IMG/VR virus record: IMGVR_UViG_3300020438_002794
Span: 23,130-87,129 of that record
From: a virus
Direction: 5' to 3' (one strand)
Length of the DNA stretch: 64,000 nt
In this document: one piece after another, positions 1 through 64,000 of the stretch
How the letters are laid out: every line of letters begins with the position of its first letter
How positions within the stretch are numbered: the first letter of the stretch is position 1
Notes under the pieces: model-generated
Database searches by the model: none
What the model was told of the DNA's origin: nothing
Seen by the model: the letters and a program-made list of their open reading frames with translations, nothing else
Translations under genes and position numbers: made by a program

Positions 1-197
1 CACATGTACATGGTGTGTAATTGTTGGATAAAGTCAGGTGTAAAGATACGTTGACAGTCGTGTAAACTTAGTTCACTATTATCTATATGGCGGTTGTCTA
101 CACCACCATTTTCATTTCTATCGCACATTGGACATGCCGCTTGACATTTTTGTGTAATTTCCAAATGTACTGTTCTAATATCTTCATAATTATACAT
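1..197 (-). CDS. Radical SAM protein, N-terminal part (runs off the window start; missing from ORF track)
   Basis: Manual translation from ATG at 197: MYNYEDIRTVHLEITQKCQAACPMCDRNENGG..., containing CxxxCxxC; overlaps the stop of the upstream ORF. Confidence 0.9.
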   Translation of the reverse strand, partial: MYNYEDIRTVHLEITQKCQAACPMCDRNENGGVDNRHIDNSELSLHDCQRIFTPDFIQQLHTMYM

Positions 198-414
198 CTA
201 ATATTAGTTTCACATCCTTACCAGGACCTGTTTTGCTGGGCAGGTCTCCGTATGTATTTACATACCATTCGATAACTGCACGGTACCATAGTTGACTGTT
301 ATGATGTGCTTGTTGATTGAATTGATGAATATTATTGTTGGTTGCCGCCATTGCACTCAATGCCCTAGCACTTTCTATTTGTAGATCCCTAAGTTTCAGA
401 TCGTCTAGATTCAT
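190..414 (-). CDS. Hypothetical protein, 74 aa
   Basis: Overlaps both neighbours in operon orientation; no motif recognised. Confidence 0.7.
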   Translation of the reverse strand: MNLDDLKLRDLQIESARALSAMAATNNNIHQFNQQAHHNSQLWYRAVIEWYVNTYGDLPSKTGPGKDVKLILDV

Positions 415-1442
415 TTCTTTCCAATCAGCATAAACCTATTATAAAGTTGTGTGTCTAATTCACCTTCATAGTATATTGTACGCATCGGATATTTCTTTTT
501 TGCTTCTTTAACGTTTTTTACACAATTAATATGTTGTGAATTACTAAAATAATCATTTGTTTGTAAACACACAAAAGTATCCTTAGGTAAACGCTCAAAC
601 CAAGTTTCATCCATATGTTCACAACTGGTGTTTATAACCAGGTCAGGCTGAACCCAAATTTCCACGTTGTTGCCTTCCATATTTTTAGTTCCAACTATAA
701 AACTAGCTTCATCGTCGTAGGTGATATCATCAACATCTTGCCATACACTTTTAAACTGCCATTGGTTATTAGTTTGTACATAGTTAAAATCATCTGCCAT
801 TTGTATGCACTGAACATCTTTTTCAAGACTTAAATATTTTTTAATATCAAAATTTTGAAAGAATAACTGTGCAACAGTAGCATACCAGCCTCCGTATTGT
901 ACTACTGTGCCTAACTTGGGAGGGTGTGCTATTCCTGTTTGTTCTGTTACAATTTTTTTAAGTTCATCTACCATCCATAACTTGCTACACATTTGTCCTC
1001 TGCTGAAATGCTCATTGAGATTTGCCTGTGTTTCCCATTTAATGCACCAACTGCTGATTCTTCTGATATATTCGTCGTCGATGCAGTGTGCAATATAACG
1101 AGCTATCTTTCTATGCGTGACATATTTCCAGCCTATATGATGTGACATTAGTATGTTAATAAATTCTTCACTGAATTCGATTCGTCCTCTGTTTATTTCA
1201 CCAACTATTAATCTTTTTATTTTCCAAACATTACCATGTAATACTGCTTTTTTAATATTCATAAACATATCAAGTTGAGGATGATCAATATGTGTAAGGT
1301 ATTCTTCAATTCCGTGTATCCAAAAGAAGTCTAACGTGGGTTTGTATATTATTAATTGTTCCCCGTCTTCACCTTTGATTACCTTTTCTTCACCTATTAG
1401 GAGTTTACCGTCTTCGTTTATTTCGTCAAGTTGCGGCATCAA
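411..1442 (-). CDS. Class I SAM-dependent methyltransferase-like protein
   Basis: VVQYGGWYA glycine motif I, acidic LEKD after next strand, DLVINTSCEHM motif. Confidence 0.7.
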   Translation of the reverse strand: MMPQLDEINEDGKLLIGEEKVIKGEDGEQLIIYKPTLDFFWIHGIEEYLTHIDHPQLDMFMNIKKAVLHGNVWKIKRLIVGEINRGRIEFSEEFINILMSHHIGWKYVTHRKIARYIAHCIDDEYIRRISSWCIKWETQANLNEHFSRGQMCSKLWMVDELKKIVTEQTGIAHPPKLGTVVQYGGWYATVAQLFFQNFDIKKYLSLEKDVQCIQMADDFNYVQTNNQWQFKSVWQDVDDITYDDEASFIVGTKNMEGNNVEIWVQPDLVINTSCEHMDETWFERLPKDTFVCLQTNDYFSNSQHINCVKNVKEAKKKYPMRTIYYEGELDTQLYNRFMLIGKK

Positions 1443-2130
1443 ATGTCTCCTTTAACCATTCAAAATCATTAATTAAATTTAATGTTTTTGCATTATTTCT
1501 ATATGTTCGACCAAAGTCAGTACCTTGTGTTGCACCTAGTATTGCGTATTCACCGTTCTGTCTATTAGCACCTTTGCTTTGCCATACTTTTAATCTATAC
1601 TCATTGTCAGTGTTGTCACCGTGTTCGATAATAGCACTGGCTAGTTTAGTACATTCTCTAAACGCACTGCGCCATGCATTAAAAGGATCTGTATTAAACG
1701 CTGTGATGTTACTGATTTGAAACTTGGGAACAAATGGACAACCTATACTTGTAGTCATATCCACATTCCAGTCTTTTGCATCTAATAGTGCTTTGCGTGG
1801 GAACAGCTTTGCACCACCATATCCGTACAATAGATCATTCACTGGATTTTGACTGCGCCATACAAACACACAATCAGTTTCGTATACGCCGGGCCATTGT
1901 TCTTTGCGAGGTCCTGGTGTAAAATTAAAATTAAACTGTTCGTCTATAATAGCATCAGCATCAATAACATAAAAGTTTCTAGTTTCTGCTAGTTTTGCCG
2001 CGGCTTTGTGTGCCGCAAAAATACCTTCAACACCCTGTACACGCTTGGCGTGGGGTGCGAACAGTTGCAGTAATTCAAAATTGTCATCAGCATATGGCTC
2101 ATGATAGCTAATCTGAATAACATCTAACAA
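1426..2130 (-). CDS. GT-A-fold glycosyltransferase-like protein (paralog of 23925..24902)
   Basis: ISYHEP start, AHKAAA, VIDAD (DxD) motif, YGYGGAKLFP, AWRSAFRE; TTG start with GGAGA RBS. Confidence 0.7.
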   Translation of the reverse strand: MLDVIQISYHEPYADDNFELLQLFAPHAKRVQGVEGIFAAHKAAAKLAETRNFYVIDADAIIDEQFNFNFTPGPRKEQWPGVYETDCVFVWRSQNPVNDLLYGYGGAKLFPRKALLDAKDWNVDMTTSIGCPFVPKFQISNITAFNTDPFNAWRSAFRECTKLASAIIEHGDNTDNEYRLKVWQSKGANRQNGEYAILGATQGTDFGRTYRNNAKTLNLINDFEWLKETFDAAT

Positions 2131-2154
2131 GTTTTATTTCTCCATATAACTTTT

Positions 2155-2182
2155 ATTATACATGTTAATTGTAAAATGTCAA
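2155..2182 (-). promoter_or_regulatory. Sigma70-type promoter
   Basis: TTGACA(2182-2177)-16 nt-TATAAT(2160-2155) upstream of the TTG start at 2130. Confidence 0.75.
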
Positions 2183-2296
2183 CTACTCATATATAAATGG
2201 ATCTTTGTCCTTTAGTTCTTTCATTTTCTTTTTACGCCATTTGTACTCTTTGTATTTGGTCCAAGGTAAAAGAATAAAATCAATTATTGTTTGCAT
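2183..2296 (-). CDS. Small basic protein, 37 aa (below ORF-track cutoff)
   Basis: MQTIIDFILLPWTKYKEYKWRKKKMKELKDKDPFIYE; start overlaps the end of the upstream gene and it fills the gap. Confidence 0.7.
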   Translation of the reverse strand: MQTIIDFILLPWTKYKEYKWRKKKMKELKDKDPFIYE

Positions 2297-3228
2297 AGTT
2301 GCTCCTTTATATATTCTATAGTATGCATTAATCCCGCCTGTCTGTCAACAGTGGGTTCCCACCCTAAACAGTCACGGGCAAGTTGAATATCCGGACAACG
2401 TTTGTTGGGATCATCTACTGCACTGGCTTGATGCACTATTTCACTAGTACTATCAGTAAGTTCAACAATCTCTTGTGCTAATTCAATTAAACTAACTTCG
2501 TCTGGATTCCCTATATTTACAGGACCTGCATGGTCACTGTTCATAAGTTTTATTAATCCTTGTACAGTATCAGTTACATAACAAAAACTTCTAGTCTGTA
2601 GTCCATCACCGTGTACAGTGATTGGTTTATTTTGCAATGCTTGTATTATAAAATTACTAACTGCTCTACCATCATTCAGTGCCATGTGTGGTCCATATGT
2701 GTTGAATATTCTGGCAATAGTTGTATCAGCACTGCTGATAGTACACATGGTTTCTGCTACACGCTTGCCTTCATCATAACAAGCACGTGGTCCTAGTGTG
2801 TTTACGTTGCCCCAATATGTTTCTTTTTGTGGATGTTCAAGTGGATCACCATATACTTCGCTGGTGCTTGCTTGTAGCAATCTAGCGTCAGCTTGTTCAG
2901 CCACGCTCAACATGTTGATCACACCTTCCATGTTGGTCATCAGTGTGTTCCATGCATCGCTTTGATAGTGTACAGGACTAGCAGGGCAAGCTAAGTTGTA
3001 TATTTGTTTAAGCGGATCAAACTTTCCCATTAGTTGATAATCGTGCAAGGGAATTTTTATGTCCTGTTCAATAAAATAATAATTATTTTTTCCTCTGAAC
3101 TGTAGTAAGTTATCCGCTGATCCTGTGTAATAGTTGTCCACAGCAATTACAATCTCACCTTGTGCCAACAGTTGTTTACACAATTCAGTTCCTAATAATC
3201 CTGCGGCTCCTGTTACCAATATGGTCAT
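2284..3228 (-). CDS. UDP-glucuronate decarboxylase (UDP-xylose synthase-like), extended SDR
   Basis: TGAAGLLG, NLACPASP, ASTSEVYGDP, YWGNVN-GPRACYDEGKR, RIFNTYGP, GLQTRSFCYV; ATGA overlap at 3225-3228 marks the start. Confidence 0.92.
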   Translation of the reverse strand: MTILVTGAAGLLGTELCKQLLAQGEIVIAVDNYYTGSADNLLQFRGKNNYYFIEQDIKIPLHDYQLMGKFDPLKQIYNLACPASPVHYQSDAWNTLMTNMEGVINMLSVAEQADARLLQASTSEVYGDPLEHPQKETYWGNVNTLGPRACYDEGKRVAETMCTISSADTTIARIFNTYGPHMALNDGRAVSNFIIQALQNKPITVHGDGLQTRSFCYVTDTVQGLIKLMNSDHAGPVNIGNPDEVSLIELAQEIVELTDSTSEIVHQASAVDDPNKRCPDIQLARDCLGWEPTVDRQAGLMHTIEYIKEQLCKQ

Positions 3229-3968
3229 ATATACCAATATCCCAATCGTTTTAAACTGTCGATTTTTGCTGTATCTCCTAAATACTCTTGTGTGTTATCC
3301 CAATCTTTGTATGCATATTTTCCAGTCACATGAAATATATGCCAATTTTCTGCACGTTCGTAGTTGTGTCCAGTGGGAAACAATGTAGGCTCTAATAAAT
3401 CTATTCGTGTTTTTGTGTGTTTGATGTGGGTATTAACAAATAATTGACAGGTACTATCGTAACCGTTAGCATACAAGTAATCTGTATCACACATACTTAT
3501 GTTTATTGGAGTTGCCCTCATTCCGTACATGCCTGTACCACAGTTGTAATCACCGTGTGCTTTTATGGGGTCGCCCAGCCAAGCATACTGCTTGACACTT
3601 TGACATATTTGTTCTGCACCATTGTTAAACATTTGTCTTATGTGAACTGTGTAATCTTTTTGTGCAACACAATCAACATCAGTATAAAACCAATTTAATC
3701 CACACTGCATAATTTGTTGACCTACAATAAATTTATATACAAACACATGATGATCACCTTGTGGTATGTATACTGTGGGAACACGGCTTTGCATTGCACT
3801 ATAACTTAGTGAGTCCAATGCTACATACAATAAATCGATACCCAACTGTTTGCAGTTTTCAACCCAGTTCATAGCCAATGGTAATACTGTTTGGTCTCCC
3901 ATACACCAGAACACTGTGTCTGTACCATATTTTAATTGTGTGCAATATTCTTCAATTGACTTTGGCAT
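3225..3968 (-). CDS. Nucleotide-diphospho-sugar transferase (GT77-like glycosyltransferase)
   Basis: LYVALD, FYTDVD (DxD), NCGTGMY, LLEPTLFPTG, IFH motifs; start moved to ATG 3968 with AAGGAG RBS. Confidence 0.7.
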   Translation of the reverse strand: MPKSIEEYCTQLKYGTDTVFWCMGDQTVLPLAMNWVENCKQLGIDLLYVALDSLSYSAMQSRVPTVYIPQGDHHVFVYKFIVGQQIMQCGLNWFYTDVDCVAQKDYTVHIRQMFNNGAEQICQSVKQYAWLGDPIKAHGDYNCGTGMYGMRATPINISMCDTDYLYANGYDSTCQLFVNTHIKHTKTRIDLLEPTLFPTGHNYERAENWHIFHVTGKYAYKDWDNTQEYLGDTAKIDSLKRLGYWYI

Positions 3969-6264
3969 TTCGATCTCCTTGATAAAATGCTTGCACACTA
4001 ACAGTGTCTTGACTTTGTGCTTTAGCACGAATAGGACCCATGCCGTTGGGTATGCCTGCTTGTTGATCTGCTACAGTTTGATTTATTATTAAACTTATTA
4101 TATGTTCATAACTGTCCATAAACTCTGTGTCACCCGCTTGTATATCAATGGGTTTGCCTTCTGTTATCCATGTTTGCACAACTTGTTCAAGTGTTGTGCG
4201 TTCATCTACTTTGCCAATAATATATCTATCGTTGTTTGCTCTATCCAAAAAGCCTGCTTCTCTACACAAGTAAACCAATCCATATGCATCAACTACTAGG
4301 TCAACTTGTGGAAATCCTTTGGGTAGCATTTCTTTTTCTGTAATACAATGCATAGTGGGTGCATCTATTCCCTGACTTAATGCATTTAATGCATAGCCAT
4401 AATCAATATGCAATTTATTCAACAGTTCGCCTTTGCGTCTTTGTTCTACTAGAGCAAACACTTGTTTAAGTTTTGTTCTATCTCCAAATGTTGAGGTATC
4501 AGTTGGCTCTCTGAAGTTCTCTCTCAGTGTAATAAAGTCAACTTGGTTACCACTGTCATGATTAATTTCTTCAATAAAATCTAGAACTTGTAGTAAATCT
4601 TCTTCTAGTCCTGGCAGTATAACATAATTAAATCCAAATCGCAATGTTTTATTATTCAATTTTTTATAACGCAAGAAGTCTGTTGCATTTTGTTTTATGC
4701 GTTCAAAGCCTTTCTTGTGTTTGGTCACTTGTTCATATACCGTCTGATTGCTTCCATACAAACTTATACGCAACACTTCAAGTTTAAACAAATCTGGGTT
4801 TGCATCAACAAACTTTTCAGTTAGCATGAATCCATTTGTATACAAGCTAAACTTGAATCCTCTTGCATGTCCAGCACTAATTAATTTCATTAAATCAGGA
4901 TTGGTAAGTGTTTCTAACCCGCCACTCAAATAAAACTTGTAAGGGTCGTCGTTAGGTGCAGTGTTTAACAGGTTAACCAAATGAGGAGTAGCTTCCTTTA
5001 GTTGTGTCTTTTTGTATGCGGCATTTGTATCCATGTTACGACCACAAAACGTACACCAGAACATACAACTTTGTCCAATGTGTAGACCTATTCTATGTGG
5101 GTATCCGTATTGATTGTTTAATACTTTTTGTATAGTACCTGATTGATTTAAAGGTATTATTGTATTATTCCAATATTGACTGTTTCTAATATCATCAGTA
5201 ATTACCTGTTGCACAAAGTCACTGTTTCTTAATATTCGATTAATTTCAATAATTTTAGGTTGACTTAGCTGTAACTTTTGTTGTATACTTGCCTGCTTTA
5301 CAAATGGATCAGCACTGTAACAGTCAATTACACCCAAACATTTTTCTAATGTCCAGTCCAACTGTTGGTCATATCTACTATGTGCTATCCCACTAGCAAT
5401 TATATCACGACTCAAATAAAGTCCTAGTATCTGTTTACGGTCAAACTCCGTGTGATGTCTAATAATATCCAAATGTTGTTCGTGCAGTTGTTGTACACTT
5501 TTAACTATAGTTTCAGTTACCCAACGAGTGTTGTCTGCGGTATTCAATTGCACAATACCATTGACAAATGCTTCAAGTTGTCTATCTAAAGTTTTACCAT
5601 CATCTTGGCTGAAGTCATACTCAACTCCATCTATGCTGATCGAACGTTTGTTCACACTGTCACGTTCAAAACTAACATTGACTACAGTACCAGCAAAGTC
5701 TAATAACCAAAGTATACCCTGACTGGTTTGTTGTGTTTGTAAAACTGTGCAGGTTTGTTTGCTGATTATTTTTCTTAATATGGTCAATACATGCGGACCT
5801 ATATCTTCTAATACACTGATAGTAGGATCACTTACATATGTGCTTCCGTGTCTTTGAACATTGTTTGCACTGTTCCATGTTATATCTATTGTTTTGGGTT
5901 GTTCAACTGTAGCGTCAGCTATCTCTTGTATGCGATTGCTGTATTCTAATTCTAACCCAACTACCAGTTTACATTTGTTTTTGTGTGCTAGGTCAACCAA
6001 TTGATCATGTTGCTCCACGGAGCGAACAAACGGTTTTTCAACCAGCAAGTGTCTACCATCTGCAAGTAATTCTACTGCACTAGCATAGTGATCATCTGGT
6101 AAGTTGGCAATCCACACATGTTTGCCTGTGAGATTGAGCAAGTTATCCACACTCGCTAGTTTTGTGTTATGAGTATAATACTCGGTTTGATATTGATTGT
6201 TTGTTGCAACACGATCTATTATTTGAGCCCAACGTCCACCGCCTACTATTCCGAGGGTACGCAC
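3952..6264 (-). CDS. desII: Fusion of a Gfo/Idh/MocA oxidoreductase and a DesII-like radical SAM NDP-4-amino-sugar deaminase
   Basis: N-term GIVGGGRWA, HLLVEKP, DIGPH; C-term YWNNTIIPL, CMFWCTFC, YLSGGLETLTNP, RISLYG, IDYGYAL, REAGF as recalled for DesII; GTG start 6264 with GGAG. Confidence 0.85.
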   Translation of the reverse strand: MRTLGIVGGGRWAQIIDRVATNNQYQTEYYTHNTKLASVDNLLNLTGKHVWIANLPDDHYASAVELLADGRHLLVEKPFVRSVEQHDQLVDLAHKNKCKLVVGLELEYSNRIQEIADATVEQPKTIDITWNSANNVQRHGSTYVSDPTISVLEDIGPHVLTILRKIISKQTCTVLQTQQTSQGILWLLDFAGTVVNVSFERDSVNKRSISIDGVEYDFSQDDGKTLDRQLEAFVNGIVQLNTADNTRWVTETIVKSVQQLHEQHLDIIRHHTEFDRKQILGLYLSRDIIASGIAHSRYDQQLDWTLEKCLGVIDCYSADPFVKQASIQQKLQLSQPKIIEINRILRNSDFVQQVITDDIRNSQYWNNTIIPLNQSGTIQKVLNNQYGYPHRIGLHIGQSCMFWCTFCGRNMDTNAAYKKTQLKEATPHLVNLLNTAPNDDPYKFYLSGGLETLTNPDLMKLISAGHARGFKFSLYTNGFMLTEKFVDANPDLFKLEVLRISLYGSNQTVYEQVTKHKKGFERIKQNATDFLRYKKLNNKTLRFGFNYVILPGLEEDLLQVLDFIEEINHDSGNQVDFITLRENFREPTDTSTFGDRTKLKQVFALVEQRRKGELLNKLHIDYGYALNALSQGIDAPTMHCITEKEMLPKGFPQVDLVVDAYGLVYLCREAGFLDRANNDRYIIGKVDERTTLEQVVQTWITEGKPIDIQAGDTEFMDSYEHIISLIINQTVADQQAGIPNGMGPIRAKAQSQDTVSVQAFYQGDRNAKVN

Positions 6265-7727
6265 ACTTCTACTCCGTACTGCTTGGTCCAACGATCAGCA
6301 TCTTCTCTTGTGTTAACTAAAGGTTCTCCCTTTATGTTTAAACTTGTATTCAATAACATAGGACAGCCTGTGTCTGCATACCAACGTTCTAGCAGTTTTC
6401 TGAATCCGCTATTATCAGTAGTAGATACTGTTTGAACTCTGCTGGTGTCATCGTAGTGGACGATTGCTGGAAATTTGTCAGGTCTTTTACACGTTGAAGT
6501 ATATTGCATGTATGGGCCTGTGTAACCTGTGAAATAATCTCCGGCATGTTCAGCGAGTATGGCTGGGGCAAAGGGTCTGAAACTTTCTCTGTGTTTGATA
6601 GTGTTAACAAGGTCTTTGACATCATCTCCGCGGGGATCAGCAAGAATACTACGGTTGCCAAGAGCCCTAGGACCAAACTCAGCACGACCACTGGCAACTG
6701 CTGTAATTTTCTTTGACTGTAAATTTTTGAGTATGTTTTCAACTGGATACTCTCCTTTAATATTATGTCCCAAATAAGGACCGGGCCATTCAATATGATG
6801 TCCCCAATGTGCTAGTACACAACCTACTGCACTGCCACTATCACCTGGGTTTGGCATAATCCAAACATCTTTAAAGTACTTATATGCAATACTGTTGGCA
6901 CTACAATTTAATGCACAGCCTCCCATCAGTACTAGGTTTTCTTTTTGAGTTGCATATTTTGTATACATAACTAAACCATCAAAAATTTCTTCGTATATAC
7001 GCTGTACTGCGGCGGCAATGTCAGCATAGTCTTGTGGTGTGTTTAGATCAGGTCTCCAATCTAAACAACCTCTATGACAGTTGCGTTTGAATAGTGTATA
7101 AGGGCTCCAACGTGTAGGTGAAAATTCAATAAAATCATTCTTTATGTCCTGGTACAACCTATCTGGATCGCCCACAGCCGCCATGCCCATGAGTATGTAT
7201 TCATGTTCTTGTGGCTTTAGTCCTATACGCTGTGTCATAGCACTGTACCATATACCTATACTGTGTGGATAACGTTGACTCCAAGTTTTTTTAAGACTAT
7301 CACCTTCGCCTGTCCATATACTAACAGTATCCCATTCACCTATACTATCTATATTCAATATAGCCGCATCAGTATAAGGTGATGTATAATATCCTGCGCC
7401 AGCATGGGCATGATGATGACTAGTTGTAGTGCATTTAGGCGCATCTTTTAGGAACTTGCGTACATATGTAGTAGGTGATTCTTTGCCTAGTAGTGCGTAT
7501 TGCTTTGAATACAGTTGGCGTGTCTTTTTAAGTAATGGTTTCTCATAAAAATATATTTTGTATGGCTCGCCATAATCAAGAGCTTCATCGATTAAGTCTT
7601 GATTTAAGTTTTTATCATTCTTAACTCTACTGTAGCGTTCTGCATGTGCCGCAAACACTAGTTTTTTATCTCCAAATACTGCTAGGCTGGCATCATGTGC
7701 CATGCCTGTCCAGCCCCATGTGATCAT
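6246..7727 (-). CDS. O-carbamoyltransferase (NodU/CmcH/TobZ family)
   Basis: HDAS, ERYSRVKND, HHHAHA, DSIGE, GGCALN, GDSG, EFGPRALGNRSILADP, FRPFAP, LLNTSLN. Confidence 0.95.
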   Translation of the reverse strand: MITWGWTGMAHDASLAVFGDKKLVFAAHAERYSRVKNDKNLNQDLIDEALDYGEPYKIYFYEKPLLKKTRQLYSKQYALLGKESPTTYVRKFLKDAPKCTTTSHHHAHAGAGYYTSPYTDAAILNIDSIGEWDTVSIWTGEGDSLKKTWSQRYPHSIGIWYSAMTQRIGLKPQEHEYILMGMAAVGDPDRLYQDIKNDFIEFSPTRWSPYTLFKRNCHRGCLDWRPDLNTPQDYADIAAAVQRIYEEIFDGLVMYTKYATQKENLVLMGGCALNCSANSIAYKYFKDVWIMPNPGDSGSAVGCVLAHWGHHIEWPGPYLGHNIKGEYPVENILKNLQSKKITAVASGRAEFGPRALGNRSILADPRGDDVKDLVNTIKHRESFRPFAPAILAEHAGDYFTGYTGPYMQYTSTCKRPDKFPAIVHYDDTSRVQTVSTTDNSGFRKLLERWYADTGCPMLLNTSLNIKGEPLVNTREDADRWTKQYGVEVCVPSE

Positions 7728-7912
7728 AATTCGGTCTCATTCATATTAATACATATAGCCTGTTGTCCTGCTTTGAAGTATCCTGCACCTCTGCCTACTT
7801 CTTCACTGAGAGCTTCTCTTGCATAAAAACATTCGTTCATATCTCTATGTTGACTTACTTTTTCTACATAAGGAGTTGCATCATAAAAATATACAAATAC
7901 CAATACCCACAT
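7724..7912 (-). CDS. Hypothetical protein, 62 aa
   Basis: Coupled to both neighbours; hydrophobic N-terminus, two Cys. Confidence 0.65.
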   Translation of the reverse strand: MWVLVFVYFYDATPYVEKVSQHRDMNECFYAREALSEEVGRGAGYFKAGQQAICINMNETEL

Positions 7913-8304
7913 TAAAGGTCGCCTCGCTCTCTCATTTCAGCACGAATTTTTGTAGCACTTATGTTGTGTACACGTTCGCCCAAGTCATGCTCAGTAAAAG
8001 TATAACCTACTCCTCTGCCATAACTGATATCCACAATATTAGGAACTAGCATTACTTCAAAGTCTTCGCCAATAATATAACCTTTTGTATATAGACTACC
8101 AGCAATATCATTTTCTACTTGTTTAAAATCAAACGGATTATCTACGTTTCCCATTCCGGCATCAGCACCTTGTACATCACGAACCATAATTAATACTTGT
8201 CCTGTAATCCCTAGTGCCTTTTCAAAAAGTATTGTATGCCCTTCATGCCAAGGTTGCCATCTTCCTAGTAGTTGTACTGTTGGTTTTTTATAATCAAATA
8301 CCAT
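7912..8304 (-). CDS. HIGH-motif nucleotidyltransferase (cytidylyltransferase-like)
   Basis: LGRWQPWHEGH (HxGH), NPF, ISATKIR motifs. Confidence 0.85.
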   Translation of the reverse strand: MVFDYKKPTVQLLGRWQPWHEGHTILFEKALGITGQVLIMVRDVQGADAGMGNVDNPFDFKQVENDIAGSLYTKGYIIGEDFEVMLVPNIVDISYGRGVGYTFTEHDLGERVHNISATKIRAEMRERGDL

Positions 8305-8719
8305 TACGTTTTCTCCATCTTTCGACTACAGGTTTAAGTTGCTCAGCTGTGTCTGTAAACCATTGTGCTACATGGTAGTCACATGCAGGCGGTTTTTCAA
8401 ACATAGCATTTGTATCCGCATAGCGTCCTTGTTCAATAGTATCCATCCACACTGTGTAGTCAGGTGCAAATTCTTGTCTTGCACGTTCTGTTGGACAAAC
8501 AAAGTCTGCCACAGCTATTCCACCTTTAGCAACAACACCATCTGCTAAGTCTCGCATACGTTTTGCTTGACGCATTCTACCTTCGGGTGTAAAGTCCCAA
8601 TCGTTAGCTTGTTCTCTTACTCGATCAGCATTGATCCATACTGCGCCAATTAACTCAGCAAAGGGTTCTGCTAGTGTGCTTTTACCACTACCTGGTAGTC
8701 CAAATATCAATATTTTCAT
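8294..8719 (-). CDS. Adenylylsulfate (APS) kinase-like P-loop kinase
   Basis: GLPGSGKST Walker A, NADRVR, DFTPEGR, FVCP, FEKP resemble CysC. Confidence 0.8.
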   Translation of the reverse strand: MKILIFGLPGSGKSTLAEPFAELIGAVWINADRVREQANDWDFTPEGRMRQAKRMRDLADGVVAKGGIAVADFVCPTERARQEFAPDYTVWMDTIEQGRYADTNAMFEKPPACDYHVAQWFTDTAEQLKPVVERWRKRNGI

Positions 8720-9233
8720 CTTGTACATCCTTTATTAGTTTGTATGGTATTCCAATACTTTCTAATAATCGTATGAGTCTTATCTCACTGCCTTTCATTA
8801 TTGTATCTATAGAGTTATTATCTATAAATCTTTCTAAGTATTTTATTTGTCCATCGGTTAAATTCATATCCCATCTTTTTTGTATGTTATCACCTAGCTC
8901 AGTTTCAAATATGCCATTGGCCCATAACAAATCATCCTCTACTGCATGATTGCAGTAGTAGAATTCAAAATTCTCTTGCTCAAGTCGCCACAAATGTTCT
9001 TTCCAGTCAAACTTGTAAAAACAAAGATCTTGGACATTTGCACCTTGTATAACAATATGTTCATACTTCTTTATTATATCATCTTTATGTAAATGTGTCA
9101 AGATATCATAATAGTTGATGTAGTTTCCGTAATCCAAAGTATACACAGTATATAGATGTTCATCAGACAACTTTTCTAACCAAGTTGATCCTGGTTTGCT
9201 TGCACCGTCACCAATTATCAGTACATCTTTCAT
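8688..9233 (-). CDS. Divergent SGNH-like hypothetical protein
   Basis: VLIIGDG start and layout similar to the next two ORFs; lacks clear catalytic Ser/His. Confidence 0.45.
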   Translation of the reverse strand: MKDVLIIGDGASKPGSTWLEKLSDEHLYTVYTLDYGNYINYYDILTHLHKDDIIKKYEHIVIQGANVQDLCFYKFDWKEHLWRLEQENFEFYYCNHAVEDDLLWANGIFETELGDNIQKRWDMNLTDGQIKYLERFIDNNSIDTIMKGSEIRLIRLLESIGIPYKLIKDVQDENIDIWTTR

Positions 9234-10075
9234 CTCAGTTTTTCCAATGCTTTGCGTACAGCCTTTCCAACTTTTTTATTACCTGCTTTATTAAAATGTC
9301 CAATAAAAGTATCTTTACCATCTCTGCTTATTTTAGGATCTATAGGAGCAAATATATGATACTTTTTATTGAGGAACATGTTCATACTACCTTTACCTAC
9401 TCCCCAAGGATACGGAATATCTAAACATATACCGTGTTCAAATTGAGGTGTGACTTCTTCAGCTTCTTCTACCCATTTAAAATAATACAGTGGTGTTTCA
9501 GTTTCTCTGCATCTTTCATCTATTAGTGTAGCACAACTTTGTATCACATGTTTATTGGTCATGCCATGAAACATCATTTTTCGCCATTCAATAGCTTCGT
9601 TTATGTTTCCTCCAAAGTCACCTTTGCCGTTAGCACTAATAAAATTAAAGTATCTAGCAGTGCCTTTACCTTGATATAAATCAACGTTTTCTGCTTGCAC
9701 TTCATACTCATGCCAAAATCTATCACCTATATGTCCTGGTTCATTCCATGTGAGTCTAGGTTCATATGTTAATTGTACTAATACATAATCGAAATCTTTG
9801 AGACGATTTTTATTGTAATAGTGTTCGAGTACTGTAGCATGTTGTACTATGCCTCCACCACTAACTGCATAAAGTGTGTGATAGTTTTTTGGATCTAAAC
9901 TCTCAACCCAACCGCCATTTACATCAAGTGTTTCTCTGCCTAGTCCGTTGTCTACTTTCTTTGTAGTGCCGTCAGGTTGTAGCACATCACTATACATAAT
10001 ATAGTTTGGATCATATGTATAGCTTCCTGCACTAAAACTACAGCCAAACACCAATACATTTTCATTGTAGTCCAT
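9230..10075 (-). CDS. SGNH/GDSL-like hydrolase or acyltransferase
   Basis: VFGCSFSAG block I, GGG block II, VQLTYEPR, C-terminal GHFNKAGN. Confidence 0.6.
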   Translation of the reverse strand: MDYNENVLVFGCSFSAGSYTYDPNYIMYSDVLQPDGTTKKVDNGLGRETLDVNGGWVESLDPKNYHTLYAVSGGGIVQHATVLEHYYNKNRLKDFDYVLVQLTYEPRLTWNEPGHIGDRFWHEYEVQAENVDLYQGKGTARYFNFISANGKGDFGGNINEAIEWRKMMFHGMTNKHVIQSCATLIDERCRETETPLYYFKWVEEAEEVTPQFEHGICLDIPYPWGVGKGSMNMFLNKKYHIFAPIDPKISRDGKDTFIGHFNKAGNKKVGKAVRKALEKLR

Positions 10076-10721
10076 CGCCTAAACCTTTTTTAATCATCTG
10101 TCCTAAAACAGTGTTTCCTTTTTGTGTAAAGTGTAAATCCGGATTGTGTAAATCTTTTTTGTAAAACAGTTGTTCAGTTGCAGGCTTTACATCTAAGTAT
10201 TTAATATATTTATATGGGTACTTAACTCCAGTAAAACTGTAGCTGTATGTGGGCAATCCTGTTTGTTGGGCTAGACGATCCAAGTGACTTGCACATGCTT
10301 TAGTTAGTATATTCCAACTGTTTTCCATTTGCCAAAACCAATCACTCATTCCTTGTTGCCATTTGAAATTATATTGGTTAGCAATTTTGTTTTGCACTTT
10401 AGGTAATCCTCCTAGTCTATTATGAAATGCATTATCTATTGTCCATGCAAAAACATTGAGTCTAGATGTATAATACTCAAGTTGTTTCTGTATTACAATT
10501 CTAGGTTCCCATGTCTCTTGTATAATTATAGCACTATATTTTTTTATGTCAATTGATTCTAAACATGCACAGTAGCTCATAATGCCACCTCCTGGATGTG
10601 CATAAACTTGATATGGCCGATCAAGTTCATCATACCAGCAATAGTCTGTGTGTAGTGTTTCTGTTGTATTGTCGTAGCTGTACCAGCCCATACTAAAACT
10701 ACAACCTAATATTAATATCAT
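10062..10721 (-). CDS. SGNH/GDSL-like hydrolase or acyltransferase (paralog of previous)
   Basis: ILGCSFSMG, PGGG, IQETWEPR, DLHFTQKGN. Confidence 0.6.
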   Translation of the reverse strand: MILILGCSFSMGWYSYDNTTETLHTDYCWYDELDRPYQVYAHPGGGIMSYCACLESIDIKKYSAIIIQETWEPRIVIQKQLEYYTSRLNVFAWTIDNAFHNRLGGLPKVQNKIANQYNFKWQQGMSDWFWQMENSWNILTKACASHLDRLAQQTGLPTYSYSFTGVKYPYKYIKYLDVKPATEQLFYKKDLHNPDLHFTQKGNTVLGQMIKKGLGDGLQ

Positions 10722-11992
10722 GCGTTAGCCTGTTCAACCAGTGTTTTCATATTTCCAAAGTTTACACTTTTATGATTTGCATTTGCTACTCTAGGATCAC
10801 GTAGCACTTGTAAAAAGTTTTCGTATTCAGGATGATCGGGTTTCCAAATAGCTCTAATATTAAAGTCAATCATGTGTCCCCAATCAACAATAAGTGTAAA
10901 TGTTGCTCTACTATACTTTCCAGGTCCTGACCAACGATCTGTTACCATTTGTATAAAGTCTGGTATCTCTTTATAGTTACATGTTTGTACAACAAAGTTA
11001 TGACTCATTGCTCCGCTGAGTAGATTACCTGTATTGTAACTATTTTTAGTTTTTGTAAAACTAGGTATTTGACTGTAAACATAATCTACATTACTGACTA
11101 GTTGATCCCAGTGACCTCCTAGTCTTGTTTCTTTTTCATATGTTTCTTTTTTACCAGCATCAAAACTAAAAACAATTTGTTTAATTTGTTTATGAACTTT
11201 GCTTATACTATCCCAAACCTTAGGAGTAAGCATTACACCGTTTGTTTGAAAGTTAAGCCATGTGTTTGGTCTGTCAGTAAGATCCATTTCTTGTAAACGT
11301 TCTCTAAATATTTTACTACCAAAAGGATCACCACCACCTGTTATCCATATATCAAATTGATAATCTTTAGGTGCCTTCATTATTTCATCAAATAACTTAT
11401 CTGTAAGTGATTTTCTTTGATCATATTTTTCACCTTTAGAATGAATAATTTTACTATTTCTACAGCTAGGACAATATAAGTTACAACTTTCATCTGTACC
11501 AACTTGTATATCGTGTGGCAAGTAACTGGCTTGCGTACTACGGTTTTTTAATGACTCAATAATAATTGGATCTACATTATATTTTTTAGGATTATCTATT
11601 ACATTAGTTATTAGTGGCAATGCTGTTTCTGCATACTGAATTTTAGGACAAGTGTTGTGTTTGCAATGGGGCCAGTTCGCTCCGTCATACAACTGGTTAC
11701 GAATTTCCTGCGCCTTAGATCCATTCCATATCTCTTCCATTGTGTTTACATTTAGATCACCTATGACTACTGGTAGCCAAAAAGGACAACACATGAAAAC
11801 CAAACCCATGTTATTGATTTCTGCTCTATTAAAAAAATAACTGCAATATCTTCCGTTAAGATCTTTTTTGGTACCCGCAATAAGACTATCGTCTTGGTGG
11901 AAACCTTTGGGCTTCCATCCCTTAGGTTTACCTTTTATTACAATGTCAGGCGTTGAAGACTGCACTGCATCTACTACAGAGGTCAATGTCAC
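10718..11992 (-). CDS. Radical SAM protein with N-terminal SPASM/twitch-like domain
   Basis: CSYFF..MCC..EIWNG N-terminal module; CNLYCPSC; GGGDP; QTNG. Confidence 0.9.
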   Translation of the reverse strand: MTLTSVVDAVQSSTPDIVIKGKPKGWKPKGFHQDDSLIAGTKKDLNGRYCSYFFNRAEINNMGLVFMCCPFWLPVVIGDLNVNTMEEIWNGSKAQEIRNQLYDGANWPHCKHNTCPKIQYAETALPLITNVIDNPKKYNVDPIIIESLKNRSTQASYLPHDIQVGTDESCNLYCPSCRNSKIIHSKGEKYDQRKSLTDKLFDEIMKAPKDYQFDIWITGGGDPFGSKIFRERLQEMDLTDRPNTWLNFQTNGVMLTPKVWDSISKVHKQIKQIVFSFDAGKKETYEKETRLGGHWDQLVSNVDYVYSQIPSFTKTKNSYNTGNLLSGAMSHNFVVQTCNYKEIPDFIQMVTDRWSGPGKYSRATFTLIVDWGHMIDFNIRAIWKPDHPEYENFLQVLRDPRVANANHKSVNFGNMKTLVEQANA

Positions 11993-12740
11993 AGCGTTTT
12001 CCTTTTGCTAATAATGATTTATAGTCATTGTACTTTTTGCTATTCCAAACGTCTACAGGACTTGTATTCATGTCAACTTTGCCCACAGGATTGCGTTTAC
12101 CAAAGTCCCATGGACACAAATACATTGTACCGTCGATATATATAAATGCTTCATTTTCAACTTTTTTACAAGGCAAGTTTAAACTTTCGGTCTGATCTTC
12201 CCAAGGATGAGAATACAGTTCAGTAATTTTAGCACATCCTGGTCTTACATTATTCCAATAATCTAAAAACATTTCCTGTTCAGCTTCGGTATCTGGCAAG
12301 TTAATCATTCTCACCTCACAATCTATTTCAGGATGATTGTCTACAAATCTAGTTACGTTTTCATATACTCTATCAAAGCTAATACCTCTTGTTTCATCAA
12401 AAGTTTTTTTAGTAAATCCATCAACACTAAAACGCATTATGTCAACAAACGGTGCAATCTTTCGTTCTGTTTTCAGCGTCATGGGTTCACCATTGCTGTT
12501 GAGTTCTACTTTGGCTGTAGGATCTTCTTTGATATATCTTGCTATGTCCGGAAGTCTTGTATCAACTAGCGGCTCGCCTAGTCCAAAAGGTCTATACGTT
12601 ATGCCTAGGTCTCTTGTATCATCTATAATTTTATAGATCAATTCAGGTTCCATGTGTTCTTTAGGAACCAAATGATTTGGACAAAACCAACAAGTTGCAT
12701 TACAAAATGTAGTTGTTTCTATTTGGAGGTATTTAAACAT
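11946..12740 (-). CDS. Radical SAM/SPASM protein (BtrN/NeoN-like layout)
   Basis: IETTTFCNATCWFCP, GEP, C-terminal PC..DG..LCPWD..VWNS..CSRC. Confidence 0.9.
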   Translation of the reverse strand: MFKYLQIETTTFCNATCWFCPNHLVPKEHMEPELIYKIIDDTRDLGITYRPFGLGEPLVDTRLPDIARYIKEDPTAKVELNSNGEPMTLKTERKIAPFVDIMRFSVDGFTKKTFDETRGISFDRVYENVTRFVDNHPEIDCEVRMINLPDTEAEQEMFLDYWNNVRPGCAKITELYSHPWEDQTESLNLPCKKVENEAFIYIDGTMYLCPWDFGKRNPVGKVDMNTSPVDVWNSKKYNDYKSLLAKGKRCDIDLCSRCSAVFNA

Positions 12741-13753
12741 ATTAGTTTCTCAAATTGATCCTTGGGCAATGTAGTTAATCTGATAGCTGTGCTACTAAAT
12801 TCTGGTGCTTTGCCATACAGTATCTTTTGAGAATCTAATCTACTGATTATTTCGTCAGTTGGCTCAAACACAACATGATTGATCGTTGGCTCGCTATATA
12901 TTTTACAATTACTAAAATATTTATGTGCAAACTCAATACCTTCTCTATTGCGTTCCAAGCTCTTTTCTACTATATAATGATGTTTGTGCAGGTATTCTGC
13001 AAGTCTAAGTGTAATACTGCTTACACTCATAATTGGTCTTATCTTTGTAATTTGACTAATTGTATTTGCATGTCCTTGTAGTATGCCAAGTCTAGCACCT
13101 GCAAGTCCCCAACTTTTGCTATAACTAAATGCTAATAAACAATTTTCATAATTGCATAAGTCAAAATAATCTTCTGTACAAAAATGTCTGTATGTATTAT
13201 CTATTAGCACAGTCATTTTTGGATATGCTCCACAGATATAATCTATAAACTTTGCACTGTAAACTCGACCACTTGGATTATTTGGACTACAAATGTAAAA
13301 TACATCTGGTCGATGCTGTTCTATACTAGCTGTGATACTATCTTCATCTTCGTTGCATTCAATTATATTTGTAGTAAGGTCTATTGCATTTGTAACACTG
13401 CCTCTGTATGTTGGTGCTATTGTTAAGAACGTTTTACTATTATCAAGTGTTGCTTCAAATGTTAAACGTATTGCTTCGTCACAACCTCCAGTAATTAATA
13501 TATTGTCCATTGTTGTGTTGTAGTAGTCGGCAAATATTTCATAGTACCTATAGTAATCTTCATACTTCATTGAACTTGACAAATCCAAAAAGTGTTTTAT
13601 AGCTTTTTGTATATGACCACACAGTACTTCGTCTTGGTTTTCATTTCTATCTAAGTTTATGTAGCCAGCTTCGATCTTTTCTACTCTATTAAGTAAGCCA
13701 CTCCAATGTGGTCTTTGTAGTTGTTTTATACTATCTCTAATCACTGAACACAA
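12719..13753 (-). CDS. PLP-dependent class I/II aminotransferase or decarboxylase (HisC/CobD-like)
   Basis: LDRNEN, GCDEAI, ICSPNNPSG, SYSKSWGLAGARLG (PLP lysine); TTG 13753 is the likely start. Confidence 0.88.
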   Translation of the reverse strand: MCSVIRDSIKQLQRPHWSGLLNRVEKIEAGYINLDRNENQDEVLCGHIQKAIKHFLDLSSSMKYEDYYRYYEIFADYYNTTMDNILITGGCDEAIRLTFEATLDNSKTFLTIAPTYRGSVTNAIDLTTNIIECNEDEDSITASIEQHRPDVFYICSPNNPSGRVYSAKFIDYICGAYPKMTVLIDNTYRHFCTEDYFDLCNYENCLLAFSYSKSWGLAGARLGILQGHANTISQITKIRPIMSVSSITLRLAEYLHKHHYIVEKSLERNREGIEFAHKYFSNCKIYSEPTINHVVFEPTDEIISRLDSQKILYGKAPEFSSTAIRLTTLPKDQFEKLICLNTSK

Positions 13754-15080
13754 CCTCAGCCTCAGCTTTTTGCTCTTCAGTTCTTTCAAAATAATATTTG
13801 TGTTCAATGTCTCTACCATAGATAGGATAGTAAAAAATATCTTTATCTTTGGGTATTATTTTTTGCACTTTTTCAGCAAAAGGTGTATCTTCAAAACTCA
13901 TACACTTAACATTAATTTGATCTTGTGGATAGTCTGCAACTAAATTGCTAACTTTTTGTAACACTTTATCTATTGTAAACTCTACATGAAAACTAAATTC
14001 TAAGAACACACCTTTGTCTAATAGATCTCTATATTTTTTCTCACTGCCTGTTCCGTTTGTGCTTATTCTAGTTTCATATCCTTTTTTAAACGCTATGTCT
14101 ACTAGGTCTGCTATCTGTGGATTGAGTGTTGGTTCTCCTCCGGTAATATAAAGTCGTCGACTGGGTTTTTTAGGAACATAAGGATCAACTAAATTTAATC
14201 CATGTGTAAACTCATCTACAGTCATATGTGGGCTTGCGTTATCATGTACACCATTTATTAACTTGCCTGTATCATCAAAAGTTGGTCCAGGACAATATGC
14301 ACAATCATAATTGCAACGTAATCCAATATGAAAATGTACTTCAGCCATTGGCATTGCCATACCTCTACCCATTGCTACAATGTTATCATCTGTTTTTGCA
14401 ACTGGTAATTCTTCTAACTGCCAATGATTAAACTGTTTATTTGTAGTAAAATATTCTAACAATTCTTCTGTTTTTGCTTTTGGTTGTAGTAAGTCAGCAT
14501 CACAAAAACATGCTTTGGTTTTACACAAAGTTTCTGTATTAAGATCTAACTTGTTATAATCTTTCCAATGTCCTTCGTGACTTGCAATATGTCTCACATT
14601 TGCACAAACACCACTACAAATTTCACCAACTGGATTAATACTAAAGTTAGTTTTATATATAGGACAATGCCAGCCTCGCATGTCCATTTGACGCATTTTT
14701 AAGTCTACCATGCTTATGCGTTTGTATTCCATTTTGTCTGTTAATACATAAACTGGATTCTCTACATACACAGGCTTTTTATAACCAATAGTGCCATCAT
14801 CTCGTATTAGTATGCCGGTATTACCTGTACCAATCCATACGTTACCATTCATATTTCTTGTTACAAGTTGTTCAACAATTTGTCCATCTTCGTAACGGTT
14901 AATATTACGAGTAACTTTGCTTACAGCATAACCATGTAACTTGTCGTCTTTATACTGTCCTGCATATGTTTTGTCAACACCCAATCCGTTGCGTTTACCG
15001 TCAGTATATTCAGCAACCGAATCTTCCATCTCGCCCGGACCCGAGTAACCATTTCTAAGCATTTTTTTAGTTACTTTCAT
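13737..15080 (-). CDS. MORN-like repeats + Cys-rich twitch-like module + radical SAM core
   Basis: YTDGKRNGLG and YAGQYKDDKLHGY repeats; GWHC...CKTKACFCDAD; RCNYDCAYC; ITGGEPT. Confidence 0.85.
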   Translation of the reverse strand: MKVTKKMLRNGYSGPGEMEDSVAEYTDGKRNGLGVDKTYAGQYKDDKLHGYAVSKVTRNINRYEDGQIVEQLVTRNMNGNVWIGTGNTGILIRDDGTIGYKKPVYVENPVYVLTDKMEYKRISMVDLKMRQMDMRGWHCPIYKTNFSINPVGEICSGVCANVRHIASHEGHWKDYNKLDLNTETLCKTKACFCDADLLQPKAKTEELLEYFTTNKQFNHWQLEELPVAKTDDNIVAMGRGMAMPMAEVHFHIGLRCNYDCAYCPGPTFDDTGKLINGVHDNASPHMTVDEFTHGLNLVDPYVPKKPSRRLYITGGEPTLNPQIADLVDIAFKKGYETRISTNGTGSEKKYRDLLDKGVFLEFSFHVEFTIDKVLQKVSNLVADYPQDQINVKCMSFEDTPFAEKVQKIIPKDKDIFYYPIYGRDIEHKYYFERTEEQKAEAEVVFSD

Positions 15081-15711
15081 GGTACTCGCTTCCTTGTCTG
15101 AAGAAATCATATTCTGGGTATCCAGTAACTTCTTTTAGTATAAAGTTATCCTTTTTAAAAACCAGATCAACCTGGTGCAGGTTTCCACGTTCATAATCCA
15201 TGTTTACAATATCCCACAAGTGAAAACCTATATCTTCTAGTTCTATTTTTATAAAACCAATAGTGTCTAATTGACTTTCTACTACTATCAGATTAAATTT
15301 AGCCAGTGTCTCTAATCCGCCAACTATTACATCTAATTCATAACCATCGACGTCAATTTTACACAAACTATGCAAAGGTGGGTCAATACCTAAACTATCC
15401 AAAGTTTTTATGTTAGACTTTATATCAAAAGTTTCGCCTTCGTGTACGCACCTTAAACTTGCTTGTGTTTGATTAGTGTTACCAACTGCTACATTTATAA
15501 GTTCATAACTGTAGTTTTTATAGTTTTCGTATATTACATTATTATGATTTGTATCTGGTTCAACTAAAACATAATGTGCTTTAGGAAAACTATACTGTAA
15601 CCACGGAGTTCCCGAATGTACTCCAATATCCAAACAATATTCAACGTGACAACCCGACTCTTTTAAAAATTGCAAGCTATCTTTTATTCTAGGAATACGA
15701 TGTCTAATCAT
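15067..15711 (-). CDS. FkbM-family methyltransferase
   Basis: LDIGVHSG, LVEP, NVAVG, TLDS, KIDVDGYELDVIVG, QVDLVF. Confidence 0.9.
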   Translation of the reverse strand: MIRHRIPRIKDSLQFLKESGCHVEYCLDIGVHSGTPWLQYSFPKAHYVLVEPDTNHNNVIYENYKNYSYELINVAVGNTNQTQASLRCVHEGETFDIKSNIKTLDSLGIDPPLHSLCKIDVDGYELDVIVGGLETLAKFNLIVVESQLDTIGFIKIELEDIGFHLWDIVNMDYERGNLHQVDLVFKKDNFILKEVTGYPEYDFFRQGSEYHESN

Positions 15712-17137
15712 TTCCGACCTCATATAATCCTAGTTCGTCAGCTTCAAAGTTTTCCGGCTTGGGAGACCATATTCCTATTAGTGCATTTTTATATTGCCAA
15801 TAGCTCTGAGGACGCATGTCCCATATTCTCCATTTACCCTTTCTTGCAAGATCCAGTTGTGGTTGATCTAATGTTTCATGCGAGTATATGTCAGGAGTGC
15901 AACACATTTCTTCACTAACTAAAATTCCTCTTTGTGGATTCATTAGGTTCTTTACAGCATGTAATTTCTTCCATGCTGTGACTCCGTGTGTTGCATCATG
16001 TATTGCAAAATCTACCGGACCATACTTGTTCATTAACTGTTTACAAGTATTAGGTGAATAGCAATTTACACCAAGCTCTAGTTTTACTCCTTCAATTTTA
16101 CTAGCAATTTTTAAATCTTCTACTTGCTGTCTCTCTAGTGCATTTTCAGGTATACTAGTTGGTGTTAGTTTATCAACTCCGATTATAGTTGCTTGTGGAA
16201 ATAATTTTTGTAAAAACTGTAAATGTTCGCCTCTACCAATTCCAAGTTCAACAATAGTATAATTTTCATTTAATCCAAATATTTTATTTGTTCTTTTAAG
16301 ATGTTTAACTATCAAATCATATACTGCACAGTATCTTCTTTGCATTCTGCGTTCAACACTTCTAGTAGTATTGTCTACCATATCAAATGCAATGCTACTA
16401 TATGTTTCAAAGTCTACCGGAGTGCCTAGTAAAAAGTTGCTCTCATAATCTCCTTGCCCTAACTGTTGAACTTGTATTCTTCCATGGTGTCTCCCACTTA
16501 AGAAATGTCCTTTTGCAGTTCTAATCCAATCTCCGTAGTGTGTTGTATCTCTTTTTCCTTGTATAAAGTTATATGGAGGTACATGTTTAGTTTCAGTAAC
16601 AAAGTTTTTCTCTTCATGCCTAGTTACATCAAACTCTTGTTCATCTTTATAAGTTGTAGTTCTACCACCTACTGCATTTACTATTGTGCCATCATCGAGT
16701 GTTCTACAACCTAAACCATCTATGTTGCATTCTTCTAATCCACATGGTACATCATTTAGATACCACTGTCCTTCTCTTGGTTCAGCAATCATTCCATCTA
16801 CACGACCTATAAACTTTACACCTTCGTGTACTGTTTCAAGTACACCGTAGCCGCAAGGTTTGTTATTACTAAACTGTCCATAATATCTTGCACCAGTGGG
16901 CCATACATGCACACCATATCCTTGTTTTTTATCCAACAAGTATTGTCCTACATAAGTTTCACCATGATCCCATTCTTTAGAGGCCATGCCAGTAACTTTA
17001 CTGTGATCAAAATCAGCCGCACACTTGCCTGTCAATGGCAGATTATAAAATCCTAAGCCATGTTCAAACTGTGTTCCATGTCGGTCTTGCACGACTTGTC
17101 CTATGTATGTTCTAGATGGCTTATAGTAGTCCCTCAT
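15704..17137 (-). CDS. MORN-repeat + class I methyltransferase fusion
   Basis: YVGQYLLDKKQGYG / YYGQFSNNKPCGYG repeats; C-term IVELGIGRG, IIGVD, DFAIHDATH; ATGA overlap at 17134-17137. Confidence 0.8.
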   Translation of the reverse strand: MRDYYKPSRTYIGQVVQDRHGTQFEHGLGFYNLPLTGKCAADFDHSKVTGMASKEWDHGETYVGQYLLDKKQGYGVHVWPTGARYYGQFSNNKPCGYGVLETVHEGVKFIGRVDGMIAEPREGQWYLNDVPCGLEECNIDGLGCRTLDDGTIVNAVGGRTTTYKDEQEFDVTRHEEKNFVTETKHVPPYNFIQGKRDTTHYGDWIRTAKGHFLSGRHHGRIQVQQLGQGDYESNFLLGTPVDFETYSSIAFDMVDNTTRSVERRMQRRYCAVYDLIVKHLKRTNKIFGLNENYTIVELGIGRGEHLQFLQKLFPQATIIGVDKLTPTSIPENALERQQVEDLKIASKIEGVKLELGVNCYSPNTCKQLMNKYGPVDFAIHDATHGVTAWKKLHAVKNLMNPQRGILVSEEMCCTPDIYSHETLDQPQLDLARKGKWRIWDMRPQSYWQYKNALIGIWSPKPENFEADELGLYEVGND

Positions 17138-17880
17138 GCAAAATGTTCCTTGCAATAATTGTAGAACTCTATGTCCTTTGTTGTTGTTTCTTTCACTAGT
17201 TGTTTCTCAACGTCTGTTAGTTCCTCATAATTTACATAGTCAATACCATGTTGACTTAAATTAAACTTTGTATTATGCTCATAGCTAATACTTAGATTGG
17301 GTTTCAGATCATACTGCTTGGCTACTTTATCAAACTGTTTTAAGTAATTATCCTCCATAAAGAACATATGATCTAGTTTTTGTATATTCTCAATAGCTTG
17401 ATCATATAGTTCTTGTTCATAAACGGTATCAATTTTCCTTCCGTAATCAATACGCAAACATTGTTCATTACTGAACTTCTGATATTGTGCATATACAGGA
17501 GTTGGATGTAATCTACTACAATTAATAATCCAAGTTGTAAAGTCAATATCAGTAATACAACTATGCACGTTAATTATTTCTAACTTGAAATAATTGTATG
17601 CACTCATGATCCGTCTGACAGGATCTCTTAGTATAGTAGCATACTTTACAGGATTTTGCAAGTGTTTATCTAAATCAAAGCTAACGCCATGTCCAATTAT
17701 CAAACTAACCTTTTGATCTTTGCAATCTTCTATTAGAACTTTATACTGATTGGGTTGTCTAAAATTAAACACTAGTTCTTGAGCAACACGTTGATAAGCA
17801 AATGTACTATTTGTTCTATATCTGTTTACTAGAGTGGTTCCTCCATTTTTAAGTATATGAAATACTGCTAGTGTTTCCAT
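17134..17880 (-). CDS. Sulfotransferase (family 2-like)
   Basis: FHILKNGGTTL 5'-PSB loop and LRDPVRRIMSAYNY 3'-PB motif, terminal DIEFY. Confidence 0.85.
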   Translation of the reverse strand: METLAVFHILKNGGTTLVNRYRTNSTFAYQRVAQELVFNFRQPNQYKVLIEDCKDQKVSLIIGHGVSFDLDKHLQNPVKYATILRDPVRRIMSAYNYFKLEIINVHSCITDIDFTTWIINCSRLHPTPVYAQYQKFSNEQCLRIDYGRKIDTVYEQELYDQAIENIQKLDHMFFMEDNYLKQFDKVAKQYDLKPNLSISYEHNTKFNLSQHGIDYVNYEELTDVEKQLVKETTTKDIEFYNYCKEHFA

Positions 17881-18704
17881 TTGTCTTCACACCTTTTGAA
17901 AAATTCTATGTCTGCTTGTAAATCTAATTCAACAAGATATTTTAAGTCTTCGTCTAGTTGATGATACTTAACATATTCTAAATTGTGTTTGCTTAAATCA
18001 TGGCTTGTTTCATTTGTATAAATCATTTCTTCCCATGCATCTAAATCTAATTTATAGTGTGCTAGTAAATCGTCAAACCTTTCAACTATGTCGTCTTCTT
18101 GGAAAAACACATGATCCATTTTACTCATTACTCTTTCCCAAGTGATATTCATATTGTGTGTTTCAATTTGATTTTTTTCTTTTATCTTCTGCTGTATTTT
18201 TGCGTTGTCAACATAGCTTGTGTCTTTTTCAACGTCCCATGTAAGCACTGTGTTTAGATACATGTCGTTCATTGTAAACGTATTTTTTAACGTTCCGGCG
18301 TCGAACCAATCAGTGTGTTCTACATGTTGATACAAATAGTATTCGTACTGTTTTGTAACTGGCATTGGACGTAGCACATCTTTGTTTATAAACCACATAT
18401 AAAAATCAATGTCAGGACTGTCTGGGTTCATATACAGCATTTGTGTACGATAAAAATTGTACATGCTCATTATTCTACTGATAGGATCTCTCACACAAGT
18501 TATATAAACTAAGTTGTTAGAAAGTTTTTCTTCGTAGTATCCTATTTGTACACTGTGTCCAAAAACTACACTTGCTTGTTCTGTAACTTTATCACCAAGG
18601 TCAGTAATTCTAAAACTACTGTTGGTATTTCTGTATCTTTCTTTGAGTGTTGTTCCGCCTGTTTTAGGACAATGAGGAAAGATGATAATATTACTTTGAT
18701 TCAT
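17868..18704 (-). CDS. Sulfotransferase (family 2-like)
   Basis: HCPKTGGTTL and VRDPISRIMSMYNF. Confidence 0.88.
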   Translation of the reverse strand: MNQSNIIIFPHCPKTGGTTLKERYRNTNSSFRITDLGDKVTEQASVVFGHSVQIGYYEEKLSNNLVYITCVRDPISRIMSMYNFYRTQMLYMNPDSPDIDFYMWFINKDVLRPMPVTKQYEYYLYQHVEHTDWFDAGTLKNTFTMNDMYLNTVLTWDVEKDTSYVDNAKIQQKIKEKNQIETHNMNITWERVMSKMDHVFFQEDDIVERFDDLLAHYKLDLDAWEEMIYTNETSHDLSKHNLEYVKYHQLDEDLKYLVELDLQADIEFFKRCEDKWKH

Positions 18705-19248
18705 TGTACACTCCGGTTTGTATTTTTCTTTTACACTTTCTTAAAAAATTATAATCTATACTGTTAGCTACTTGATAGTCTCCTCGTAGTGCAGTGTCGA
18801 GCTCATTACTTTCAAATCTAGTGTTAAAGTTCAAAAGTGGATAATCTGTTTTTAAATACTTGCTGAGTCTTTGTGAAAGAATTTCCAAAGTAAAATCATC
18901 ATGATTCATAACTTGTTCTTTTGGATAAAGAGATCCTTTAGTAGGGTTCCATGTGATATAATTAATAAACCCTATAAATTTGTAATTTTTTTCTTCAATT
19001 TCTTTAGTTTCACTAGTGTGTATATCTAAACTTGTAGTAATTACATTTCTTTCTTGAAACACTAACTCTTCAAAAGTTTTACCCTTAGAATCTCCTCCAC
19101 TGTCTAAAAAATCCATTGTTTGTTCTATAGCTCTATCAAACGGATCTCTGAATATTAAAATGTCAGCATTTTCTGTTACTAGCTCTAAGTTGTATATGTT
19201 TGCAATCTGTTCATGCCAGCAGTTTGGAATATAATGTAATTTATTCAT
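18691..19248 (-). CDS. Degenerate sulfotransferase-like protein
   Basis: FRDPFDR and N-x-x-DY terminal motif, no intact K-T-G-G-T loop. Confidence 0.5.
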   Translation of the reverse strand: MNKLHYIPNCWHEQIANIYNLELVTENADILIFRDPFDRAIEQTMDFLDSGGDSKGKTFEELVFQERNVITTSLDIHTSETKEIEEKNYKFIGFINYITWNPTKGSLYPKEQVMNHDDFTLEILSQRLSKYLKTDYPLLNFNTRFESNELDTALRGDYQVANSIDYNFLRKCKRKIQTGVYNESK

Positions 19249-20282
19249 ACAGCTACCGCTTCTTTAAACTTGCTTAGTATCAAATCAGTATTGCAAAAAC
19301 AACTTGTCTTTTCACATGTGTATGCATAAGCAGGCATTCTAAAAGTCCTAAGATTCTCTATATGTCCAAGCCACCTTATAGTACCATTTTCATCTTTACC
19401 TTCAGGTAAACATGCGGCTCCACTAATATATCCAAGTTCATTGACAAATAAACCATCTATACCAGCATTACACTTCCATCCTTTGAATTGATTTTTCTTT
19501 GAAGCATATAGTCCGTTTGTATCTAATATAGTTTCTTCTTTGTATCTGCCATCAGCCATTTTATAAACTGCTGTAGCATCAATTGGCATACTGTACTGTT
19601 CAAAACTAACATCTGGGTTACCAGTTTTTCTTTTGAATGCTAGTTTCTCATCAATCTTTGCTTGCTGTTCTTTTGTGTATACATGTGGTCTTTCTTTCTC
19701 TGTTAACCAATCAGCAACAATAGGAACTTTCTCTACAAAAAACTGTCCCATATATGGTTGTGTTTTTAGTATTTCAAAAAACTCAATACACTTATCAAAG
19801 TATACTTGTTGTGGGTGCATCATAATACGCACTCCTAATAGTGTATAAGGCCAAAGTGTATCAATAACTTTAACACAATGTTTTAAACTTGTTTTCTCAC
19901 TGTGAAAACTAAAACTTACCCAACGAAAACTTTCTTTGTGCTTTTCCCAAAATTTAAGACTTTTGCTTCCGTTTGTTGTCAATCCAATTTGTACCTTTTC
20001 TTCTACTAACCAGGTTAGGAAATCATCGAATACAGGCAATGCTGTAGGTTCACCGCCAGTAAAACTTATAACAAGTTCTTCATCTTCATTGAGATAACTT
20101 TTAATTTTAGTTACAAATGCTTTGTATACTTCTAAGTCAAAAGCAGGACTACTACCTTCGTAATTGTAAGGGTGGCAGTATGCACAACTGAAATTACACT
20201 TGTTGGTCAAGTTCCAGTTTACATGAAAGTATTTGTTATACTTTTGTTTGATCTCAATAAGTTCTGCACTATCCGACAGCAT
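19245..20282 (-). CDS. Radical SAM protein with C-terminal twitch-like module
   Basis: CNFSCAYC, FTGGEPT, TTNG, SFHSE, GWKCNAG...CEKTSCFCNTD. Confidence 0.9.
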   Translation of the reverse strand: MLSDSAELIEIKQKYNKYFHVNWNLTNKCNFSCAYCHPYNYEGSSPAFDLEVYKAFVTKIKSYLNEDEELVISFTGGEPTALPVFDDFLTWLVEEKVQIGLTTNGSKSLKFWEKHKESFRWVSFSFHSEKTSLKHCVKVIDTLWPYTLLGVRIMMHPQQVYFDKCIEFFEILKTQPYMGQFFVEKVPIVADWLTEKERPHVYTKEQQAKIDEKLAFKRKTGNPDVSFEQYSMPIDATAVYKMADGRYKEETILDTNGLYASKKNQFKGWKCNAGIDGLFVNELGYISGAACLPEGKDENGTIRWLGHIENLRTFRMPAYAYTCEKTSCFCNTDLILSKFKEAVAV

Positions 20283-21282
20283 CTACTTTTCCCTCGGTAA
20301 GTTTATAGCCGCTAACTTGATTAAAGTCTGGATCTGGAACTATATCAAAACTTCCAACTTTTAACATTCCCCAGGTTAGCATATCAAATTTGTTACGAGT
20401 ATCAGTCTTTTTAATTTTATAACCACCCCAGTAGTTGTCTAAACTATAATTTAAATGATCTACTGCTTCTTCATGTGTTCTTGGATCGCCACACCAAAAC
20501 ATTAGTTGACTGGTGTAACAGCAACATTGTTCTAGTAAATCAAAACTACTACTGGTCATTTTGATAGCATTGTATTTGTCATCATCATACATTTCGATCA
20601 TCACGTTATCATAATCGTACCCTATTTGTGTAGGATATAAAAATATCTCGCCTGGATTTCGTTCCATACTAAAACGATCAACCCATTCATCTTCTAAATA
20701 ATGAAACTGTTCACCAAACTTCAATCCAAAATTTTGTAGATTTGTTTCTTGTGTAACAGTTGTTGTTACGTCTCTTAATACTTTGAGTGAATGGAAAATA
20801 TCAACCAACTTTTCAATATGTCTCGTAAGTCCTTGGTCATTTAGAACACGATAGATTAGTATACATTGTGTTTGCATAGGATTAAGTATATCCTGGTGTA
20901 CTATTAGCCCCCATTGGTGATCTATTTTTCCAGCATCCATTTTATACCATTCTTGTAATGGAATAAACTTTTGCAAAGTATTATCAATCTTAGTAAATGC
21001 TTGTCCACTACTCATTACGGTGTGTCCTAGTATGTCACTCAACGGTATGTTGTCAGTTTTGTATGCATCTGCAATTTCATTCCATTCTTCTATTTTATCA
21101 TTGAGAGCAGGAATGATTTCGTATAATCTTTCTAATGCTTGATGAACCAGATACACATTCCAATGTGTTATATATGGTTTACCGATAATATCTAACTCCA
21201 ACTCAAACCAGTCTGCAAAGATATCGCATTTGATTAGTTGTTTTTCTTTTTTATCGTTTTGTAATTCAAGCTCAAACTTCAT
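20269..21282 (-). CDS. Hypothetical protein, ~337 aa
   Basis: Long ORF in operon; ATG 21282 with GGAG RBS; no motif recognised. Confidence 0.7.
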   Translation of the reverse strand: MKFELELQNDKKEKQLIKCDIFADWFELELDIIGKPYITHWNVYLVHQALERLYEIIPALNDKIEEWNEIADAYKTDNIPLSDILGHTVMSSGQAFTKIDNTLQKFIPLQEWYKMDAGKIDHQWGLIVHQDILNPMQTQCILIYRVLNDQGLTRHIEKLVDIFHSLKVLRDVTTTVTQETNLQNFGLKFGEQFHYLEDEWVDRFSMERNPGEIFLYPTQIGYDYDNVMIEMYDDDKYNAIKMTSSSFDLLEQCCCYTSQLMFWCGDPRTHEEAVDHLNYSLDNYWGGYKIKKTDTRNKFDMLTWGMLKVGSFDIVPDPDFNQVSGYKLTEGKVDAVG

Positions 21283-22570
21283 ACTTGCTCCATAGTTTAT
21301 AAAGCTCTGCAAAGTCAGAATTGAAGTCTGTTTTACGCATTGTATCTATACTGCGAATATATTTGTTGAGGGCGGGCCACTTGTCGCTCCAATCCTCGCT
21401 ATTCATAAAGTTTGTCATATTCTTTAATTCTTGCACTTTATTCTTTTCTGGGTATTTCAGCATGAAGTTATCAATTTTTTCTGTTATAATTTGTTTCATT
21501 TCCTTAGGTAATACTTTAGCACACATGTACTGTGGATAGTGTAACACGCCAGGATGAAACATTCCTTGGTGATCATGTATTCCAATTTTTTTATAGTTTT
21601 GATCAAACAAAAACTGTGCAAAGTCTGGCAAATACCAAATGTTTAATGCACTTACAGTACACAATACTTTACCAACAATATGGTCAGCCGCGTTTTCTAC
21701 TTTGTCCAGTGTTTCGTGTACAGTTTTCCAATTAGTTGGATAGCGTAACCATTTGTTCATTTCGCCTATGCCATCTATACTAAGCATAAGTTCTACAAAC
21801 TTAAAGTGACCCCAAAGTTCTAATATATCATCTGGCATAATAGTACCATTGGTATGATAGCGTAGTTCTATATGTTCAGCATGTCCACTTTCGACACATT
21901 TCTTTAAGAAACGTCTGTGGTTCTTTAAATATAAAGGCTCGCCGCCTGCAAATATAAAGTGACGCATTCCGGCTAACAATGGATCTATCTCTTGTTCCCA
22001 AAACTCATCATCAGCGGCCCAGTCATATTTGTTGTTGCAATGGTCTTGTATTTTCCAATCCCAGTCACCTTTTACTTCAGGATTGTCGTGACTTAGATCT
22101 CTAATCTTTTCTGCATCTTTGACCCATTTACTAGAGTCAGTTGGTCTACACATAACACATTGTACATTACAAGTATTACCTAACCGTAAATCTAATGTAA
22201 TAACATCTTGATCCAAACTGCCATCTTCGTTAGTGCTGGCTATTAGTTCGTCAACATATTCTCTTGTTAATTTCTTTACCCATAGATTGTTTTCATTCAT
22301 TCTATGACTACGAATACCTGCCGCTTCTTCTTTCCAGCAATGCATACATGCTTTTAGTGCTTTGCCGTTGAGCATATCTTTTCTAGCATTTTTCCAATAG
22401 TAACTGTTCCATACTGCATTTATATCAGCATTGTTTAAGTTAATACGTTGGTCTTGTGTAGGCTGAGCTAGACAGCAAAGCAAAGCTGTGCCGTCTGTAT
22501 AAGTTGCCATGTGCATCCATGGAAGAATACAAAATTTCTTTCCATAGTCTTCCAAAAAATCTTGTGCCAT
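21272..22570 (-). CDS. Twitch-domain radical SAM protein
   Basis: FCILPW..LCC..CMHCW N-terminal module; LDLRLGNTCNVQCVMC; AGGEP; SIDG. Confidence 0.92.
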   Translation of the reverse strand: MAQDFLEDYGKKFCILPWMHMATYTDGTALLCCLAQPTQDQRINLNNADINAVWNSYYWKNARKDMLNGKALKACMHCWKEEAAGIRSHRMNENNLWVKKLTREYVDELIASTNEDGSLDQDVITLDLRLGNTCNVQCVMCRPTDSSKWVKDAEKIRDLSHDNPEVKGDWDWKIQDHCNNKYDWAADDEFWEQEIDPLLAGMRHFIFAGGEPLYLKNHRRFLKKCVESGHAEHIELRYHTNGTIMPDDILELWGHFKFVELMLSIDGIGEMNKWLRYPTNWKTVHETLDKVENAADHIVGKVLCTVSALNIWYLPDFAQFLFDQNYKKIGIHDHQGMFHPGVLHYPQYMCAKVLPKEMKQIITEKIDNFMLKYPEKNKVQELKNMTNFMNSEDWSDKWPALNKYIRSIDTMRKTDFNSDFAELYKLWSKYEV

Positions 22571-23922
22571 TATTCTACCAACTTTCTAACATTTTGATAC
22601 AAGTCATCATCAACAATACTAAAGTTGGTATTACGCTGTCTGTCCCATACTTCTGTCATCTTCACAAAGTCTTGTAATTGTTCTTTCCAATTATCTAACT
22701 GTGGTTGTTCCAAATATCCTACGATACCATCTACACTATTCTTAATTAACCAGTTCTTCTCATATAATATATTACACTGTTCTTTAAATTCAAGCAATCT
22801 ATTTTTTGCATTCTGTCTCATTTCAACAGGAAGATTTCTCACATCTAAATACGGAGGATGTGTATTAATTAATATGTCAACACCAATACTTTTCCATTCT
22901 ATTTCTGGCTTTCCTGCATAAAATTCTTCGCCTAACTCGTGTGCAAGCCATAGTATTTCGTGTATTCGATTTATGTTGTAGATTTGTAGTACAGGACTTA
23001 TATTGCTAGAAACGTTTGGTAAACTTAATATGCTTCTATAGTTTCTAAGTATAATGTCCCAACTCTTAGTGCCTCGTATAAATTCATTTACAACGCCTAC
23101 ACCATCTAAACTAGCATTGATGTCTACACTTTCAAATTTACCAATACTATCCAAAAACTTTTGATTAGCATTTGTACAGTTGGTATTCATAAACACATTA
23201 ATATGTTTACTATGACCTTGTTCAGCGGCATAGTTTAAAAACTGCATGTTGTTTTGAATCATAGTTGGCTCACCACCTGTCATGTAAACTTTTCTTAGTT
23301 TAGGCATCCATTCGTATATGTCTTTCCAAAAATCATCAGCATCAAACTTTTCTCTGTATTCTTTGCTGTTGATCCAGTCTGGACGTTTGCCGTATGTTTT
23401 CTCTTGTATTCTGGTATAGTCCTCTTCAACATCTGTGAGCTTGGCATCTTCTTTAGCAATAGTACTACTGTTAAAACTGTTGCACATTCTACAACTAAGA
23501 TTACACAAGTTACCCAAACGCAGGTCCAAGTAAAGAGGATCGTGTTCTGGTAATGCAAAGTCATTATTATAGCTTGCTTCAATGCGTTCATGAATAGCTT
23601 CTTCGCCTATACGGCGTTCCCATTCCTCATTGTGCATTTGTCTGAAACTTTTTTTACCTACTTCTTCTTGCAGGTAACAGTGTTTACAACTACTAACTTG
23701 TTCTCCTTGAATCATAGTCATGCGTATATCACGCATGTCTTTATCATTCCATGCTTGCTTTAGTGTTGTACTATTGATATCTAAAATTTTGCCATCATCG
23801 CCACGTAGTACACTGGGTTTGGCAATACAGCAAAAGTCAATACTTCCACTGGTATTCACCATCATGCTTAACCAAGGGTAAACACAAAATGTTTCCCCGT
23901 ACAATTCATCCCAGTCTGCCAT
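22570..23922 (-). CDS. Twitch-domain radical SAM protein (tandem paralog)
   Basis: FCVYPW..FCC..CKHCY; LDLRLGNLCNLSCRMC; TGGEP; SLDG. Confidence 0.92.
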   Translation of the reverse strand: MADWDELYGETFCVYPWLSMMVNTSGSIDFCCIAKPSVLRGDDGKILDINSTTLKQAWNDKDMRDIRMTMIQGEQVSSCKHCYLQEEVGKKSFRQMHNEEWERRIGEEAIHERIEASYNNDFALPEHDPLYLDLRLGNLCNLSCRMCNSFNSSTIAKEDAKLTDVEEDYTRIQEKTYGKRPDWINSKEYREKFDADDFWKDIYEWMPKLRKVYMTGGEPTMIQNNMQFLNYAAEQGHSKHINVFMNTNCTNANQKFLDSIGKFESVDINASLDGVGVVNEFIRGTKSWDIILRNYRSILSLPNVSSNISPVLQIYNINRIHEILWLAHELGEEFYAGKPEIEWKSIGVDILINTHPPYLDVRNLPVEMRQNAKNRLLEFKEQCNILYEKNWLIKNSVDGIVGYLEQPQLDNWKEQLQDFVKMTEVWDRQRNTNFSIVDDDLYQNVRKLVE

Positions 23923-23924
23923 GC

Positions 23925-24902
23925 TTACTCAATACTATCATCGACTTGATCTTCTCTTACCATAGCACCTAGTCTGTGTGGATTTTTATAAACAGTTTTA
24001 AAGAATCTACTTCCGATATGATCCATATCTGTAATTTCAAAATCTAACACACTCCTAAGTTCGTCACCTAGTTCTATAGTTTTAGCTTTGAGTTTATTCC
24101 AATCCCAACTTACACCAGTATTCACGCACATTTCTTTGCCGCCTTCAAATTGAGGGAACAGTTCTTCATTAAACATTTTGCTTAACCAATCAAAGTCTCT
24201 CACATTACGCCAATCCCATTTGCGTCTTTCTATGTTAGTCATGTGACAACCTAATCTAGCACCATATATTGCCCATAAACCATTTGTAGCATCTTCACCT
24301 ACTGTCATCCACACCAACAGTCTTTTATAGTTCTCGTAATGTATTCTTTTGATATCAGCAGGATCAACTACATCACCGCCTTCTAATCCCATTTTTACAC
24401 CTTCACGGAAACCTGCTCTCCATGCCTGTAGTGGGCTACCATTATTAGCTACATCACAATAAACATTGTTCATCTGTATATAACGTATATTCCAACAAAA
24501 GTCAACTTGTGCCGCTTTGTCACTTTCAGGAGCCGCTTCATGTGTACGCATTTTATTAACAACGTCTACGGGCCAGCACTTAATACCGCCATTTCCATAT
24601 ACCAATCCGTTTACTGCATTTTTTCCTGCCCAGCTAATTACATCAGTCGGAGTAACTCTATCCATGTTTAGTTCAGCATTAAAAAATTCTTCTCTTACAA
24701 TATTATCTGCATCAATTGTAATAAATCTATCCGTTTCAGCTATTGCCGCGGCGGCTTTGTGTGCGGCATCACTACCCCATACTCCGTGACTGCGTTTTGC
24801 CCACGGACATTTATCTTGTAAGTCTGCCCAATTTTGTTCTGCGTTAGGCTCGTCATAGCTGATATATATTATATCGAACTCTGTAACTGGCGTTAGTGTC
24901 AT
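23925..24902 (-). CDS. GT-A-fold glycosyltransferase-like protein
   Basis: ISYDEPNAE, AHKAAA, TIDADN (DxD), LVYGNGGIKCWP, AWRAGFREG. Confidence 0.72.
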   Translation of the reverse strand: MTLTPVTEFDIIYISYDEPNAEQNWADLQDKCPWAKRSHGVWGSDAAHKAAAAIAETDRFITIDADNIVREEFFNAELNMDRVTPTDVISWAGKNAVNGLVYGNGGIKCWPVDVVNKMRTHEAAPESDKAAQVDFCWNIRYIQMNNVYCDVANNGSPLQAWRAGFREGVKMGLEGGDVVDPADIKRIHYENYKRLLVWMTVGEDATNGLWAIYGARLGCHMTNIERRKWDWRNVRDFDWLSKMFNEELFPQFEGGKEMCVNTGVSWDWNKLKAKTIELGDELRSVLDFEITDMDHIGSRFFKTVYKNPHRLGAMVREDQVDDSIE

Positions 24903-24905
24903 AGT

Positions 24906-25913
24906 TTACTCCGGTTGGTTAATGTAGTCGAATGTTAAGTCAACATTACTTTCTCTGCATAAAATTCCACATTTAGTTAAGTCTAAACCTGGGGTTGGTA
25001 TTTCTAAAGTTCTATCCCATCCTATGCTATTTAATGGAAGAACAATATGATCTAGTAACTGACTTGGATTACGTGGATCTGTTATATACAGTCCTATATC
25101 AGTATATATTTTACTGTCCTGTGGATTTTGGAAATTACTTTTAATTTGTGTGACATCGCCTTTCTTAATTATTGTAAAGTCTGTTGCAACGTCTTGAGTT
25201 GGTTGAGTAGGTTTAGCAAATGATCTTCTCCTACTGTATCTTGTTCTATAATCTATTCCTGTGAAGTTTGCTTTTCTCTGTAGTCTATAACTTTGAAATA
25301 TTTTCTTAGTCATAACACTCATTTCTCCTAGCCCACATATTCTTCGCAATGGCGCCATATCGAAAATCATATAACCTTCTTCGATCAGTTCTCCAGGATC
25401 AATCTCAATAGTTTTTACTAGAAAGTTTGGATCATTGTCTTTAATTAAAAAAAGTGTAATCGGATCGTATACTCCGTCTTGTTCAGGATTCAAACTTATA
25501 TTTCTAAAAAAACGTTTACCTGTCATTCTATACAGTGTGTCTTGATTAAAGTTTACTTCCATTTTCCAACTGTTGATGTACAGTATAATATTGATATCAG
25601 CTTTAGTTTTTTGATTAAGTGGAACTACACTTAATCGTCTCTCAGCTTCTTTGATTCTCAAAACTGCTGACTTCTCAACTAGTTTTAGTTCATGATTAAC
25701 ATCGACTACTGCAAATTTTTTAGGGTCAACATGACCCATTAGTATTTGTCTAGCGTCATCACTATCTGTTACAATAAAAGGATTTTTTATTTGATCCTTT
25801 TCTCTATTTGTAACCGTGACTACATCACCATTTTCGTCGTCATAATAAACACACCATTTAGGTGCAGGTTTATCGCTCTTGTAATCTCTGAGTAAGGTTG
25901 GTTCTGAAGACAT
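24906..25913 (-). CDS. Hypothetical protein, 335 aa
   Basis: Long ORF in operon; weak internal repeat (LFLIKDNDPNFL / LYITDPRNPSQL). Confidence 0.7.
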   Translation of the reverse strand: MSSEPTLLRDYKSDKPAPKWCVYYDDENGDVVTVTNREKDQIKNPFIVTDSDDARQILMGHVDPKKFAVVDVNHELKLVEKSAVLRIKEAERRLSVVPLNQKTKADINIILYINSWKMEVNFNQDTLYRMTGKRFFRNISLNPEQDGVYDPITLFLIKDNDPNFLVKTIEIDPGELIEEGYMIFDMAPLRRICGLGEMSVMTKKIFQSYRLQRKANFTGIDYRTRYSRRRSFAKPTQPTQDVATDFTIIKKGDVTQIKSNFQNPQDSKIYTDIGLYITDPRNPSQLLDHIVLPLNSIGWDRTLEIPTPGLDLTKCGILCRESNVDLTFDYINQPE

Positions 25914-26784
25914 CTACTATTTCATCTGTTAAAAACGTTTCATCACTATAATGAATAATTCCACTGCTGATAACGCTATTTTCTATTTGTATTTTCTTAT
26001 TATTAGTTACCCAATAGTTTAACATATCAGTCCAGTTACCCGGAGCTTCTTCTGGATTGTTAAACACACCATGTGATAATGTATGTAAGTCATAATGATT
26101 ACTAAGTTTTACACCAATGTCGTCTGTGTGATCAACAAAGTGTGTAATTACATTACCTAAAACATTTTTTTGAAAATACTCTGGTTTCTTATTTGGAAAC
26201 ACATGATTGTATACGTCTCTCCAGTTTTGCAATACAGGGTCAGCCATTTTAAACCATTCTGCAACTGTTTCATCTTTTTTATCAAAATACATCAAGTTAT
26301 AAAAATATTTAGGTAACTTGTATTGTATTTCGTATTCGAATCGATTAACTCTTGGAATAGGAAAGTTTCTATAAGCAAGTGCGTCATTCGGAACACTAAT
26401 GCCGTTCTTAGATGACATTACCGCCCAAAGATCATTTATATCAACATTTACAAATAGTGTATCATAATCAACATATATTGTTTCTTCGTAAGGAGTTGCG
26501 TGATAAACTTGCCATAAGTTCATGCCATGAAATCCGTCTTTGTGAGCACTGTTTCCGTATGGTAATTCTATCATATAGTCAAAAGCATGTTCATAAAAAC
26601 TTTGAACATTACCTAATTGACCTTTATCTACAATCAGTGTAATACTTGCATCTGGGTCGCATACTTTTATACTACATGCAAGTGCATAACAATATCGAAT
26701 ATTGTCTTCGCCTGTATTAATACCTAAGGTTACAAAACCTCTATTAGGTGCATCATTGTTTTCAATTTCAATTTCTTCAGACAC
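25870..26784 (-). CDS. GT8-like glycosyltransferase-like protein
   Basis: ALACSIK, TPYEETIYVDYD (DxD), terminal IIHY. Confidence 0.7.
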   Translation of the reverse strand: MSEEIEIENNDAPNRGFVTLGINTGEDNIRYCYALACSIKVCDPDASITLIVDKGQLGNVQSFYEHAFDYMIELPYGNSAHKDGFHGMNLWQVYHATPYEETIYVDYDTLFVNVDINDLWAVMSSKNGISVPNDALAYRNFPIPRVNRFEYEIQYKLPKYFYNLMYFDKKDETVAEWFKMADPVLQNWRDVYNHVFPNKKPEYFQKNVLGNVITHFVDHTDDIGVKLSNHYDLHTLSHGVFNNPEEAPGNWTDMLNYWVTNNKKIQIENSVISSGIIHYSDETFLTDEIVDVFRTNLTQRLQER

Positions 26785-27688
26785 TGGTTTCTTCTTTCGC
26801 TAAATTTAACAAAGTTTGATAGTGCCTATCTAATGCACGTTTGTTCATAATATGTAAGTTTTGATCTGTATGTCTACACAATATATTTTTCCATTGCTCT
26901 GCTCTATTGTGTTTTAAAAACACAACATCATTCAATCCATTTACTTGTGCAATATCATCTTTTTGATCCATGTTTAGCAACGGCTGTCCCATAAAATCAT
27001 GTATAAAGTCATCATTGTTCATACCATTCATTAGGTGTGTTGCAATGCTAACACAAAAGTCTGTTCTAAATAACATTTTAGGAAATTGGTAAAGCAGGCT
27101 ATAATATTCCCAATTCTCTTTTACATGAGCCCATATATCAAAAAATAACTTGCTTTCTTCACTTTGATCAAAATAAACTATTGTACTCCACCAATGATGT
27201 ATTCCTGCTTCATTCAAAGTAATTTCGTTTGTGTAAGGCATTTCTCCACCCACATACTGTGCGTATCTATGCATTGCAATAGGTAAATCAGTTTCAAAAA
27301 TATAATTGTAAAAGTCGTTCATTAACAAATAGTCAGTGTCTAGTAACAGTGTACGCTCGTAAGGCGTATGATTGAAAACTGTGTGTTTGTTACTATTCCA
27401 AAAAGGTGCATTAAATTCACTCCACGGACTATCCATGTGCCTTCTTATATTAGTTCTCTTTTCTGTTACACTACCGTCGATAACAACGTTATCAAATGAA
27501 TCATTGACTAAACCTTTATCATGGCTTTGATTCATCCATTCCATTGTGCCTTCGTCAGTAATAAGTGTAACAGGCATGTTTAGTTGCTTTTTTGCATAAT
27601 GCGATGCTAGTATAGCAAACTTAGCATAATCTAGTTCTTCATTGTTATAGCAAAATAAACAAATGCCATTTCCTTGTTTTTCTGACAT
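26777..27688 (-). CDS. GT8-like glycosyltransferase-like protein (paralog of previous)
   Basis: TPYERTLLLDTD (DxD), FRTDFCVS, LHIMNK. Confidence 0.7.
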   Translation of the reverse strand: MSEKQGNGICLFCYNNEELDYAKFAILASHYAKKQLNMPVTLITDEGTMEWMNQSHDKGLVNDSFDNVVIDGSVTEKRTNIRRHMDSPWSEFNAPFWNSNKHTVFNHTPYERTLLLDTDYLLMNDFYNYIFETDLPIAMHRYAQYVGGEMPYTNEITLNEAGIHHWWSTIVYFDQSEESKLFFDIWAHVKENWEYYSLLYQFPKMLFRTDFCVSIATHLMNGMNNDDFIHDFMGQPLLNMDQKDDIAQVNGLNDVVFLKHNRAEQWKNILCRHTDQNLHIMNKRALDRHYQTLLNLAKEETSV

Positions 27689-27691
27689 TCA

Positions 27692-28039
27692 CTACCAATC
27701 CATTAAACTTTTAATATTTCGAGCTTTCTTAATTTTTTCTGCTTGTACTTTGTAGGCATTACTTGCCTCGGTATACGCACTTACCATTGTTTCTAAAAAT
27801 TCACTAAGATTATCTATTAATATTGGATTCTCTTTGGTGTCTATTAGAATAGCTTCTTTCCTGTCCATATCAAGTAAAGTCTTTACGAAGCTAATGGTAA
27901 CTGCATCAGCGAAAAATACGCCCTTTGCATAATGCACGGTTTGCAAAACTTGAGTTCGTTGTTTTAGAGTGCGTTTTTGATTACCTAATGTAATTCGATA
28001 ATTTGCAAACTCTAACGCTTTTTCGAGTCTCTCGTCCAT
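27692..28039 (-). CDS. Hypothetical protein, 115 aa, first gene of the modification operon
   Basis: AAGGAG RBS and own promoter upstream. Confidence 0.75.
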   Translation of the reverse strand: MDERLEKALEFANYRITLGNQKRTLKQRTQVLQTVHYAKGVFFADAVTISFVKTLLDMDRKEAILIDTKENPILIDNLSEFLETMVSAYTEASNAYKVQAEKIKKARNIKSLMDW

Positions 28040-28066
28040 ACTGAGTTTCTCCTTTAGTTATATACT

Positions 28067-28096
28067 ACTATAACTTATTTATGTGAGTTTTGTCAA
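28067..28096 (-). promoter_or_regulatory. Sigma70 promoter with a nested T4-late-type promoter
   Basis: TTGACA-18 nt-TATAGT with CATAAATA (28083-28076) inside the spacer. Confidence 0.65.
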
Positions 28097-28103
28097 CAGT
28101 TTT

Positions 28104-29261
28104 TTAGTAATCATCTATACTTGTGAAATCATTTACAATAGCAAATGTCGGAGCAGGTGTTACATCAAAACTAGTTGTGCCAATGGTAAGTGTATCAGGC
28201 ATCAAATAACTTACAGTAGGTGTTATTGTACCGTCAACAAAGTTGTTGTGTGTAGTGTCATCTAGTACCATTTTAAATTGAACACCAGCTCCGTTATTAA
28301 TATACTTTCCGTATATTTTAAATTTTAACTGTTGATAGGTGCTATAAGCACTGTATGCACTAACATATATTGTGCTACTGTATGATCCGCCGATAATTGC
28401 AGGATCTGCCCAACCAGGATAGTTTCCAGGTCCAGTAATATATCCGTAGCCATATCCATAAGATCCATATCCATATGTACCAACTTTTCTACCTAGTGTA
28501 ACGCCACTAGATGTAAACAATAGTCCTTCGTTAGTGTTTGTGTCTGATCCATCACCGTAATTTGCAGTGAGATCATAAAAGCCTTTGCCTTCACTAGTTC
28601 CACTTGTTGTTGCGGCACTTTGCGTCATAGTGTCCCAATTAAAGTTTAGTACACCCATTTCGTTAATGACATCACTCCAGTTGTAGTAACCAGCAGTCGA
28701 ACCGCTTGTCATGTTTAGTGCTACTCGTAATTGCCCACCGCCATTGAAAAAATACCTAGCTGAGTTATAATCAGCCCATTCAAATTTATGTTCACCATTC
28801 AGCTGATTATTCCAAGTTGTTGTTCTTTCATATCCTGTAGAAGTGGCGTTAAAAGCACTTGCATTGGTCGCATCTATTGTTAAATGTTTGTTGTTTAGTA
28901 TAACAGTGTTAAACTTTGTTCTAACTAAGTTTAAATCTTCAGCTCTAATAGCTGTACCTGCAGAAATAGTAGTTCTATTAGCTGGTATTGCAAAAACTAA
29001 AACGTTGTCTGTCAGATCTGTGTGATTAATACTAATATTTGTTCTAGATACTAGTTCTTGTAGTCTTTCTGCTGTAATAAGAGTACCGTCAACTAGTGCA
29101 TCAGCTATATTAACTGCACCCCAGCCAAATTTATGTGTTGCTATTCTATTAGCATCAGTAACAGCCGCAGTCGGATACTTGTCGCCAAAAACTTTGTTTA
29201 CATCAACGGCTACAAGATTGTATTCTTCGTTTGTTACTAAATCACCAACAGCACCAACCAT
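28104..29261 (-). CDS. Virion structural protein (baseplate/fibre-associated)
   Basis: T/G/S/N-rich composition, ARYFFNGGG motif, position in tail operon. Confidence 0.65.
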   Translation of the reverse strand: MVGAVGDLVTNEEYNLVAVDVNKVFGDKYPTAAVTDANRIATHKFGWGAVNIADALVDGTLITAERLQELVSRTNISINHTDLTDNVLVFAIPANRTTISAGTAIRAEDLNLVRTKFNTVILNNKHLTIDATNASAFNATSTGYERTTTWNNQLNGEHKFEWADYNSARYFFNGGGQLRVALNMTSGSTAGYYNWSDVINEMGVLNFNWDTMTQSAATTSGTSEGKGFYDLTANYGDGSDTNTNEGLLFTSSGVTLGRKVGTYGYGSYGYGYGYITGPGNYPGWADPAIIGGSYSSTIYVSAYSAYSTYQQLKFKIYGKYINNGAGVQFKMVLDDTTHNNFVDGTITPTVSYLMPDTLTIGTTSFDVTPAPTFAIVNDFTSIDDY

Positions 29262-29262
29262 C

Positions 29263-30174
29263 TTACTTCGATCCTACTACTACTTCTATTGTACCTACTT
29301 CTTCGGTAGCTTTTTCTTCTAAGGATCTACCTACTACTTCTTTCCAACTGTAGTCGTCTGGTGCAACCATTCCAACTCCGTCTGTGCCACTAGATACTAC
29401 TCTATCGCCTTTACCAATTTTTCCAATAATTTTACATGGAACTCTACCTGATAGTGCTACAAATGGATGTGTAGCGTCTGTACCTGCGGAAGCATTCATT
29501 TCAAAGCCTGGTGCTGTACTAATAATTCCAAAAACTTTGATATCGCTTGCTTCTGTTGTTTGTGTAATTTCTTTTGTGCCGCCAATTTTTACTATTGTTC
29601 CAGCCTCATATTCTGCATCTGCTTCATAACGCTCTGCAAGGTCAGCATATTCTGCACTTGTAGCAATACCTCTAAATTTATAATGTGTTGTATTGTTCAT
29701 TGTTACACCGGATTGAATAGTGGGAAACTGTGTACTGAGTGCAGTAGTACCATCTTCTAGTTTTTCATCTATATGAGGTGTCCAAGCTGTTGTATCATCG
29801 CATGTGATTGTTACAATATTGCTATCAACAATCATTTCTATTGTTTTATGGAAATTTCCGCCAGTGTCTTTTCTGTTGCGGAATTCAATTTTTGTTGTAC
29901 CTGCGCCACTTAACAATACACTCCAAACACCATTGTCGTAAACTTTCATTTGACTATTAGCTGTATCGTACCAAAGTTGACCTTCAGTTGGATTGCTTGG
30001 AGCAGTTCCATTGGCAAAATGTTCTAATAGGTGCAACATATTTTCGTTTAATGTTTCTCCAAAGCGTGTGTAGTTTTTACCAATCAATCCAATACTAGTA
30101 CTGGTATCAATTGTTCCGTCGTTTACAACTATTGCTGTTTTACTACTTTGACTATAATCTATTGTATATGGCAT
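29263..30174 (-). CDS. Tail-fibre-type structural protein with C-terminal peptidase-G2-like intramolecular chaperone domain
   Basis: PTEGQLWYD; C-term YADLAERYEAD, GIISTAPG, VALSGRVPCK, GKGD. Confidence 0.75.
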   Translation of the reverse strand: MPYTIDYSQSSKTAIVVNDGTIDTSTSIGLIGKNYTRFGETLNENMLHLLEHFANGTAPSNPTEGQLWYDTANSQMKVYDNGVWSVLLSGAGTTKIEFRNRKDTGGNFHKTIEMIVDSNIVTITCDDTTAWTPHIDEKLEDGTTALSTQFPTIQSGVTMNNTTHYKFRGIATSAEYADLAERYEADAEYEAGTIVKIGGTKEITQTTEASDIKVFGIISTAPGFEMNASAGTDATHPFVALSGRVPCKIIGKIGKGDRVVSSGTDGVGMVAPDDYSWKEVVGRSLEEKATEEVGTIEVVVGSK

Positions 30175-30184
30175 ATCTTATTCC

Positions 30185-30799
30185 TTACAAGTCTGCAAAA
30201 CTTGATCTAATTCTTAATGTATAAATTACCTGTATCTTTCTATTTGCACTTTTTTGTACAGGATGAAATACTACATGAGTTAACAAATCGTTGTTACCAC
30301 TGTAAATTCCAAGTTCGTCAAAAACGTAATCACCGTTCATACTTGTAGCTGTATCTGTTGAATCTTGTCCAGTTACGCTACCATAATCTAATGTGCATGT
30401 TGTAACTACATCACTGAAAGTGTTAGGCGCTGTGTGAGCGATCTCTGTGCCATTTGTAGCACTTCCGCTTACAGATTCGTCAACTGCTTGACTAAATGTT
30501 TGATTGTATAAAACACCGCTAGCAGTATTAGTATTGGTTGCTTTATATGTTACTGTTCCTAATCCGTCAATGGTTGTACCGCCATTGCCAAATCGCATTG
30601 TAGCGATGTGATGTGTTCCGGAGTTACCCGCTTCGTTTGCAAGCAAACTAGCAATAGCAATACTCATATTTTCATAATTAATTGCATTTCTTCTGCGTAC
30701 TAATACTTCGCCAGATTCGGGATCCCATATTTTAATATGTCCCTCGATTCCTATTAGTGATGTATCATTTAAATTATCTAGACTCATTGTTCTTTCCAT
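30185..30799 (-). CDS. Baseplate/tail structural protein
   Basis: FGNGG, FDELG, LTHVVFHPVQKS, directly after the giant baseplate gene. Confidence 0.6.
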   Translation of the reverse strand: MERTMSLDNLNDTSLIGIEGHIKIWDPESGEVLVRRRNAINYENMSIAIASLLANEAGNSGTHHIATMRFGNGGTTIDGLGTVTYKATNTNTASGVLYNQTFSQAVDESVSGSATNGTEIAHTAPNTFSDVVTTCTLDYGSVTGQDSTDTATSMNGDYVFDELGIYSGNNDLLTHVVFHPVQKSANRKIQVIYTLRIRSSFADL

Positions 30800-30806
30800 T
30801 ATAATG

Positions 30807-30814
30807 TATTTATA
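30807..30814 (-). promoter_or_regulatory. T4-type late promoter
   Basis: TATAAATA overlapping the stop codon of the 3764-aa gene. Confidence 0.6.
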
Positions 30815-33800
30815 TCGTTCCTTTGCCTACATTTCTAATGAAAGCATGTTCTGGCGTAGTTCCTGTTGCTGATAGGCTTATGCCACTATCATTATATGCT
30901 AGGCGTAGTCCATCACCATAATGTGAGAACTTATCTACTGTTGGAATTTTTGTTGTTTGTCCACTGTTGATAACACTTGCACCGCTAGTGTGTTCTACTG
31001 CACTTGTGCCTAATGTGCCTCTTGTACAGAATAACAAGTTATTTCCGTCTACTGCATTGTATTCGATTCTTTCATTTCCAATATATACTACTCCGGGATT
31101 TGCACCTAAGGTAATATTTGGATCATCTAGTACAGTTGCATCTGTCACTGGTATTGTTGTATCGGTTGTATTAATATCAGCAGTAGTTGTTGTTTTTTGT
31201 GCATCTACAATAGCATTACTTTCTTGTATGTTTGTTGGCATATAGTAAGCCATTCTAAACGCTCTACTATCAGATGTCACTGTACTACCACTAGCATTTG
31301 TTTGTACTAGTATGTTGATATTCTCTGTGAAATCTGTAGCTACTAGTTCTTCGCCAAAGCCTTCTAATACAGCTTGTTGGAATACATTACCGTTGTAATC
31401 ATCTGAGAAACTTGCATTTGCAGTTGTAAATTCTGATTGATCAATATCACCGGTCGGTGTGCTGGTAAAGTCACCGCCAAGTAGTATAGTGTCACCTTCC
31501 CAACTTCTAATACTGTGATCTTCATAGTTGAGTGTAATAACACTGTTTCGTTCAATATCTTCTATTTCAATATTTGTAGATTCGCCATGTGTATTGCTTT
31601 CCATACTGCTTAATAATTTAGTGTGGAAAGGTTTGATACTGTTTACATATTCTTCTACAACATTTATATCGTATGATTGATACTTGTCTTTGTTTATTAG
31701 CAATGGTCTCTTAATTCCTAAATGTGCAAATGTAGTTTTGAAAGCAAAATCGTCTGCTGTATTTTGTAATATTGCTGTAAATAATAACTTAAACCACATC
31801 TGATTATACTTAACATGATGTGTTCCAATAAAGATTTCACTTCTAAGTAGATCCATTAGTCTGCTTATAACGTTGTCGCTACATGCATCAAATGGTGTTA
31901 CATCTAATCCAATAGCATCAAATCCGTTGCCAAACTTTGACTGATTCCATATCTCTTCACTTAGTTGTACAGTTGCTTTTTCTTTAAACACAAGTTTGTC
32001 TTCACCATTGATATAATAATACATTTCACTTCTGTCTATGTCTGCTCCTGGGCTTGTACTTTTAACTAAAATATAACTACCATCAACTGGATCTCCAGCA
32101 TTGACATAGTCTGTTCTAGTATTGTACACAATATCAGCTACTGTGTTTGGATTAAATCTAAATGTTTCGTTTCCGTCTGTATCTGTTTCGACCAAGTGCC
32201 AGTCTACTAAGTTAGTATAATCTTTAATTTTATAGGTTACTACTCCTTCTGTAAATGCGTCGGTAAATGCATTTTCCCAATTATTAATCTCGTCAATAAC
32301 ATTTACAGTACTCAATAATGAGTTTACACTATGTACAAAGTTTTGTCTAGCCTCTTTTACATCTCTGAACAAACTTTGTCTTGGACGAGTTTGAAATCCA
32401 TATCTGTTGTATTTGTGCAGTTTAAGATCAGGTACTGGTTGACCTCTCCAAACACTGATGTCATCAGCTTGTGTATCTTCTATAAAGTTATAATCATATA
32501 CTCTACTCCAGTGACTCATATCTGTGTCTAAACTAGGTTGATTGCCTTGGTTGTTTGCTTGTAGACTTATGTAAAAGTCTGTGCCTTCTTTTACTACTTG
32601 ATCATCAGCATAAACTGTTGTATTGTTCCAAGTTGTATAAGGTTTATCGACACTAAATCTATTAAATCCAGCTAAACTATCTCTAATCTTTACATGCAAA
32701 TATTCGGGTATAGTTATGTTAGGATCTTTTTCAGCAAGCATTACCCAGTCTTGCATTGGTAATGCAAGGTCAACATTTTTCTGATTAAGTTGTGCTACTG
32801 TATCTTTGTTAACGAAATTTCTAATGTTTGCCAATAATAAAGTATCATCGCCTGCTTGTGCCGACCAACTTAGGTCAAATGCATTTGGATTAAGCATTAT
32901 TTGTGCTAGTTGGAAAACATTGTAATTGCTATTTCTAATACTGTTAGTTTTGTTTTTAATCCAGAAATAGTAAACAGTTTCAGTTTGTTTACTTGCTTCG
33001 TTGTAATAATTTTCTTCAGTCCAGTTGTATACGGTTTGTCCGTTTATTGTAACACTATATGCTTCACCGCTAGCTTCTTTATTATCAACTATCGCTTTTT
33101 GTGTTACTAACTCGCTCCACTGTTCTGGAGGTACAGGACTTGCTGTCCATTCGTAAATGTCTATACTTGATCCATCAAACAGTTTTCCCCAGTTATTTTG
33201 TTGATAATCTACTGTACTTTGCTCGTAGTCTAAATACACTGCGGTGCTGGTATTCCACCATCTTGCACCCAAGTATTCTCTTCCCCACTGCTCGTCATTT
33301 GTAATACTACCATCTATGTTATTAAAATTATAGTTTGCAATATCGTTTGTAATTTTATAGTCAATCTCTTTGTCAACAAAACCAAATATAATTCCTTTAG
33401 CTGGATCGAAAACTTCTAATGTTGTGATAGTGCTTTGTTTCTCTGCATCATATAATTTAATATTTTCTATTAGATCATTTCTCGCTTGTGCAATACCTGT
33501 TCTCACTTGCTTCCAAGAACCAATGTGACCATTGGTATCACTCCAAGTACCAGTCCAACTGTATACTGCACTTTGTCCGGTTCCATCATCATCTACATAA
33601 GCATAAATTGGATTTGCTGATAATGCTTGCCTAACTCCTGCAAAATTGTATTTGTAAACATCATTTATTTTAATTTGTCTATCAGCTTCTAGTGCGGCAT
33701 AAGTTGGGAAACGCATTTTTCTTAAAGGATAAATGTTACCAGTACTGCCGTTCTGTTCAATAAATTCATCAATGTAAAACTTGTTAGTTTGATTTGATAC

Positions 33801-36800
33801 TTTGGTTACTTTGTGTATTCCGTCAATATTAGGAACGCTGTTACTTCCTCTTATTAAAATATAATCTCCAACACTCAAGTTATGTGCTTGCACATCACCT
33901 GTTTGTCTATTAACTTTTATCTCTGCATCATCTCCAGCGTCTGGACCTGCACAAATATCAAATGTGTATATACCAAAGTCCATTGTTTGATAAACTTGAT
34001 ATCCTAAGTTATAACTGCCAAATTCACTGTCATCTGCAACCCATATCGCAAAAATATTTGGATCATTTGTGTCTTTTGTAAACACTGGATTGCCATTTGA
34101 ATCTACTATTGCCTCAAATACTGCACTAGTTGCACTTTGCGTTGCACTCAGCGTTTGTGCAGTTATACCCACAGTTGTGTTTGCTGTACCTGCACCAATT
34201 ACCATTGTACTATTTGTACTTGTAAGTCTTAGTTTGTTGCTGGCATTTGTTGCACTTACTCCGATAATGTTTGCATTATTAATTTTCTCTACAATATCAA
34301 TAATATTCAACCCTACATTACTTGTAGCAGTTGTTGTACTGGCTGGTACAAGTCCACTTGGTAAACCTATTGGACTATTTGCTGTTCCTATGCCAATGAA
34401 CAAGTTAGCCAGCGTTGAATTAATTTGTAGTACGTTAGTATTACTTGTTCCCGCCGATGCAGTAATACCTGATATGCCTGCATCATTGATTTGATCTATT
34501 GTTTGTTGTAGTGATAAAGGTAGTTCTAAGTTTTGTGTATTTGATGATGAACTTATACTTTCAGTTGCTGTGCTAAATCCAACATTTGCATTTTCAGTTC
34601 CAACACTTATTGTTAATGTAAACGTTACTGCTGGAGTGTTTGTTGTTTTAGTAATTTTTAGTCTACTACTAGCATCAGCACTTGCTGTTACATTACTAAT
34701 TCCTGCATCATTTATTTCTTGTACTATATCAGTTAGTGTATACAATTTAAAGCCGGGTGTAGTTATACTTACTACTACTGTGCTTGGTGCAAATGTAGTT
34801 GATGCATTTGCACTATCTTTGAGATATGTTGCAATATCATCAGTATATGTACCGTTGTTCATTGCGCCTTGTGAATCAGTAATATCACTGGATCCAACAA
34901 TTTGAGCTCCTGATATAACTTGTGTACCTACATAGCTCGTACCTTTTATATTATTAATAATAACTAAGTCCTGGTCTAACAAAAACTCTGCAGGTTGTTG
35001 TGTACTACCGCCACCTTGAATAAGTGTAAGTAAATGACTTATATTCAATCCTGCATTATTTGTATAGTATGTTGTAATCCAAGTTGTCCATGCCGCCGCA
35101 CTATTAGATGCAATGTATGCCGCTCTTAAGCCTTCTATTCTTTGTATTCTAGTTGTAGCTGAACTTGATATAGATGATTGATTTTGTATCCAACTAGTAT
35201 TAAAACTATTTTCGTATGCCTGCTGGGCCGTAATGTTTGTATTTGCACTCTGTGGATCATTGAAGTTAACTGTAGTACCATCAATAATTAGTGTAGCAGT
35301 TGCACTACCTTGTATAGTTGGATTAATAGTTGACCCTATTTTTTCAATGTCTACAAAAGTAGTTGTAGAGACAATATTAGAAAAAGTAACTGTAGTATTG
35401 ATAGTAGAACTAGAACCTAGTATTAATGTTGAACCGTGTGGCACCACATTGGTACTAGCAATGTTTACTGTACCTGGCACTTGTATAACATTTGTAGTTG
35501 TACTGGTAGCACTCTTGCTTAATGTTATAGTGTTACCATCAATAACTAAAGTTTGCCCTGTACTTGGAATTACCGGTAATTGCACTGTACCTTTCAGTTC
35601 AATAGGATCACTAGCAGTTGCTATTCCACTGGCGCCATCTTCATCTATCATTGACCAAGTCTTACCTTTATGTAAAACTTTTTCGTTAAACTTGTAACTT
35701 ACATTACTATCCCATATACCAATGTCCTGCCAGTCACCACTGTGGTCATATGATTCTTTTACTTCCTCTGGAAACTGTTCAAAATCTTCTTTGTTTATAA
35801 CTTTGTAGTCTGCTTCACTCAGCAACGGTAAACCAGCAGTTGTATAATCTTGTGCAAATAGTTCGTCACTTGAATCTTTAAAAGTGTTTACTGGTCTTGT
35901 TAAGAAGTTATTTTCAGTACTATCATGTACTTTAAGAGGACTAGTTGCATCAATATCAATTACGATATCACTGAGTACATCAAACTTTTGTCCTGCACTA
36001 ATCCTGACAGGCTGTGGACTTGTTTTTAGTAAATCAGGAGTAATTTGAAATTCTAGTGTGCCTCTAGTAGATGTGTCTCCAAAGTCAGCAGTTCTGATTG
36101 CCCATTGCTCTAGTAGCTCTGCACTTGCTTGACCGTCAAATAATTCTTGGTTACGCATAAATGCAGTAAGTGCATGATCTGTACCTCTGTATTTGTAACT
36201 GCCTTTGACAAATTCGTAAAGAGTGTCATCGTCAAAGTCTAAATTTTTGCTCCAGTCTGGTTTGTTATATCCTGCATTGAATCTTGCAATATCACTTAAT
36301 TGTTTATTGCTTAGTGTATTTGTTCTACCTAAGTATTGATCCACTTCTCTAGCAACGGTATCATAGTTTGGTATTACAGTATTCTCATCGACAATATAAC
36401 CCGGTGAATATAATTTACCATTCCAATCTTTAGTTCTACTACCTCTCCAAACTATTCTGTTGTGTCTTTGTGCAATACTAGAATCGTATATTACATCATC
36501 AAAGTTAGTAATATTATCAAATACAAATGCATGTTCTAGTTGTACTTTGTACAATCTTATTCCGTATAATCTAACACTGTCGGCGTCTTTAACTTGAAAT
36601 ACAGTTTCGCTATCAGGCTCCATGCTTTTACGATCAATTATTAAATCTGTGCTAGATATTTGCTTGCCTTTTTCGTTAATAATATTATACACACCGTCAT
36701 ATTTCTTGTTAATATTATCAAAGTATCCGTCTGCTCCGTCGTTAACTATTATTTTAGTATCGTTTGGAATAAGTGTGATATCAGTTGTACTGTTTCCTAT

Positions 36801-39800
36801 TGCCCAAGTTACAAAGTTAGCCGCTGAACTTCTCCATTGCTGTGTGAAGCCTAAGTTGTTTAAATAATGACCATACCCGCTTATAAAGTTATAAACTTCT
36901 TGAATTGATCTAAGTTCTGTATTGTAATCCAACTGAGTTGTAATTTCTTCAAACGTCCTATAACGTAAAACTGTTATTTTATTAGTTCCCTGAAACTGTA
37001 CACTAATACCTGGTGTTGCTGTTTTTGGTTTGTTATATACAAAATACGATAAACTATTATCAAATCCATTTAAGGTATAACCGTTTGCTGTTTTGCTAAT
37101 TTTAATGCCGCCAAAGAAAAACTCTACATCTGGTTTGCTAGTGTACATAACAGTTGAAATATTTTCCTCAGGAACAAATACTCGACCTTTGTCCTGACTG
37201 CTTTCTAATATAAACTGATTGTTTCTGTTTACAAAGCCGCCTGCTTTGATCATTGGTTGAAAACTTAAATTTTCTAATCTATTTCTTAAAGTATCTGCAC
37301 CAGTTCCATACAAATTACTAAATTCAATAACTGCATTGCTAAGTCCATTATAATAGTGTGTGGCATTTTCAGCAAGTATAGGATCTAGTTCTGCACCACC
37401 TGTTGCAATGCCTAGTAATGGTCTGTTAAAATACTGTTCTCCTTGCTTAGTTACACTAGCACTGCGAATACTACCATTTTCTACAAATACTGTTACTTCA
37501 CCATTAATTCCAAAGTTATCATTTACTGTAACATCAGGTGCAATGGTATAACCACTACCAGGATTAATAATTTTAATGCTTTCAATAATCTTTCCTGTAA
37601 TTGAGCTTCCGCTAAGATTAGTGTTTTTCCAACTATCTAATTTAAGTTTATCTGTATCAATTTCTTGTGGATGATCATATCCTGCTAGATTTTTTACTTG
37701 TCTTCTAGCTGTTCTAAAATAGTTGTTCAGCACAATTAGTGGTCTTGTTCTTAAAAATGCAAGTACAAGTGCAAGTTTACCTGCACTTGATCTGCGCCAT
37801 TCAGCTTCTACTGGTCCGAAGTCACCATAAACAAAATCTTCAGATGCCTTATCTGAACTAGGCGTTGGCACAACATTTGCTGTGTCTGGATCGTTCATTA
37901 CACCACCAGTTGTTACAAGTGTATTGTTATTCCAATCATAGTTTTTATATGCGTAATTGATATCATAAGTTTGATTGTTAGCACCCAATGCAGGATCACT
38001 TGTTTGTCCATCTTGTAGCGCCAATAACAGTGCCGCACGTTTTGTTAAGTCTATCCAGCTGTAGTTTGCGTCCCACCATGTAGGTTTTGAGTTGTGACCT
38101 AACATTTCCCATGGATGGGTATGTGGTCTTTCTGTATTAAAGTAATAGGTGTATATTCCTCTCCAGCCGCCAATGCCAGGACCTACACTGCTATAATTCC
38201 AAGTCCATTTGTCATTGATGTCATAATATGTGCTACTGTTCAACACTGTAATATTGTTTTCAGACTTATATTTGTTGAACTCACTTCTAATAGAATTGTT
38301 TAGTTCATCCCATGTGTACACTGCTGGTCTGTGTGCATTAGGAAAGTATGTGCTAACATTAACAGTTTGAGATAGATCTGCTCCTAAATTATTATAGATC
38401 CTATTCTCAAGATCCCATATTCCTGCATCGACAGGATTAAATCCTGCTTGCTGTCTATTATACATTTCTGTACCTTGTCTGACATACACACTTCCGTCAT
38501 GTCCTAAGACTACATTACCAGTAAATGATCCGTCGCTATCAACGCTGTAGTCTGCTCTAAGTTCTGGTACATATGGTTTAATCAATCCTAATTTAACTGC
38601 ACTAGGAGGAACAAAGCTAACACTATTTCTCTTGTACCATCTTATGTGTGCATTATTCAAACCTGTGCCTGGAAAACTATTAATGCCTGGTGCAATAATA
38701 GTAACTCTATTTTGATTGATAAGATAATCTAAACCTTTAACAAGTGACTTCCAGGAGTGATTACCATTACTGTCTGGAATTTGAATCCAAACTTGTACAT
38801 GATTAAATGTGTCATCATAATTATTAACTGCTTCTGGTAAATCAAAAACTGGTGTTTGATCTAGTATCCAGCTAACATCTATACTTTTATAATCTCTATA
38901 CATAGCCATTTCACTGTGTGCAAATGAACTGTCTGCATTTTTACCTAAGTTTAGTGCTTCTAGTGTTTTATCAACTAGAGTATAAATTGGTAGTGTTTGA
39001 TCTAAACTTTCATGTAGTTGTACAATTTTACGTTTAAATTTTTCTTTGAATTGTTCATAGTTCGAACTTGCAAATTGTAATGCACTGTATGGATTGGTTG
39101 ACACATCTACTAGTAACTGATTTAACAATTCAGTACTGTAAGGTTGTTGTCTAATTGTACCGCCTATATCATTTACTTGTACTATGTTTCTATAGTTGTT
39201 TGTTCCATACCAATTACCAGTAAACAATGGATTACTAGTCATCTGATTACTAAAGTGTTGAATTAAATCTCCGTAACTTATTTTGCTAAAATCTAAATTT
39301 TGTGCATTATGTACTTGTGTATGTGCTGGTTCAAAATCGCCTTCACCTGTTGTTCTGTAATTTTTCTTTGAAAAGAAACTAAATTCGTATATGTCATCTT
39401 TAGTTAACCCACTAGTAATACTGATAATGTCTCCAGTATGACTGAAGTTTGTAAATGGCTCACCATTTTTTAGTACAGTAACGTTTGTCTCACTTGGATT
39501 ATCATTTAAAAATATTACACCAAAGTTTGTTGGGTCAGCGACAAGTCTATACTTGATACTGTTAACTGTAGGAGTTCCTACTTGTATTTCAAATTTATTA
39601 TTAGTTCCAGCTGTCCTAGTAAGTCCTGTGCTGATCGCTGTACCGTCCATGTTTACAAATTCTATTTCAGCTTGCGGAAATAGTGTGTTTATTGTGTAGG
39701 TGTTGCTGTAGTGAAAGAATAGTGTAGGTAATTTACCACCAATTCTTTGTACTCTGCCAGACAACACAGACGAACTTGGTTGACTGCTTACTCCTAACAA

Positions 39801-42104
39801 TCCAAATTCTTTGAATATATTATAGTATCTATCACCAACAAAACTTTCATGTCCAACATCTACCCTCAGAGGTACGCTAGAATCACTAATTACTTTTCTA
39901 ATTTGTTTGCTTATTTGTTGTCCATTTCTCAGAGGTGTCCAACCATTATGATAACGACTATTTGTAAAGTATTTGTAATAGTAATAGCCTTTAATTTCTT
40001 CTTGGTTACTCTTAGATAAGTCTGTGCTTTGATTTACATATGTAAATCTTTTGTTTAGTAAATCTGCATCAAAGTTAAGTCCTGGATTATTTCCATAGTC
40101 AACATATTCTGGAACAAAACCCAATGCATCATCATAGCTTCCAGTATCACTGTGTACAAAGTCAAATATAGTACTACCAAAAAAGTCACTGTTTGGATAT
40201 GTGTTATCATCATCTAGTTTAACTAGATTAGTATCATATAGCTGTACTTTCATACCTTGACTTCTATGTTGTTTTTGTTGACCGTAAATCCATGTTGTGC
40301 CATTCCAAAATATTTCAGAGCCGCTAAACGGAAAAGTTCGATCACTTATACCACCGTCAGTGTCTTCGTAATTATATCCGTTTAATATTACAATTTTATC
40401 TCCACTGAGTAACTGTGTTGCACTGTTAGTTCCATCATCATTATATCTTTCAGTGAGAACAATACTTGTTCCTACACCAGATACTTCAAATATTTTGTCT
40501 TTGTATGCGTTGTTTGTGGATTCTAAGAACAATATAAAATCGCCATCTTCTAATTCAACTGGAACAATTTGTTCCCAAAATTGTCTGTTTTCTCCATGTA
40601 TTGGATTGCGTAATTCACCATGTGCTTGTACACATTCCCAGAATGTAATTACTAAGTTAGGTGCTACACCACTAGTAACTTTAACTTTGTCTCTGAAACT
40701 ATAACCTTTGTTGGACCATTCTTCAGTAAATGATCCGGGTTTTAAATTGTATGATGTTTTTCCTACTATAAGTGTTGCAGGATCAATGTCGTCATTTAGT
40801 ACATGATCTACATTTAAAATATGCCTTGTACCTGTATTATATTTTTCTAATCCAGCTTTGTATTCAATAATAGGTCTTACTGCTCTATATCTGTCTAGTG
40901 CATAAAGATCGTCCTTAACATTTGCATAGCCATCGTATATTAAACTATTAGCAATAGTTTGTTCATGTACCCAAAGATTTGAACGTGACCATGCATTCTT
41001 GTCTGGACCAGTACGCTGTTCACATGTATAATCTCTAGTGGTCATTCTATGTTCTCTGAGATCGTACTTTTTAAAGTCAAATGCAAATTGGTCAGCATCA
41101 AAGCCAGCCGGTTCTTGGCTACTATAAGTTGTTATATTAGCCCATACTCTTTTTCCTTGTGTTCCTTCATATTGTCCTGGTTCAAACTGTTTTGTTAATT
41201 GAATACCGTCGGGATCACCTACTCCGTCTACAATATAAATTGCATCGTTCAAATAATCGCCTGATGTAGAGAACGAATAGAATGTGTGTATTTCTACTTC
41301 TTCATTAAGTGCCGGAGCAGTTGTCAATGTTACTACACCAGTTACTGAATTATATGTATATGCACTTGTTGGTTGTCTTACGTTATTAACATATACTTTG
41401 TTTCTAACGGCACCAGTTACCGAGGCTGTAAAAGTCTGATTACCTAATACAGTTTGTATAAATCTGTCAACGGTGTGTGGATTAAATCTAATACGCATGC
41501 CATTTTCAAACGCAAGTGCTCTACCATTTTTCTGTATAGGAGTTGTATATGTAGTTTCTCCAATAATAGTATCAATATCAAATGAGCTTGTATAATGTAA
41601 AGGACTTGGGGGTAGCACGTCTAATACCCAATAATACCTATGATGATTTATAAACATATCTAAGTTAATTGGTAAGTCAAGTGTAAATGCAGTTTCATTT
41701 AGTATTTTGTTATGATTATTTGTATTGACTTCATTGTACTTTAAACTGCGAATTAAATCATCATAAGCTAGTGCTTGGTCAATACTAGAATCGTCATTTT
41801 TGTTAATCATACCTGGAGTAAATTGATAAGTGTCATTGCTTCTACCATCAACTAGATAGCTATCATCTAAACTAGGAGTAAATTTATCATTACCTACAGT
41901 TTTACCAACAAAATGTTTGACAGGTTCTAAGCTACCACTTGCCATCAACTGTTCAAATGTACTATCAAAAAATTGCTTGTTTACGGTTGTTTGTAAAATA
42001 TCAGGTAATAGTTCACTTACTCTTCTACTTCCAGTTTTTTGTAAACTTTCTCCAGGTCGAGTAATTTTAGGAACTATAGTTGGATTAGTTTTGCGTTCGC
42101 TCAT
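30810..42104 (-). CDS. Giant baseplate structural protein (gp7/wedge-initiator-like), 3764 aa
   Basis: Follows gp6; N-term LLPDILQT, YRGT and KPFHT motifs, GSGY repeat, beta-rich repeats, CBM5/12-like W-x(4-5)-Y motifs. Confidence 0.75.
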   Translation of the reverse strand: MSERKTNPTIVPKITRPGESLQKTGSRRVSELLPDILQTTVNKQFFDSTFEQLMASGSLEPVKHFVGKTVGNDKFTPSLDDSYLVDGRSNDTYQFTPGMINKNDDSSIDQALAYDDLIRSLKYNEVNTNNHNKILNETAFTLDLPINLDMFINHHRYYWVLDVLPPSPLHYTSSFDIDTIIGETTYTTPIQKNGRALAFENGMRIRFNPHTVDRFIQTVLGNQTFTASVTGAVRNKVYVNNVRQPTSAYTYNSVTGVVTLTTAPALNEEVEIHTFYSFSTSGDYLNDAIYIVDGVGDPDGIQLTKQFEPGQYEGTQGKRVWANITTYSSQEPAGFDADQFAFDFKKYDLREHRMTTRDYTCEQRTGPDKNAWSRSNLWVHEQTIANSLIYDGYANVKDDLYALDRYRAVRPIIEYKAGLEKYNTGTRHILNVDHVLNDDIDPATLIVGKTSYNLKPGSFTEEWSNKGYSFRDKVKVTSGVAPNLVITFWECVQAHGELRNPIHGENRQFWEQIVPVELEDGDFILFLESTNNAYKDKIFEVSGVGTSIVLTERYNDDGTNSATQLLSGDKIVILNGYNYEDTDGGISDRTFPFSGSEIFWNGTTWIYGQQKQHRSQGMKVQLYDTNLVKLDDDNTYPNSDFFGSTIFDFVHSDTGSYDDALGFVPEYVDYGNNPGLNFDADLLNKRFTYVNQSTDLSKSNQEEIKGYYYYKYFTNSRYHNGWTPLRNGQQISKQIRKVISDSSVPLRVDVGHESFVGDRYYNIFKEFGLLGVSSQPSSSVLSGRVQRIGGKLPTLFFHYSNTYTINTLFPQAEIEFVNMDGTAISTGLTRTAGTNNKFEIQVGTPTVNSIKYRLVADPTNFGVIFLNDNPSETNVTVLKNGEPFTNFSHTGDIISITSGLTKDDIYEFSFFSKKNYRTTGEGDFEPAHTQVHNAQNLDFSKISYGDLIQHFSNQMTSNPLFTGNWYGTNNYRNIVQVNDIGGTIRQQPYSTELLNQLLVDVSTNPYSALQFASSNYEQFKEKFKRKIVQLHESLDQTLPIYTLVDKTLEALNLGKNADSSFAHSEMAMYRDYKSIDVSWILDQTPVFDLPEAVNNYDDTFNHVQVWIQIPDSNGNHSWKSLVKGLDYLINQNRVTIIAPGINSFPGTGLNNAHIRWYKRNSVSFVPPSAVKLGLIKPYVPELRADYSVDSDGSFTGNVVLGHDGSVYVRQGTEMYNRQQAGFNPVDAGIWDLENRIYNNLGADLSQTVNVSTYFPNAHRPAVYTWDELNNSIRSEFNKYKSENNITVLNSSTYYDINDKWTWNYSSVGPGIGGWRGIYTYYFNTERPHTHPWEMLGHNSKPTWWDANYSWIDLTKRAALLLALQDGQTSDPALGANNQTYDINYAYKNYDWNNNTLVTTGGVMNDPDTANVVPTPSSDKASEDFVYGDFGPVEAEWRRSSAGKLALVLAFLRTRPLIVLNNYFRTARRQVKNLAGYDHPQEIDTDKLKLDSWKNTNLSGSSITGKIIESIKIINPGSGYTIAPDVTVNDNFGINGEVTVFVENGSIRSASVTKQGEQYFNRPLLGIATGGAELDPILAENATHYYNGLSNAVIEFSNLYGTGADTLRNRLENLSFQPMIKAGGFVNRNNQFILESSQDKGRVFVPEENISTVMYTSKPDVEFFFGGIKISKTANGYTLNGFDNSLSYFVYNKPKTATPGISVQFQGTNKITVLRYRTFEEITTQLDYNTELRSIQEVYNFISGYGHYLNNLGFTQQWRSSAANFVTWAIGNSTTDITLIPNDTKIIVNDGADGYFDNINKKYDGVYNIINEKGKQISSTDLIIDRKSMEPDSETVFQVKDADSVRLYGIRLYKVQLEHAFVFDNITNFDDVIYDSSIAQRHNRIVWRGSRTKDWNGKLYSPGYIVDENTVIPNYDTVAREVDQYLGRTNTLSNKQLSDIARFNAGYNKPDWSKNLDFDDDTLYEFVKGSYKYRGTDHALTAFMRNQELFDGQASAELLEQWAIRTADFGDTSTRGTLEFQITPDLLKTSPQPVRISAGQKFDVLSDIVIDIDATSPLKVHDSTENNFLTRPVNTFKDSSDELFAQDYTTAGLPLLSEADYKVINKEDFEQFPEEVKESYDHSGDWQDIGIWDSNVSYKFNEKVLHKGKTWSMIDEDGASGIATASDPIELKGTVQLPVIPSTGQTLVIDGNTITLSKSATSTTTNVIQVPGTVNIASTNVVPHGSTLILGSSSTINTTVTFSNIVSTTTFVDIEKIGSTINPTIQGSATATLIIDGTTVNFNDPQSANTNITAQQAYENSFNTSWIQNQSSISSSATTRIQRIEGLRAAYIASNSAAAWTTWITTYYTNNAGLNISHLLTLIQGGGSTQQPAEFLLDQDLVIINNIKGTSYVGTQVISGAQIVGSSDITDSQGAMNNGTYTDDIATYLKDSANASTTFAPSTVVVSITTPGFKLYTLTDIVQEINDAGISNVTASADASSRLKITKTTNTPAVTFTLTISVGTENANVGFSTATESISSSSNTQNLELPLSLQQTIDQINDAGISGITASAGTSNTNVLQINSTLANLFIGIGTANSPIGLPSGLVPASTTTATSNVGLNIIDIVEKINNANIIGVSATNASNKLRLTSTNSTMVIGAGTANTTVGITAQTLSATQSATSAVFEAIVDSNGNPVFTKDTNDPNIFAIWVADDSEFGSYNLGYQVYQTMDFGIYTFDICAGPDAGDDAEIKVNRQTGDVQAHNLSVGDYILIRGSNSVPNIDGIHKVTKVSNQTNKFYIDEFIEQNGSTGNIYPLRKMRFPTYAALEADRQIKINDVYKYNFAGVRQALSANPIYAYVDDDGTGQSAVYSWTGTWSDTNGHIGSWKQVRTGIAQARNDLIENIKLYDAEKQSTITTLEVFDPAKGIIFGFVDKEIDYKITNDIANYNFNNIDGSITNDEQWGREYLGARWWNTSTAVYLDYEQSTVDYQQNNWGKLFDGSSIDIYEWTASPVPPEQWSELVTQKAIVDNKEASGEAYSVTINGQTVYNWTEENYYNEASKQTETVYYFWIKNKTNSIRNSNYNVFQLAQIMLNPNAFDLSWSAQAGDDTLLLANIRNFVNKDTVAQLNQKNVDLALPMQDWVMLAEKDPNITIPEYLHVKIRDSLAGFNRFSVDKPYTTWNNTTVYADDQVVKEGTDFYISLQANNQGNQPSLDTDMSHWSRVYDYNFIEDTQADDISVWRGQPVPDLKLHKYNRYGFQTRPRQSLFRDVKEARQNFVHSVNSLLSTVNVIDEINNWENAFTDAFTEGVVTYKIKDYTNLVDWHLVETDTDGNETFRFNPNTVADIVYNTRTDYVNAGDPVDGSYILVKSTSPGADIDRSEMYYYINGEDKLVFKEKATVQLSEEIWNQSKFGNGFDAIGLDVTPFDACSDNVISRLMDLLRSEIFIGTHHVKYNQMWFKLLFTAILQNTADDFAFKTTFAHLGIKRPLLINKDKYQSYDINVVEEYVNSIKPFHTKLLSSMESNTHGESTNIEIEDIERNSVITLNYEDHSIRSWEGDTILLGGDFTSTPTGDIDQSEFTTANASFSDDYNGNVFQQAVLEGFGEELVATDFTENINILVQTNASGSTVTSDSRAFRMAYYMPTNIQESNAIVDAQKTTTTADINTTDTTIPVTDATVLDDPNITLGANPGVVYIGNERIEYNAVDGNNLLFCTRGTLGTSAVEHTSGASVINSGQTTKIPTVDKFSHYGDGLRLAYNDSGISLSATGTTPEHAFIRNVGKGTI
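34140..34740 (-). repeat. Three degenerate ~70-aa protein repeats inside the giant protein
   Basis: IVQEINDAGISNVTASA / TIDQINDAGISGITASA / IVEKINNANIIGVSAT, each followed by L-x-I/L-T/N and G-T-x-N. Confidence 0.75.
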
Positions 42105-45100
42105 TAGTAACCTCCGCCGGATGAAGAACCAGAACTGGATGTTGATGAAGTATTACCAGTAATATTTTCACCTATTGTTGTTAGGTTTGCTATACTAGTA
42201 CCAGTTACTGAAATATTATTTGATTTTACAACTGGAAGAAATAGTTCATCACTGCTACTGCTTATTTCAAATAGTGCAATACTATTATTTGGATTAGCAA
42301 CACTTTCGATTGTAATTTGACTGATCTCGCCGATCATGTTATTGTGAATAAATGCCGCCATTTCAGTAAAGTAAAAATCTTCTCCAAAGTCCCAATTATC
42401 AATATTAAAGTATGTATCAATTAAATTGATTACTCTTTGTTTAATTTCTGTATCACTAAGTGTAGTGTTTGAAGTTTTAGTTACATTAAATTTAGCTTGT
42501 AGTTCTCCACTTGCTAAATCTCCAAACAGTATTTTATATTTAACAGGTCTGTATATCACTTGATCACTGATACTCTTTTTGCTGTTTAAGCTGTCAAATG
42601 TATCAGTAAGTTCACTTATAGTTGGTGCATTAGGTCTAGTTTCAGGTCTAGTATCATATAACGCCCAATTTCTAAATCTAGTATTATAACTGTCTAATAA
42701 CACATAGGTATCTATAATATTAGTTGTGCTTGGGTCAATCAATTGATTGATGTCGGCTATTCTATTATACTGTGTATGCAAACTACCTACGCCACTTACA
42801 ACTGTGGTTCCATCTACTTCATCTTGCACAGTATAATTAAAACCATCTACAGTTTTAGTACCCAGCTTAATTGTCTGTGATCCTACAATTTTTTCAAATG
42901 CTTCTGGGTCATTTGGGTATCCGTCATTGTTCGGATCTGAAAGTGTAACTCTTAAATTGTGAGGATCCGAATATCCGTCTGCGTATGTAAAGTATCCATA
43001 AGCATTAAATTGAAAATCTCTACCAATTGGATTGGGATCTATTTCACTTGTAGGATTGATACTTAATATTTTTACGTTATCTCTGAGAGGTTTAAGTGTT
43101 TCGCTACTAAATGTTTCTGAAAAATTTAAATTAGTAAATTTAAGTTTCTTAGGACTTCCAACTACAAACTGTGTTTTTCTAGTTAGCATTTCCCATTCGT
43201 TTACACCATAGTTAAGTCTAATTACCCAGCTGTTATCAATACCAGTACTGCTTCCATCACCTGCGTATTGTAAACTAAAGTTAGATGCATCATTTAATAA
43301 TTCACTGTTAACTGATAAGTTAGCACTTTCAATTATAATCCATTTTTGACTTGCCGCATTATAACGCAACCCAAAACTATTGTTGCTGTTAATCTTAGCA
43401 ATAACATTTGTTCTTGTTGTTGCATCTAAATCTGTACTGAGTCTCGGAACTAGTCGGCGTATTCTACTGCCACTTCCTACTACTTCACTTAAAACAATAC
43501 TACCTTTTCCTGTATTGTCAATACCTGTTGGAGTACCAGCACTATCATCGTCTCCTAATCCATCTTTATAAAGTCTATCTACTTTAACCCATTTTGTTTT
43601 TGCATCAAGTATTGTACCTTTTATAGTTGCGCCTGTTCCGCCGCCGCCTGTGATACTAATATTAGTACTTTGATCGTATCCACTACCAGCGTCTGTAATA
43701 GCTACAGTAGTTACTGCACCATTTGCTATTGTGCAAGTTGCTGTAGCACCTGTACCTTTACCAGTAATAGTAACTGTTGGTGTGCTGGTATATCCACTTC
43801 CTCCGGAGGTTACACTAGCACTACTGATATATCCTATCTTATATGGTGCATCGATAAATTCTACCAATCCGTTAATGTCTGCTTTTTTAAGTACACTGGT
43901 AGTTGTTTGTCCTATTCTTTGAATAATACTGTTATAAGTTATATAACCACTACAAGTCCCGCTTCCTTTTGTTATTTGATTCCATCGGTATACATTATTG
44001 TCAGTGCCATCATTATTAAAAAATACTATACCGTCGGTAGTATCATTAAAGTCTTTAAATGCATTGTGCGTTGCTGAACTATATCCTTGTCTATTGTAAT
44101 AAAAATTAAATATTTCTGGATCAGCTAGTACTGGTTTAACAAACTTGTCATATATTTGTGTGCCGTTTAAACTTGTAGGCAAACTTACAACACTTCTAGT
44201 TGTAGCTCCTTTATCATAAAGATACACATCATCAGCATACTGTGTTGCATCACTATATGTTGCTGTAGGATCATATATGTCACGGAATCTGCTGTGACCG
44301 CTGTGTACTCTGTTTACACTTTTAATTTTGCGAATGTTTTCACTAGCTGTAAGAGGAGCAATAGAATAATCATCTGCTGTTACCATTCTATCTTGTGTTG
44401 TAAAGAAGCGAGGAGCGTTTGCTTTAATACTAGCAAGACTTTCTCTTTCACTTGCGTTACTTACTACACTTTTCAAACTACATTTAAATTTTGCTTGATG
44501 TGTATTTCCACTTCTGCTAAGATATGTAACATTAAATCCAATACTGTTAAAACTGTCAGGTGTTAGATTGTATGTTCTGTTTAATCCTGTTCTATACCAA
44601 ACTCTGATAATTCCACGTGGAATATTACCAAATCTACCATCTGCAAAGAGTATGCTAATCTGATCATTCTCTCTGCTACTGATACTGTAAATATCTCTAA
44701 TTTTATTTTGTCTTGCATTAAACAATGTGTTAGCGCCAAACAGTCTATCAACTCTACTCCATGTTTTTAATACTTGACCTACTTCGTCTACAGTCTGAAC
44801 CCACACTTCACCGTTAGCAACATTATCACTGTTAATATCAACTGCTAAATTTGGTAGTCCGTTGTCAATTTGAAAGTCTTTAAAGTTTAGTGTTCCTTGT
44901 TTAAAGCCTACAAAGAAACCAGTGTTTGGTGAACCAAACCCACTATTGTCATTTCTATAAAGTAAGTCAACGTTTGTGTAAGGATCAGGATCTTTTTCTA
45001 TCACTGCATTTGTAGTACTGTTGATAGTTGGATTGTACAAACTAAATGTTGCATTAGCATTATTAATTTTATTTGAAAACTCTCTATTGATTTTGTTGTT

Positions 45101-45676
45101 TGTACTATTTGTTCTATAGACTTCGTTTGAGATTCCTTCAATTATTGTTTTACTAAAAGGCGATCCAAACTGACTACTGCTTTGAAAAATGCTGTTCATA
45201 ATAGCTAAAAAGTTTTGATAGCTTGCAGGGTTTGTTACATCTTCAAATTGTGTAACAACATTTGCAAGACTTTCTCCAGTAGCGTCAAATACTTGTTCGT
45301 CTGTTTGTACACTATCAATCTTTAAAAAGCCATTTGCAACAACATTTCTAGTAGGAGTATAACCTAAAAATTCAGCAATACGCAAGGCGCTTTCTCTACG
45401 TTCTGCTGTACTTAGATAATTTTCTCTTTGACCTAAATCTGCTCTAAATGCTAGGTTGTGTCCTAGGAATGCAATCAATTCAATGAGAGCTATAAATTCA
45501 CTACTATTAATATAGTCATTAAAGTTTTCTGGATAGTTTGTGCTGATGTAATCGACCATTGCTGATCTGATTGTTTCAAAATCATATGCTTTGAGATTTG
45601 CTTGAGCAAAACTTTCGTATGCTACTGTAAAATCCTCTGCGGCAAATAAACTACTTTGACGTGCGCCTTGTGCCAT
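42104..45676 (-). CDS. gp6: Baseplate wedge protein gp6-like
   Basis: YDFETIR, NYPENFND, LAFRAD..RENYLSTA, FADGRFGNIP, IKANAP..TQDRMVTADDY, WDFGE. Confidence 0.9.
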   Translation of the reverse strand: MAQGARQSSLFAAEDFTVAYESFAQANLKAYDFETIRSAMVDYISTNYPENFNDYINSSEFIALIELIAFLGHNLAFRADLGQRENYLSTAERRESALRIAEFLGYTPTRNVVANGFLKIDSVQTDEQVFDATGESLANVVTQFEDVTNPASYQNFLAIMNSIFQSSSQFGSPFSKTIIEGISNEVYRTNSTNNKINREFSNKINNANATFSLYNPTINSTTNAVIEKDPDPYTNVDLLYRNDNSGFGSPNTGFFVGFKQGTLNFKDFQIDNGLPNLAVDINSDNVANGEVWVQTVDEVGQVLKTWSRVDRLFGANTLFNARQNKIRDIYSISSRENDQISILFADGRFGNIPRGIIRVWYRTGLNRTYNLTPDSFNSIGFNVTYLSRSGNTHQAKFKCSLKSVVSNASERESLASIKANAPRFFTTQDRMVTADDYSIAPLTASENIRKIKSVNRVHSGHSRFRDIYDPTATYSDATQYADDVYLYDKGATTRSVVSLPTSLNGTQIYDKFVKPVLADPEIFNFYYNRQGYSSATHNAFKDFNDTTDGIVFFNNDGTDNNVYRWNQITKGSGTCSGYITYNSIIQRIGQTTTSVLKKADINGLVEFIDAPYKIGYISSASVTSGGSGYTSTPTVTITGKGTGATATCTIANGAVTTVAITDAGSGYDQSTNISITGGGGTGATIKGTILDAKTKWVKVDRLYKDGLGDDDSAGTPTGIDNTGKGSIVLSEVVGSGSRIRRLVPRLSTDLDATTRTNVIAKINSNNSFGLRYNAASQKWIIIESANLSVNSELLNDASNFSLQYAGDGSSTGIDNSWVIRLNYGVNEWEMLTRKTQFVVGSPKKLKFTNLNFSETFSSETLKPLRDNVKILSINPTSEIDPNPIGRDFQFNAYGYFTYADGYSDPHNLRVTLSDPNNDGYPNDPEAFEKIVGSQTIKLGTKTVDGFNYTVQDEVDGTTVVSGVGSLHTQYNRIADINQLIDPSTTNIIDTYVLLDSYNTRFRNWALYDTRPETRPNAPTISELTDTFDSLNSKKSISDQVIYRPVKYKILFGDLASGELQAKFNVTKTSNTTLSDTEIKQRVINLIDTYFNIDNWDFGEDFYFTEMAAFIHNNMIGEISQITIESVANPNNSIALFEISSSSDELFLPVVKSNNISVTGTSIANLTTIGENITGNTSSTSSSGSSSGGGY

Positions 45677-46038
45677 TATTCTTCACCTGTAAAGTTAAGC
45701 AACAGTTCTTCTGCTGTTCCTGTATCAATGTATTCTAATCTAACCTTTATCTCTAAACTATGTTCAGTGGGTTTGCTTAATAGCGTTTCCAGCACATTCC
45801 AACGTGGATCATTATTAACTATTTTGTCAACATCATCTTTTGCTTCTTGCTCGGTTATTTCATCTAAGGGTTCAAATACTAATTCAGGTAGTATACTACC
45901 AAAAGTAGGATTACCTACTCTTTCTCCACGACGAGTATAAAAGTGATTGAGTAAATCACGCTTTGCAAGGTCAGCATCTGTAAGTGTTTTTGCACCGCTG
46001 ATACTGTCTATTGTGCTATATCCGATATAGGTTACCAT
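45676..46038 (-). CDS. gp25: Baseplate wedge subunit gp25-like
   Basis: LLNHFYTRRGERVGNPTFGS..LVFEP..DPR. Confidence 0.92.
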   Translation of the reverse strand: MVTYIGYSTIDSISGAKTLTDADLAKRDLLNHFYTRRGERVGNPTFGSILPELVFEPLDEITEQEAKDDVDKIVNNDPRWNVLETLLSKPTEHSLEIKVRLEYIDTGTAEELLLNFTGEE

Positions 46039-46043
46039 ACTAT

Positions 46044-46072
46044 TATTTATGGTAAAATTAAGTACTCAGTTT
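46044..46072 (-). promoter_or_regulatory. Late promoter plus upstream conserved box
   Basis: AAACTGAGTACTTAA-N6-CATAAATA just before the gp25 start. Confidence 0.6.
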
Positions 46073-46967
46073 ATATTTTTATTGTAGTTTTTATCATATC
46101 ACCTGTATTCATGCTTTCAGTGATCGTAAGTGTAGTTCCATCAACAGTAAAGTCAAATAAATGCTGTTGAATATTATCATTTATGGTTACTGTAAGTTTT
46201 TCTATAGGAGTCATACTAGCAGATTTAGACAGTGTAAACGTATTAGTACCGCTGTATACAAAATTTTGTACTATAAGTGTATCATTATAGTCTTTAACTA
46301 TTTGTCTTTGCTTTCCTTCTGGTGTAAACGGTAAAAACTTCAATGTTTCAGCATAATAAGAAAATCTCGCTCTTCGAAGCTGATCTGTATTGAGTATGGC
46401 TTTTTCATTAACCTCTCTCATATTAAAAACGCCTCTACTTCTATACCAGGCTCTAGTTTTTGGATTTCCATAGTCTGCTAATCTTAATACAGTTGCAATT
46501 TTTATACATAATTCTTTATTAATGGTACTGTTTACTATCATGTTTGCAACAGTATCATAATCAAGTAATCTCAAGGGTTTTAGCAAATTGTATTCAATAG
46601 CGCCTTGTATACTTTGAAATAATTTGCCTGTTGCCCAATGATACAATATTATTGCGTCATATGCACTTCTACTCATAGTAGTAACATTATTAGCTATTAA
46701 CTGACTTTTAGCAAGTAACTCTTGTTTATTATACGCTTCTTGCCAAAGATCAAATGCTTGCTGTTCTGTTAGTCCTATATCATATTCACCTTCGCCGTAT
46801 GCTGTAGTATCAAATCCGTTGTAACTACTGAAAAAACCTAATGCTAATAATCTTGCATTTTCACTAGAAGTAACATTTTCTAAAGACAGTTGTGTACTGT
46901 ATGCTGTTTCATCTTTAACAGTAAAATCATTCCATATCTTTTTAAATTTGTTTTCAACTGTATCCAT
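46071..46967 (-). CDS. Degenerate GH24 lysozyme-like baseplate protein
   Basis: GLTEQQAFDL, AYDAIILY..G, DYDTVA resemble the lysozyme C-lobe; no obvious catalytic Glu motif; sits between gp5 and gp25. Confidence 0.5.
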   Translation of the reverse strand: MDTVENKFKKIWNDFTVKDETAYSTQLSLENVTSSENARLLALGFFSSYNGFDTTAYGEGEYDIGLTEQQAFDLWQEAYNKQELLAKSQLIANNVTTMSRSAYDAIILYHWATGKLFQSIQGAIEYNLLKPLRLLDYDTVANMIVNSTINKELCIKIATVLRLADYGNPKTRAWYRSRGVFNMREVNEKAILNTDQLRRARFSYYAETLKFLPFTPEGKQRQIVKDYNDTLIVQNFVYSGTNTFTLSKSASMTPIEKLTVTINDNIQQHLFDFTVDGTTLTITESMNTGDMIKTTIKI

Positions 46968-48376
46968 TATGTAAATGTTCCTGCTTTTCTCGGATTAACT
47001 GAACTTGCATTAGAGCTTGTGGCTTTTGCACTTGAGTTAGGAGATTGATTGTTGTTTATTTTACTCATATCTATATCTTTAGCAGTAAATTCAGTAGTAG
47101 CACTTGCAACCTGTGGCAACATTTCTTGTTCTTCTGCATGTCCTCCCCAAGGTTCAGCTTCTGGAACTCGACTGTTTATACTTTCTTTAACTGAGTTATT
47201 CACTGTTAAATTATTTGCTACAGTTTTAGTTGCCTCGGTAGCTTCCGGGCCGTTCAAATCAATTAATGCCGCTGTAGTCCTCATATTACCTTTAGCTCTG
47301 ATATGTCCATTTAAATCTGTCGTTAATTTAATATCTTTGTTGGCATGCAAATTAAACTCACCTGTTGCAGTTTCTATTGTTGCGCCATCTTCTCCTCTTG
47401 CTTTCATGGTAATTTTATCTGCATCTAAATTAAAATCTCCTTCACAATACAGATTGAAATCTGTTTTAGTATGCATACTAACAGCTTCTTCGGCATATAT
47501 GTCTATTTTACCATCGTTGCTCATTTGAATCCAGCTACTTCCACTTTGATTGATTATATAAATCATTCCAGTGCCGTCATGCATTAGTATTTGTGCGCCG
47601 CCTTGACTTGCAAGTCTTACTAAATTACTCAGCCCACCTTTTCTCTCCTTGTCTGGTGTTAAACAAGTATCGCTATTCGGAAGTGTTCCGTCATCCATTA
47701 CAAAACTATGTCCACCGGGCGTGTTAAATCCAAAAACCTGGGTTGGGCTTTCTCTTCGTTGACTACTACTGCTTAATCCTCTGAGGCTATCTATGCCAAC
47801 ACCTTGTCCAGTAAGAGCTTCTCCGTCTTTGGTTTTATCACTTTGTTCTTCACTGTTTTTAACAGTCATACTAGATGCTCGAGGTCTTTTATTTTTATCT
47901 TGTACTTTCTTAACACTAGGGTCTAGTGTAGGTCCTATTGTATCCGCTTCGCTGTCTACAAATGCCGCCGCATTACTAGGCACACTAGCATTCCTGGTAA
48001 CGTCAGGAAGCACACCTACCATTACACCTACATCACTGTTATTAGGAAAAGCCACTAGTATTTGACTTCCTGGTGCAGGAGGATGACTGCTCATACCGTA
48101 ACTATTTGTAGCGTTTGCGTATTGATATGATCCTCCGTATGGAGTTGCACGTCTTATACGATGATATTGCTGTCTTTCATCTTTACTATCAACGTCACCT
48201 GCATAGTTTTCACCAACAAGTTCAACATACATAAACCCTTCATATCTATCATCTACAGTATCAATAACTTTTGCGATAAACAAACCTGTGTACTTTTGAA
48301 GGCCGTTTACAGATTTAGACATATCATAACCTTTTTCAAAAGTTTGATTTATGTCGTTCATTCCTTTATATCTCAT
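46967..48376 (-). CDS. gp5: Baseplate hub/spike gp5-like (Vgr OB fold + beta-helix, no lysozyme domain)
   Basis: SYGM..PP.PG..LVAF OB region, TPGGHSFVMDDG, GAQILMHD, SWIQM..DGKIDIY, IDLNG, RVP..EPW..H. Confidence 0.85.
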   Translation of the reverse strand: MRYKGMNDINQTFEKGYDMSKSVNGLQKYTGLFIAKVIDTVDDRYEGFMYVELVGENYAGDVDSKDERQQYHRIRRATPYGGSYQYANATNSYGMSSHPPAPGSQILVAFPNNSDVGVMVGVLPDVTRNASVPSNAAAFVDSEADTIGPTLDPSVKKVQDKNKRPRASSMTVKNSEEQSDKTKDGEALTGQGVGIDSLRGLSSSSQRRESPTQVFGFNTPGGHSFVMDDGTLPNSDTCLTPDKERKGGLSNLVRLASQGGAQILMHDGTGMIYIINQSGSSWIQMSNDGKIDIYAEEAVSMHTKTDFNLYCEGDFNLDADKITMKARGEDGATIETATGEFNLHANKDIKLTTDLNGHIRAKGNMRTTAALIDLNGPEATEATKTVANNLTVNNSVKESINSRVPEAEPWGGHAEEQEMLPQVASATTEFTAKDIDMSKINNNQSPNSSAKATSSNASSVNPRKAGTFT

Positions 48377-48380
48377 ACTG

Positions 48381-51134
48381 TTATCCTAACATAATATCTT
48401 TTAAAAATTGTGGTGCATTTTTAGCTCTTATTCTACCACTAGCATCTGGTAGTCCGCCCCAATAAGCACTACCTCCTGGTGCTTGTCCAAATTGTTTAGC
48501 AATGTCTATATGAAATCCATTATTTCCCATATATCCATTACCAGCACCTATGCCAGTTGCGCCTGCACGTTTAGCTTCAGCTAAAAAGTTTTGTATTAGT
48601 GGAACGTCTGCCGGATTGCTTAAACTTAAATTTCTACCAGAGGCATTTTGTATTCTAATATCAGCCGCCGCTCCGTTGTCGTGTCGTCTTGTACCTGTTC
48701 TATTTCCACCAGAAGCTATATCAGGTTGTCCTCCACTGTATACAACTACACTTAGCCCGCTATTATCAGCCGCAGTTTGTAATATACTTTTAAGTTCAGG
48801 TTTGATTTCTTGATTTCGTATTGTACCACTAGAATTAATTTGAGATTCTATTACATTAGGATTAGCTACATCACCATCTTCTACTTCACCTAAGCTAGAC
48901 CCGGGTTGCTGTTCTGTTTCTGAACCTGATTGTTCGCCTTCACCTTGCTCTTCTGGAGTTTTCAATGCTGGTCTTTGTTTTTCTTGTTCCATATCTATTT
49001 CACCAGAATTCAAATACTCCCACATCATACCTACATTTGTATTTGTATCTCTGTAACTTTGCAATGTCATTGTAAACTGTCCTTCAGAATAACTTGCATC
49101 TACTGTGTGAACTCTAAATAATCCTACGATACCATAGTTTGCTTCTGGTATACGCATAAGACCTGTGTCTTGGTCTGGATAAGTTGGAAAATCTAAATTT
49201 AAAAAGTAACTAACACCTCCTCTAGTATAGTCTGCGCCTTCTAGTGTTGCTTTTCGACTTTTAGGTCTACCTAACCAATAAGGATCTCCTCTTACTGTAA
49301 TTTGTTGTTGTACTAGATCACCTAAACTTTCTAAATTCAGTTCTACCGCCCCTAAGAATACTGCACCAGCTGTATCACCTTCATCTGGCCCATTGGTTGC
49401 TTTACTATTAATAGGCGCAATATCGTGTGTAAGAGGAAAATTAGTATATTCTTCATTATTTTTATTAACACCAAATAGCTCGCTTTGTGTTAAGTATCTT
49501 CCAGTCTGGTTATTAAATGCTCCGTTGTTTACACGATTCTCTGCTTTTATTTGTTGTTCAAGTGCTATAACTTGATCTTCTATTGGACCTTTACTAGCTT
49601 CTAGTGATTTTATTTCGTCCTCTGCACTTTTAATATCTTGCTGTACTGATTCAATTTTAGCTTCGCCTCTTTTTGCTTCATTTGGATTAAGTAGTACAAG
49701 GTCATCTTGGAAATTTTTAAGTTGACCTTGGTTTTCTCTGATGAGAGCTTTTTGTGCATCAATTTGTTCATTAATCTCTAATAGTGCAGTTTTTTTAATA
49801 TTAAATTCACTACCAGGTGTACCTTCTCCGCCGAATGTATTAGCTACAAATCTACCAGCACCTTGATTCAATGCTTGTATTTGATAATAAGTTGTGTTGA
49901 GATAGATATCTAAATTTAAAACTTCAGTATTAAGACCTGTATGATAATAATCAAATCGTTTCTTTAAAAGATCTTTTCTAATAATATTTTGTAAACGTTC
50001 TTTTTGTATACTTCGACTTTTAATAACTTCTTCGTATGAATCAACATCGTGATGAAGTTCAGGTACAGCAATAGCATGTACATTAATTGTTATTTCTTTA
50101 GCCCAATCTCTTGATATTGGATCGTACATTTGATACACAGTATCGGTATCGAACACAATCCATTGACTTAAATCTTTCCATGTAGTTGCTTTAGCTTTTG
50201 GATCATCGGGATTGTCTTTGTGAAAGCCTCCTTCATCTGTTGGAAGTTTTCTGTATTCTGTTGTTTGAAATAAAGCCATTACAATAAGGTCAGTAAGTCT
50301 TGTACCTTTTGGTATAGTAAAAGTTAAATTTCCAGTACCAGTTACACTAACATTTCCTAAGTCAACATTACCTGCACTTGAATTTTGACCAGCTGGTCCT
50401 TCAGATGAGTCTGGACTTGCTCCAAAAGACCATTCTAAGAATGGGCTAGCTTTTTCAGTAACACCAAATACATAGTCATGTGATAAAGATCTACCTGAGC
50501 TATTTGCAACTTGTTTATCTTCTTGAAGATTAACTTGTTTTTGCAGTCCTTCTAAGAATCCTCCAAAAGTACTTGCCGCTACAGTCATATCTTGTTTTGT
50601 AGTAAGTATTAGTTTTTTGAAAGCATCTTGTGTTGTTTCAATTAAATCTGCTCTATACTGTGTAGCGCCTTCACTGTATGCAAAGTCTAAAGCTGTCATC
50701 GTACACATCCAATAGTAAGGAGGTGTAATATTCTGTGTCGGTGCTCCGTCTTGTTCGTATCCTATAAACTTTAGTTCTAACAAATATGCGGCTTTTAAAT
50801 GATTTACAATTCCTAAGTCTTGAGCGGCTTGAGCAATTCTTGTATATAGTGTAGCACCACCTGGTTCAACTAAATTAAAACTAAAAACATTTGCTACTGC
50901 TTCTCTGTTAACAGCTTGTTTGTTAAATGCTAGTTTTAGATTTTGTTGCACACTTTGGATATTAATCTCAGCTTCTACACCGCTTTGAGCAATTATTTTT
51001 ACATTGTTCGAGTTAATAACTTGATCATACTTGTTCACATCTTCTGGACGTACCATATACATGGTCCAGTTATAAGTTACATTGTCATACCCATTGAGTA
51101 TATTATCTTCGTAAAATTGAACTTTTCCAGCCAT
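48381..51134 (-). CDS. Baseplate hub (gp27-like) with C-terminal M15-type Zn peptidase
   Basis: VRGDPYWL, FSEG-type YSEGQFTMTL hub motifs; C-term SGG..RHDNGAAADI..GIG..FHID (LAS metallopeptidase ligands). Confidence 0.7.
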   Translation of the reverse strand: MAGKVQFYEDNILNGYDNVTYNWTMYMVRPEDVNKYDQVINSNNVKIIAQSGVEAEINIQSVQQNLKLAFNKQAVNREAVANVFSFNLVEPGGATLYTRIAQAAQDLGIVNHLKAAYLLELKFIGYEQDGAPTQNITPPYYWMCTMTALDFAYSEGATQYRADLIETTQDAFKKLILTTKQDMTVAASTFGGFLEGLQKQVNLQEDKQVANSSGRSLSHDYVFGVTEKASPFLEWSFGASPDSSEGPAGQNSSAGNVDLGNVSVTGTGNLTFTIPKGTRLTDLIVMALFQTTEYRKLPTDEGGFHKDNPDDPKAKATTWKDLSQWIVFDTDTVYQMYDPISRDWAKEITINVHAIAVPELHHDVDSYEEVIKSRSIQKERLQNIIRKDLLKKRFDYYHTGLNTEVLNLDIYLNTTYYQIQALNQGAGRFVANTFGGEGTPGSEFNIKKTALLEINEQIDAQKALIRENQGQLKNFQDDLVLLNPNEAKRGEAKIESVQQDIKSAEDEIKSLEASKGPIEDQVIALEQQIKAENRVNNGAFNNQTGRYLTQSELFGVNKNNEEYTNFPLTHDIAPINSKATNGPDEGDTAGAVFLGAVELNLESLGDLVQQQITVRGDPYWLGRPKSRKATLEGADYTRGGVSYFLNLDFPTYPDQDTGLMRIPEANYGIVGLFRVHTVDASYSEGQFTMTLQSYRDTNTNVGMMWEYLNSGEIDMEQEKQRPALKTPEEQGEGEQSGSETEQQPGSSLGEVEDGDVANPNVIESQINSSGTIRNQEIKPELKSILQTAADNSGLSVVVYSGGQPDIASGGNRTGTRRHDNGAAADIRIQNASGRNLSLSNPADVPLIQNFLAEAKRAGATGIGAGNGYMGNNGFHIDIAKQFGQAPGGSAYWGGLPDASGRIRAKNAPQFLKDIMLG

Positions 51135-51433
51135 TAGTTTGTCCCGGTAGGTCTGTAATTCTTAGGTACAACTATCCTAGTTCCTGAGATAAAATCCATG
51201 ATCGGGTCAGTGAGTTTATCTCTATTGTAATGTGCAAACACCCACCATAGTCTTGAACTTCCATACATATCAAACGCTAACAAATCTGGTCGTTTATTGT
51301 ACTTTGGTTGTATTATCAAAGTAGTTGTTTCTTCTGTCAGATTTTCAATAGTCAATGGAGGTTGATACAAGTCAAGGTACTTTTTATTGACAGAAGTTAA
51401 AGCATAGTTACTTTTATTATCGTATCTCTTCAT
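51134..51433 (-). CDS. gp53: Baseplate wedge gp53-like (LysM/tail-X-like)
   Basis: RPDLLAFDMYGSSRLWWVFA..N..P..G..I.VP. Confidence 0.85.
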   Translation of the reverse strand: MKRYDNKSNYALTSVNKKYLDLYQPPLTIENLTEETTTLIIQPKYNKRPDLLAFDMYGSSRLWWVFAHYNRDKLTDPIMDFISGTRIVVPKNYRPTGTN

Positions 51434-52035
51434 TAAATAAATCCATTTTGATATGCACGACCGCTAATAAAATCGTTAGTAGTAAACTTACTTTTTTGTC
51501 TGTCTGGGTTTTGTTGTACTGCTAATCCAACAAACATGTTCATCATTACAGGTATTTGTGTATCTCCATCAAATAATTTTAAATCTACATTACTATCATA
51601 TGTTGTACTAAACTGTGTTACTACGACCGGAATATTATTAAACTGTTTCTGTCCAAATGCACTAAAATTTAATACTGGAGGAGGAGTACCTGCTACAGGT
51701 GAGTTTTGATTAAGCCCAAAAAACATTTTTGAAACACTTCTCAAAAAATGTAATACAGCATATGTATATCTAGCTTCGTCGTCTGTAACACTAGCAAATT
51801 GACAAGTCAATTGTATGTCTGGACTTGGCGTATTTCTATACGCTTGGTATGTATAATTTGTGTGTGTTAGATCATATGCTGAATATGATACACTTTGCGA
51901 ATATGTAATATCAGGCTGTATAGGGAACATGATACCTCTATGTACCTGTAATGGAGCCGCAGGTCCATTAAAGTAAAGCGAAGGAGCATTTCTTTTTAAG
52001 GTCAATTTAACACGGTTTTTACTTAGCACTGTCAT
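51433..52035 (-). CDS. Baseplate tail-tube initiator-like protein
   Basis: FPIQP, THTNY, FLRSVSKMFFG, GTPPPVL.FSAFG..NIPVVV. Confidence 0.7.
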   Translation of the reverse strand: MTVLSKNRVKLTLKRNAPSLYFNGPAAPLQVHRGIMFPIQPDITYSQSVSYSAYDLTHTNYTYQAYRNTPSPDIQLTCQFASVTDDEARYTYAVLHFLRSVSKMFFGLNQNSPVAGTPPPVLNFSAFGQKQFNNIPVVVTQFSTTYDSNVDLKLFDGDTQIPVMMNMFVGLAVQQNPDRQKSKFTTNDFISGRAYQNGFI

Positions 52036-52612
52036 TAAGTTTGTCCTTTATAAATTCGTACATTTTGGGCTCAATAGTGCCAAAAAATTCTCTAAAAATC
52101 ATCATCTTTTGATTGTCATTTAGGTTGTCCATCTTCATTGCATTCCTAAAATCAGTAGCACTCATGCCGCCTTCTTGTATCCCTACTTCTAGTATATAAG
52201 CGCCTTGGTCACTGGGTACCATTTCTTGTCCTACAACGTAATCTCTGAGAAAACCACCTCGCTTTAGTCTACCTGCATCTTTAGCACTAAACACTAATAC
52301 CACCGCTGTATCATCAGGGTTTTTGCCTGTTAGTTTTACATCTGGTCTGTATGGTTGTGTTTGTACAACTTTGTCCATTGGTATATTAAACATGCCATTC
52401 ATAATCTGTTTCTTCTCATCAAAGCTAAATGGATCACGTTCTGGAGTAGCAGTCTTGCTAACTGTAGTAGCGATAAATACGTTAGAGGAACCAAACTGTT
52501 CCACTAGATCCATATACACTTTGTGATGACCTTTATGCATTGGCTGAAATCTTCCACCATAAAATACAGCAACGTCTTTTGCTATATCTTCTGTCAGTTG
52601 CGTTAATCTCAT
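52019..52612 (-). CDS. HIGH-motif nucleotidyltransferase (cytidylyltransferase-like)
   Basis: YGGRFQPMHKGH, DPFSFDEK, MSATDFR. Confidence 0.85.
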   Translation of the reverse strand: MRLTQLTEDIAKDVAVFYGGRFQPMHKGHHKVYMDLVEQFGSSNVFIATTVSKTATPERDPFSFDEKKQIMNGMFNIPMDKVVQTQPYRPDVKLTGKNPDDTAVVLVFSAKDAGRLKRGGFLRDYVVGQEMVPSDQGAYILEVGIQEGGMSATDFRNAMKMDNLNDNQKMMIFREFFGTIEPKMYEFIKDKLNDSAK

Positions 52613-52630
52613 GGTCTTCTCCTATAGTTG

Positions 52631-52659
52631 TATTTATAGAATAATTATATGTGTAGTTA
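52631..52659 (-). promoter_or_regulatory. T4-type late promoter plus upstream conserved box, heading the baseplate operon
   Basis: TAACTACACATATAA-N6-TATAAATA, then AGGAG RBS. Confidence 0.75.
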
Positions 52660-52688
52660 TTGACAAGTGTACATTAATTGTGTATACT
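52660..52688 (+). promoter_or_regulatory. Sigma70-type promoter for gp55
   Basis: TTGACA-17 nt-TATACT. Confidence 0.85.
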
Positions 52689-52709
52689 AGCTTTAGATAA
52701 GGAATTAAA

Positions 52710-53588
52710 ATGAGGAAACAAAATTATTTAAACAACAAAGATATGCTTAAAGAAATTCATAAAAGTAAACTTAGTTACTGTTATGTATTAGATGACGAAT
52801 ATAGTAGATTTGATACAATCGTTGAAGACATTGAAGATGTTAAAAAACCTGAAGTTATTCAAACAGCAAAAGAAAATAGAGCCAGACAATTAAGTATTCA
52901 AGCATATGAAACTGCTTATTTAGACTGGTACGATAATACCAGTAGAAAACAAAGTCAAAAACCCAAACAAGTAAATTATAAAATTGATCCAAACACAATA
53001 GACGAAAAAAGTCTAGTGTTTAGAGTAATGACCTACGAACATGTTCCGCTAGAACCTGGTAGAAAAAACAAACCAAAAACTGTAGCAGATCATCATAGTA
53101 AATGTAACTTTCCTCCATTTAAACATTATGCATATGTTAATGATGAAATTAAAGAATGTTTGCGTAGTCATTGGGAAGGTGGTATTGATAATGGAAAATT
53201 TAATACACAACACGGAACTATTACAAATAACCTAGCAAAAATGTATATCAAACTGTGCGAACGTTATAGTATGCGTAGCAACTGGCGTGGATATACATAT
53301 GTAGATGAAATGCGTAGTCATGCACTATTGCAACTATCGCAAATTGGATTACAGTTCAACGAACTAAAAAGTGAAAATCCATTTGCATATTATACAGCCG
53401 CAGTTACTAATAGTTTTACAAGAGTACTAAACCTTGAGAAACGCAATCAAAACATAAGAGATGACCTACTGCAAGAAGCAGGTCAAATGCCTAGCTGGAC
53501 CCGACAAATTGAACATGAAATGGCAGAAAGAGCTAAGTGGGACGAAAAAACCGACAAAGAACGTAAAGAACATGGTTACAACGTTTAG
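52710..53588 (+). CDS. gp55: Late-transcription sigma factor gp55-like
   Basis: NYLNNKD start, SNWRGYTYVDEM, FNELKSENPFAYYT..NSF..EKR; directly upstream of gp47/gp46 as in T4. Confidence 0.88.
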   Translation: MRKQNYLNNKDMLKEIHKSKLSYCYVLDDEYSRFDTIVEDIEDVKKPEVIQTAKENRARQLSIQAYETAYLDWYDNTSRKQSQKPKQVNYKIDPNTIDEKSLVFRVMTYEHVPLEPGRKNKPKTVADHHSKCNFPPFKHYAYVNDEIKECLRSHWEGGIDNGKFNTQHGTITNNLAKMYIKLCERYSMRSNWRGYTYVDEMRSHALLQLSQIGLQFNELKSENPFAYYTAAVTNSFTRVLNLEKRNQNIRDDLLQEAGQMPSWTRQIEHEMAERAKWDEKTDKERKEHGYNV

Positions 53589-53591
53589 GCG

Positions 53592-53620
53592 TTGACAAGG
53601 TATAGTTATGAAGCTATACT
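53592..53620 (+). promoter_or_regulatory. Sigma70-type promoter for gp47/gp46
   Basis: TTGACA-17 nt-TATACT. Confidence 0.85.
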
Positions 53621-53653
53621 AAGTGAAAGTTTAAACTGAGTGAACGGAGTTCC

Positions 53654-54670
53654 ATGACATTCTTTAACCGTGCGGCTTGTTTTACGGATATACATTTCGG
53701 AAACAAGAATAATAGCAAACAACACAATCGTGACTGTGTAGACTTTATTGATTGGTTTGTTGAGCAAGCCAAAGAAAAAAACTGTGAAACTTGCATATTC
53801 TTAGGAGATTGGCACCATCATCGTGCCAGTGTAAACGTGAGTACACTTAACTATAGTGTGGAAAACGTAGCAAAGCTCAGTAAAGCATTTAAACAAGTTT
53901 ATATGATTACTGGCAACCATGATTTATATTACAGAGAAAAACGTGACTATAACAGTTTGCCTTATGCAGAACTTTTTGATAATGTGCATCTTATAAACGA
54001 GCAAACACTAGTACAAGATGATGTAGCACTTGTTCCTTGGTTAGTTGGAGATGAGTGGACACAAGTAAGCAAGACCAAATGTAGATATATGTTTGGTCAT
54101 TTTGAATTGCCTTACTTTAAGATGAATGCCATGGTAGAAATGCCAGATCACGGACAACTGAATGCAGAACACTTGCAAGGGCCTGAGTATGTGTTTACTG
54201 GACACTTTCACAAAAGGCAAAACAAAGGCAATGTACACTACTTAGGATCACCTTTTCCACACAACTATGCTGATGCTTGGGATGATGAGCGTGGCATGAT
54301 GGTATTAGAATGGGGAGGTAAGCCTGAGTATATTGACTTTGCAGGTCCACGATATAGAACTGTACCATTGAGTAGATTGATTGACGAACCAGATGTAATA
54401 CTTAATGATAAAACTTATTGTAGAGCTACATTGGATATTGCAATAAGTTACGAAGAAGCAACTTTTATTAAAGAAACGTTTAGTCAACAGTATGGTGTAA
54501 GAGAGATAACACTTATGCCTACTAAGAAAGAAGAACATGCACAAGACTGGCGGGTAGTAGACGATATTGAAGTTGAAAATGTAGACCAGATAGTGTATAA
54601 TAGCTTAAATGCTGTGGACAGCGATTTAATAGATAAGAAACTGCTAGTGGACATATATAACAACTTATGA
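53654..54670 (+). CDS. gp47: Recombination endonuclease subunit (Mre11/SbcD-like)
   Basis: TDIHFG, LGD, GNHD, GHFE, GHFH, YLGSP metallophosphoesterase motifs. Confidence 0.95.
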   Translation: MTFFNRAACFTDIHFGNKNNSKQHNRDCVDFIDWFVEQAKEKNCETCIFLGDWHHHRASVNVSTLNYSVENVAKLSKAFKQVYMITGNHDLYYREKRDYNSLPYAELFDNVHLINEQTLVQDDVALVPWLVGDEWTQVSKTKCRYMFGHFELPYFKMNAMVEMPDHGQLNAEHLQGPEYVFTGHFHKRQNKGNVHYLGSPFPHNYADAWDDERGMMVLEWGGKPEYIDFAGPRYRTVPLSRLIDEPDVILNDKTYCRATLDIAISYEEATFIKETFSQQYGVREITLMPTKKEEHAQDWRVVDDIEVENVDQIVYNSLNAVDSDLIDKKLLVDIYNNL

Positions 54671-56436
54671 TTACAATTAAAGACTTAACAGTTAAAAACT
54701 TTATGAGTGTCGGCAACGTTACACAGGCTGTACGTTTTACTAACAATGGACTAACACTTGTACTTGGAAACAATGTAGACTTAGGCGGAGACGGCAGTCG
54801 TAATGGTACTGGCAAGACTACTATTATCAATGCACTTAGCTATGCTATCTACGGAAATGCACTTACAAATATAAGAAAAGATAATTTAATAAACAAAACC
54901 AACGGCAAAAGTATGTTAGTTACACTGGATTTTGTTAAAGATGGTATACAATACCGCATTGAACGAGGTAGAAAGCCTAATGTGCTTAAATACTATGTCA
55001 ACAATGAAAATGTTGAAGAAGATGAAGCACAAGGTGAGAATCGTCAAACTCAAGCACAAATAGAAAAACTGTTTGGTATGAGTCATGACATGTTCAAACA
55101 CATTGTTGCACTCAATACATACACAGAACCTTTTCTCAGTATGCGAGCAAATGACCAGCGAGCAATTATTGAGCAGTTACTAGGTATAACAATGCTTAGT
55201 GAAAAAGCAGAGGTTCTCAAAGAACAACAAAGGTTAACGAGAGATGCAATTAAAGAAGAAGAGTATCGAATTAGTGCAGTTGAAGAGGCAAATTCCAGGA
55301 TTGAGAAAAGTATCAGTGATTTGGAACGCAGGCAGAAAATTTGGAGGGATCAGCAAAAAATTACTATCGAAGAACTCCAACAAAAAATCAACACACTAGA
55401 GAAAATAGATATCCAAACAGAACTTAACAACCACACACAGTTAAGTGATTACCTAGAGAAGAAAAAGCTGAAAGACGAAGCAGAACGTTGGTTATCTAAT
55501 ATTCAAACTGACAATACAAAGCAAGAAAAACTTATTACAAAGTTAGATAAAGAGCTTGCACTACTAGAAGATCACAAGTGTCATGCATGTGGACAAGAAA
55601 TACATGATACTAAACAAGAAGAGATACTGTCTAGTAAACAAAGTTTGCGTAAAGAAGCTAGCGAGCAAATAGCAGTGAACGCTTTAGAAGAACAAGAATG
55701 GGCAGATGCGTTAGAGTCATTAGGCGAGTTAGGTCAAATGCCAGTAACACACTACAATACTGAAACTGAAGCACACAAACATAATATGGAATTGGAAAAC
55801 TTGCGTAGTCAAGTAGACACCAAGGAAAAAGAAAGTGATACATACCAGGAGCAAATAGATAGTCTGCGTGAAACTGGTGTACAAGAAATAACCTGGGATA
55901 CTATTAATCAGTTGAACACGGTAAAAGACCATCAGGACTTTTTATACAAACTGTTGACAAACAAAGACAGTTTTATTAGAAAACGTATTATTGAACAGAA
56001 CTTACAATACTTAAATAGCAGACTAGCTTATTATTTGACCAAGTTAGGATTGCCACATGAGGTTGCATTCCAACCTGATTTAACTGTTGAAATTACAGAG
56101 CTTGGCAGAGATTTAGACTTTGACAATCTTAGTAGAGGAGAACGCAATAGATTGATACTAGGATTGAGTTGGAGTTTTAGAGATGTATTTGAAAGTATGA
56201 ACACACCTATAAACTTTTTAGCAATAGATGAACTTATAGACAGTGGTATGGACACTAATGGTGTTGATGGTGCATTGGGTGTTCTTAAAAAGATAGAACG
56301 TGAACGCAACAAAAACATCTTCTTAATCTCACACAGAGATGAACTAGTAGGTCGTGTAAACACAATACTACAAGTTATTAAAGAAGGTGGCTTTACTACG
56401 TTCAGTACTGATACGGAGTTTGTAGATGCCTCCTAA
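54667..56436 (+). CDS. gp46: Recombination ATPase subunit (Rad50/SbcC-like)
   Basis: KNFMSVG, NGTGKT Walker A, CHAC zinc hook, LSRGE signature, IDE Walker B, ISH. Confidence 0.95.
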   Translation: MITIKDLTVKNFMSVGNVTQAVRFTNNGLTLVLGNNVDLGGDGSRNGTGKTTIINALSYAIYGNALTNIRKDNLINKTNGKSMLVTLDFVKDGIQYRIERGRKPNVLKYYVNNENVEEDEAQGENRQTQAQIEKLFGMSHDMFKHIVALNTYTEPFLSMRANDQRAIIEQLLGITMLSEKAEVLKEQQRLTRDAIKEEEYRISAVEEANSRIEKSISDLERRQKIWRDQQKITIEELQQKINTLEKIDIQTELNNHTQLSDYLEKKKLKDEAERWLSNIQTDNTKQEKLITKLDKELALLEDHKCHACGQEIHDTKQEEILSSKQSLRKEASEQIAVNALEEQEWADALESLGELGQMPVTHYNTETEAHKHNMELENLRSQVDTKEKESDTYQEQIDSLRETGVQEITWDTINQLNTVKDHQDFLYKLLTNKDSFIRKRIIEQNLQYLNSRLAYYLTKLGLPHEVAFQPDLTVEITELGRDLDFDNLSRGERNRLILGLSWSFRDVFESMNTPINFLAIDELIDSGMDTNGVDGALGVLKKIERERNKNIFLISHRDELVGRVNTILQVIKEGGFTTFSTDTEFVDAS

Positions 56437-56662
56437 ACAATTCTGGGAACATTACTGTGAGTATCAGCAAGATATTATGGGATTTCCATTAGGCAAAGAA
56501 TGTGATTGGTGTGGAGAAACAGAACCTACATATAATCATAAACAACACAAGCGAGAAAAATCTGCTTATGAAAAGTTATACGGATATCACCCGCAAGAAT
56601 TATTAACAAAGAAGATATTACCTGTAGACGTATTTTATAAACTTTTTGGAAAAAAACTATGA
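56426..56662 (+). CDS. Hypothetical protein, 78 aa, with CxxC
   Basis: HYC..ECDWCG; overlaps neighbours. Confidence 0.65.
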   Translation: MPPKQFWEHYCEYQQDIMGFPLGKECDWCGETEPTYNHKQHKREKSAYEKLYGYHPQELLTKKILPVDVFYKLFGKKL

Positions 56663-56982
56663 AAGATCACAACGAAGACCAATACACAATACACATTGAT
56701 AGCTTTAATAACAAAGGTCAAAAAGGTGACGATGATTTTGAAACATGGTTAGAGCACGAAGCACCTCTTGTTTCTCCCTCTACTATTACAGCAATTGATA
56801 ACTCATATTCAGTTGATTTATCACAACAGGCTACATGCACAAGTACAATAATGTCATCAAATGTTGGAACTATAACTTTAACAGGAACAGGACATCATGC
56901 ATTAAGAAAACAAAAAAAGTTGCCAATTGACTTACTATACAAATGGTATCCTGAACAAATGAAAGAACAAAATGAAGAATAA
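56659..56982 (+). CDS. Hypothetical protein, 107 aa
   Basis: ATGA-type overlap with upstream gene; overlaps downstream gene. Confidence 0.65.
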   Translation: MKDHNEDQYTIHIDSFNNKGQKGDDDFETWLEHEAPLVSPSTITAIDNSYSVDLSQQATCTSTIMSSNVGTITLTGTGHHALRKQKKLPIDLLYKWYPEQMKEQNEE

Positions 56983-57664
56983 AATTTTTATGTTCGATGT
57001 TGACGGCACACTTACAGACCCAAGACGTACAATAGTACCAGAGTTTAAGGAGTTTATGTTTGACTTTGTTGCAAACAATACATGTATGATTGTAACAGGA
57101 AGTGATAGACCTAAGACTGTAGAACAAATTGGGGAAGATCTCACTAACAGTTTTGCAAGAGTATATCATTGCAGTGGCAACCATGTGTTTGTTAGCGGTG
57201 AGGAAGTATACAAAAGCGATTGGACATTAACAGAAGCTCAACAAACTTTTTTACAAACTATACTACCTAGTTTTGGTTATCCTGAAATGACTGGTAATCA
57301 TATCGAACAGCGTACAGGAACCGCAAACTTTAGTATAGTAGGGCGTAATGCTGATTGGGATCAACGTGCTAGATATGCTGATTGGGAAAAGTCTAATCGA
57401 GGTAGAGATACAGTAGCAATGTATTACAATCAAGAATTCGATGATAGCATTGCTCAAGTAGCTGGACAGACCAGCATAGATATTTTTAAGAAAGGCTGTG
57501 ACAAGAGTCAAGCTATAAGAGAACATGAAGGTACAACAATTTATTTTGGTGACCATTGTAACCCAGGCGGTAATGATTTTACAGCCGCACAAGCAAGCAC
57601 AAGTTTTCATCAGATTGACCAAGGATATAAACAAACTTGGGAAATCTTAAAAAACATGTACTAA
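56972..57664 (+). CDS. HAD-IIB hydrolase, eukaryote-type phosphomannomutase-like
   Basis: FDVDGTLT, VTGSD, IEQR..NFSIVGR, GQTSIDI..G.DK, FGD..PGGND. Confidence 0.88.
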   Translation: MKNKIFMFDVDGTLTDPRRTIVPEFKEFMFDFVANNTCMIVTGSDRPKTVEQIGEDLTNSFARVYHCSGNHVFVSGEEVYKSDWTLTEAQQTFLQTILPSFGYPEMTGNHIEQRTGTANFSIVGRNADWDQRARYADWEKSNRGRDTVAMYYNQEFDDSIAQVAGQTSIDIFKKGCDKSQAIREHEGTTIYFGDHCNPGGNDFTAAQASTSFHQIDQGYKQTWEILKNMY

Positions 57665-57669
57665 ACCGG

Positions 57670-57699
57670 TTGACAAAGGGTAGAAAAGATATATATAAT
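57670..57699 (+). promoter_or_regulatory. Sigma70-type promoter for the GIY-YIG gene
   Basis: TTGACA-18 nt-TATAAT. Confidence 0.7.
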
Positions 57700-57717
57700 T
57701 GTTGCTAATAAACAAAT

Positions 57718-58146
57718 ATGCAATGGACTTATCAAGGCAAAATAGTAGAAGAAATAAGTGAGGAATACATAGGGTTTGTATATCTTATTACTAATCTCAC
57801 AAACGGCAAAAAGTATATTGGCAAAAAACTAGCAAAGTTTAAAGTAACTAAAAAACCACTCAAAGGCAAGAAAAATAAAAGACGTTCAACTAAAGAAAGT
57901 GACTGGAGAACTTATTGGGGAAGCAGTGACCATTTAAACGCAGATGTTGAACAATTAGGCCCAGAAAACTTCACAAGAGAAATACTGTACTACTGCACCA
58001 GCAGAGGCGAACTAAGTTACTTAGAAGCCAAAGAACAGTTTGACCGTGAAGTTCTTAAAACTGATGAATACTATAACGGCATTATAAACGTAAGAGTTGG
58101 CAGTTCCAAGGCACTTGTAGAATCACTAAACAGACACCAGTCGTAA
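57718..58146 (+). CDS. Stand-alone GIY-YIG endonuclease (Seg-like catalytic domain only)
   Basis: GFVYLITN..KKYIGKK, YWGSS, FTREIL, catalytic E in YLEAKEQF, YYN. Confidence 0.92.
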   Translation: MQWTYQGKIVEEISEEYIGFVYLITNLTNGKKYIGKKLAKFKVTKKPLKGKKNKRRSTKESDWRTYWGSSDHLNADVEQLGPENFTREILYYCTSRGELSYLEAKEQFDREVLKTDEYYNGIINVRVGSSKALVESLNRHQS

Positions 58147-58440
58147 CATACCCTCTTTGTTAAAAGCATTGAGATTGTTCGCAGTAATGCGGGCCGTCGG
58201 AACTTGCTCGAGGGAAACAAACCAAAAGAGTGGGCTCTACTGTGCCATTGTAACCCACGGATAGCTCAAAAGTCGGCGTTATGGCTTAGAGTGTTTCTGC
58301 GTTTTAAGCAGTATGTAAAGGGGTATAGCAAAACCGCCTCTGCCTAGCAATAGGTTATACTATAACGATGCGAACTGTAGACGGGGTAATGACCGTTTCT
58401 TTTTTTTGCACTTGGCTGTAACAAGCTAAGTGCGACTGAA
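58147..58440 (+). ncRNA. Candidate structured non-coding RNA of unknown class
   Basis: About 45% GC by hand count over 58141-58440, above the AT-rich flanks; seven or more hairpins, two with GNRA tetraloops; G.U pairs fit the + strand. Confidence 0.55.
58379..58407 (+). terminator. Possible intrinsic terminator
   Basis: AGACGG-GGTAATGA-CCGTTT followed by C and T8. Confidence 0.5.
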
Positions 58441-58538
58441 AACAAGGTAATAACGTATCATATAAAATATGTTTAAAAAAAATTATCATACGAAATGAAA
58501 TGAGTATGACGATGAGCTTTAGCTCTTCGAAAGAATGT

Positions 58539-58796
58539 TTAAAATGTTCTACGATTAGTACCTTTTGCACTTTCTAAAGCTTCTTTCTGCTTTTCATTCT
58601 TGGTTTGCATAGCATCATTAATATCACTAATCAATCGCATAGGATATTGTTCTAAGTTAGAATAGTTAAATGCTCCTTCTGAGTAAAGCACAATATTCAA
58701 TAAAGCTAATCTGATTTCTTTAGATGCATTTTCGTAGCGTTTTACGAGGTCATTTATCTCATCGCTGGTTTTCCTTCGACGGAGGGTGTTGTGAAA
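58539..58796 (-). CDS. -1 frame extension of the gp26-like gene (gp51/GT-chaperone-like segment, 85 aa; missing from ORF track)
   Basis: FHNTLRRRKTSDEINDLVKRYENASKEIRLALLNIVLYSEGAFNYSNLEQYPMRLISDINDAMQTKNEKQKEALESAKGTNRRTF; frame opens two codons before the T9 run and has no start near its 5' end. Confidence 0.75.
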   Translation of the reverse strand, partial: FHNTLRRRKTSDEINDLVKRYENASKEIRLALLNIVLYSEGAFNYSNLEQYPMRLISDINDAMQTKNEKQKEALESAKGTNRRTF

Positions 58797-59620
58797 AAAA
58801 AACTTGGGTTAAACTCTACTAGTGAACTAAAGCCTTTTTGGCAGTCCTCTATACCACATGTAAATTTAAATTCTTTAGGTATTCCATTTGAGTTTAATTT
58901 AAATTGTTGCCCGCTTAATATTTCGATAGTTCTGCGATTAGAGTTGCTTAACCAATCTATAATATGTTGATTTTCGCTAACTATTTGTCCGTCTGGCATT
59001 GTAACTTTAACAATAGCATCTGCTACTAGTACTAGATTTGCCGCCGCAATTTGTTGTATGTTTTCGCTGTATCTACCTCTGAGGTCTTCGGTTATATCTT
59101 GTTTATCTGCTCTAATACCTTGTAGTATTCTTCCAGTTTCGCTGGTCACAATGTTATTTGCATTTACAGCTGAAAGTGTATTAGGTTTCATTTCAACTAC
59201 AAGACCATCTACTTCTATTTCTACTTGATCTGTTACTGATACAATTTGACCTAATACTTTTTGTAAATCGATATCAAACATTTGTGAATTTTCACAATGT
59301 GGACATGTGGCTTCTACTGGATAAGTTTTTTCATAACTGGTTGCCCTACTAGCAAGCATTACTACATCTACATCAGGTAAACTCATATCACTAGCATCTG
59401 TGATATCTGGGCAGATGCTTTCTATTAATTCGAAGATTGATTGCCCGTTGTATAGTGCATCAGGAATGTTAAGTAACAATTCATCTCTAACATTCATTGC
59501 TCTTACACCTATTTCACCGTCTTGTGACAGTTTAGGTGGAGATTTCATCCATCTGCCTTTAGTAGGAAGTTTAACGTAGATATCTTTGGTTCTATAATAC
59601 CCCTGAAGTGGATTTTCCAT
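58754..59620 (-). CDS. gp26: Baseplate hub assembly protein/chaperone gp26-like
   Basis: NPL..Y.R..YVKLP, AMNVRDELLL..PDAL, DVD..LASR.TSY, CPHC and C..C zinc ligands, terminal FNPSFF. Confidence 0.85.
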   Translation of the reverse strand: MENPLQGYYRTKDIYVKLPTKGRWMKSPPKLSQDGEIGVRAMNVRDELLLNIPDALYNGQSIFELIESICPDITDASDMSLPDVDVVMLASRATSYEKTYPVEATCPHCENSQMFDIDLQKVLGQIVSVTDQVEIEVDGLVVEMKPNTLSAVNANNIVTSETGRILQGIRADKQDITEDLRGRYSENIQQIAAANLVLVADAIVKVTMPDGQIVSENQHIIDWLSNSNRRTIEILSGQQFKLNSNGIPKEFKFTCGIEDCQKGFSSLVEFNPSFFFTTPSVEGKPAMR

Positions 59621-59630
59621 ATTTTTTACC

Positions 59631-59638
59631 TATAAATA
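59631..59638 (+). promoter_or_regulatory. T4-type late promoter for the tape-measure-like gene
   Basis: TATAAATA. Confidence 0.7.
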
Positions 59639-59654
59639 CAATATATGTTAAAGT

Positions 59655-59681
59655 TATTTATCATAGTTAAGTGAGTAGTTA
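59655..59681 (-). promoter_or_regulatory. Late promoter plus upstream conserved box for gp26
   Basis: TAACTACTCACTTAA-N4-GATAAATA. Confidence 0.6.
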
Positions 59682-61535
59682 ATGTCAATAATTACAATTA
59701 ATATGGGCGGTAAGCCAATGGTAGTAGATGTTCCAGACTTTGCAATGGAACAAACACAACAGGATATTCGTAATATTATGAGTGATTTGCAAGCTACTAT
59801 GTCGGGTGTTCAAACAGCTACTCAGCAAGGCACTGTTGGTGATCAACAAATAAAACAAGCTATTGCAAACTTACAAGCTAATGACAACAAATTAGATTCA
59901 AAAGAAGATCGAAGACAAAGCAAGTTTGCTGAAGGTGTAGGCAAAGCTAGTGCTTTAGGTATGATGCAAAGTGTAGCTAAACCCGGAATGTTGACTAGTT
60001 TTATGAAGTCGATCGGACTAGGCACAATGGGTGTTGCCTTAGGTATGGTTACAGGTCTTGCTAAAGAACTTAGCAGTACTTTCAGTTTTGCTGGAGACGT
60101 TGGTGTTAGTTTTGGCGGTGACATAATGAAGACCAGTGAACGTTTAGCAACAATAGGTTTACAGTTAGATCAATTCGGAGATGTAATAGCACAAAATACA
60201 GGAATGATGTTTGAGCTTGCAGGTAATGTTGAAGACGGCAGTCAACAGTTCATTGGTATAGTTGAAAATTTTAGAAAAGGATCTGAAGAGTTTGGTTATT
60301 TTGGATTAGCCAGCAGTGAAATGGCACAGTTTATGGCAGAAGAACTGGACATTAGAAGAAAAAGTATGAATGCAGAACAGCTACGTTTGTTTATCCAAAA
60401 TGATCTAAATGATGCAATGGTCAAAAACTTTAACGAGCAAACAAAAATGGCTCAAATTACAGGACAAAATGTTAGAGATAGAATTAGAGCTCAGATGGCG
60501 GCAAAAGAAGATGCTAGATTACAAGCCGCAATGATTGGAATGACACAAGACCAGCGTACAGCTATTGACGGAGTGTTTTCAAATCTCACTGAAAACTTAG
60601 GCAGTGCAGGTAAAGAAATTACGAATGCTATTATTCAAGAAGTTGCAGTTGAAGGAACTGGACTAGCAACTGCTGGTGGTAGAATGGCACAGCTAGATAC
60701 AAGTGGAAACCTAATGAGAATAATACAACAAGGTGCCTCTATGATTAGAAGTGGAGCAACTCAAGAAGAAGCCAATAATGCTATAGCTCAAGCGTTACAA
60801 GACTTTAAGCAGACTGCTGATTTAAGTACTTTCCAAATTCAAGCATTTGGGGGAAATGAAGATGCAATGAAACTAATGCAGATGGCACTTGGTATAAATG
60901 AAAAGACCAACACCATAGCTGATGCTCGTAATGAATTAATGAACGAAGAGAATCAAGAACGTAGAAAATACATAGACTTTATGAGAGGGCTAAATGCTGA
61001 TTTAGATGTACAACAAGCAACAGCCGCTAATTTGACTCTTAGATCTATTTTAAAACTAGGTGGAGCTGATGCACAAGATGTTGTAAAAGGCATGAGAGAT
61101 TTTACTAAAAACATGACTGGGGCTTTAAGCAGTGATTTTACAAAAGGTTTATTTGAAGGACTTGGTGCAATTATGAATCAACTTACAATAAGTCCACTAT
61201 TGAATGCTATAAATGGTGATGCAAATAAATCTGAGATGGCTTTCCTTATAGCAGAAATTATGAAAGCAACTGGTGTATTTCCTAGTTTAATGACCAGTGC
61301 AATGCAATTACCACAACAGGGTGTAGCGGCATTATACGGAGGTGAAACATTCTTAAAACAAGCCTTTGGCGACCAATATATGAAATCGAGACCAGATGGT
61401 GCAGGAGGGCGTGAACAATACTTTGATTATGATGCATTTGCTAAAGACCAAGGACAGATGCTTATTAATGGTTCTGAAAATTTCTTTCTTAGGATGGAAA
61501 GCATATTCAAAAGAGCAGTTGACAAAGAAACTTGA
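59682..61535 (+). CDS. Tape-measure-like protein (gp29-like position)
   Basis: 617 aa, A/G/M/Q-rich helical, no Cys or Trp; divergent from the chaperone gene and before the portal. Confidence 0.7.
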   Translation: MSIITINMGGKPMVVDVPDFAMEQTQQDIRNIMSDLQATMSGVQTATQQGTVGDQQIKQAIANLQANDNKLDSKEDRRQSKFAEGVGKASALGMMQSVAKPGMLTSFMKSIGLGTMGVALGMVTGLAKELSSTFSFAGDVGVSFGGDIMKTSERLATIGLQLDQFGDVIAQNTGMMFELAGNVEDGSQQFIGIVENFRKGSEEFGYFGLASSEMAQFMAEELDIRRKSMNAEQLRLFIQNDLNDAMVKNFNEQTKMAQITGQNVRDRIRAQMAAKEDARLQAAMIGMTQDQRTAIDGVFSNLTENLGSAGKEITNAIIQEVAVEGTGLATAGGRMAQLDTSGNLMRIIQQGASMIRSGATQEEANNAIAQALQDFKQTADLSTFQIQAFGGNEDAMKLMQMALGINEKTNTIADARNELMNEENQERRKYIDFMRGLNADLDVQQATAANLTLRSILKLGGADAQDVVKGMRDFTKNMTGALSSDFTKGLFEGLGAIMNQLTISPLLNAINGDANKSEMAFLIAEIMKATGVFPSLMTSAMQLPQQGVAALYGGETFLKQAFGDQYMKSRPDGAGGREQYFDYDAFAKDQGQMLINGSENFFLRMESIFKRAVDKET

Positions 61536-61544
61536 AGTTGATGG

Positions 61545-61572
61545 TTGACAAATCCTATAAATACGTTATAAT
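61545..61572 (+). promoter_or_regulatory. Sigma70 promoter with a nested late promoter, upstream of portal
   Basis: TTGACA-16 nt-TATAAT with TATAAATA at 61556-61563. Confidence 0.7.
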
Positions 61573-61593
61573 AAAACAAGAATCGAGTACTCA

Positions 61594-63273
61594 ATGAGTT
61601 GGAAAAAACATTTTACCGCATACGGAGCACAGGGCACAGATAGTATGAAGCCTAGTAGTGCTAGCCGTTTTCAAAGCTGGTTACCTGAAGTCTACAGTGG
61701 TCAACCCAATCGTGTTGAAAGATACACACAGTATGACCAAATGGACATGGACAGCGAAATCAATGCGGCCCTTGACATTATAAGTGAATTTAGTACACAA
61801 GTAGATGAAAACGGTAATGTTCCGTTTAAAATTGAATACAAAGAACAATCTACTGAAAGTGAAACAAAAATCCTTGAGCAAACATTACGACAATGGTGTG
61901 CATTGCAAAATTGGGATAAACGTATTTTCCGTATGTTTAGAAACACAATCAAATACGGGGATCAATTTTTTATCAGAGATCCAGAAACATGGGAACTATA
62001 TTATGTTAATCCTGCTGATGTGACCAAAGCAGTTGTTAATGAAGCAAAAGGTAAAAAGCCTGAGCAGTATATTGTTAAAAACATTGACGTAAACATGCAA
62101 GAAAAGACTGTGAGTAAACCTGTACAACATGCACAAACATATGGTACGGTTAACAGTATGATGCGTGGGCAAACAATGGATAGAAGTGCATATGGAGGAG
62201 CACCTGGAGATTATGGTGGTAACTTAGGCAACATACAAGAATATACTGTAGATGCTGAACATATAGTACACATGGGTATGACAGAAGGTATGGACGGTAA
62301 TTGGCCTTTTGGTAGCAGTATACTTGATCCTATTTTTAAAACATACAAGCAAAAAGAACTGCTTGAAGATTCAATTATTATATACAGAGTACAACGTGCT
62401 CCAGAACGTAGAGTTTTTTATGTTGATGTAGGTAATATGCCTCCTAACAAAGCTATGGGTTTTGTAGAGCGTGTTAAAAACGAAATTCATCAAAAACGTA
62501 TTCCTAACAAAACAGGTGGTGGCACAACTATTATGGATGCGGCTTACAATCCGTTGAGCATTATGGAAGACTACTTTTTTGCACAAACTGCTGAAGGCAG
62601 AGGCAGTAAAGTTGAAGTTCTTCCTGGCGGAGAAAACTTAGGTCAAATTGATGACCTACGTTATTTTACAAATAAAATGCTAAGAGCATTGCGTGTACCT
62701 AGCAGTTACTTACCAACAGGTCCAGATGATGGAACGGCTAGCTATGTAGACGGTAGAGTAGGCACAGCATTTATACAAGAATACAGATTTAATCAATACT
62801 GTATGAGATTACAAAATGCAGTTGCTCCTGTAATGGACAAAGAGTTTAAACTGTTTATGAAAAACAAAGGCATTAATATTGATGCTGGATTGTTTGATCT
62901 AAAATTTGTAGAACCACAGAGCTTTAGTCAATACAAAGAAATTGAAGTACATGCCGCAAGGGCAAATGTGTTTAGTGGACTCGAAGGAGTTCAGTATATG
63001 AGTAGACGTTTCTTAATGGAGAAATATCTAGGACTAACTGAAGACGAAATCCTTAAAAACGAGCGTATGTGGGAAGAAGAAAACACAAGTGGTACAACAC
63101 CAAACTCAGATAGTATACCTGGATTAGGTAATATTGGTGTAAGAGGATTTGACGTTCCAGATGGCGGAGCAGACTTGGATATTCCAGATGTAGACGGCAG
63201 TGAAGGAACAGAAGAAGGTGCAAGCCCAATTAGTGGTGCTGAAGCGGCACCTACGGGAGATGAAAATGCGTAG
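61594..63273 (+). CDS. gp20: Portal vertex protein
   Basis: EINAALDII, LLEDSIIIYRVQRAPERRVFYVDVGNMP, EDYFF..EGRGSKVEVLPGG, YFTNKM.RALRVP. Confidence 0.96.
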   Translation: MSWKKHFTAYGAQGTDSMKPSSASRFQSWLPEVYSGQPNRVERYTQYDQMDMDSEINAALDIISEFSTQVDENGNVPFKIEYKEQSTESETKILEQTLRQWCALQNWDKRIFRMFRNTIKYGDQFFIRDPETWELYYVNPADVTKAVVNEAKGKKPEQYIVKNIDVNMQEKTVSKPVQHAQTYGTVNSMMRGQTMDRSAYGGAPGDYGGNLGNIQEYTVDAEHIVHMGMTEGMDGNWPFGSSILDPIFKTYKQKELLEDSIIIYRVQRAPERRVFYVDVGNMPPNKAMGFVERVKNEIHQKRIPNKTGGGTTIMDAAYNPLSIMEDYFFAQTAEGRGSKVEVLPGGENLGQIDDLRYFTNKMLRALRVPSSYLPTGPDDGTASYVDGRVGTAFIQEYRFNQYCMRLQNAVAPVMDKEFKLFMKNKGINIDAGLFDLKFVEPQSFSQYKEIEVHAARANVFSGLEGVQYMSRRFLMEKYLGLTEDEILKNERMWEEENTSGTTPNSDSIPGLGNIGVRGFDVPDGGADLDIPDVDGSEGTEEGASPISGAEAAPTGDENA

Positions 63274-63469
63274 TACAGACATTTTAAATGAATATTATGA
63301 TGCAGAAAATGACAATTATAACAATAGAAAAGCAGATGATGTGCGTAAGCAAAGACTTACTTTAAAGCATATAAATCGTCTTAGAAAGCAAAGAGAAGTA
63401 CATAATATTGAACATGCTACTAGAGTTGAAAAGATCAAACAGATCTACGCAAAACCACCTGCACAATAA
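63266..63469 (+). CDS. Small basic head-assembly-region protein, 67 aa
   Basis: Start moved to ATG 63266 (GGAG RBS, overlaps portal stop); RLTLKHINRLRK. Confidence 0.75.
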   Translation: MRSTDILNEYYDAENDNYNNRKADDVRKQRLTLKHINRLRKQREVHNIEHATRVEKIKQIYAKPPAQ

Positions 63470-63509
63470 GTTTTACAACTAAGATTTACTTATCTCAGAG
63501 AGATATTCA

Positions 63510-63537
63510 TAAAATACCCATTTTTTAGGGTATTTTA
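63510..63537. terminator. Inverted repeat, terminator-like or RNA-processing hairpin
   Basis: TAAAATACCC-ATTTTTTA-GGGTATTTTA, perfect 10-bp arms. Confidence 0.55.
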
Positions 63538-63614
63538 GCAGTGAAACGTCTTGGTTTTGTAAATATAGATGTAAACCATCTTGGTAAGCCTGTAAATTTT
63601 TTAAGGAGAATGAT

Positions 63615-64000
63615 ATGAGCGAACATAAGGAATCTTTAGTAAAGGTCCTCGAGTATATCGTTAATGATGAGCAAGATAAAGCGGCTGATCTACTTCACAA
63701 CGTGTTTGTAGAAAAAGCTAAAAATCATTGGTCATCTCTACAAGAAACTGATGAAGTTGTAGAAGACGATATTAACGAAGAAGACCTAGACGAAACTATC
63801 GATCTGGACGAAGCTGACGATGATTCTGAGGACGACACTGAAGTAGAAGAAGCGATTGACGCCTCTGATGCTGAAGAAGATTTCTTAGACGACATTGAAA
63901 CAGCTGAAGAAGAGATTGACCAAGAAGAAATCATGGACGATGAGGACATGGACGAACCAGAAGCTGAAATGGATTTAGCTATGGACATGGAACCAGAAGC
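63615..64000 (+). CDS. Highly acidic prohead core/scaffold-like protein, N-terminal part (runs off window; missing from ORF track)
   Basis: AAGGAG RBS; MSEHKESLVKVLEYIVNDEQDKAADLLHNVFVEKAK followed by a D/E-rich tract; TGTAAATA late-like box at 63558-63565; position after portal. Confidence 0.8.
   Translation, partial: MSEHKESLVKVLEYIVNDEQDKAADLLHNVFVEKAKNHWSSLQETDEVVEDDINEEDLDETIDLDEADDDSEDDTEVEEAIDASDAEEDFLDDIETAEEEIDQEEIMDDEDMDEPEAEMDLAMDMEPE

Follow-up and report, generated by a model that had tools for sequence, protein, structure and literature searches.

A covarying structured RNA downstream of a minimal GIY-YIG nuclease gene in marine giant phages

The locus and its phage

The stretch of DNA analyzed here, hereafter called the window, is 64 kb long and comes from an 87-kb IMG/VR contig, which CheckV estimates to represent ~24% of its genome. 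Judging from its hub protein, which shares 22-29% identity with its counterparts in jumbo phages of the PA5oct, Rak2, and XacN1 types, the source is an uncultured marine giant T4-like phage. Jumbo-phage isolates were rejected as synteny references because a baseplate protein only 22-29% identical places them too far from the window.

Read 5' to 3', the locus comprises a gp46/Rad50-like gene (54667-56436), two small ORFs, a phosphomannomutase-like HAD gene (PMM; 56972-57664; Pfam PF03332, E = 6e-21), a GIY-YIG nuclease gene on the plus strand (57718-58146), and a gap beyond which the genes are convergent. The PMM homologue is of the eukaryotic type, and toward the 3' end of its gene, which adjoins the nuclease gene, the identity to relatives exceeds 90%, up from 73% at the 5' end, a rise that looks like a recombination or conversion gradient. 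On the far side of the gap, the minus strand carries a late 53-aa ORF (58539-58700) and a late gp26-like baseplate hub gene (58754-59620; Pfam PF12322, E = 5e-16), whose product is 29% identical to baseplate hub proteins of jumbo phages (range 22-29%). An A9 run (T9 on the coding strand) is located near the 3' end of the hub gene at 58794-58802, and this ORF has 288 aa in the window and 310 aa in a related locus designated L305.

The nuclease gene is preceded by a sigma-70-like early promoter on the plus strand (57670-57699), whose TTGACA-18-TATAAT arrangement yields 12 of 12 hexamer matches, and a similar TTGACA/TATATA pair is found ahead of the GIY-YIG gene in a diverged relative (L126). The proposal of the initial sequence-only reading that the gene has its own promoter is therefore well founded. 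The product is a 142-aa stand-alone SegE-type GIY-YIG nuclease (Pfam PF19835, SegE_GIY-YIG, E = 4e-36) that is spanned in full by PHROG 447, a family of ~148-aa proteins. Its Pfam domain occupies residues 3-123 of the 142, in agreement with the earlier view that the enzyme has no DNA-binding domain. The basic insert that had also been described falls within a colinear match of residues 3-123 to model positions 1-123 and is thus a family feature.

The gap extends for 392 nt without a conserved ORF, from the nuclease stop codon to the stop codon of the convergent 53-aa ORF at 58539. By a crude ORF map it is, as had been noted, the biggest true gap of the window and lies between convergent genes; an apparent 930-nt gap at 6794-7723 is covered by a 493-aa ORF. 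Its G+C content is likewise elevated as reported, at 45-49% over 58100-58400 versus 29-39% in the surroundings. The sole ORF inside the gap, of 47 aa, is open in just nine of 47 homologues, and a coding reading of the gap was rejected for this reason.

Evidence for the RNA and its architecture

Searches for known RNAs gave uniformly negative results, consistent with the earlier statement that the region could not be matched to tRNA, tmRNA, RNase P, or group I cores. ARAGORN reported no tRNA or tmRNA, and cmscan with Rfam 15 produced no match at the gathering score anywhere in the window, with RF01718, GOLLD, ROOL, HEARO, and group I and II introns among the models searched. When E values up to 10 were admitted for positions 57600-58900, the one match was to a snoRNA, which is a chance similarity that lies outside the RNA, and two sets of related loci (12, then nine) gave no relevant match. 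Single-sequence folding is also uninformative, as the folding energy (z = -1.4 on either strand) is not exceptional, and the case for a structured RNA therefore rests on comparison with relatives.

This comparison was made with a hand-built model of 69 base pairs in 12 helices and an alignment (A3) of 47 distinct homologues. The model leaves 91.4% of its cells paired, versus 36-43% when the 3' partners are slid by 1-3 columns, and it contains 30 pairs that change on both sides, versus 3-13 in the slid controls. Its covariation score of 0.285 compares with at most 0.067 for the slid versions, and none of 500 shuffles matched the observed values. Many fixed G.U pairs and C-G/U-G alternations occur in the model helices, and these assign the RNA to the plus strand, as the sequence-only reading had argued from its G.U wobbles. 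The GNRA loops cited in the same argument are conserved only in part. The search for conserved structure in relatives was thus clearly positive, and the earlier suggestion of a new ncRNA class is supported by the strong covariation, by a strand fixed by G.U pairs, by the absence of Rfam 15 matches, and by a literature search in which no description of a GIY-YIG-linked RNA was found. Comparative evidence of this kind indicates that positions 58147 to ~58470 of the plus strand almost certainly encode a real, uncatalogued, and conserved structured RNA of about 320 nt, which is referred to here as family A.

The 5' two-thirds of the RNA is predicted to form a compact multi-helix body (H1-H10). Its closing helix H1 joins CCCUC (58151-55) to GAGGG (58210-14), and three of its five pairs change on both sides (CG/GC, CG/UA, UA/CG). 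H1 replaces a long-range CTCTTT/AAAGAG pairing proposed from the single sequence, which is neither conserved nor supported by covariation. Enclosed by H1 is the hairpin H2 (58177-94), all seven pairs of which change on both sides. H1 is crossed by a candidate pseudoknot, H3, between GCAUUG (58166-71) and CGAUGC (58366-71); 93% of its cells are paired and its changes are one-sided only, which makes this helix plausible but not proven. The hairpin H4/H5 (58230-58258; GUGGG/CCCAC, with an inner UAC/GUA) is located within the most conserved 27-mer of the RNA, and here GUG/CAC is changed to CCA/UGG in five sequences and an A-U pair to C-G in 12. H6 is a long hairpin in three parts (58259-61/96-98, 58264-67/89-92, and 58270-75/82-87) in which eight of 13 pairs change on both sides. 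A three-way element follows, in which H8 (58310-15/58356-61) encloses H9 (58319-24/58336-41) and H10 (58342-46/58351-55). H8 and H10 each include three pairs with two-sided changes, and neither H9 nor the short H7 (58299-300/308-309) varies in this clade.

Several hairpins that had been read from one sequence are therefore backed by covariation, namely those at 58177-94, 58270-87, 58342-55, and 58408-33. A proposed CTGC/GCAG hairpin survives only in its inner two pairs, which correspond to H7; its outer pairs are not retained, with U58298 and C58297 instead pairing with G58259 and G58260.

The 3' third carries two identical short words, termed box 1 and box 2, which are predicted to be single-stranded. 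Box 1 (GGUAAUGAC, 58385-93) and box 2 (GGUAAUAAC, 58446-54) flank a U-run (58400-07) that can pair with GAAA, the hairpin H11 (58408-33), and a conserved segment, GACUGAAAACAA (58434-45), that separates H11 from box 2. H11 is paired in 100% of cells, with a U-A to C-G change in 19 sequences and alternations between C-G and U-G and between A-U and G-U. Part of this domain had been read as an intrinsic terminator, AGACGG/CCGTTT followed by T8 (58379-58407). This reading was rejected because the stem is missing in many relatives (for example GGAGCGGGGTAATGACCTTTAGC), the sequence 3' of the U-run (H11, GACUGAAAACAA, and box 2) is conserved, and the U-run is absent from the sister family described below. 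GGGGTAATGAC, the core of the supposed stem at 58379-98, is itself invariant.

The 5' boundary of the RNA coincides with the nuclease stop codon or falls immediately behind it, with the RNA starting 4 nt past it. Homology to the most diverged members (L117 and L126) stops at 58468, and a segment that is replaced as a unit in L305 ends at 58478, which together define an RNA of about 58147 to 58455-58478 whose 3' end past box 2 is A/U-rich and unstructured. Positions 58475-58535, formerly counted with the RNA, belong to a terminator region of the opposite strand. Read on the minus strand, two hairpins (58486-509 and 58510-29) are followed by U8 (58475-82), and this element (58475-58529) is likely the terminator of the convergent late baseplate operon. 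The first of the two hairpins shows a compensatory A-U/U-A change at 58489/58506 among relatives. The element is kept in L305 despite replacement of the RNA, lies outside the L117/L126 homology, and is common to loci of both families.

Relatives, linkage to the nuclease gene, and expression

The invariant 27-mer (58232-58258) is found exactly in 46 viral contigs, and further motif scans added 35 and 12 contigs; in all of these, the alignment takes in both the nuclease gene and the gap. The RNA is abundant in marine giant-phage contigs. Three lineages compared over the block 57950-58500 show 95-100% identity, versus 40-70% for the baseplate gene, with a gradual drop in identity leftward and an abrupt drop rightward, a pattern to which purifying selection could contribute. 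The nuclease proteins of relatives share 87-100% identity, compared with 38-88% for HAD/PMM, 45-68% for the gp26-like hub, and 74-94% for gp46.

A sister family, B, was found downstream of GIY-YIG homologues and was then extended by means of an RNA-only 21-mer. Its layout parallels that of family A, with a box, a U-rich strand, a hairpin, GACUGAAAC, and a second box, although the U-run of family A is lacking. In two intermediates (L072 and L047), the family B 3' domain is found together with the GGGG...ACCGCC element that belongs to family A, and the two families are therefore grouped as one superfamily. In L305 an entire module has been cleanly exchanged, and the breakpoint on either side is defined. 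Its flanking proteins are 90-93% identical to those of the window and its nuclease catalytic domain is 93.6% identical, whereas positions 4623-5274 replace window positions 58107-58478, with the sequence from 58479 onward being kept. The inserted module consists of an altered C-terminal tail of the nuclease and a family B RNA, separated by an 86-aa ORF (4652-4912) that bears a CxxC...W motif.

Linkage to the nuclease gene, which had been suspected from the one locus, is very strong when the search begins from the RNA. In this clade, every locus has a GIY-YIG gene immediately before the RNA and in the same orientation (46/46, 34/34, and 9/9 loci from successive seeds, or 89/89), with nuclease identity reaching down to 72%, and in family B it is upstream in 108 of 109 loci. 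Within the clades reachable from the window, the upstream gene thus belongs to the GIY-YIG family at 197 of the 198 informative loci found from the RNA, with no sign of a neighboring nuclease that is interchangeable among relatives. In the exception, L173, the phage contig is unrelated and carries a family B RNA of which the 3' two-thirds is present, with its own twin word, ACAGAAAG, and without GIY-YIG upstream (oriented positions 6616-6860; about 1329-1573 of the stored locus, minus strand); no ORF neighboring this RNA gave a Pfam match. Because all A-type loci occupy one syntenic position, the linkage may reflect plain common descent. This applies also to L117, L126, and L129, for which a cassette in a different genomic context was considered and dismissed: they represent the same locus, with diverged flanks and one extra gene.

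Searches begun from the nuclease give a different picture, as 17 of 56 GIY-seeded loci (about 30%) lack the hairpin/GACY/twin-box signature within 1.6 kb, even though the nucleases at these RNA-less loci are close homologues (71-80% identity). In phage Melnitz, likewise, the GIY-YIG homologue matched but no homology to the RNA was found. When PMM/HAD was the seed, all ~17 informative syntenic loci carried the nuclease and an RNA, and no nuclease-free allele was encountered among these or the 89 RNA-seeded loci. From the seeded counts and L305 it follows that the RNA needs the nuclease gene upstream, that the nuclease does not need the RNA, and that the type of RNA is exchangeable. As a separate observation, in L030, L034, L037, L041, L048, L043, L057, and L065 the GIY-YIG genes are followed by 300-700 nt without long ORFs; this stretch is of ordinary G+C content, has no twin-box signature, and may represent another non-coding element or small genes.

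Some information on expression is provided by RNA-library contigs from four studies, which cover 57684-58563, although these are assembled contigs that may include DNA. Three of them bridge the border between the ORF and the RNA, which is compatible with co-transcription. In one RNA-library run, the contig depth is 15 on the RNA part versus ~3 on the ORF, but contigs cannot rank expression. A consensus scan revealed no strong promoter belonging to the RNA itself.

The twin boxes and possible functions of the RNA

The most distinctive feature of the RNA is its pair of boxes. The pattern GGTAATRAC occurs only twice in the 64 kb, at box 1 and box 2. Among the 47 A-like sequences, 46 have GGUAAU in both boxes and the remaining one (L288) has GGAAAU in both, so that the words agree in all 47 and the single U-to-A change is a joint one. 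Family B carries identical 7-mers at the two positions in 106 of 112 loci, drawn from 10 distinct words (ACAUGAA, ACAUGAU, ACAUAAU, ACGUGAA, GCAUAAA, GCAUGAA, ACAUGAG, GUAUGAA, ACAGAAA, and ACAUAAA), whereas box 1 and a box 2 taken from a different word class agree at only 3.8 of 7 positions. Repeats in direct orientation that vary only in concert point to one shared reader. No word complementary to the boxes was found in the RNA or in the 64-kb window, even with G.U pairs allowed, and no variable guide-like segment of the kind that had been proposed for a search was found apart from the two 6-9-nt boxes. Candidate readers or roles judged by eye were also discarded. Complements of family B words resemble tRNA anticodon loops (UUCAUGU), but this idea fails at position 37 and for the family A words, and interpretations of the boxes as C/D or kink-turn elements or as self-dimerization palindromes are inconsistent across the two families.

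The explanation that we tentatively prefer is that of a trans-acting RNA that shares an early operon with the nuclease and whose boxes are both read by one partner. Early in infection, the RNA would be produced as the 3' portion of a transcript from the sigma-70-like promoter before the nuclease gene, and would accumulate as a stable, pseudoknotted molecule of ~320 nt in which the body (H1-H10) supports a 3' third that presents GGUAAUGAC and GGUAAUAAC. Action in trans, like the co-transcription and the partner, is what we infer from comparison. The same partner would read both boxes, and would most likely be a nucleic acid with the complementary word or else a two-fold protein. RNA and nuclease would then share an operon and contribute to a single phage function, with the RNA not serving as a programmable guide for the enzyme, because 17 of 56 GIY-seeded loci lack the RNA signature, no homology to the RNA was found in Melnitz, and the L305 nuclease is followed by a family B RNA. 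Pulling the other way, a nuclease that is the best-conserved protein of its neighborhood and has no DNA-binding domain would fit an RNA-protein machine.

Such a machine, in which the RNA and the minimal GIY-YIG protein form one ribonucleoprotein, the RNA gives target recognition, and the boxes pair with two copies of a target word, is a doubtful alternative. It would suit an enzyme reduced to its catalytic domain, the nearly invariable presence of that enzyme upstream of the RNA (197/198), conservation of both components far above that of their neighbors, a common promoter with an RNA that begins at the stop codon, and box words that vary yet stay identical to each other. It is harder to reconcile with the close homologues that have no RNA signature or with Melnitz, with the exchange of family A and B RNAs bearing different box words behind the same catalytic domain, with the L173 RNA that has no GIY-YIG upstream, and with the little specificity that a word of 6-9 nt can provide. 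A specific version, in which each box of an RNA-directed GIY-YIG nuclease pairs with the same 6-9-nt word on two strands (for example, of two homologous duplexes or two repeats) and thereby positions the enzyme, seems unlikely; the candidate substrate words for box-dependent specificity would be GTCATTACC or GTTATTACC. We know of no description of this class of nuclease. Equally improbable in our estimation is that the protein is a free-standing homing endonuclease and the RNA a resident conserved gene, either its target or a co-converted neighbor, with no functional tie between them. SegB, in the tRNA cluster of T4, provides a precedent for such neighbors, and homing would agree with the 95-100% identity of the block 57300-58540 between phages whose flanking genes are 55-75% identical, with the gradual fall in identity across the upstream gene, and with the independent replacement of the RNA module in L305. 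Yet no nuclease-free locus exists among the ~17 syntenic and 89 RNA-seeded loci, the enzyme has no DNA-binding domain, and distant pairs show many synonymous differences at 88% protein identity, which indicates purifying selection rather than recent spread.

Two further explanations appear weaker still. It is rather improbable that the region acts in cis, as a 3' untranslated element through which the nuclease mRNA is stabilized or processed or the synthesis of a potentially toxic enzyme is controlled, even though the RNA adjoins the stop codon, has no strong promoter of its own by consensus scan, is joined to the ORF in RNA-library contigs, and needs a gene that does not need it. Known 3' stabilizers need far less than ~320 nt folded into at least 12 helices, together with a candidate pseudoknot and boxes that co-vary. 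The 27-mer of the RNA is invariant in 46 contigs, and in L305 an extra ORF is located between the gene and the RNA. Very improbable is a role for the boxes as template ends or cut sites, either for template realignment by a polymerase or for excision of the hairpin by a two-fold RNA enzyme. Identical words that sit at the foot of one helix and change only together are in keeping with this idea, and such an arrangement has the logic of the realignment repeats in telomerase-like and DRT-type template RNAs. Against it, no reverse transcriptase is encoded in the 87-kb contig (about a quarter of the genome), the box spacing of 56-68 nt is not a multiple of three, and the enclosed hairpin is constrained as a structure.

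Comparison with established systems helps to define what is distinctive about this RNA. Like the HEARO/omega RNAs of IscB and TnpB, it is a structured RNA of a few hundred nucleotides that abuts a small nuclease gene on the same strand and is co-inherited with it. It departs from the OMEGA systems in that its nuclease has a GIY-YIG fold in place of RuvC/HNH, that a transposon end is lacking, that members of the nuclease family are often found with no accompanying RNA (17/56 loci), that Rfam has no match, and that no variable guide of about 16 nt or more is present, the only coordinated variable elements being the 6-9-nt boxes. GOLLD and ROOL (PMC12286853) are likewise large multi-helix phage-borne ncRNAs that have been recognized by covariation and have no assigned function, but the RNA described here is far smaller, is tied to a nuclease gene, carries twin boxes, and has no similarity to them by cmscan. 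Polynucleobacter-1 (RF01718) is an orphan freshwater motif from aquatic metagenomes (Weinberg et al. 2010, PMC2864571), and it has no match in the window at E values up to 10 or in nine family A and B loci at E values up to 5. The resemblance to T4 SegB/SegE lies in the SegE_GIY-YIG catalytic family, the intergenic position beside a conserved RNA gene, and the high-identity island. It does not extend to the C-terminal DNA-binding domain, which is absent here, and the present nuclease differs further in its strong purifying selection and in the lack of nuclease-free alleles among the loci collected.

To our knowledge, few large structured RNAs combine strong covariation with the lack of a known function. 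Earlier structured RNAs, such as riboswitches, omega and bridge RNAs, and GOLLD and ROOL, have opened new areas of biology. Twin direct repeats that are allowed to change only together are an unusual constraint that calls for a shared reader. If this reader is a nucleic acid, the RNA would be a short-word adaptor of a new type, and if the nuclease binds the RNA, it would be the first RNA-partnered GIY-YIG enzyme. On the plainest reading, this is a well-defined new RNA family worthy of inclusion in Rfam and a marker gene for an uncultured lineage of phages.
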